From a virus (Duplodnaviria > Caudoviricetes): 25,316 nt of DNA. The stretch is taken from the IMG/VR virus record IMGVR_UViG_3300032320_001311, positions 1-25,316 of that record; one strand, given 5' to 3'. The notes under the pieces are model-generated. The model made no database searches, had not been told where the DNA came from, and saw only the letters and a list, made by a program, of their open reading frames with translations. The translations under genes and the position numbers were made by a program. Positions 1 to 25,316 of this stretch are shown here, in pieces (position 1 is the first letter of the stretch; each line of letters begins with the position of its first letter).

Positions 1-330
1 ACTCAAGCTGCCATAAAATCCAATCTTTTAAATTATTTATTAACTGATAATAGAGAACGTATTTTCAATCCTAATTTTGGATCAGGAATTAGAGGTATGT
101 TGTTTGAACAAATAACAACTTCAACAGCAGCTGAATTGAGAAATATGATAGTTCAAGAACTTGCTACTTATTTCCCAAATATTATTATTGAAAAATTAGA
201 CGTTACTCCTATTGAAGATTTAAACACACTACAGATATTTTTTAGATACTCTGTTGCGTTAACTAATATTCAAGATGAAATTCAAGTAACATTCCAAAAC
301 TCACAAACAACACCTCCAAATGCCATCTAG
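1..330 (+). CDS. Baseplate wedge subunit, T4 gp25/GPW-like (5'-truncated by window edge)
   Basis: Frame 1 is open from base 1: TQAAIKSNLLNYLLTDNRERIFNPNFGSGIRGMLFEQ carries the gp25 '(G)ERxxxPxFG...LFE' signature; lies directly upstream of a gp6-like gene. The ORF-track start at 97 is internal. Confidence 0.9.
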   Translation, partial: TQAAIKSNLLNYLLTDNRERIFNPNFGSGIRGMLFEQITTSTAAELRNMIVQELATYFPNIIIEKLDVTPIEDLNTLQIFFRYSVALTNIQDEIQVTFQNSQTTPPNAI

Positions 331-2194
331 TAAGAAAATATCATATATAAATAAAGATTTTGATACGTTTAAGCAACAATTAATTACATTTGCTAGAACT
401 TATTATCCTGAATCTTATAATGACTTTACAGAAGCATCTCCAGGTATGATGTTTATTGAGCAAGCCTCTTATGTAGGTGATGTTTTATCGTTTTATGCTG
501 ATAACCAAATGCAGGAAAACTTTGTTCAATTTGCAAAACAAAGAAAAAGTTTACTTGCTGCTGCTTATAGAGGAGGTTATACTCCTAAAGTTACTGCTGC
601 ATCAAGTGTAGTAGTAGATGTATATCAAATTTTACCTTCTACAATTATATTTGGACAAACAGTTCCTGATTGGAATTATGCTTTGATTATTGAACAAGGA
701 GCTCAATTAGCATATGTAGGTGATCCTTCAATTAAATTCTATATTAAGAATAAAATTGATTTTACCCAATCAGGCTCTAATAATCCAACAGAATTATCTG
801 TACGTTCATTAAATTCACTTAATCAACCAGATTATTATCTTGTTAAAAAGCAAGCAATAGCTGTTGCTGGTGAATTAAAAACAGTTGATTTTAGTTTTGG
901 AAATCCAATAAAATTTCCAACTGTAACAATTGCTGATGATAGAATTATTGGTATTGTTAGTGCTGTAGATAGTGATGGTAATAAATGGTCTGAAGTGCCT
1001 TATTTAGCACAAGAAACAATTTTTGCCCCTGTAGAAAATACAATTCTAAACGATCCAAATTTATACCAATATAGAAATCAGGTTCCTTATTTATTAAAGT
1101 TACAAAAAGTTCCAAGAAGATTTGTAGGTAGATTCTTATCAGATACTAGTTTACAATTACAATTTGGTGCTGGTATTTCAAATGCCGCTGATGAATACAT
1201 TACTCCAAATCCAGAAAACGTAGGTATAGGTTTACCTTATGGAGTAGATAGAATGACTACAGCGTATGATCCTTCAAACTTTATGTATACAAAAACATAT
1301 GGTATTGCTCCAGCTAATACAACTATAACAGTTACTTATTTAGCCGGAGGAGGAGTTGCATCAAATGTACCTTCAAATACTTTAGGTGTATTTGTTTCTG
1401 GTTCTGTTGCTTTCTATGGCTCAAATCTAAATCAAACAATTGCAACTACTGTTAACCAATCTTTAGTTTTTAATAACGAAATAGCAGCTACAGGTGGTGG
1501 AGATGGAGATACAGATGACGATTTAAGATTAAATACTTTAGCATCGTATCCTACACAATTACGTACTGTAACTAAAGATGACTATTTAATTAGAGCAGTT
1601 TCTTTGAATCCTCAATATGGTATTGTATCAAAAGCTTATATTACTCAAGATAAAGCAGTTACTCAAGATACTTATGCTCCATTAGAAAACAATCCTTTTG
1701 CTTTAAATTTATATATTTTATCAAGAAATAATTTAAATAAATTAGAACCACCTACACCCGCATTAAAAGCCAATTTAAAAACATTTTTAGGCGAGTATAG
1801 AATGTTAACTGACGCTATCAGTATTCTTGATGCTTTTATCATTAACATTGGTATAGATTTCGATATCGTTGTTAGACCAAATTATAATAATAAAGCAGTA
1901 CTAAATAGTTGTTTGGTTGAATTAAATAGATATTTTAATATAGACAATTGGCAAATCAATCAACCCATTATTCTTGCAAACGTTTATACTTTACTTGATA
2001 CTATAGAAGGTGTTCAAACTGTACAAAAAGTTAATTTTTATAATTTAGTTGGAGAAACAACCGGTTATTCAAAATATGCTTATGATATGAAAGCCGCTAC
2101 GATTAATGGAATTATTTATCCTTCATTAGATCCAAGTATCTTTGAGGTTAAATATCCAGGAACTGATATCGCAGGCAGAGTAGTAAACTTCTAA
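320..2194 (+). CDS. Baseplate wedge protein, T4 gp6 / baseplate-J-like
   Basis: N-terminal KDFDTFKQQL...YNDF...SPGMMFIE..SYVGDVLSFY.D....E.F...A..R.SL...A...GY.P; central 'LQFGAG', 'GGG..SNV' and 'A.GGGDGDT.DDLR......Y.TQ.R.VT..DY' motifs are typical of gp6. Confidence 0.9.
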   Translation: MPSSKKISYINKDFDTFKQQLITFARTYYPESYNDFTEASPGMMFIEQASYVGDVLSFYADNQMQENFVQFAKQRKSLLAAAYRGGYTPKVTAASSVVVDVYQILPSTIIFGQTVPDWNYALIIEQGAQLAYVGDPSIKFYIKNKIDFTQSGSNNPTELSVRSLNSLNQPDYYLVKKQAIAVAGELKTVDFSFGNPIKFPTVTIADDRIIGIVSAVDSDGNKWSEVPYLAQETIFAPVENTILNDPNLYQYRNQVPYLLKLQKVPRRFVGRFLSDTSLQLQFGAGISNAADEYITPNPENVGIGLPYGVDRMTTAYDPSNFMYTKTYGIAPANTTITVTYLAGGGVASNVPSNTLGVFVSGSVAFYGSNLNQTIATTVNQSLVFNNEIAATGGGDGDTDDDLRLNTLASYPTQLRTVTKDDYLIRAVSLNPQYGIVSKAYITQDKAVTQDTYAPLENNPFALNLYILSRNNLNKLEPPTPALKANLKTFLGEYRMLTDAISILDAFIINIGIDFDIVVRPNYNNKAVLNSCLVELNRYFNIDNWQINQPIILANVYTLLDTIEGVQTVQKVNFYNLVGETTGYSKYAYDMKAATINGIIYPSLDPSIFEVKYPGTDIAGRVVNF

Positions 2195-2210
2195 AAAGTA
2201 ATAAGTAAGT

Positions 2211-2218
2211 ATATTTAT
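2211..2218 (+). promoter_or_regulatory. ATATTTAT motif, putative phage late promoter
   Basis: Intergenic copy 17 nt before ATG 2236; the same 8-mer recurs in 7 other intergenic gaps. Confidence 0.65.
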
Positions 2219-2235
2219 ATAAGATTAATATACTT

Positions 2236-3396
2236 ATGGCAGTTTATAAAATATTCCCAGAAAAAGATGCGTTCATTTGGTCTGAACAGCAAACCCAAAA
2301 CATGGGTCGTGATGAAATTCTTGAAGTTTCAACATATAATGACCCGGCACCAACCGAAGGTAATTTAAGTGAAATACCCTCTGTAACAAGAGCATTAGTT
2401 AAATTCCCCCAGTCTCAAATAGATTCATTACTTGGTAATGTTATTAATATAGCAAATACAAGTAGCGTTTGGACTGCTGTTTTTAATTTATATTTAGCTA
2501 ACGCTTCTAATTTACCACAAACATATACATTACAATGTAATGCTATTTCTCAATCCTGGGAAATGGGAACCGGAAAAGTAGCAGATAGACCAAGAACATC
2601 AAATGGTGTTTCCTGGACTTATCGTTTTTCTTCTGCATCGGCTATTACTTGGCAAACATCAAGTTTTCAAACAAATGTTACTTCATCAGATAATGGAATA
2701 TTAGGACAAAGAGGTGGTGGTAACTGGTTTATTACTCCTTCTTCATCTCAAACATTTAATTATACATCTGATAAAGATATTAATTTTACAGTTAAACCAA
2801 TAGTACAAAGATGGTATAGCCATAGTTTATATCCTAATGTTTACCCTGAATCTTTTGGTAATGAGGGATTTATTGTTAAATACACAGGAAGTTTAGAATA
2901 TAATACTTCAAGTATTCAACAATTAAGTTATTTTTCAATGGATACTCATACTATATATCCTCCTTCATTGACATTTATGTGGGCTGATTATGTTAATAAT
3001 CCAGGTACTAGTTCTATTATTAACAATAACCAATTTATTACAACCATAGGTAACTTACAACCAGAATTAACTGCTCGTGACGTATATAGATTTAATGTTT
3101 ATTCAAGAGATCAATATCCTCCTAGGTCATTTCAAACCCAGTCCGTATATTTAAATACCAAAATACTTCCTACAGCAAGCTGTTGGGCTTTAAAAGATGT
3201 AGTTACTGGAGAGATGATTGTTGATTTTGATCCTATATATACTAGATTAAGTTCAAATTCTTCTTATAACTATTTTGATGTATATGCTGATGGGTTAGAA
3301 CCAGAAAGATATTATCAAATATTAATCCAAACAGTTGTTAATGGACAAATAATAACAGTTGATAATCCCGATTATTATTTTAAAATAGTTAGATAA
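2236..3396 (+). CDS. Virion structural protein with DNRLRE/CBM96-like beta-sandwich N-terminal region
   Basis: 386 aa; 'PEKDAFIWSE..TQNMGRDEILEV...TRALVKF...SQSWEMGTG...GVSW' resembles the DNRLRE-type domain; located within the baseplate module. Confidence 0.6.
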   Translation: MAVYKIFPEKDAFIWSEQQTQNMGRDEILEVSTYNDPAPTEGNLSEIPSVTRALVKFPQSQIDSLLGNVINIANTSSVWTAVFNLYLANASNLPQTYTLQCNAISQSWEMGTGKVADRPRTSNGVSWTYRFSSASAITWQTSSFQTNVTSSDNGILGQRGGGNWFITPSSSQTFNYTSDKDINFTVKPIVQRWYSHSLYPNVYPESFGNEGFIVKYTGSLEYNTSSIQQLSYFSMDTHTIYPPSLTFMWADYVNNPGTSSIINNNQFITTIGNLQPELTARDVYRFNVYSRDQYPPRSFQTQSVYLNTKILPTASCWALKDVVTGEMIVDFDPIYTRLSSNSSYNYFDVYADGLEPERYYQILIQTVVNGQIITVDNPDYYFKIVR

Positions 3397-3740
3397 TGAG
3401 TCAACAAGTTCAATTAACAAAAAAAGTATATGGACGAGGATTGTATCCTCAAATAATTGATACTAACTTTAATCAATTAGTTCCACCAGTAGAGGTAACA
3501 CCATCTTCTATAACGGTACCTGAATTTTTTGAGGCGTATGAAAATTTATTTTATGAAATTCCAGTAGCTGGAGATATTAATTCACATGAATATCTGGTAG
3601 TTAGAAGTTCTGAATATATAGGGGCAACAGTCCAAAATGATGAGATTAATTCTTTGTTAGATGAAATTAACTCATTAAGACAAGAATTGCTAGATGCAAA
3701 CAAAACAATTTTAGATCTAACAACAAATAGTATAGGTTAA
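3396..3740 (+). CDS. Hypothetical virion-associated protein with C-terminal coiled coil
   Basis: 114 aa, TAATG-coupled on both sides; heptad-like C-terminus DEINSLLDEINSLRQELLDA. Confidence 0.7.
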   Translation: MSQQVQLTKKVYGRGLYPQIIDTNFNQLVPPVEVTPSSITVPEFFEAYENLFYEIPVAGDINSHEYLVVRSSEYIGATVQNDEINSLLDEINSLRQELLDANKTILDLTTNSIG

Positions 3741-6700
3741 TGGAAAATGTAAATATTCAAAATATAAATTACGTAGCGGTTCCCGAGAATCAAGAATATA
3801 CTCCTAAAGATGAGAGTATACTGAACTCGGTCTTTATTATCAAAAACTTTGGTTATAAAGAAACTGACTATGTTGAAAACTACATTTATTCCCCCTCAAA
3901 TGAGTTATTATCTTCAAATTATAACTTTACAAATTATAGCGTAGAACTATCTTATGAAGATAGTGTTGTTTTTAATCAACTAACTTTATCACCAGAAAAT
4001 GATGTTAAAGCACAAGGAATAAACCAGGGTACTGTAAATTCTATTTACTATTTTTATAGAAAATTACTTGGAAGTTCTCCAAATTCTAAATTTTTACTTA
4101 AAACAATATCTACAGATCGAACAGAATTACGTGTAGTTCTTCTTTCTGTATCGGTAGATGATTTAGCTGATCAATTTTTTAATTGGTCTAATGAAGTAAA
4201 TTCAAGAAACTACTATAGTGATTTTACACTTAATTTTGGTAATAATAATACTTTAATTGGTGTAAATATTGCTTATGAAACAGCACTGGTTCCTACTTTA
4301 TTAATTAAATTATATGAACCTTTACCTGCTGAATATGATATAAATGATAGTTTTTGGTTAGTAGAAGAAATATCAGATCCTATTACTTATGAGGTTACAA
4401 TTGAACAAGAATTTATTAACGTAATTGAATCTAATCAGTTAAGAGGTCCAAATATTACTATTGATATTGATGAAAAACCAAACTTATCAACCCCTCCATT
4501 AACTTTAGACTCATTACGTTCAACAGAAGTAACTTCTTCATTACAACAATTAATATCTTTATTTGATGAAACAAGTGCTGATATTAATATTGAATATGAA
4601 ATATCTTCTGGTTCAACAACATGTACTGCTTTTGAAAATTTTGTACACTTTTCTTCTGCCGAAGAACGTTTAACAAATTTTAGATATAAATTATCATTAA
4701 TAGAAACTTATCAAGCAGAAATTAATACTTTAAATTCTGTAGGATCTGTTCCTTATATTTCCGAAAGTAAATTTTCATTACAAGGAAAACTTGATGAAGT
4801 AATTAAAAACTTTGATAATTACGAATATTTTCTTTACTATACTTCTGCATCTTCGGCTTGGCCTAAGATAAATAATAGTCAACCGTATCAATTATATCCA
4901 ATATCAGACCCAGTTGCATTAACTTGGTATGGAGATTCTACTTATGGTTCTCAATATTATGGAGGTCAAATATTAAGTGCATCTGTTTATGATCAACAAA
5001 ATCCAAATTATGTTTGGAATACAATGCCTATTTATGTTTCAACTGATCCTCAGAACTCAATAATTCAGTTGTTTATTTCAATGTTAGGTCAACACTATGA
5101 TTATTTATGGACCTACATTAAAGCAATTACTGATATTCAAAATGCAGATAACAGATTAGAACATGGTATTTCAAAAGATTTAGTATCTACAGCGTTACAA
5201 TCTTTTGGAATTAAATTATATAGTAATAACCGAAACAATGAAGATATTTATACCGCTTTCTTAGGTGTAACTCCTTCTGGTTCGTTAATTCCGTCAACAG
5301 GTTCATTATTAATTACAAATTATGTAACCGCTTCAAACCAAACCACTCCAGATAGCGATTTAGTAGCAGAAGGATATAAGCGTTTATACCATAATTTACC
5401 ATTGTTATTAAAAGCAAAAGGTACTTATAATGGTTTAAGAGCATTAATGAATTGTTTTGGTATTCCTCCCACTTTATTACGTATAGATGAATATGGTGGT
5501 GTAAATAAAGATACAAGTCAAGTTCAACAATACTTTGAACGCTTTGCATTCCAAACAGATTTTCAAGGATATGGGAACGTTAATGTTCCTTGGTTACCTT
5601 CAATGGCTCAATTTATTGATACAGGTAATCCTAATGTAATGCCTGATGCTATTGAATTTAGATTAAAAACACCAGGTATTCCTTCATCAGATATCATCGA
5701 ACCTGTATTCCAGGTAGGTGCTGATACTAATTTTAGATTTGGTATTCAACTTGCCTATAGTCAATCTTATAATAATTTTGTAAGTGGTACTATTACATCT
5801 CCAGCATCTCCTTATTATAATCAAAGATTAGGAGGTAATTTTCAAGAGTATGGTTTAATGAAATTAGTAATGTCCGGTTCTCAAGGATATTGTTATAGTG
5901 ATCCTATTTACTTACCCTTCTTTAATAAAGGATGGTGGAGTATTTTATTATATAGACAAAATGGTGCTGCCGATAATATTTCAGACAACACATATTGGGT
6001 AGTAGCTAAAAATTCAATTTATCAAGGTGAAGATGGTGCAACAGTAGGTTTTCAAGCATCTTCATCAATATATGTTATGGGAGCTGTTTCCTCTTCTTAT
6101 AATAATTCTTGGAACTATTATAATGCTACTCCTATAGTATCTGCCTCTTTAATACCTTTAGACGCCTATTTAGGTGGTACTGGTAGTAATGGTGTATTAT
6201 CACCAAACGGAATTGCATTTACAGGTTCTTTCCAAGATTTAAGATATTGGAGAAATGAATTAGGATTAGAATCATTTAATAAACACGTTTTGAACCCTAT
6301 GTCTATTCAAAATAATGAATACTCAGGTTCAGACGACTCATATAATGATTTAGTTTTCCGTTTAGGTTTAGGTAATGATTTAATGGCTACTCCTAATGGA
6401 CTTAATTTTACAGGTAGCCGATATAGTGTGGATGCTTATGGTAACGCTTATTATGCCACAGCTTCATATACTGCCTCCGCTGCTGTATTACAATCAATAC
6501 ATCCAGCAATTACAGGTACTGTAGCTACAACAGCTTCATTTATTATTCCCTATAATCCATCATCTTATGATATTAATATGTATGGAGTTTATAAATACGA
6601 TCTTACATTAAGTGGAAGTCCTGTTGGCCATTATATATTCACCTCTTCATTTCCAGGAACTAATCCTTCCTATTATAGTGGAAATTATTATACTGGTTCT

Positions 6701-9469
6701 ACAAGTTACCATTTATTTGCCTTATCTTATGGTATAAATAATTCTGGTAGTGCAGGTAATACTACTTATTATGCTTTATTAAACGAACCAAATGTAGGAG
6801 CTATTACTGCTGTAAATGATAAGATAAGAATTGTTGATCAAAATATAATAACAGGAAGTACATTATCTCCCTTTATTACTATAACCCAACCCCAATTAGA
6901 TCCTTTCACACCAGATTTACCTTATATAGATGTAAGTTTATCTCCACAAAATTCTATTGATTATGATATTATCAATCAATTAGGATATTGGAGTATTGAC
7001 GATTATATAGGTGATCCTCTGGATGCAAGAAGTACTTTTTATCAAAGACTTGCTCAATTAAGAAATTATTACTTTAAAAAATATATTCAAAAATATAGCG
7101 TAACAGACATTATGCGTTTGTTAGGTTATTTTGATAACTCATTATTCAAGATGATTAAGGATTGGGTTCCTGGACGTGCTAGTTTAGCATCTGGGGTTAT
7201 AATTCGTCCACATATTCTTGAAAGAGTTAAAATGCAAAGATTTGAACCTGACTTCTATACAGGAAGTTATTATACTGGTTCAATTCCAATGGTAGATATA
7301 ACTGCAAGTTATGGTTATCAAGAAGATAGAATCACATTTAATTATGACTATACAACAGCAGCACCAAACGTCCCAACTACAAATTCTGTAGCATCAACAT
7401 TTACAACTGCTTCTGGAATTTATATTTACAATGTAGATGACCAAATGTCTCCATATAATGGAGAATATGGTGGAAGTCAAATATCAGTTTACCATTTACC
7501 TACTTCAAGTATGGTAATGGAACCTAATAATTTAGATTTTCTTGACATGCCTCTTGCAGATCAGGTTCCAACAGCTATAAGTTATTCCGTATTACCTTTC
7601 TTACCTACATTAAACACAGTACAAAGTGATAGAAAAAGTACTCAACGATTAGATGTAGATTATTCTTCTAATCCAAACGTAGCAGTAAATAATTACTATA
7701 TTACTCAAAGATATGATGGTGGTTTAACAGGTTCAACTGCTGCTTCTGCTAATTCTGAATTAGCATTAGCTTTATCTCAACAATCATCTTCATTCTTAAA
7801 TGCTCCTTCTCAGGATAGTAACTATACAATGAAACCATTAATCGATTCAAAATATAATGGTATCAAATTAGTAGCTAGACAATATAATACTTATTCTGTT
7901 GGGGATATTTCATATGGTGATTCACCTGTTATTAGTAAAAATTCAATTTATTTTGCTTACTTTAAAGAAGTAGTAGGCACAGGATCATGTATGGCCCTAA
8001 CGTCATCTGCTTTACCTTATATCAGTAATGTTTATACAAAGTATTTAATTGATGCTCAATCAAATGTACTTGAATTAACAAAACAAAATAAAAACATATT
8101 TTCAATACAAGAAATATTTAATAATCAACAAGCAGTTATTTCATTGTTTAATAATCAACAGCCATCTAAACAAGTATTCTTAGATGGTTTACAAGATATA
8201 TATGCCGGTGGATTTAGATATACTCCTGTATTATATAATCCTTATGGTGAATCTACATTAAGATACTCTCTTACAACTTCAGTAGTACAACAAATCCCGG
8301 CTGCTGGTGAGGGTGGAATGTATAATGCTTCTCAAGCATCCTCAGTATGTATTATTCCTGGTAGCCCTGGAATATCATCTAGTGTTTATTATTATAATCA
8401 ATCAGGATATCTAGGAGGATATTATAACGTAGGTGCTACAATTTTTCCTACTTTTTCATTACAAAGAACAGGAGATTTAGCTACTACTTATATTGATAAA
8501 GCAGTAAACGTATACGTTAAATTTACGGGTAGTCTTAGTTTTACTGCTTATTTTGCTTCAACTGATTATAATTCTCCAGCCTATGTTAGTGTTTCTCCCG
8601 GTTATGAATTAGTAAATTTTACATCAGGTTCTGATGTAATAAATGATAATTCTGCTTTTGCTCAGGGACAATTTTATGGTGATGCTTTAATTACCATTCC
8701 TGCCTATACTAATTATGTTGACTATAATGGTAATGGAATTTATATAAGTGCTTATGCTGACATTGCAGGTAATACTTCATTTTCTATTCCCTTTGTAAAT
8801 CAAGGATTTTATCCCCGATCATTAAATTTTAGTAATGCCGGAGGACCAGGAAACGCATATGCAATTACTTCTCAATCTACTTCTACAATTACTCAAATTA
8901 TATCAGGGGCGGTTGATACAGGATATGGTTCAAATACTTTCTTTAAACGAGATACAGGTTCATTTAATATTTTAACTGGTTCTGTTTCTATGTCTTATTG
9001 GTATGGACAATTTATTCAATCAGAATCTGCAGCCGCGGTTGCTGGTGGTTATGAAAGAATAGAAGAAGTATATCGCATTCAAAAAGGAGATTTGTTTAGA
9101 TTTTATAATAAAGAAAATAATCAATTTGATAAATCTTTTGAAAGAGAAGTTAAAGGTGTAAATATTCCAACTAAAACAACTATTGAAAATAGTGGATTTA
9201 CTCAAGCTATGACTATTGAATTTGATGACCAAATTGATCCTCGTTCTTGTCAAGATTGGATAACTACTGCGAATAATGATACTGCTTATCAAGTCAGTAA
9301 ATTCATCATAATGAGAAAACTTCCAGACGAAACAAATATTACACTTAATTATCAAAAACAACCAGGTTTAACCTCAGATGGTATAATTATACCAGCGGAT
9401 GCCCCAGTAAGTTTAAGAGATGAAGCAGGTAATATTGTAAAACAACTTAAAGCACAAAACTTAATTTAG
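3740..9469 (+). CDS. Large baseplate wedge/tail protein (gp7 / P2 gpI-like KGT motif) with LamG-like domain
   Basis: 1909-aa ORF; 'LYHNLPLLLKAKGTYNGLRALMNCFGIP' is the KGT motif of gp7/gpI-type proteins; 'FFNKGWWSILL...AYLGG...FTGSFQDLRYW' is concanavalin/LamG-like; downstream of gp25-gp6. Confidence 0.7.
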   Translation: MENVNIQNINYVAVPENQEYTPKDESILNSVFIIKNFGYKETDYVENYIYSPSNELLSSNYNFTNYSVELSYEDSVVFNQLTLSPENDVKAQGINQGTVNSIYYFYRKLLGSSPNSKFLLKTISTDRTELRVVLLSVSVDDLADQFFNWSNEVNSRNYYSDFTLNFGNNNTLIGVNIAYETALVPTLLIKLYEPLPAEYDINDSFWLVEEISDPITYEVTIEQEFINVIESNQLRGPNITIDIDEKPNLSTPPLTLDSLRSTEVTSSLQQLISLFDETSADINIEYEISSGSTTCTAFENFVHFSSAEERLTNFRYKLSLIETYQAEINTLNSVGSVPYISESKFSLQGKLDEVIKNFDNYEYFLYYTSASSAWPKINNSQPYQLYPISDPVALTWYGDSTYGSQYYGGQILSASVYDQQNPNYVWNTMPIYVSTDPQNSIIQLFISMLGQHYDYLWTYIKAITDIQNADNRLEHGISKDLVSTALQSFGIKLYSNNRNNEDIYTAFLGVTPSGSLIPSTGSLLITNYVTASNQTTPDSDLVAEGYKRLYHNLPLLLKAKGTYNGLRALMNCFGIPPTLLRIDEYGGVNKDTSQVQQYFERFAFQTDFQGYGNVNVPWLPSMAQFIDTGNPNVMPDAIEFRLKTPGIPSSDIIEPVFQVGADTNFRFGIQLAYSQSYNNFVSGTITSPASPYYNQRLGGNFQEYGLMKLVMSGSQGYCYSDPIYLPFFNKGWWSILLYRQNGAADNISDNTYWVVAKNSIYQGEDGATVGFQASSSIYVMGAVSSSYNNSWNYYNATPIVSASLIPLDAYLGGTGSNGVLSPNGIAFTGSFQDLRYWRNELGLESFNKHVLNPMSIQNNEYSGSDDSYNDLVFRLGLGNDLMATPNGLNFTGSRYSVDAYGNAYYATASYTASAAVLQSIHPAITGTVATTASFIIPYNPSSYDINMYGVYKYDLTLSGSPVGHYIFTSSFPGTNPSYYSGNYYTGSTSYHLFALSYGINNSGSAGNTTYYALLNEPNVGAITAVNDKIRIVDQNIITGSTLSPFITITQPQLDPFTPDLPYIDVSLSPQNSIDYDIINQLGYWSIDDYIGDPLDARSTFYQRLAQLRNYYFKKYIQKYSVTDIMRLLGYFDNSLFKMIKDWVPGRASLASGVIIRPHILERVKMQRFEPDFYTGSYYTGSIPMVDITASYGYQEDRITFNYDYTTAAPNVPTTNSVASTFTTASGIYIYNVDDQMSPYNGEYGGSQISVYHLPTSSMVMEPNNLDFLDMPLADQVPTAISYSVLPFLPTLNTVQSDRKSTQRLDVDYSSNPNVAVNNYYITQRYDGGLTGSTAASANSELALALSQQSSSFLNAPSQDSNYTMKPLIDSKYNGIKLVARQYNTYSVGDISYGDSPVISKNSIYFAYFKEVVGTGSCMALTSSALPYISNVYTKYLIDAQSNVLELTKQNKNIFSIQEIFNNQQAVISLFNNQQPSKQVFLDGLQDIYAGGFRYTPVLYNPYGESTLRYSLTTSVVQQIPAAGEGGMYNASQASSVCIIPGSPGISSSVYYYNQSGYLGGYYNVGATIFPTFSLQRTGDLATTYIDKAVNVYVKFTGSLSFTAYFASTDYNSPAYVSVSPGYELVNFTSGSDVINDNSAFAQGQFYGDALITIPAYTNYVDYNGNGIYISAYADIAGNTSFSIPFVNQGFYPRSLNFSNAGGPGNAYAITSQSTSTITQIISGAVDTGYGSNTFFKRDTGSFNILTGSVSMSYWYGQFIQSESAAAVAGGYERIEEVYRIQKGDLFRFYNKENNQFDKSFEREVKGVNIPTKTTIENSGFTQAMTIEFDDQIDPRSCQDWITTANNDTAYQVSKFIIMRKLPDETNITLNYQKQPGLTSDGIIIPADAPVSLRDEAGNIVKQLKAQNLI

Positions 9470-9484
9470 AAATACAAAAACATT

Positions 9485-9492
9485 ATATTTAT
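9485..9492 (+). promoter_or_regulatory. ATATTTAT motif, putative phage late promoter
   Basis: Intergenic copy 19 nt before ATG 9512. Confidence 0.65.
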
Positions 9493-9511
9493 ATATAGTA
9501 AACAATAAAAC

Positions 9512-10174
9512 ATGGGATATTTAAATTCGACTACTGTAACAGTAGATGCAATATTAACCACAAAAGGTAGAGAGTTATTAGCAGCAAATGATGGTTCTTT
9601 TAGAATTACACAATTTGCATTATCAGATGATGAGATTGATTATACATTATATAATCCAAACCATCCTTCAGGCTCTGCTTTCTATGGTGAAGCTATTGAG
9701 GCAATGCCAATTATTGAAGCATTCCCTGATGAAACACAAATTATGAAATACAAGTTATTTACTGCTCCTCGTGGAACAGCAAAATTACCGGTACTTGATA
9801 TTGGTTATGCTTCAATCACTTTAAAACAAGGTGCTACTTTATCAATCACACCTCAAACATTAAACTATTTAGGTGCTTCTACCACATTCGAATCTTCGGG
9901 TTATACGGCCACTATAGGTGACGTTAGAACATTATCTCAGTTTACTGGTGTGGGTATTAATACACCGGAAGTAACCGCTTTAAATACATCTACAACAATA
10001 GGAACTAATGTAAGTAAAACAGTAATTGGTACTACAATCAATATGACAGGTACAACTGTAAACGCATTATTTGGTTCATCAGCAACTGCTCTTTATACTC
10101 AATTAATTATAACAGGTAGAGATTCAGGTGCTCGTTTAACAGTTCCAGTAACAATTACAAAAGTAACACAATAA
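9512..10174 (+). CDS. Virion structural protein; N-terminus resembles first half of tail-collar fibre (DUF3751-like) domain
   Basis: 'AILTTKGRELLA...FRITQFALSDDEIDY' parallels the 'ITxxGxxxLA...IT.MA.GDG' start of P2 gpH-type fibres; Thr-rich beta-strand C-terminus. Confidence 0.6.
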   Translation: MGYLNSTTVTVDAILTTKGRELLAANDGSFRITQFALSDDEIDYTLYNPNHPSGSAFYGEAIEAMPIIEAFPDETQIMKYKLFTAPRGTAKLPVLDIGYASITLKQGATLSITPQTLNYLGASTTFESSGYTATIGDVRTLSQFTGVGINTPEVTALNTSTTIGTNVSKTVIGTTINMTGTTVNALFGSSATALYTQLIITGRDSGARLTVPVTITKVTQ

Positions 10175-10180
10175 TAAAAT

Positions 10181-11299
10181 ATGAGCTACGTACAACTTAA
10201 TGCTGAGGATTTTGTAGTAAGTGCGGATTCAGTTACGTCCACTTTATGGTCTAACTTTACTCCTACTTTAAGACAATTCTTCACTTCATCAACAGGGGTT
10301 GGTGGAACTACAACAGGATCAGCTAACTATATCAATGTATATAATTACAACCCTGCAACTACAGCAAGCGCTGAAATTCAATTTTCTATCGCCTATGGTA
10401 GAGTAGATAGTTCAGGATCTGCTCCTTACAATCTATTAGTTCCTCAAAATACTCCTACAAGAGTAACTTATGGACAATATAGAACATTAGTTAACGGAGA
10501 TGAAAATACAAATTTCAATTTCGGTAATAACAATACAAGTTCAGTTGATTTATATGTACTTAATATTGAAAGAGCTCGTTATAAAGATCATTTATTTTTA
10601 GGTACTTTCAATTTGAATTTATCTGAATTAAATGGAACACAAACAACAAACCAATTACCAACAGTTGGTAGAGCTATTACATTAACAAACAATAGTAATA
10701 ACGTATCAACAGTTACTTATTGTGATGCAGGTAGAGTTTATGATATTGTGAGTGGTACAAATGGTACTGCAATCACAACAACAAATGCTAATACTCCTGG
10801 CGTTACTGCTGGTTATACTCCTTCTGGTTCTTATGGTTGGTACTTACCTGATGTTGGTTTAATTTTATTAAATCCAAGAGCATTAGCATTACCTTTTGCT
10901 TCAGGTGGTGTAAATATTCAACCCTATTCTTCTCAAGTTACAACAACTACTAATAGTGATTTAACAGGACCTTCAGGATCAGTAGCTAAATTATTCCAAT
11001 CTATCTCTGGTTCTTTAAATTCAGGTTCATTTCAAATTAATAGTGAAGAGAATATTTCTTCTGATTATGTGTTTGTAAGAGTAATCAATTCAGAATTTAA
11101 TTATTCAACAAATCCATCTATCATTAGTGGTAGTGGTGAATTTGTATATCCATCATTAGTAAACAACCCACAAACGTATATTACAACTGTAGGTTTATAC
11201 AATGATACCAATGAATTATTAGCAGTAGCTAAGATGTCAAAAGCGCTTCCGAAAGATTTTACTAAGGAAGCATATATTCGTGTAAAGTTAGATTTCTAA
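10181..11299 (+). CDS. Baseplate/tail-fibre attachment structural protein
   Basis: C-terminal 'YITTVGLYNDTNELLAVAKMSKALPK...IRVKLDF' matches the 'E/TxGLYdxxxxLxAVA' half of the tail-collar fibre domain. Confidence 0.65.
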   Translation: MSYVQLNAEDFVVSADSVTSTLWSNFTPTLRQFFTSSTGVGGTTTGSANYINVYNYNPATTASAEIQFSIAYGRVDSSGSAPYNLLVPQNTPTRVTYGQYRTLVNGDENTNFNFGNNNTSSVDLYVLNIERARYKDHLFLGTFNLNLSELNGTQTTNQLPTVGRAITLTNNSNNVSTVTYCDAGRVYDIVSGTNGTAITTTNANTPGVTAGYTPSGSYGWYLPDVGLILLNPRALALPFASGGVNIQPYSSQVTTTTNSDLTGPSGSVAKLFQSISGSLNSGSFQINSEENISSDYVFVRVINSEFNYSTNPSIISGSGEFVYPSLVNNPQTYITTVGLYNDTNELLAVAKMSKALPKDFTKEAYIRVKLDF

Positions 11300-11302
11300 T
11301 GA

Positions 11303-14300
11303 ATGAGTTTTGCATACAAAACATTAAAAGGATCGGATACCACTCAGGCGCCGTATGTTGCTAACAAGCAATATACGTTCCCTAGTTCGTCTTTATCAAG
11401 TTCGAACATTGTAGTTTATACAGGTGAATATGATCCACAGTACATGATAAGTGGTACTGTTTATAATGCTTTTGATCCAATAAACGATACTCAAGATAAC
11501 GGATACTATAGAAGATTAATTTTTGATTCAATTCAGAAATTATACTACCAAAACTATATTTCTGGTTCTCAATCGGGTATGTTTTTTGTTTCCTCTGCTT
11601 ATGACAACTACGATCAAACAACTCTTGTTTCAGGAGCGATGGCCGGAGCTGTAGTAAAAATATTAAATAATTTTACAGCATCCGGGGGCAAATATGGAAC
11701 AGATTATTATGATTTAGGAAGTTATGCTATTTTAGAACCAACTAAAATAAGAGTAATTTCAATCCCTCAAGACATTTATGGTAATGGTATTAAACCAAAT
11801 ACCTTTTCTATTACAAGTTCAACATACGATATTAGAGATGATGGACAGGGGAATTTGTATGATTATTTATCCACACGTTCATTTTATGACGGAACTGATA
11901 AGTACCAACAATCTTACTATTCGGCGAATGCTGAAGGAACATATGTTGGAAATATAGTTTACTCTCCTGGTTTTGCCATTATTACTAACCCAGATTATTT
12001 ATGTTTTTATCCATCCTCTCCTATTGCGAGAAATGATAATTATACTATATTAAATGTTAGTGAAAGTAAAGTATTACCTATTTTACTTAATGATACTGAT
12101 GACTGTAAAGAAATTGATGATGCTACAGTAATAACTTACCCATTAGATGGATATACATTCCCTTCATTTTCAATAGTTGGAGGTGAAATTCATATTACTA
12201 ATTGCGGTGATAATAATTTACAAGTCACCCCAGGTACATATAAAATTTTATATACAGTAAATAATACTGAGGGTGTAATAAGTAATAAAGCTACTTGTAG
12301 TTTATATTTACAAAGTAGTAAATTAACTTCATCCTTAATTAGTTTCACCTCAGGATGTTTTAATGATTTAAATAGTCAAACAGCATCATTTACACTTGAT
12401 TTAGGTATTCCTCCATACAGTTATTCTCTTGATAATTCATCATGGGTACCCCTTAGTCAACAATATGGTGGCAAGTATGGTATTGCTTACTATAATACTA
12501 GTTCTTATGCGTTTGGAATTAACGGAATAACAGATTGTGGATTATATCAACCTACTTTTAGTATTAATATTCCTACATCAGATAATGTTAATGTTTACTT
12601 TAGAGATGTAGAAGGAACCATAATATCTTATTCTTTAGATACAAGAATGCTTCCCACTATCCCAAATTCAAGTCATTTAGATACTTGTTTAAATGGAAGT
12701 ACAGGTTGGATTTCAGCTAGTGCTACTGGTGGAAGCCCAGTTAATACTTTATCAGCAAGTATCCAATCAGGTTCATATAACAGTGGTTACTTTCCATTAG
12801 TAGGAGGTTCTTATGTATTTACAGGTTTAAATAGTGGTAGTTATACTGTTACTTGGAAAGATGGTAATAATTGTACTACTTCTTCTACAGAAGTTATTAC
12901 AACTCCTCCCCCAGTTGTTGTTAGTGTTCAAGCAGTAGAAGCTGATTGTCCTAATGATACTGGTACTCCAAATGGTGGTATTGCTGTTAATGTAAGCGGA
13001 GGATCAGGAAATTATAATTATAGATGGTGGAATGGTTCTTCATTTGTAAAATTTGTAGAAGATCCTACTGGTTTAGTTGCTGGAACTTATAATTTATTTG
13101 TAAGTGATAGTACAGGATGTAATAATACTACTTCAAGTAACATTGTTGTTAATGCTCTTACAGTTATTGGTTTTTCAAGTGCTAGTGTAACTAGTCCATT
13201 ATGTTATAGTGGTAATAATGGTTCAATTCTTGGTGGTGTGTTAAGTGGTGGTTCTGGCAGTTTAGTTCCTACATGGAATGGCCCAAGTGGATTTACTTCA
13301 AATAGTCTTAATATTATTAACTTAGCATCTGGTAACTACTATTTAACAGCATCAGATACTCTTACAGGATGTTATCATATATTCGGTCCTTATACAATTA
13401 CAACTCCAGCAGAATTTAAATCATCTTCTTTTAGTTATACTAGTTCAGTAGGTTCTACTAATCAAACATTTAATGCTATATTCACAGGTGGTACTCCTCC
13501 TTATACAGCATCTTTATATTTAAGTGCAAGTGGAACCGGATTGACATTTGTTACAAGTAGTAGTAGTATGGGTACTGTATCTATGGTTCCTAATATGTGT
13601 TATACAGCATCTACTTATTGGACTTTAGATGCCTATGATGCTAATGGTTGTCATATGACAAACTTTATGAGTGGTGCTCAATTATATGTCCCTACTCAAG
13701 TAACAGCCCAAAATGTTGTATGTTATTCTTCAATACCAGATGATCCTTTACTTTGTGGGTGTGAAAGTGAAGAATATGTTACTTTTTATATAAGTTCTTC
13801 TAACTCAACTGATCCAAATGATTTATTTTATAATTATATGGATTTGTATAATGATGGAGCTAAAATATATAATGATTGTAAATTATCTTCTTTAGCAACA
13901 GGTTCTTATTATGGAAACCAAAATGTAGTTACTTTTGGTTCAGGGTCAACAGCAGGAACTATTGCATATTTTGATCCTTGTGCTGTACCACAACCAAACA
14001 CAGTAACACTTAATATTGTTAATACTGCAAAAATACTATCAGAAACCATCGTAACAACTACCTTTGAAGCTACTAATCCTAATACGCAAATATACACCTT
14101 GCCTCTGTATAATGCAACAACTTCAAGTGTACATAACATAGCACAAACTGGCTATCTTGATATGATCTCTTTTGTAGATCAGGCGGTAGGTTTTCCTGGA
14201 TATGTTACTGTTACTGTTGATGTGCAAATAGATAATCTTGTTCCATACACATCTTATTTTGAATGCTCCTTTTCAACTTCTGCTGTTTTTTATATAAACG

Positions 14301-14383
14301 GGTCTAATGGAATATTCATAGATTCTGAAAGTGCTTATGTTGTAACTGTAACCTATTCAGCGGGTCTTGGAGAATGTGTATAA
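11303..14383 (+). CDS. Tail fibre / receptor-binding-like protein with Ig-like (Big_9/cadherin-like) domain and SprB-type repeats
   Basis: 1026 aa; aa ~240-335 'PIARNDNYT...LPILLNDTD...YTVNNTEGVISNKAT' is Ig-like; repeats such as 'C.NGSTGWISASATGG...FTGLNSGSYTVTWKDGNNC' and 'GGIAVNVSGGSGNYNYRW...TGLVAGTYNLFVSDSTGC' are SprB-like. Confidence 0.75.
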   Translation: MSFAYKTLKGSDTTQAPYVANKQYTFPSSSLSSSNIVVYTGEYDPQYMISGTVYNAFDPINDTQDNGYYRRLIFDSIQKLYYQNYISGSQSGMFFVSSAYDNYDQTTLVSGAMAGAVVKILNNFTASGGKYGTDYYDLGSYAILEPTKIRVISIPQDIYGNGIKPNTFSITSSTYDIRDDGQGNLYDYLSTRSFYDGTDKYQQSYYSANAEGTYVGNIVYSPGFAIITNPDYLCFYPSSPIARNDNYTILNVSESKVLPILLNDTDDCKEIDDATVITYPLDGYTFPSFSIVGGEIHITNCGDNNLQVTPGTYKILYTVNNTEGVISNKATCSLYLQSSKLTSSLISFTSGCFNDLNSQTASFTLDLGIPPYSYSLDNSSWVPLSQQYGGKYGIAYYNTSSYAFGINGITDCGLYQPTFSINIPTSDNVNVYFRDVEGTIISYSLDTRMLPTIPNSSHLDTCLNGSTGWISASATGGSPVNTLSASIQSGSYNSGYFPLVGGSYVFTGLNSGSYTVTWKDGNNCTTSSTEVITTPPPVVVSVQAVEADCPNDTGTPNGGIAVNVSGGSGNYNYRWWNGSSFVKFVEDPTGLVAGTYNLFVSDSTGCNNTTSSNIVVNALTVIGFSSASVTSPLCYSGNNGSILGGVLSGGSGSLVPTWNGPSGFTSNSLNIINLASGNYYLTASDTLTGCYHIFGPYTITTPAEFKSSSFSYTSSVGSTNQTFNAIFTGGTPPYTASLYLSASGTGLTFVTSSSSMGTVSMVPNMCYTASTYWTLDAYDANGCHMTNFMSGAQLYVPTQVTAQNVVCYSSIPDDPLLCGCESEEYVTFYISSSNSTDPNDLFYNYMDLYNDGAKIYNDCKLSSLATGSYYGNQNVVTFGSGSTAGTIAYFDPCAVPQPNTVTLNIVNTAKILSETIVTTTFEATNPNTQIYTLPLYNATTSSVHNIAQTGYLDMISFVDQAVGFPGYVTVTVDVQIDNLVPYTSYFECSFSTSAVFYINGSNGIFIDSESAYVVTVTYSAGLGECV
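12671..13650 (+). repeat. Three to four degenerate SprB-type protein repeats (about 80 aa each)
   Basis: Recurring C-x(3-8)-G-x-I-x(4,5)-GG ... L-x-x-G-x-Y-x(4)-D-x(2,3)-(G/N)C pattern in translation; not conserved at DNA level; boundaries approximate. Confidence 0.7.
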
Positions 14384-14402
14384 TCATCCATAATAAATTT
14401 AA

Positions 14403-14410
14403 ATATTTAT
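14403..14410 (+). promoter_or_regulatory. ATATTTAT motif, putative phage late promoter
   Basis: Intergenic copy only 5 nt before ATG 14416. Confidence 0.65.
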
Positions 14411-14415
14411 AATAA

Positions 14416-14724
14416 ATGCCATCAAATTTAGTACATACAGGTTCATTCGTTATGAGTTTTAAAAACACGTACATCGTTTACGAAAACGAAATACGTTGTA
14501 ACATAACTGAAAATGAATTTAATTTATCACAAAATCCAACCATAAGTTCAGGTAGTGGTAATTATATTCTTCCTTTTGCTACTGGCTCTTCATTTAGACC
14601 TTATGTAACAACAGTTGGTATTTATAATGAAGTAAATGAATTATTATTAGTAGGAAAGTTATCACAACCTATTCCTATTTCAGACATGGTAGACACTACT
14701 TTTATAATAAAGTACGATACCTAA
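14416..14724 (+). CDS. Small structural protein, paralog of the C-terminal ~100 aa of the 10181-11299 protein
   Basis: 'ENEFNLSQNPTISSGSG...PYVTTVGIYNEVNELLLVGKLSQPIP' aligns by eye with 'NSEFNYSTNPSIISGSG...TYITTVGLYNDTNELLAVAKMSKALP'. Confidence 0.75.
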   Translation: MPSNLVHTGSFVMSFKNTYIVYENEIRCNITENEFNLSQNPTISSGSGNYILPFATGSSFRPYVTTVGIYNEVNELLLVGKLSQPIPISDMVDTTFIIKYDT

Positions 14725-14734
14725 AATAAATTTT

Positions 14735-15193
14735 ATGTCAAATTGGTTATACAATGACGATGGCTCTAAAATAGCTATCGCTGAAGATTTTTCAACAGAT
14801 AAATATGGTTTTATCTATAAAATAACTAACCTAGAAACAGGTAAGTATTACATAGGTAAAAAAGCATTTTTTCATAATAAGAAGAAAAAACTTACTAAAA
14901 AAGAAATTGCTGAACAAACGGGACCTGGCCGTAAAGCAACTACTCGAGTAGATCAAGTAGATAGTGGTTGGAAATTATATTGGGGTTCATCTAAAGAATT
15001 ACTCGCTGATGTAAAAAAATTAGGCGAGGATAAATTTGAGCGATTAATACTTAAGTTCGCTAAAACAAAAAAACAACTTACATATTACGAATTAGAAAGC
15101 CAAATATTGCATAATGCTTTATTTGATAACACTTCCTATAACGATAACATTCTTGGAAAATTTTTTAAGAAAGACTTTGTTACCACAGAATAA
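14735..15193 (+). CDS. GIY-YIG family (Seg-like) endonuclease
   Basis: 'YGFIYKITNLETGKYYIGKK', 'W..YWGSS..L..D....G...F.R.IL', a conserved helix Glu (YYELE) and 'YN.NI'. Confidence 0.8.
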   Translation: MSNWLYNDDGSKIAIAEDFSTDKYGFIYKITNLETGKYYIGKKAFFHNKKKKLTKKEIAEQTGPGRKATTRVDQVDSGWKLYWGSSKELLADVKKLGEDKFERLILKFAKTKKQLTYYELESQILHNALFDNTSYNDNILGKFFKKDFVTTE

Positions 15194-15206
15194 TTTCGTA
15201 TATTGA
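15176..15206 (+). promoter_or_regulatory. Putative Bacteroidota sigma70-type promoter upstream of primase
   Basis: TTTG (15176-15179), 19-nt spacer, TATATTGA (15199-15206); consensus is TTTG-N19-21-TAnnTTTG, so the -7 box has two mismatches. This gap lacks ATATTTAT. Confidence 0.4.
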
Positions 15207-15210
15207 GATT

Positions 15211-16149
15211 ATGGTTAATTCAATACTTGTTGGACTATTAGATAGCGTATTAGGAAGAGGTAATTCTACCGCACGAGGTAATTATGCTTACCAATGTCCA
15301 TTCTGTAGTCACCATAAGAAAAAATTAGAAATAAACATGGTACCTAATGCTAAAGGAGAAAATCCATGGCATTGCTGGGTATGCGACGCTAAAGGTAAAA
15401 CATTAGTAGGTTTATTTAAAAAAATTAAGGTTGATAAGGAAAAACTATTTGAATTAAAATCAGCACTTGGATTTTCAGAAAAACGTAAAGACGATAAAGA
15501 AGAAGTAATTAAAATTGAATTACCTAAAGAATTTATCCCAATGTATGAGGCAAATCCTAAAAGTATAATGGCTAAACACGCTGCTTTGTACCTTAAAAAT
15601 AGAGGAATAAAGAAAGAAGACATTATTAAATATAATATTGGTTATTGTGAATCCGGCCGTTATGCCAATATGGTTATTATTCCTTCTTATAATGAAACGG
15701 GAAACCTAGAATATTTTGTAGGTCGTAGTTTTGAAAAAGATCCTAGAAAAAAGTTTGATGCGCCTCACTCAAACAAAAATACCCTTATTGGTTTTGCTAA
15801 TTTAATAAATTGGAATGTACCTGTTATTTTATGTGAAGGTCCATTCGATGCAATATCAATCAAACGAAATGCTATCCCATTATTTGGTAAGAATGTTTCT
15901 AAAAAGCTAATGCAGAAACTTGTTACCAATGATGTTAAAAAAGTCTATATCGCACTTGATAAAGACGCTATAAAGAATACTCTAAAATTATCCGAGGAAA
16001 TTATGAATTCTGGAAAAGAAGTGTATATAGTAGAATTGGAAGATAAAGACCCCAGTGAAATGGGTTTCGAAAATTTTACTAAATTGATACAAAAATCAAT
16101 TCCACTTACTTTTTCATCATTCTTTTCTCTCAAACTAGCACAAGCATGA
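15211..16149 (+). CDS. DNA primase (zinc ribbon plus TOPRIM)
   Basis: CPFC...HCWVC zinc-binding domain; 'YLKNRGI', 'IGYC', 'IIPSY...YFVGR'; TOPRIM acidic motifs 'LCEGPFDA', 'IALDKDA', 'KDPSE'. Confidence 0.9.
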   Translation: MVNSILVGLLDSVLGRGNSTARGNYAYQCPFCSHHKKKLEINMVPNAKGENPWHCWVCDAKGKTLVGLFKKIKVDKEKLFELKSALGFSEKRKDDKEEVIKIELPKEFIPMYEANPKSIMAKHAALYLKNRGIKKEDIIKYNIGYCESGRYANMVIIPSYNETGNLEYFVGRSFEKDPRKKFDAPHSNKNTLIGFANLINWNVPVILCEGPFDAISIKRNAIPLFGKNVSKKLMQKLVTNDVKKVYIALDKDAIKNTLKLSEEIMNSGKEVYIVELEDKDPSEMGFENFTKLIQKSIPLTFSSFFSLKLAQA

Positions 16150-16925
16150 TAGAAAAAAATTCTAACATTATTCATGATCCTAAAATTAAAAGGGTTATTG
16201 AGTACACACAAGACAACAAACAAGTAAATGTATTAGACCAACGTTTTTACAGACGTAATGGTAAATATTATCCATCTGTAACGTCTATTTTAAACTTTTT
16301 TCCTAAAAATCAATTTTTCCATAACTGGTTAAAAGATGTAGGACACAACAGTGAAATTATTGCTAATAAAGCAGCAAACGAAGGTACTCAAGTACATAAC
16401 GCAATTGAAGCATTTTTACTTGGTGAAGAATTAGAATGGATTAATCCTGATGGAAGTGCTAGATATAATTTAGAAGTTTGGAAAATGATTTTGCGTTTTG
16501 CTGATTTTTGGAACACATATAAACCAGAATTAGTAACAACAGAATATCATTTATTTTCAGATGAACATTGTTATGCAGGAACAACAGATATTATTTGTCG
16601 TTTTCAAGATAAAGTATGGTTATTGGATATTAAAACATCAAATTCAATCCACACTTCATATAATTTACAATTGGCGGCGTACGCTAAAGCATGGAACGAA
16701 ACTCATAACGAGAATATTGATGAAACTGGTATTATGTGGTTAAAATCATCCACTAGAGGCGCTTCTAAGGACAAAATCCAAGGAAACGGCTGGCAGCTCA
16801 AGAATTGTGGTAATATTGAAGATAACTTTAAAATGTTCCTAAACATATACGACATTTATAAACTTGAAAATCCAGATGCTAAACCTATGACTGAATCATT
16901 ACCAACAACTATTAAGATAATCTAA
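16146..16925 (+). CDS. PD-(D/E)xK family exonuclease
   Basis: 'YPSVTSIL', 'GTQVHNAIE', 'E..L.S....YAGTTD', 'LLDIKTS', 'QLAAYA' motifs; ATGA overlap with primase. Confidence 0.88.
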   Translation: MIEKNSNIIHDPKIKRVIEYTQDNKQVNVLDQRFYRRNGKYYPSVTSILNFFPKNQFFHNWLKDVGHNSEIIANKAANEGTQVHNAIEAFLLGEELEWINPDGSARYNLEVWKMILRFADFWNTYKPELVTTEYHLFSDEHCYAGTTDIICRFQDKVWLLDIKTSNSIHTSYNLQLAAYAKAWNETHNENIDETGIMWLKSSTRGASKDKIQGNGWQLKNCGNIEDNFKMFLNIYDIYKLENPDAKPMTESLPTTIKII

Positions 16926-16936
16926 GCATATTTATT
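16926..16936 (+). repeat. GCATATTTATT direct repeat, left copy (contains ATATTTAT promoter motif)
   Basis: Identical 11-mer at 18390-18400; the pair brackets the GT2 and phosphoesterase genes. Confidence 0.6.
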
Positions 16937-16939
16937 TAT

Positions 16940-17644
16940 GTGAACAACAATCAATTTACAATAGTAATTCCTTGTAAAAATGAAGGAATAAATATATACG
17001 ATTGTTTAGGATTTATCTGCAGACAAAGAGGAATTAAAAATACTAAAGTCATTGTTGCTGATAATTCTGATGATAAAGAGTCATTAGAATGGTTATATAA
17101 AGCTCAAATAGATTACAAATATTCTATTAAAATAGAAGTTATTAAAGGGGGGTATCCAGCTAAAGCGCGCCTTGAAGGTTCGAAATTAGTGGATACCCCT
17201 TATATATTATTTTTAGATGCTGATATAATGTTATTAGCAAAAAATATATTAGAGGTTATATCTGACTTTAAAGGAGATTTATTAACTGTTCCTTTTATAA
17301 CCGAAAAAGGATGGAACTGGGTGTTTCGCATATTTGATTTATTTCAAAATTTAAGTATTAAATTAGGTACACCATTTGCCGTAGGTGGTTTTCAATATTG
17401 GAATACTCAAACATACTGGGAATTGGGTGGTTATAAAGAAGATGAATTATTTGCAGAAGATTATTCTTTATCTTCTAAAGTTAAACCTAAAAAATTTTTT
17501 ATTTTTGAAACCAAAGGGGTATTCACCTCAGCAAGACGCTTTAAGAAAAAAGGCATTAGTTATATGTTTTGGATTATGATTAAAAGCTATATTAATAGAA
17601 ACAATCCAGAATTTTTTAAACACCATCACAATTATTGGAAATGA
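16940..17644 (+). CDS. Glycosyltransferase family 2
   Basis: 'TIVIPCKNE', 'VIVADNSDD', 'AR..G', DxD motif 'LFLDAD', 'LGGY.E....AEDY.LS', 'TSARR'; GTG start. Confidence 0.92.
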   Translation: MNNNQFTIVIPCKNEGINIYDCLGFICRQRGIKNTKVIVADNSDDKESLEWLYKAQIDYKYSIKIEVIKGGYPAKARLEGSKLVDTPYILFLDADIMLLAKNILEVISDFKGDLLTVPFITEKGWNWVFRIFDLFQNLSIKLGTPFAVGGFQYWNTQTYWELGGYKEDELFAEDYSLSSKVKPKKFFIFETKGVFTSARRFKKKGISYMFWIMIKSYINRNNPEFFKHHHNYWK

Positions 17645-18381
17645 GATATCAATCCATTATAGTTTCAGATTTACATTTGGGAACTAAAGATTCTAAAGCA
17701 GAAGAGTTTATAGAATTTTTAGAAAAACATCCCACTGATTTATTAATATTAAATGGTGATATTGTAGATGGATGGGCATTAAATAGAGGTACAAAATGGA
17801 AAAAACAACATACAAAAGTTATTTCTAAGTTATTAAGGTTATCAAACACAACACAAATAATTTGGATAAGAGGAAACCATGACGAATTTATACAAGATTT
17901 TATCGGAACCCATTTGGGGTCAATTGAAATTAGAGAAGATTACATCATCAATACAAAGATTTGGGTGGAAAATGATATATATAGGAATGAAAATTATTAT
18001 GTTTTTCATGGAGATGTTGTGGATGTTTTTATAACCAAATATAAATGGTTATCTAAGATTGGGGCCGTTGGATATGACTTTGCGTTATGGCTTAATAGAG
18101 TTTACAACACATATCGCAAATGGAAAAATTTACCATACCAATCTATATCCCAAAAGATTAAAAGTGGTGTAAAAGCAGCTACTAATTACATTAATGATTT
18201 TGAAACTACAGCATTATCAATGGCTCATAAAAAAGGATGTAACGGTGTTATTTGTGGACATATACATCAGCCTGAGGATAGAATAATTAATGGTAAACGA
18301 TACCTAAATAGTGGTGATTGGATTGAAAATATGAGTGCCATTCTTATTGATCGTAATGGACATATTTGCCTATATAAATAA
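17641..18381 (+). CDS. PlcP-like metallophosphoesterase (LpxH/UDP-2,3-diacylglucosamine hydrolase-like superfamily; putative phospholipase C)
   Basis: All five calcineurin-like motifs: SDLHLG, GDIVDGW, GNHDE, HGD, CGHIH, plus NSGDWIE. GNHD and the 'WL..IG..GYD..LWLN...N..R....LPY.S.S..IK..VK.A.N.I..FE' insert match PlcP-type rather than GNRD-type LpxH enzymes. Start placed at ATG 17641 (ATGA overlap) rather than 17635. Confidence 0.85.
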   Translation: MRYQSIIVSDLHLGTKDSKAEEFIEFLEKHPTDLLILNGDIVDGWALNRGTKWKKQHTKVISKLLRLSNTTQIIWIRGNHDEFIQDFIGTHLGSIEIREDYIINTKIWVENDIYRNENYYVFHGDVVDVFITKYKWLSKIGAVGYDFALWLNRVYNTYRKWKNLPYQSISQKIKSGVKAATNYINDFETTALSMAHKKGCNGVICGHIHQPEDRIINGKRYLNSGDWIENMSAILIDRNGHICLYK

Positions 18382-18389
18382 GTGATTTT

Positions 18390-18400
18390 GCATATTTATT
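18390..18400 (+). repeat. GCATATTTATT direct repeat, right copy (contains ATATTTAT promoter motif)
   Basis: Identical to 16926-16936. Confidence 0.6.
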
Positions 18401-18435
18401 GGTGTATCTCCTTGGGAGATCACTAATTTTTATTT
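18399..18435 (+). terminator. Stem-loop followed by T-rich run, possible intrinsic terminator
   Basis: TTGGTG-T-ATCTCC-(TTG)-GGAGAT-CACTAA then TTTTTATTT. Confidence 0.45.
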
Positions 18436-18448
18436 ATCTTCACGTATC

Positions 18449-19189
18449 ATGAAATTAAAAGTAATTAAGGAAGCACCGAAAGATTTAAAAGCAGTATTAA
18501 TTGCCGGTCCATCTAATGCGGGCAAATCACAATTTGTTAAATCAGTTATTCCTACTGAATATCAAAAGTATGTATTAAATCCTGATAAATTTTATGAGCC
18601 TGAATTAGCTAAAATTGGTGGGGGTTCAATGAACATGAAAGATTTTTCACCTGAACAATTATCAGCAGCCGCTAAAGCACAAGCAGTAGCTGTAAAACAA
18701 TACAGATCGGAATTAGAAAAAGCAATTGGTGATAAACCAGTTATTTTGGATATTACAGGTGGTAGCTTTAATAAAGTAAAAGAAACTAAAACAAAATTAG
18801 AAAGTCAAGGATATGATGTGATGATGGTATTATTATATGCATCACCTTATACTACTTTGTCTCGTAATCTTAATAGAGATAGGTCATTAGATCCAGGTAT
18901 CGTGTTACGTAACTGGGAAGATGTGATTAAAAATGCAGAACAATATGAGCAACTTTTTGGTGCTGACCATTTTGCTTTAATAGATAATGACCCCGAAGGT
19001 GCTAATAAAAGTTTTGATTTAGCTGATGTTGAATCACTATTTGAAAAGTCTAAAATTTGGGCTTTAATATCCGACGAAGATAAAATAAAAATAGAAGCAC
19101 GTATCAAAGAACTTATAGATAGAACTGAAGATGCTCAATTTGTGGCATTTGATGAATTAGCAACTAAATTAAAAGGATTTTTAAAATAA
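18449..19189 (+). CDS. P-loop kinase, Zeta-toxin / AAA_33 (polynucleotide kinase)-like
   Basis: Walker A 'IAGPSNAGKS', 'VLNPD', 'VILDITG', 'GYDVMMVLL' and lid 'SRNLNRDRSL'. Confidence 0.8.
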   Translation: MKLKVIKEAPKDLKAVLIAGPSNAGKSQFVKSVIPTEYQKYVLNPDKFYEPELAKIGGGSMNMKDFSPEQLSAAAKAQAVAVKQYRSELEKAIGDKPVILDITGGSFNKVKETKTKLESQGYDVMMVLLYASPYTTLSRNLNRDRSLDPGIVLRNWEDVIKNAEQYEQLFGADHFALIDNDPEGANKSFDLADVESLFEKSKIWALISDEDKIKIEARIKELIDRTEDAQFVAFDELATKLKGFLK

Positions 19190-20079
19190 TGGCAAACATA
19201 TATTTTGATATGGATGGTGTATTAGTCGACTACTTTGGTGGTTTGAAAGATACTGCTAAAAAATTAGGCGTAGCCGAAGATGATAATAAAGCTATTTGGG
19301 ATGAAATTAATAAAAATCCTATTGAATGGTGGACTAATTTAAATCCAATTCCTGATGGCATGAAATTATTTAATGCTGTAAAATCTAAGGAACCATCAAT
19401 TTTATCTTCGGCGGGTGCTAAACAAGAAACAAAGCAAGGTAAATTAGCTTGGTTAAAAAAGAATGGTTTGTCTCCTTATTTAAAAGAAATTGTATTTGTA
19501 AATAACAAATCGGCAAAAAAGAAATATGCCCAAGATGGTGACATATTAATTGACGATAGAAAAGATAATGTTGCTGATTGGGAAATGGCTGGTGGGAAAG
19601 GATATGTGTTTAATAACAATTCAGGACAAATTTTACAACAATTAAAATCTGTAAAAGAAAATTATTGGAAAAATTATTTAAATAAAAAACGTTTACAGGA
19701 AAATATAATTAAAGAATTTCCTAGTCCTTTCTTTCCAACAATTAAAAATTTTGTTGATTTTGTAGGTAATAGACTTGAATTAAAAGACGTTCCTAAAGTT
19801 CATATTATTAATTCTCCAAATTTCTCTCAACAATATAAGAGTTTTGGTGGATATTTACCGGCACAAAATAAAATTTCTGTTGTTGTAAAAGGTAGAGGTT
19901 TAGCAGATATATTAAGAACAATTGCTCATGAAATGGTTCATGCGCATCAAAAAGAAGCAAATAAATTAGATATAACCTCTGGTGAAACTGGTTCTCCTAT
20001 TGAAAACGAAGCAAATGCTTTAGCAGGAGTTATTATGAGAGATTATGGAAAAGAAAATCCAATGATATTTGAGTTATGA
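19189..20079 (+). CDS. HAD 5'(3')-deoxyribonucleotidase-like domain fused to C-terminal zincin metallopeptidase-like domain
   Basis: HAD motifs 'YFDMDGVLVD', 'ILSS', 'GK..W', 'ILIDDR..N...W...GG'; C-terminal 'LRTIAHEMVHAHQ...ENEANA' (HExxH at 19927-19941 plus a downstream Glu). Confidence 0.8.
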   Translation: MANIYFDMDGVLVDYFGGLKDTAKKLGVAEDDNKAIWDEINKNPIEWWTNLNPIPDGMKLFNAVKSKEPSILSSAGAKQETKQGKLAWLKKNGLSPYLKEIVFVNNKSAKKKYAQDGDILIDDRKDNVADWEMAGGKGYVFNNNSGQILQQLKSVKENYWKNYLNKKRLQENIIKEFPSPFFPTIKNFVDFVGNRLELKDVPKVHIINSPNFSQQYKSFGGYLPAQNKISVVVKGRGLADILRTIAHEMVHAHQKEANKLDITSGETGSPIENEANALAGVIMRDYGKENPMIFEL

Positions 20080-20591
20080 TAAATTTAAAAGAATTAATTG
20101 AAGAAGAAGGCATAACATCCTATCAGATCTATTGTGATATGGATGGTGTTATTGCCGATTTTGAAGCCCGTTTCGATCATTTTTTCGGGATGTCTCCAAG
20201 TGAATATGAAGCTAAAAATGGCCGAAGAGCATTTTGGAACCAAATTGATAATAATATAGGAGTTAAGTTCTGGGTTGGTATCCCTTGGATGCCAGACGGA
20301 CATCAACTTTGGGATTATATTAAAAAATACAATCCAATCTTATTATCCTCTCCATCCACATCAGAATCAAGTCGTATAGGTAAACGCTTGTGGGTAAAAA
20401 AATACTTACCGGGTACTAAATTAATTTTAGCATTTCCTGATCAAAAAGCAAATTATTCTGGTGAAGGAAAAATATTAATAGACGATAGATTAGAACCAAA
20501 CATCCAAATGTGGAGAAATAAAGGGGGTATTGGTATCCATCATACAAGTGCCAGCGACACTATTTCGCAACTTAAAGAATTAGGTTTATGA
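20076..20591 (+). CDS. HAD 5'(3')-deoxyribonucleotidase-like protein
   Basis: 'IYCDMDGVIADF', 'FW...PWMPDG..LW', 'GKRLW', 'ILIDDR', 'W..KGGIGIHH'. Confidence 0.85.
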   Translation: MINLKELIEEEGITSYQIYCDMDGVIADFEARFDHFFGMSPSEYEAKNGRRAFWNQIDNNIGVKFWVGIPWMPDGHQLWDYIKKYNPILLSSPSTSESSRIGKRLWVKKYLPGTKLILAFPDQKANYSGEGKILIDDRLEPNIQMWRNKGGIGIHHTSASDTISQLKELGL

Positions 20592-21160
20592 GTGAATCAC
20601 AATTAAAAAAAGAATTCTCTCAACGCGATGTAAAGCGTATGAGAGATTTGATTACCGGAAATTTTGGTGATAGAACACAAGTTCAGGTAGGTTATGAAAA
20701 ACAAAACCAAGAATATCAGGAAGATGATATTTGGGAGGAAAGTGGTAAAGTTTGGACTATTAAAAACGGTATCAAACAAACAGTTACTAAGTATGATAAT
20801 TTAAAACGCATGGTTTCTATGCCTTTAACTTGTCCTAATTGTGGCCGTCATATGAAAGTACATGAATACAATAAAAAGATGTGGGCAATCCATAAAACAT
20901 GTTTTGATTGTGTGATTGAATACGAAACTAAGTTACGCCAAGAAGGTAAATTTGAAGAATACCAAAAAGGCATCATGAATTTAAACAAGGATGCATTATT
21001 AGACGAAACTTTAGAAGCAATTGATGATTGGGCCAGCATAACTAGTACTTTTGTTAATGAAGCAGGTGATGTCGAATCGTGGGGTGGTGGTGCTGTTAGT
21101 GCAGAAGAAGTACAAACATTGAAAGAACAAATTAAAGAATTAAAGAAACGATCTATTTAG
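20588..21160 (+). CDS. Hypothetical protein with CxxC...CxxC zinc finger
   Basis: 'LTCPNCG...HKTCFDC'; ATGA overlap with the upstream gene. Confidence 0.75.
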   Translation: MSESQLKKEFSQRDVKRMRDLITGNFGDRTQVQVGYEKQNQEYQEDDIWEESGKVWTIKNGIKQTVTKYDNLKRMVSMPLTCPNCGRHMKVHEYNKKMWAIHKTCFDCVIEYETKLRQEGKFEEYQKGIMNLNKDALLDETLEAIDDWASITSTFVNEAGDVESWGGGAVSAEEVQTLKEQIKELKKRSI

Positions 21161-21161
21161 A

Positions 21162-21169
21162 ATATTTAT
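21162..21169 (+). promoter_or_regulatory. ATATTTAT motif, putative phage late promoter
   Basis: Fills most of a 13-nt intergenic gap, 4 nt before ATG 21174. Confidence 0.65.
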
Positions 21170-21173
21170 CGCT

Positions 21174-21467
21174 ATGAACGATAATATTTACACTGTTTTG
21201 ATGACTGCTGTTACAGTATTAGGAAGTGCTGCGGCTTTTCGTTTTTATGAAAAAAAGTCAATGCGCAAAGAACGTGATGAAGAATTTATTCGTCATGACT
21301 GTAAAGATAGAATATCTAAACTAGAAGCATTACTTGAACGTTCAGCATCAGAAAAAGATGAGTTACGAACTATGGTATTAGGACTTACCAAAGAAGTGGC
21401 AGCTTTAACCGTTAAGGTTGAATTCTTAACTGCCGAAAATAATAAACTCGAAAGAGCATTAAGATAA
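21174..21467 (+). CDS. Membrane-anchored coiled-coil protein (possible lysis accessory protein)
   Basis: N-terminal hydrophobic helix IYTVLMTAVTVLGSAAAF followed by a long heptad-repeat region. Confidence 0.65.
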   Translation: MNDNIYTVLMTAVTVLGSAAAFRFYEKKSMRKERDEEFIRHDCKDRISKLEALLERSASEKDELRTMVLGLTKEVAALTVKVEFLTAENNKLERALR

Positions 21468-21491
21468 TTAAATAATTTAGATATTTTTCGT

Positions 21492-21499
21492 ATATTTAT
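21492..21499 (+). promoter_or_regulatory. ATATTTAT motif embedded in an inverted repeat
   Basis: Intergenic copy 31 nt before ATG 21531; lies in the 5' arm of imperfect hairpin 21490-21526. Confidence 0.6.
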
Positions 21500-21530
21500 A
21501 TAGAGATAACTCTATTTAAAATATACAAAT

Positions 21531-22193
21531 ATGCCCTATACATCAGTCGGTAAATGCGTTTACAAAAAGAACGAAGACGGTAAACGTGGTGAAAAGGTAG
21601 GATGCACAAAAGGTGCAATTAAAGACTACTTAGCCGCATTATACGCTTCAGACAAAAACGAAGCAAAATTAGCACATCAACAAATCAAAGAAGCACTTCA
21701 AGATAATGTTGACCCAACAACAGCAGCTCTTAATATTGATGACCAATTAGGTACATTCTTTATTGTGCAAAAACCTACAAAAGATGCAGCGGTTGAAAAT
21801 ATTGTGTGCGAAGGTGATTTATTTACTATCGCTAACTTATTTAAACGTGGTTTAGATTTTGATAACGTGTTTGGCCTATATAAAACCGCAGAAAAAGCTC
21901 AAAGAGTTGGTGAATCATTAATTAAAGAAATGAGAAACCAAATGAGAGAAAATCTTAAAGCAGGTGATGTAAAAGTATCTGAACTTGAACAAGATATTCA
22001 AGATACTAAGATGGAAATTGAACATCATATGCAATCAGCTATGACTGAACCTGGTACTCGTGACGCACGCTTTGCCGATGCTGAAAGATTATTAGATGTT
22101 CTTAAAGCAAAAGAAGCTATGTTAGCTAAATTAAAAGGTGCTTTAGAAACAGAAGTAAAAAAATTAGACGAAGCAGAAAAAACTAAAAAATAA
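21531..22193 (+). CDS. Hypothetical protein: basic Cys-containing N-terminal module and coiled-coil C-terminus
   Basis: 220-aa ORF; 'MPY...GKCVYKK...G.KVGCT....KDYLAALYA' then helical regions containing IKE sites. Confidence 0.75.
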   Translation: MPYTSVGKCVYKKNEDGKRGEKVGCTKGAIKDYLAALYASDKNEAKLAHQQIKEALQDNVDPTTAALNIDDQLGTFFIVQKPTKDAAVENIVCEGDLFTIANLFKRGLDFDNVFGLYKTAEKAQRVGESLIKEMRNQMRENLKAGDVKVSELEQDIQDTKMEIEHHMQSAMTEPGTRDARFADAERLLDVLKAKEAMLAKLKGALETEVKKLDEAEKTKK

Positions 22194-22573
22194 TGAATTC
22201 ACTAGCAGCATTCCTTTCAATATTATTTGAAGCAAGAAAACAAGCACATATCTATCATTTACAAGTTAAAGGATTAGGTTCATATGCCGCTCACAAAGCG
22301 TTAAATGAATTCTATGATGAACTTTTAGAATTAATTGATGGTTTAGCTGAATCATCCCAAGGTAAGTACGGTATAATCACAGGTTATACTAATGCCTTTG
22401 AAGTAAAAGATCTTAATAATATCCAGGACGCATTATTATTCGTTCAGGAATTAGCATTACTTGTTGAAGTAGAAAGAGCAACAATTCCTCAAGATTCATA
22501 TATTCAAAATCAAATAGATGAATTAGTAGCTTTATTATATTCAACCGTTTATAAGCTCCAAAACTTACAATAA
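22193..22573 (+). CDS. Ferritin/Dps-like four-helix protein (DUF5856-like)
   Basis: 'QAHIYHLQVKG.GSYAAHKALNEFYDEL....DGLAE..QG.YG' and 'IQN.IDE...L...T.YKL' resemble the Dps ferroxidase pattern. Confidence 0.75.
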   Translation: MNSLAAFLSILFEARKQAHIYHLQVKGLGSYAAHKALNEFYDELLELIDGLAESSQGKYGIITGYTNAFEVKDLNNIQDALLFVQELALLVEVERATIPQDSYIQNQIDELVALLYSTVYKLQNLQ

Positions 22574-23349
22574 TGTCAGTAGACTTAAAAGTTTTAATTA
22601 GAGAATCTATTGAGCGTCTTTTAGAAGAAGATGTTAAATTTGCCGAAGGTGAAACAGTAAAAACTACCGATGGTAAAAAAGGTGAAATAACCTTAGCTAA
22701 ACATCCATTCTATGCTATCGCATTAAGTGATGGCTCTACTAGATCATATCATTTTTCTGATTTGATTAAGGGCGTTCAAGAAAAAATGGAATACAAAGGT
22801 GATAAAAAAGATTTATCTCCTGCTTTAGAATTTCATATTAAAAATGGTTTAAGTTTATTTGAAAATGTATTTCGTCCTGAATCAAAAGCTTATTTTGATT
22901 TATTTGCTGAGGCAAGAAAATTATACAACGAAGGTTTACTAAAATTAACCAAAGAAGAAATTGAATTACTTGAATCCGGTATAGGTGAAACAGTAATTTT
23001 AGAAAATAAAACAGTACATTTAGGATTGCCATTTTTAGGTGACCCTGAATTTATTAATGAAGCCGAGGATAAAAAACAACCTGCTTTAGGTAAACCCCAT
23101 AGAGGTGGTTCTAAAAAATTCTACGTTTATGTTAAGAATCCTAAGACAAAGAAAATTAAAAAAGTATCTTTCGGTGATACAACAGGATTACGTGCAAAAT
23201 TAAATAATCCAAAAGCAAGACAAGCATTTGCTGCTCGACATAAATGCGCTCAAAAGAAAGATAGAACAAAAGCATCATATTGGTCATGTAGATTACCAAG
23301 ATATGCTAAACTATTAGGTTTTAAAACATCATTCAGTGGATATTGGTAA
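22573..23349 (+). CDS. Multidomain phage protein with SH3/KOW-like N-terminal and basic DUF6321-like C-terminal domain
   Basis: 'FAEGETVKTTDGKKGEI' beta-barrel-like segment; C-terminal 'LGKP.RGGSKKFYVYVKNPKT..IKKVSFGD......K..NP.AR..F.ARHKC.......A.YWSC' is a motif I recognise from T4-like phages. Confidence 0.7.
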   Translation: MSVDLKVLIRESIERLLEEDVKFAEGETVKTTDGKKGEITLAKHPFYAIALSDGSTRSYHFSDLIKGVQEKMEYKGDKKDLSPALEFHIKNGLSLFENVFRPESKAYFDLFAEARKLYNEGLLKLTKEEIELLESGIGETVILENKTVHLGLPFLGDPEFINEAEDKKQPALGKPHRGGSKKFYVYVKNPKTKKIKKVSFGDTTGLRAKLNNPKARQAFAARHKCAQKKDRTKASYWSCRLPRYAKLLGFKTSFSGYW

Positions 23350-23605
23350 GCCATACATCGATTTAGAAGTCACAGACGAATATATTATACGAGAGTTCAA
23401 TGAGGATATAGACCCCATTGAACTTCTCTGGCATCGCGATGATGAAGATCGCTTAATTGAAATAATAGGAGATACAAACTGGTCTATACAACTAGAAAAC
23501 CAATTACCAGCCTCCATGAACAAGCCCATATTTATACCAAGACATGAATGGCACCGAACCATTAAGGGAACGGGCAAGTTGCGTATAAAAATACATAAAT
23601 TATGA
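23336..23605 (+). CDS. Small cupin-like protein
   Basis: 'ELLWHRDDEDR.IE' and 'IFIPRHEWHRTIKG.G.L.IKI' fit cupin motifs 1 and 2; GTG start uncertain. Confidence 0.7.
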   Translation: MDIGKPYIDLEVTDEYIIREFNEDIDPIELLWHRDDEDRLIEIIGDTNWSIQLENQLPASMNKPIFIPRHEWHRTIKGTGKLRIKIHKL

Positions 23606-23859
23606 GCTTTATTAAAGACTTGTTCAAAGACAACAACGACATCAACGAAAAATCAGTAGTTGGATTCCTATCATTCATTTGTATGGTAGTTGCCCTAATT
23701 GTAGACCTAGTAACGGGAGCAATGGGTAAAGAAATGGTAATTAATCAATTTATTTTCGATGGCTTCCTAGTAATTACTTTAGGTGCTTTCGGTATTGCTT
23801 CTATTGACAAATACATCAATAGAAAAAACGAAATCGAACAATTAAAAATTAAAGACTAA
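23602..23859 (+). CDS. Putative holin (two transmembrane helices)
   Basis: Hydrophobic segments VVGFLSFICMVVALIVDLVTG and FIFDGFLVITLGAFGIASI, charged C-terminus, TAATG-coupled to the endolysin. Confidence 0.6.
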   Translation: MSFIKDLFKDNNDINEKSVVGFLSFICMVVALIVDLVTGAMGKEMVINQFIFDGFLVITLGAFGIASIDKYINRKNEIEQLKIKD

Positions 23860-24458
23860 TGGATTTAACTAAATTAAAAGGCCATGTGCCTGACACTGTA
23901 ATCAATCAAATCCCTGGAGTAATGGATAAATTCCAAATTAATACTCCACTACGTTTAGCACACTTTTTAGCTCAATGTGGGCATGAGAGTGGTGGTTTCC
24001 GTTTAACTAAAGAAAACTTAAACTATAGTGCTAAAGGTTTAATGGGTATATTTAAAAAATATTTTCCATCCGAAGCAAAAGCAAATGAATATGCTAGAAA
24101 ACCTGAAAAAATCGCAAATTTGGTATATGGTAACAGAATGGGTAACGGCCCTGAATCAACAGGTGACGGAGCTAAGTATTGTGGTCGCGGCTATATTCAG
24201 TTAACCGGTAAAGACAACTACACCGCATTCGGTAAATCAATTAATGAAGATATTGCAGCTAACCCAACATTGGTTGCTGACAAATATGCTTTATTATCTG
24301 CTGCTTGGTTTTTTACCAAAAATAAATTACATTTAATGGCTGATGAAGGCGCTTCTGATTTAGTTGTTACTAAAATAACTAAGCGTGTAAATGGTGGTAC
24401 AATTGGTTTACCTGATCGTATCAAACATTTCAAAGAATATCATGCTTTATTAGCATAA
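23859..24458 (+). CDS. Endolysin, glycoside hydrolase family 19
   Basis: 'RLAHFLAQCGHESGGF', 'ENLNYS', 'YGNRMGNG....GDG.KY.GRGYIQLTGKDNY', 'SAAWFF', 'ITKRVNGG.IGL.DR'. Confidence 0.93.
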   Translation: MDLTKLKGHVPDTVINQIPGVMDKFQINTPLRLAHFLAQCGHESGGFRLTKENLNYSAKGLMGIFKKYFPSEAKANEYARKPEKIANLVYGNRMGNGPESTGDGAKYCGRGYIQLTGKDNYTAFGKSINEDIAANPTLVADKYALLSAAWFFTKNKLHLMADEGASDLVVTKITKRVNGGTIGLPDRIKHFKEYHALLA

Positions 24459-24459
24459 T

Positions 24460-24467
24460 ATATTTAT
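24460..24467 (+). promoter_or_regulatory. ATATTTAT motif, putative phage late promoter
   Basis: Intergenic copy 10 nt before ATG 24478. Confidence 0.65.
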
Positions 24468-24477
24468 ATATCGCAAA

Positions 24478-24864
24478 ATGATAAAACTAGCTGATATATT
24501 ATGTGAATTTATTAATGAGGATAGATGCCAAAGAATAGCAAATAAACGCTATGACAAACCCTCAGCATATAAATCAGGAGCAATTGTTCGTTGCCGTAAA
24601 GGTAATATTTGGAAAGGATTAAAAGAAGAAATAGCCTTACAAGAAAAAGAAACTTTACGTAAGTGGTTTGATAGACAAGGGGCACCAGGAAGTAGTGGAG
24701 GTTGGGTAGATTGTAATACTTGTCGTGAAGTAGATGGAAAAAAGAAATGTAAACCTTGTGGACGTCAAAAAGGAGAAAAGCGTGCTAAGTACCCATCATG
24801 TCGTCCCACACCCTCACAATGTAAAAGACCCGGTAAAGGTAAAACCTGGGGTAAAACAAAATAG
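24478..24864 (+). CDS. Small basic Cys-rich protein with two modules (PSAYxSG and LRKWF...CGR...YPxCRP)
   Basis: 128 aa, Lys/Arg/Cys-rich; leader MIKLADILCE and internal linker LKEEIALQE. Confidence 0.75.
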   Translation: MIKLADILCEFINEDRCQRIANKRYDKPSAYKSGAIVRCRKGNIWKGLKEEIALQEKETLRKWFDRQGAPGSSGGWVDCNTCREVDGKKKCKPCGRQKGEKRAKYPSCRPTPSQCKRPGKGKTWGKTK

Positions 24865-24867
24865 AAT

Positions 24868-25316
24868 ATGAAACTAAAAGACATTTTATTAGAAGTAGAA
24901 TCAGACCAGAAAGTAGACGTTGCTGTAGATGCAATCGGTCAAGAGTTAAAAAAATTATCCCTAGGTGTTGAAGATGCCTTAGAAGATGCTGATGCTAATA
25001 AGCAAGAAGCAGTATTAACAACAGCTGGTTTATTACTTGCTCTTCCTACTATGTTAGGTTTAGTTGCTCGTACAGGTAAAGCTATAACAAGTATAGTTCA
25101 AAAAACATTAGGTAAAAAACCACAAGATCAAAGTGGTGCTGAAAAATACTTCCAACAATTAGGTAGAGTAGCTGATGAATTACATCATTTATATATGAAA
25201 CCAATTGAGTTAGTAGTTAGAAAATTTATAAAGGATCCTAAAAAGGCACATGCTGTATCAAGTGGTATATTCCATATTATTGTAGCAGTAATGTGTGTAG
25301 CCTCAGGAGTAGGTGC
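24868..25316 (+). CDS. Hypothetical membrane protein (3'-truncated; missing from the ORF track)
   Basis: ATG at 24868 opens a frame to the window end: MKLKDILLEVESDQKVDVAVDAIGQELKKL...AVLTTAGLLLALPTMLGLVA...SGIFHIIVAVMCVASGVG, with two hydrophobic segments. Confidence 0.8.
   Translation, partial: MKLKDILLEVESDQKVDVAVDAIGQELKKLSLGVEDALEDADANKQEAVLTTAGLLLALPTMLGLVARTGKAITSIVQKTLGKKPQDQSGAEKYFQQLGRVADELHHLYMKPIELVVRKFIKDPKKAHAVSSGIFHIIVAVMCVASGVG

Follow-up and report, generated by a model that had tools for sequence, protein, structure and literature searches.

The window analysed here, a 25,316-nucleotide stretch of viral DNA (Duplodnaviria; Caudoviricetes; IMG/VR record IMGVR_UViG_3300032320_001311), carries a real and selected two-gene cassette that is a phage variant of a known bacterial phosphate-starvation pathway. 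The first gene encodes a GT2 glycosyltransferase and the second a PlcP-family metallophosphoesterase. What the sequences show is that the enzyme belongs to the PlcP family with its catalytic motifs intact, that both genes are under purifying selection and almost always linked, and that GT2 alternates with Agt. In the reading that we favour, and hold with moderate confidence from sequence, the PlcP-family enzyme would make diacylglycerol and the GT2 would glycosylate it, likely freeing phosphorus. The features concerned are these.

16146..16925, plus strand: phage exonuclease, flanking gene; primase-exonuclease order as in Flavobacterium phage immuto, which is without the cassette
16928..16935, plus strand: ATATTTAT, putative phage promoter-like motif 12 nt 5' of the GT2 start
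2211, 9485, 14403, 16928, 18392, 21162, 21492 and 24460, plus strand: intergenic copies of ATATTTAT, with structural genes among the genes downstream
16940 (GTG) or 16943 (ATG)..17644, plus strand: GT2 glycosyltransferase ORF; Pfam PF00535, 48.9 bits against a cut-off of 23.3
17641..17644, plus strand: ATGA stop/start overlap joining the GT2 and phosphoesterase genes, read from the sequence
17641 (ATG)..18381, plus strand: PlcP-family metallophosphoesterase, 246 aa; PF00149/PF12850, ORF intact
17872..17883, plus strand: GNHD motif, residues 78-81, encoded by GGAAACCATGAC; in 80/80 viral relatives
18010..18231, plus strand: predicted amphipathic helical lid insertion, ~residues 124-197 (model; hydrophobic moments 0.46-0.61)
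18449..19189, plus strand: predicted P-loop kinase/ATPase, flanking gene; in 6/80 related loci, no constant partner of the cassette

A sequence-only reading of this DNA had described a GT2 gene overlapping a metallophosphoesterase by ATGA, with GNHD at 17872-17883; both are confirmed in the sequence, and Pfam backs both ORFs. The two genes are under purifying selection, with dN/dS of 0.09-0.16 and 0.06-0.07 in 3/3 pairwise comparisons. Among viral loci seeded with the phosphoesterase (best 80 of 131), the GT2 lies upstream in 77, and the other three keep plcP without GT2. Because this order persists while flanking genes vary widely, and because both genes are under purifying selection, the coupling is not due to chance. 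Seeding with the GT2 gave a similar picture: plcP adjoins it in 138/141 viral loci, comprising 75/77 new loci (best 80 of 458) and 63/64 loci with a family match (66 fetched), and the three misses end at contig edges. The loci are not independent; the 291 that carry a full plcP come down to 194 distinct proteins, in 58 groups at 80%. Several PlcP lineages are paired with GT2, and L179-type phages combine a GT2 of the window's clade with another PlcP lineage, the two genes lying the opposite way round. Since both gene orders occur and the GT2 and PlcP trees disagree, the pairing has been remade more than once.

Some relatives show additional genes at the cassette. A small protein of 94-97 aa with no Pfam match lies between GT2 and plcP in two loci (L005, L025) and stands in place of GT2 in a third (L079). 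A TonB-dependent receptor and a lipoprotein are encoded directly upstream in 4/80 loci (L015, L016, L035, L037). Short contigs were found in one RNA run, two of them exact (one inside GT2). Cover is patchy and DNA may have been carried into the library, so we make no claim on expression or habitat.

The window (31% GC) is part of a large myovirus-like phage and encodes a baseplate wedge, primase, exonuclease, nucleotidases and a GH19 endolysin. Contigs bearing near-identical GT2 proteins reach 176 kb. The nearest cultured relative among 50,697 phage records is Flavobacterium phage vB_FspM_immuto (Immutovirus), at 47.5% for the baseplate wedge and 53.6% for the exonuclease. Because immuto is the nearest cultured phage, yet a record labelled Microcystis phage also matches the window's baseplate (46.4%), a Bacteroidota host is likely. 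Immuto and the window have the primase-exonuclease-nucleotidase order in common, but neither cassette gene has a match in immuto. As immuto keeps the primase-exonuclease order with no cassette behind the exonuclease, the GT2-plcP pair is an accessory insert. Downstream (18449-20591), the P-loop kinase is followed by two 5'(3')-deoxyribonucleotidase-like genes, which relatives have within longer fused proteins, and a DUF5856/Dps-like 'starvation-inducible' family protein is encoded at 22193-22573. The tail region contains a 1909-aa protein with no family match (3740-9469) and a 1026-aa protein with a weak SprB-repeat match (11303-14383).

The phosphoesterase is a PlcP-family member, mislabelled LpxH in databases, an assignment made on sequence grounds. 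Using profiles built from bacterial sequences only, the window enzyme scores 242 and 245 bits against PlcP and 29 and 48 bits against LpxH; the PlcP profile beats LpxH in 194/194 distinct viral proteins. In a tree of 34 of 96 rows, with rows <190 aa and duplicates left out, the enzyme lies inside the PlcP clade with support 100/99, and LpxH falls outside as a separate clade on a long branch. The phylogeny with PlcP and LpxH references that the sequence-only reading had proposed thus upholds its view of a PlcP-like rather than LpxH-like enzyme, as do the profile scores. The nearest cellular PlcP lineage to the window's is a Parabacteroides protein (support 99/96). Joining the window's clade to Bacteroidota LpxH-like proteins is rejected by the AU test (p-AU 0.004). 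A tree that keeps the phage clade together with all LpxH passes the same test (p-AU 0.19), a result that bears only on where the PlcP family is rooted and allows more than one root. The window enzyme is 37.7% identical to the PlcP-type protein of S. meliloti and 39.7% identical to that of P. aeruginosa. These references are 47% identical to each other, and were picked by context and this mutual identity, not by locus tag; the value reported in PMC8528852 for PA3219 and S. meliloti PlcP is 46%. The P. aeruginosa PlcP-type gene precedes a GT4. All metal-site motifs of the phage enzyme are intact (D10, H12, D40, N79, H80, H123, H207 and H209; dimetal pattern DxH, GD, GNH, H, HxH).

Comparison with LpxH removed two of the arguments from which the PlcP assignment had started. 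GNHD, as opposed to the GNRD of canonical LpxH, had been taken as a discriminator. It was rejected, as all 8/8 Bacteroidota LpxH-like proteins fetched read GNHD and only the four proteobacterial LpxH read GNRD, making the argument invalid for a Bacteroidota host. The long amphipathic insert, regarded as a mark of PlcP-type enzymes, is not PlcP-specific: the best structural matches of the enzyme model in the PDB are LpxH chains (TM 0.53-0.61, 15-19% identity), which have a helical lid at the same place. A PDB sequence search with the enzyme gave 0 matches. With no PlcP structure among the PDB results, LpxH comes out as the closest fold by default. The insert (~residues 125-197) is helical in the model, with residues 133-145 and 170-182 below pLDDT 50, and is predicted to bind the membrane or acyl chains. 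LpxH and the phage enzyme have in common a calcineurin-like fold with a helical lid; however, their identity is 19-23% and the phage enzyme scores far below the LpxH family cut-off. Its best NCBIfam match is the LpxH model NF003743, at 46.1 bits against a cut-off of 134, with PlcP-type references at 38-55 bits. Bacteroidota LpxH-like proteins likewise fall below this cut-off, and therefore the tree and profiles carry the LpxH test. A separate, better LpxH match exists besides the PlcP-like gene in 5/5 Bacteroidota genomes. Among PHROGs, only weak families were found for the phosphoesterase.

The GT2 is a single-domain protein of 233-234 aa whose alignments show DxD (D92-D94), GGF, AEDY (171-174), TSARR (195-199) and a C-terminal F..YW. 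Its predicted model (pLDDT 93.6) matches GT-A folds at TM 0.59-0.65, with PDB matches at 15-19% identity. Hydropathy indicates amphipathic helices and no transmembrane helices in either cassette protein; in the GT2 the amphipathic helix lies at ~122-140. NCBIfam and PDB matches included no characterised close relative, and PHROGs has no family for the GT2. The closest NCBIfam model is TIGR04283, arsenosugar glycosyltransferase, at 54.4 bits (67.3 for a distant GT2 member); with a cut-off of 182, an identification as this enzyme was rejected. A search of 1.84 billion representatives returned 33 proteins at E 1e-30 or better, along with many full-length relatives of 230-245 aa, and of 20 clusters looked up one had a bacterial MAG name, the others generic names or none. 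In 301 genomes sampled across the phylum Bacteroidota, no bacterial source of the GT2 appeared, the best match scoring 116 bits vs 275 for the window protein itself, and in the GT2 tree the 35 phage rows group in a single clade, separate from four bacterial proteins of that sample. The family has so far been found only in phage-like DNA, the cellular search being this Bacteroidota sample. The 50,697 phage records contained no full-length GT2-family match, and so yielded no cultured phage carrying both genes. One locus filed in a Methanobacterium MAG (L084) is the only genome-collection locus with the pair; its neighbours are phage-type and it is probably a mis-binned contig.

Two cultured phages, Pelagibacter phage Mosig (Mosig_00120) and Synechococcus phage S-SRM01 (QPX48289), have PlcP-side homologues annotated LpxH, which, unlike the window cassette, are without a glycosyltransferase partner. 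In Mosig (L081:3897-5732) pstS is divergent from the PlcP-side gene, and the syntenic locus L308 has an agt that is missing in Mosig. The divergent S-SRM01 homologue (L082:5001-5705) reads GNHE and lies near psbA, without a glycosyltransferase. Partners were counted in 80 loci kept from 109 relatives seeded by the Mosig homologue. Just downstream of plcP, a GT4 is found in 46 and a GT2 of the window's family in 14; ten have neither, eight end at an edge, two are partial and none has both. The downstream GT4 is 34-41% identical to a P. aeruginosa Agt1-type protein (44 of 46, long alignments). Three sister groups mix GT4 and GT2 partners, with support of 100/99, 100/100 and 86/99. In those loci whose flanks were checked, the neighbours are phage genes, for T4-type polymerase, helicase, UvsX, primase, reductase and virion proteins. 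Since the slot behind plcP in T4-like phages holds either a GT4 Agt or this GT2 but never both, our results suggest that GT2 replaces Agt. Agt is a proven diacylglycerol glycosyltransferase (PMC4796936, PMC8231724, in the parts available), and by context the GT2 that takes its slot therefore likely does the same job. A glycolipid role for the GT2 is thus likely, with strong indirect support from its alternation with canonical Agt.

Among the closest known systems is the bacterial PlcP-Agt operon (S. meliloti PlcP; Phaeobacter MED193; SAR11 HTCC7211; P. aeruginosa PA3219-PA3218), whose PlcP proteins are 38-40% identical to the phage enzyme with all motifs in common. It likewise couples a PlcP gene to a glycosyltransferase gene, and its canonical plcP-agt order occurs in other phages. 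It differs from the window cassette in having a GT-B fold GT4 downstream rather than a GT-A fold GT2 upstream, and in its use of a Pho box, which the phage-encoded cassette is without. In Bacteroidota, plcP often overlaps an MJ1255/VC2487-type glycosyltransferase gene (PF13528; 15/40 loci), an overlap as in the phage cassette. That partner is, however, a GT-B protein encoded downstream, and GT2 occurs in 0/40 such loci. One Flavobacteriaceae locus (L097) has plcP, a GT-B gene and an LpxH-like gene side by side.

PlcP-family activity is described as Mn2+-dependent cleavage of PE/PG to diacylglycerol (PMC8231724, in part). We infer phospholipase activity, a diacylglycerol acceptor, head-group recycling and a low-phosphate benefit for the phage cassette as well. 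The PlcP-family enzyme would bind the inner membrane through its lid and cut host PE or PG to diacylglycerol and a phosphorylated head group. The GT2 would then add a sugar from an NDP-sugar to the diacylglycerol and, by removing it, may keep the membrane a bilayer. Host phosphatases would recycle the head-group phosphate, with some phosphorus freed for phage DNA. The infected cell would in this way swap phospholipid for a phosphorus-free glycolipid, which could be of benefit under phosphate limitation.

How much phosphorus this could supply can be estimated. The flavobacterium Dokdonia, whose accumulation of aminolipids speaks against the favoured reading, is reported to hold 2.63 million phospholipid phosphorus atoms per cell, or 1.72 million when starved (PMC4796936, in part). 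A 180-kb phage genome needs 0.36 million, so that by arithmetic on these values the whole lipid pool would serve ~5-7 virions at most; a separate geometric estimate of lipid phosphorus gives 7-19 virions. The idea that the phage mines membrane phosphate to build a large genome is thereby limited, even if some phosphorus could be freed. The gain would be useful to a starved cell with a small burst and modest overall, and its small size leaves room for a reading in which the same chemistry serves to change the envelope, by blocking superinfection, lowering grazing or timing lysis, with phosphorus release as a side effect.

Signals in the DNA bear on this alternative in both directions. Intergenic gaps make up 1.3% of the window's DNA, yet eight of ten plus-strand copies of ATATTTAT fall in them, at 12-57 nt from the next start (binomial p 4e-14); the total count in the window is not above chance. 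TATTTAT also lies 5' of 24/88 and 16/43 related cassettes. ATATTTAT is likely a promoter of this phage group, and expression of the window cassette probably depends on such a phage-type promoter and not on a host Pho box. Predicted sigma-70 promoters and terminators were at chance level. No Pho box site was found in the window with the proteobacterial consensus, and this consensus showed no clear enrichment upstream of cassettes in relatives. The window also has no TTAACA repeat and no pstS, and pstS is absent from all loci seeded by the window's own genes or by P0298. The lack of a phosphate signal in the window, the placing of the cassette behind a motif that also precedes structural genes, its position among exported-protein genes in many relatives and the small phosphorus gain all fit an envelope purpose. 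PlcP-dependent remodelling has been reported to lower ciliate ingestion (PMC9457565), and phage attachment to change with membrane lipid type (PMC9938194), in the parts of these papers available.

Other phage lineages argue against it. A TTAACA repeat with an 11-bp period lies 5' of the cassette in 18/87 and 7/42 relatives, compared with 8/778 and 0/269 other upstream regions; the hexamer was chosen after the Mosig locus was seen and related loci are not independent. Among the periods compared, 11 gives the strong signal, whereas a period of 10 gave 2/42 (p 0.018) and periods 9, 12 and 13 gave nothing. The same repeat precedes 3/40 Bacteroidota plcP genes vs 0/232 controls, and 11 bp is Pho-box geometry; it is absent before 34/34 Agt-type cassettes. 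TTAACA-N5-TTAACA stands ~50-100 nt 5' of the cassette in L017, L021, L179, L312 and others, as a candidate Bacteroidota-type Pho box, and TGTAAC/TGTCAT versions occur in L259, L269, L338, L367, L371 and L382. Open-licence PMC and bioRxiv texts yielded nothing that identifies the TTAACA repeat with a Pho box of Bacteroidota. A pstS gene is present no more than 4 kb away in 5/80 Mosig-seeded loci, once with a phosphate-porin-like gene, and in phage Mosig it is divergently transcribed from the PlcP-side gene. In one locus (L344:979-8679) hsp20, pstS, a phosphate-porin-like gene, plcP and agt follow one another ahead of a T4-type DNA polymerase and together make up a complete phosphate-stress block. 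Bacterial plcP is itself phosphate-regulated (PMC4796936, PMC8115612), with F. johnsoniae plcP induced on Pi depletion at FC 8.59 (PMC8115612), in the parts of these papers available. With pstS, the phosphate-porin-like gene and the 11-bp repeats beside the cassette in these lineages, we regard a primary envelope purpose as unlikely, at perhaps one chance in a handful.

A smaller chance attaches to the pair acting on another lipid, such as a phosphorylated ceramide or a polyprenyl-linked carrier, whose dephosphorylated product the GT2 would then glycosylate. Some Bacteroidota make phosphosphingolipids, and the GT2's nearest family model, below its cut-off, belongs to an arsenosugar pathway. 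However, it is this GT2 family that takes the place of Agt in T4-like phages with a PlcP close to a SAR11 phage's, and diacylglycerol would be the common product across such different hosts. It is very doubtful that the substrate is no lipid at all but a nucleotide sugar, a virion protein or DNA to be modified. Phage glycosyltransferases often modify DNA or proteins, and in the window the cassette sits between replication and nucleotide genes, but relatives have it in freely varying positions, amphipathic helices occur in both proteins and the exchange partner is an Agt homologue. Least credible of all is a functional LpxH in a pair that alters lipid A or LPS: database names, the best NCBIfam match, the best PDB folds and the listing of viral 'lpxH' under LPS biosynthesis (PMC10653327, PMC9611531, PMC13384950, in part) favour it, whereas the NF003743 score is at the level of PlcP-type references, tblastn gave no match with E. 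coli LpxH, and profile scores and tree favour PlcP.

Among the matches listed in open-licence PMC and bioRxiv texts we found no description of a phage PlcP; one may exist in supplements or in papers under subscription, those that describe Mosig and S-SRM01 among them. In a review that covers lipid renovation and phages, the part available contains no passage with 'phage-encoded' or 'auxiliary' (PMC9804370). The genes appear widespread: viral contigs contain 458 stretches of the GT2 family and no fewer than 131 + 109 PlcP-like ones. Entries of viral 'lpxH' in lists of auxiliary genes may deserve a second look. The conversion of phospholipid to glycolipid that we favour is testable, as the genes are small and without transmembrane helices, and the cultured phage Mosig has the PlcP-side gene and infects HTCC1062, a host described as without plcP in the available part of PMC4796936.

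It is possible, and we put it forward tentatively, as somewhat less than an even prospect, that many unrelated large phages rewrite host lipids through a captured PlcP together with phage-evolved GT2 diacylglycerol glycosyltransferases that have repeatedly displaced Agt. GT2 enzymes are inverting and GT4 enzymes retaining. If the proposal is true, the GT2 glycolipid would have the opposite anomeric linkage to that made by Agt and could be a lipid marker of infected cells, and the GT2 is a candidate new family of lipid glycosyltransferases. To our knowledge, known phage phosphorus genes (pstS, phosphatases) bring in outside phosphate. Unlike pstS, an importer, the window cassette would recycle phosphate inside the cell, taking it from the host's own membrane and altering that membrane during infection. 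Such a viral route in aquatic phosphorus cycling would have gone unnoticed behind the name 'lpxH'.
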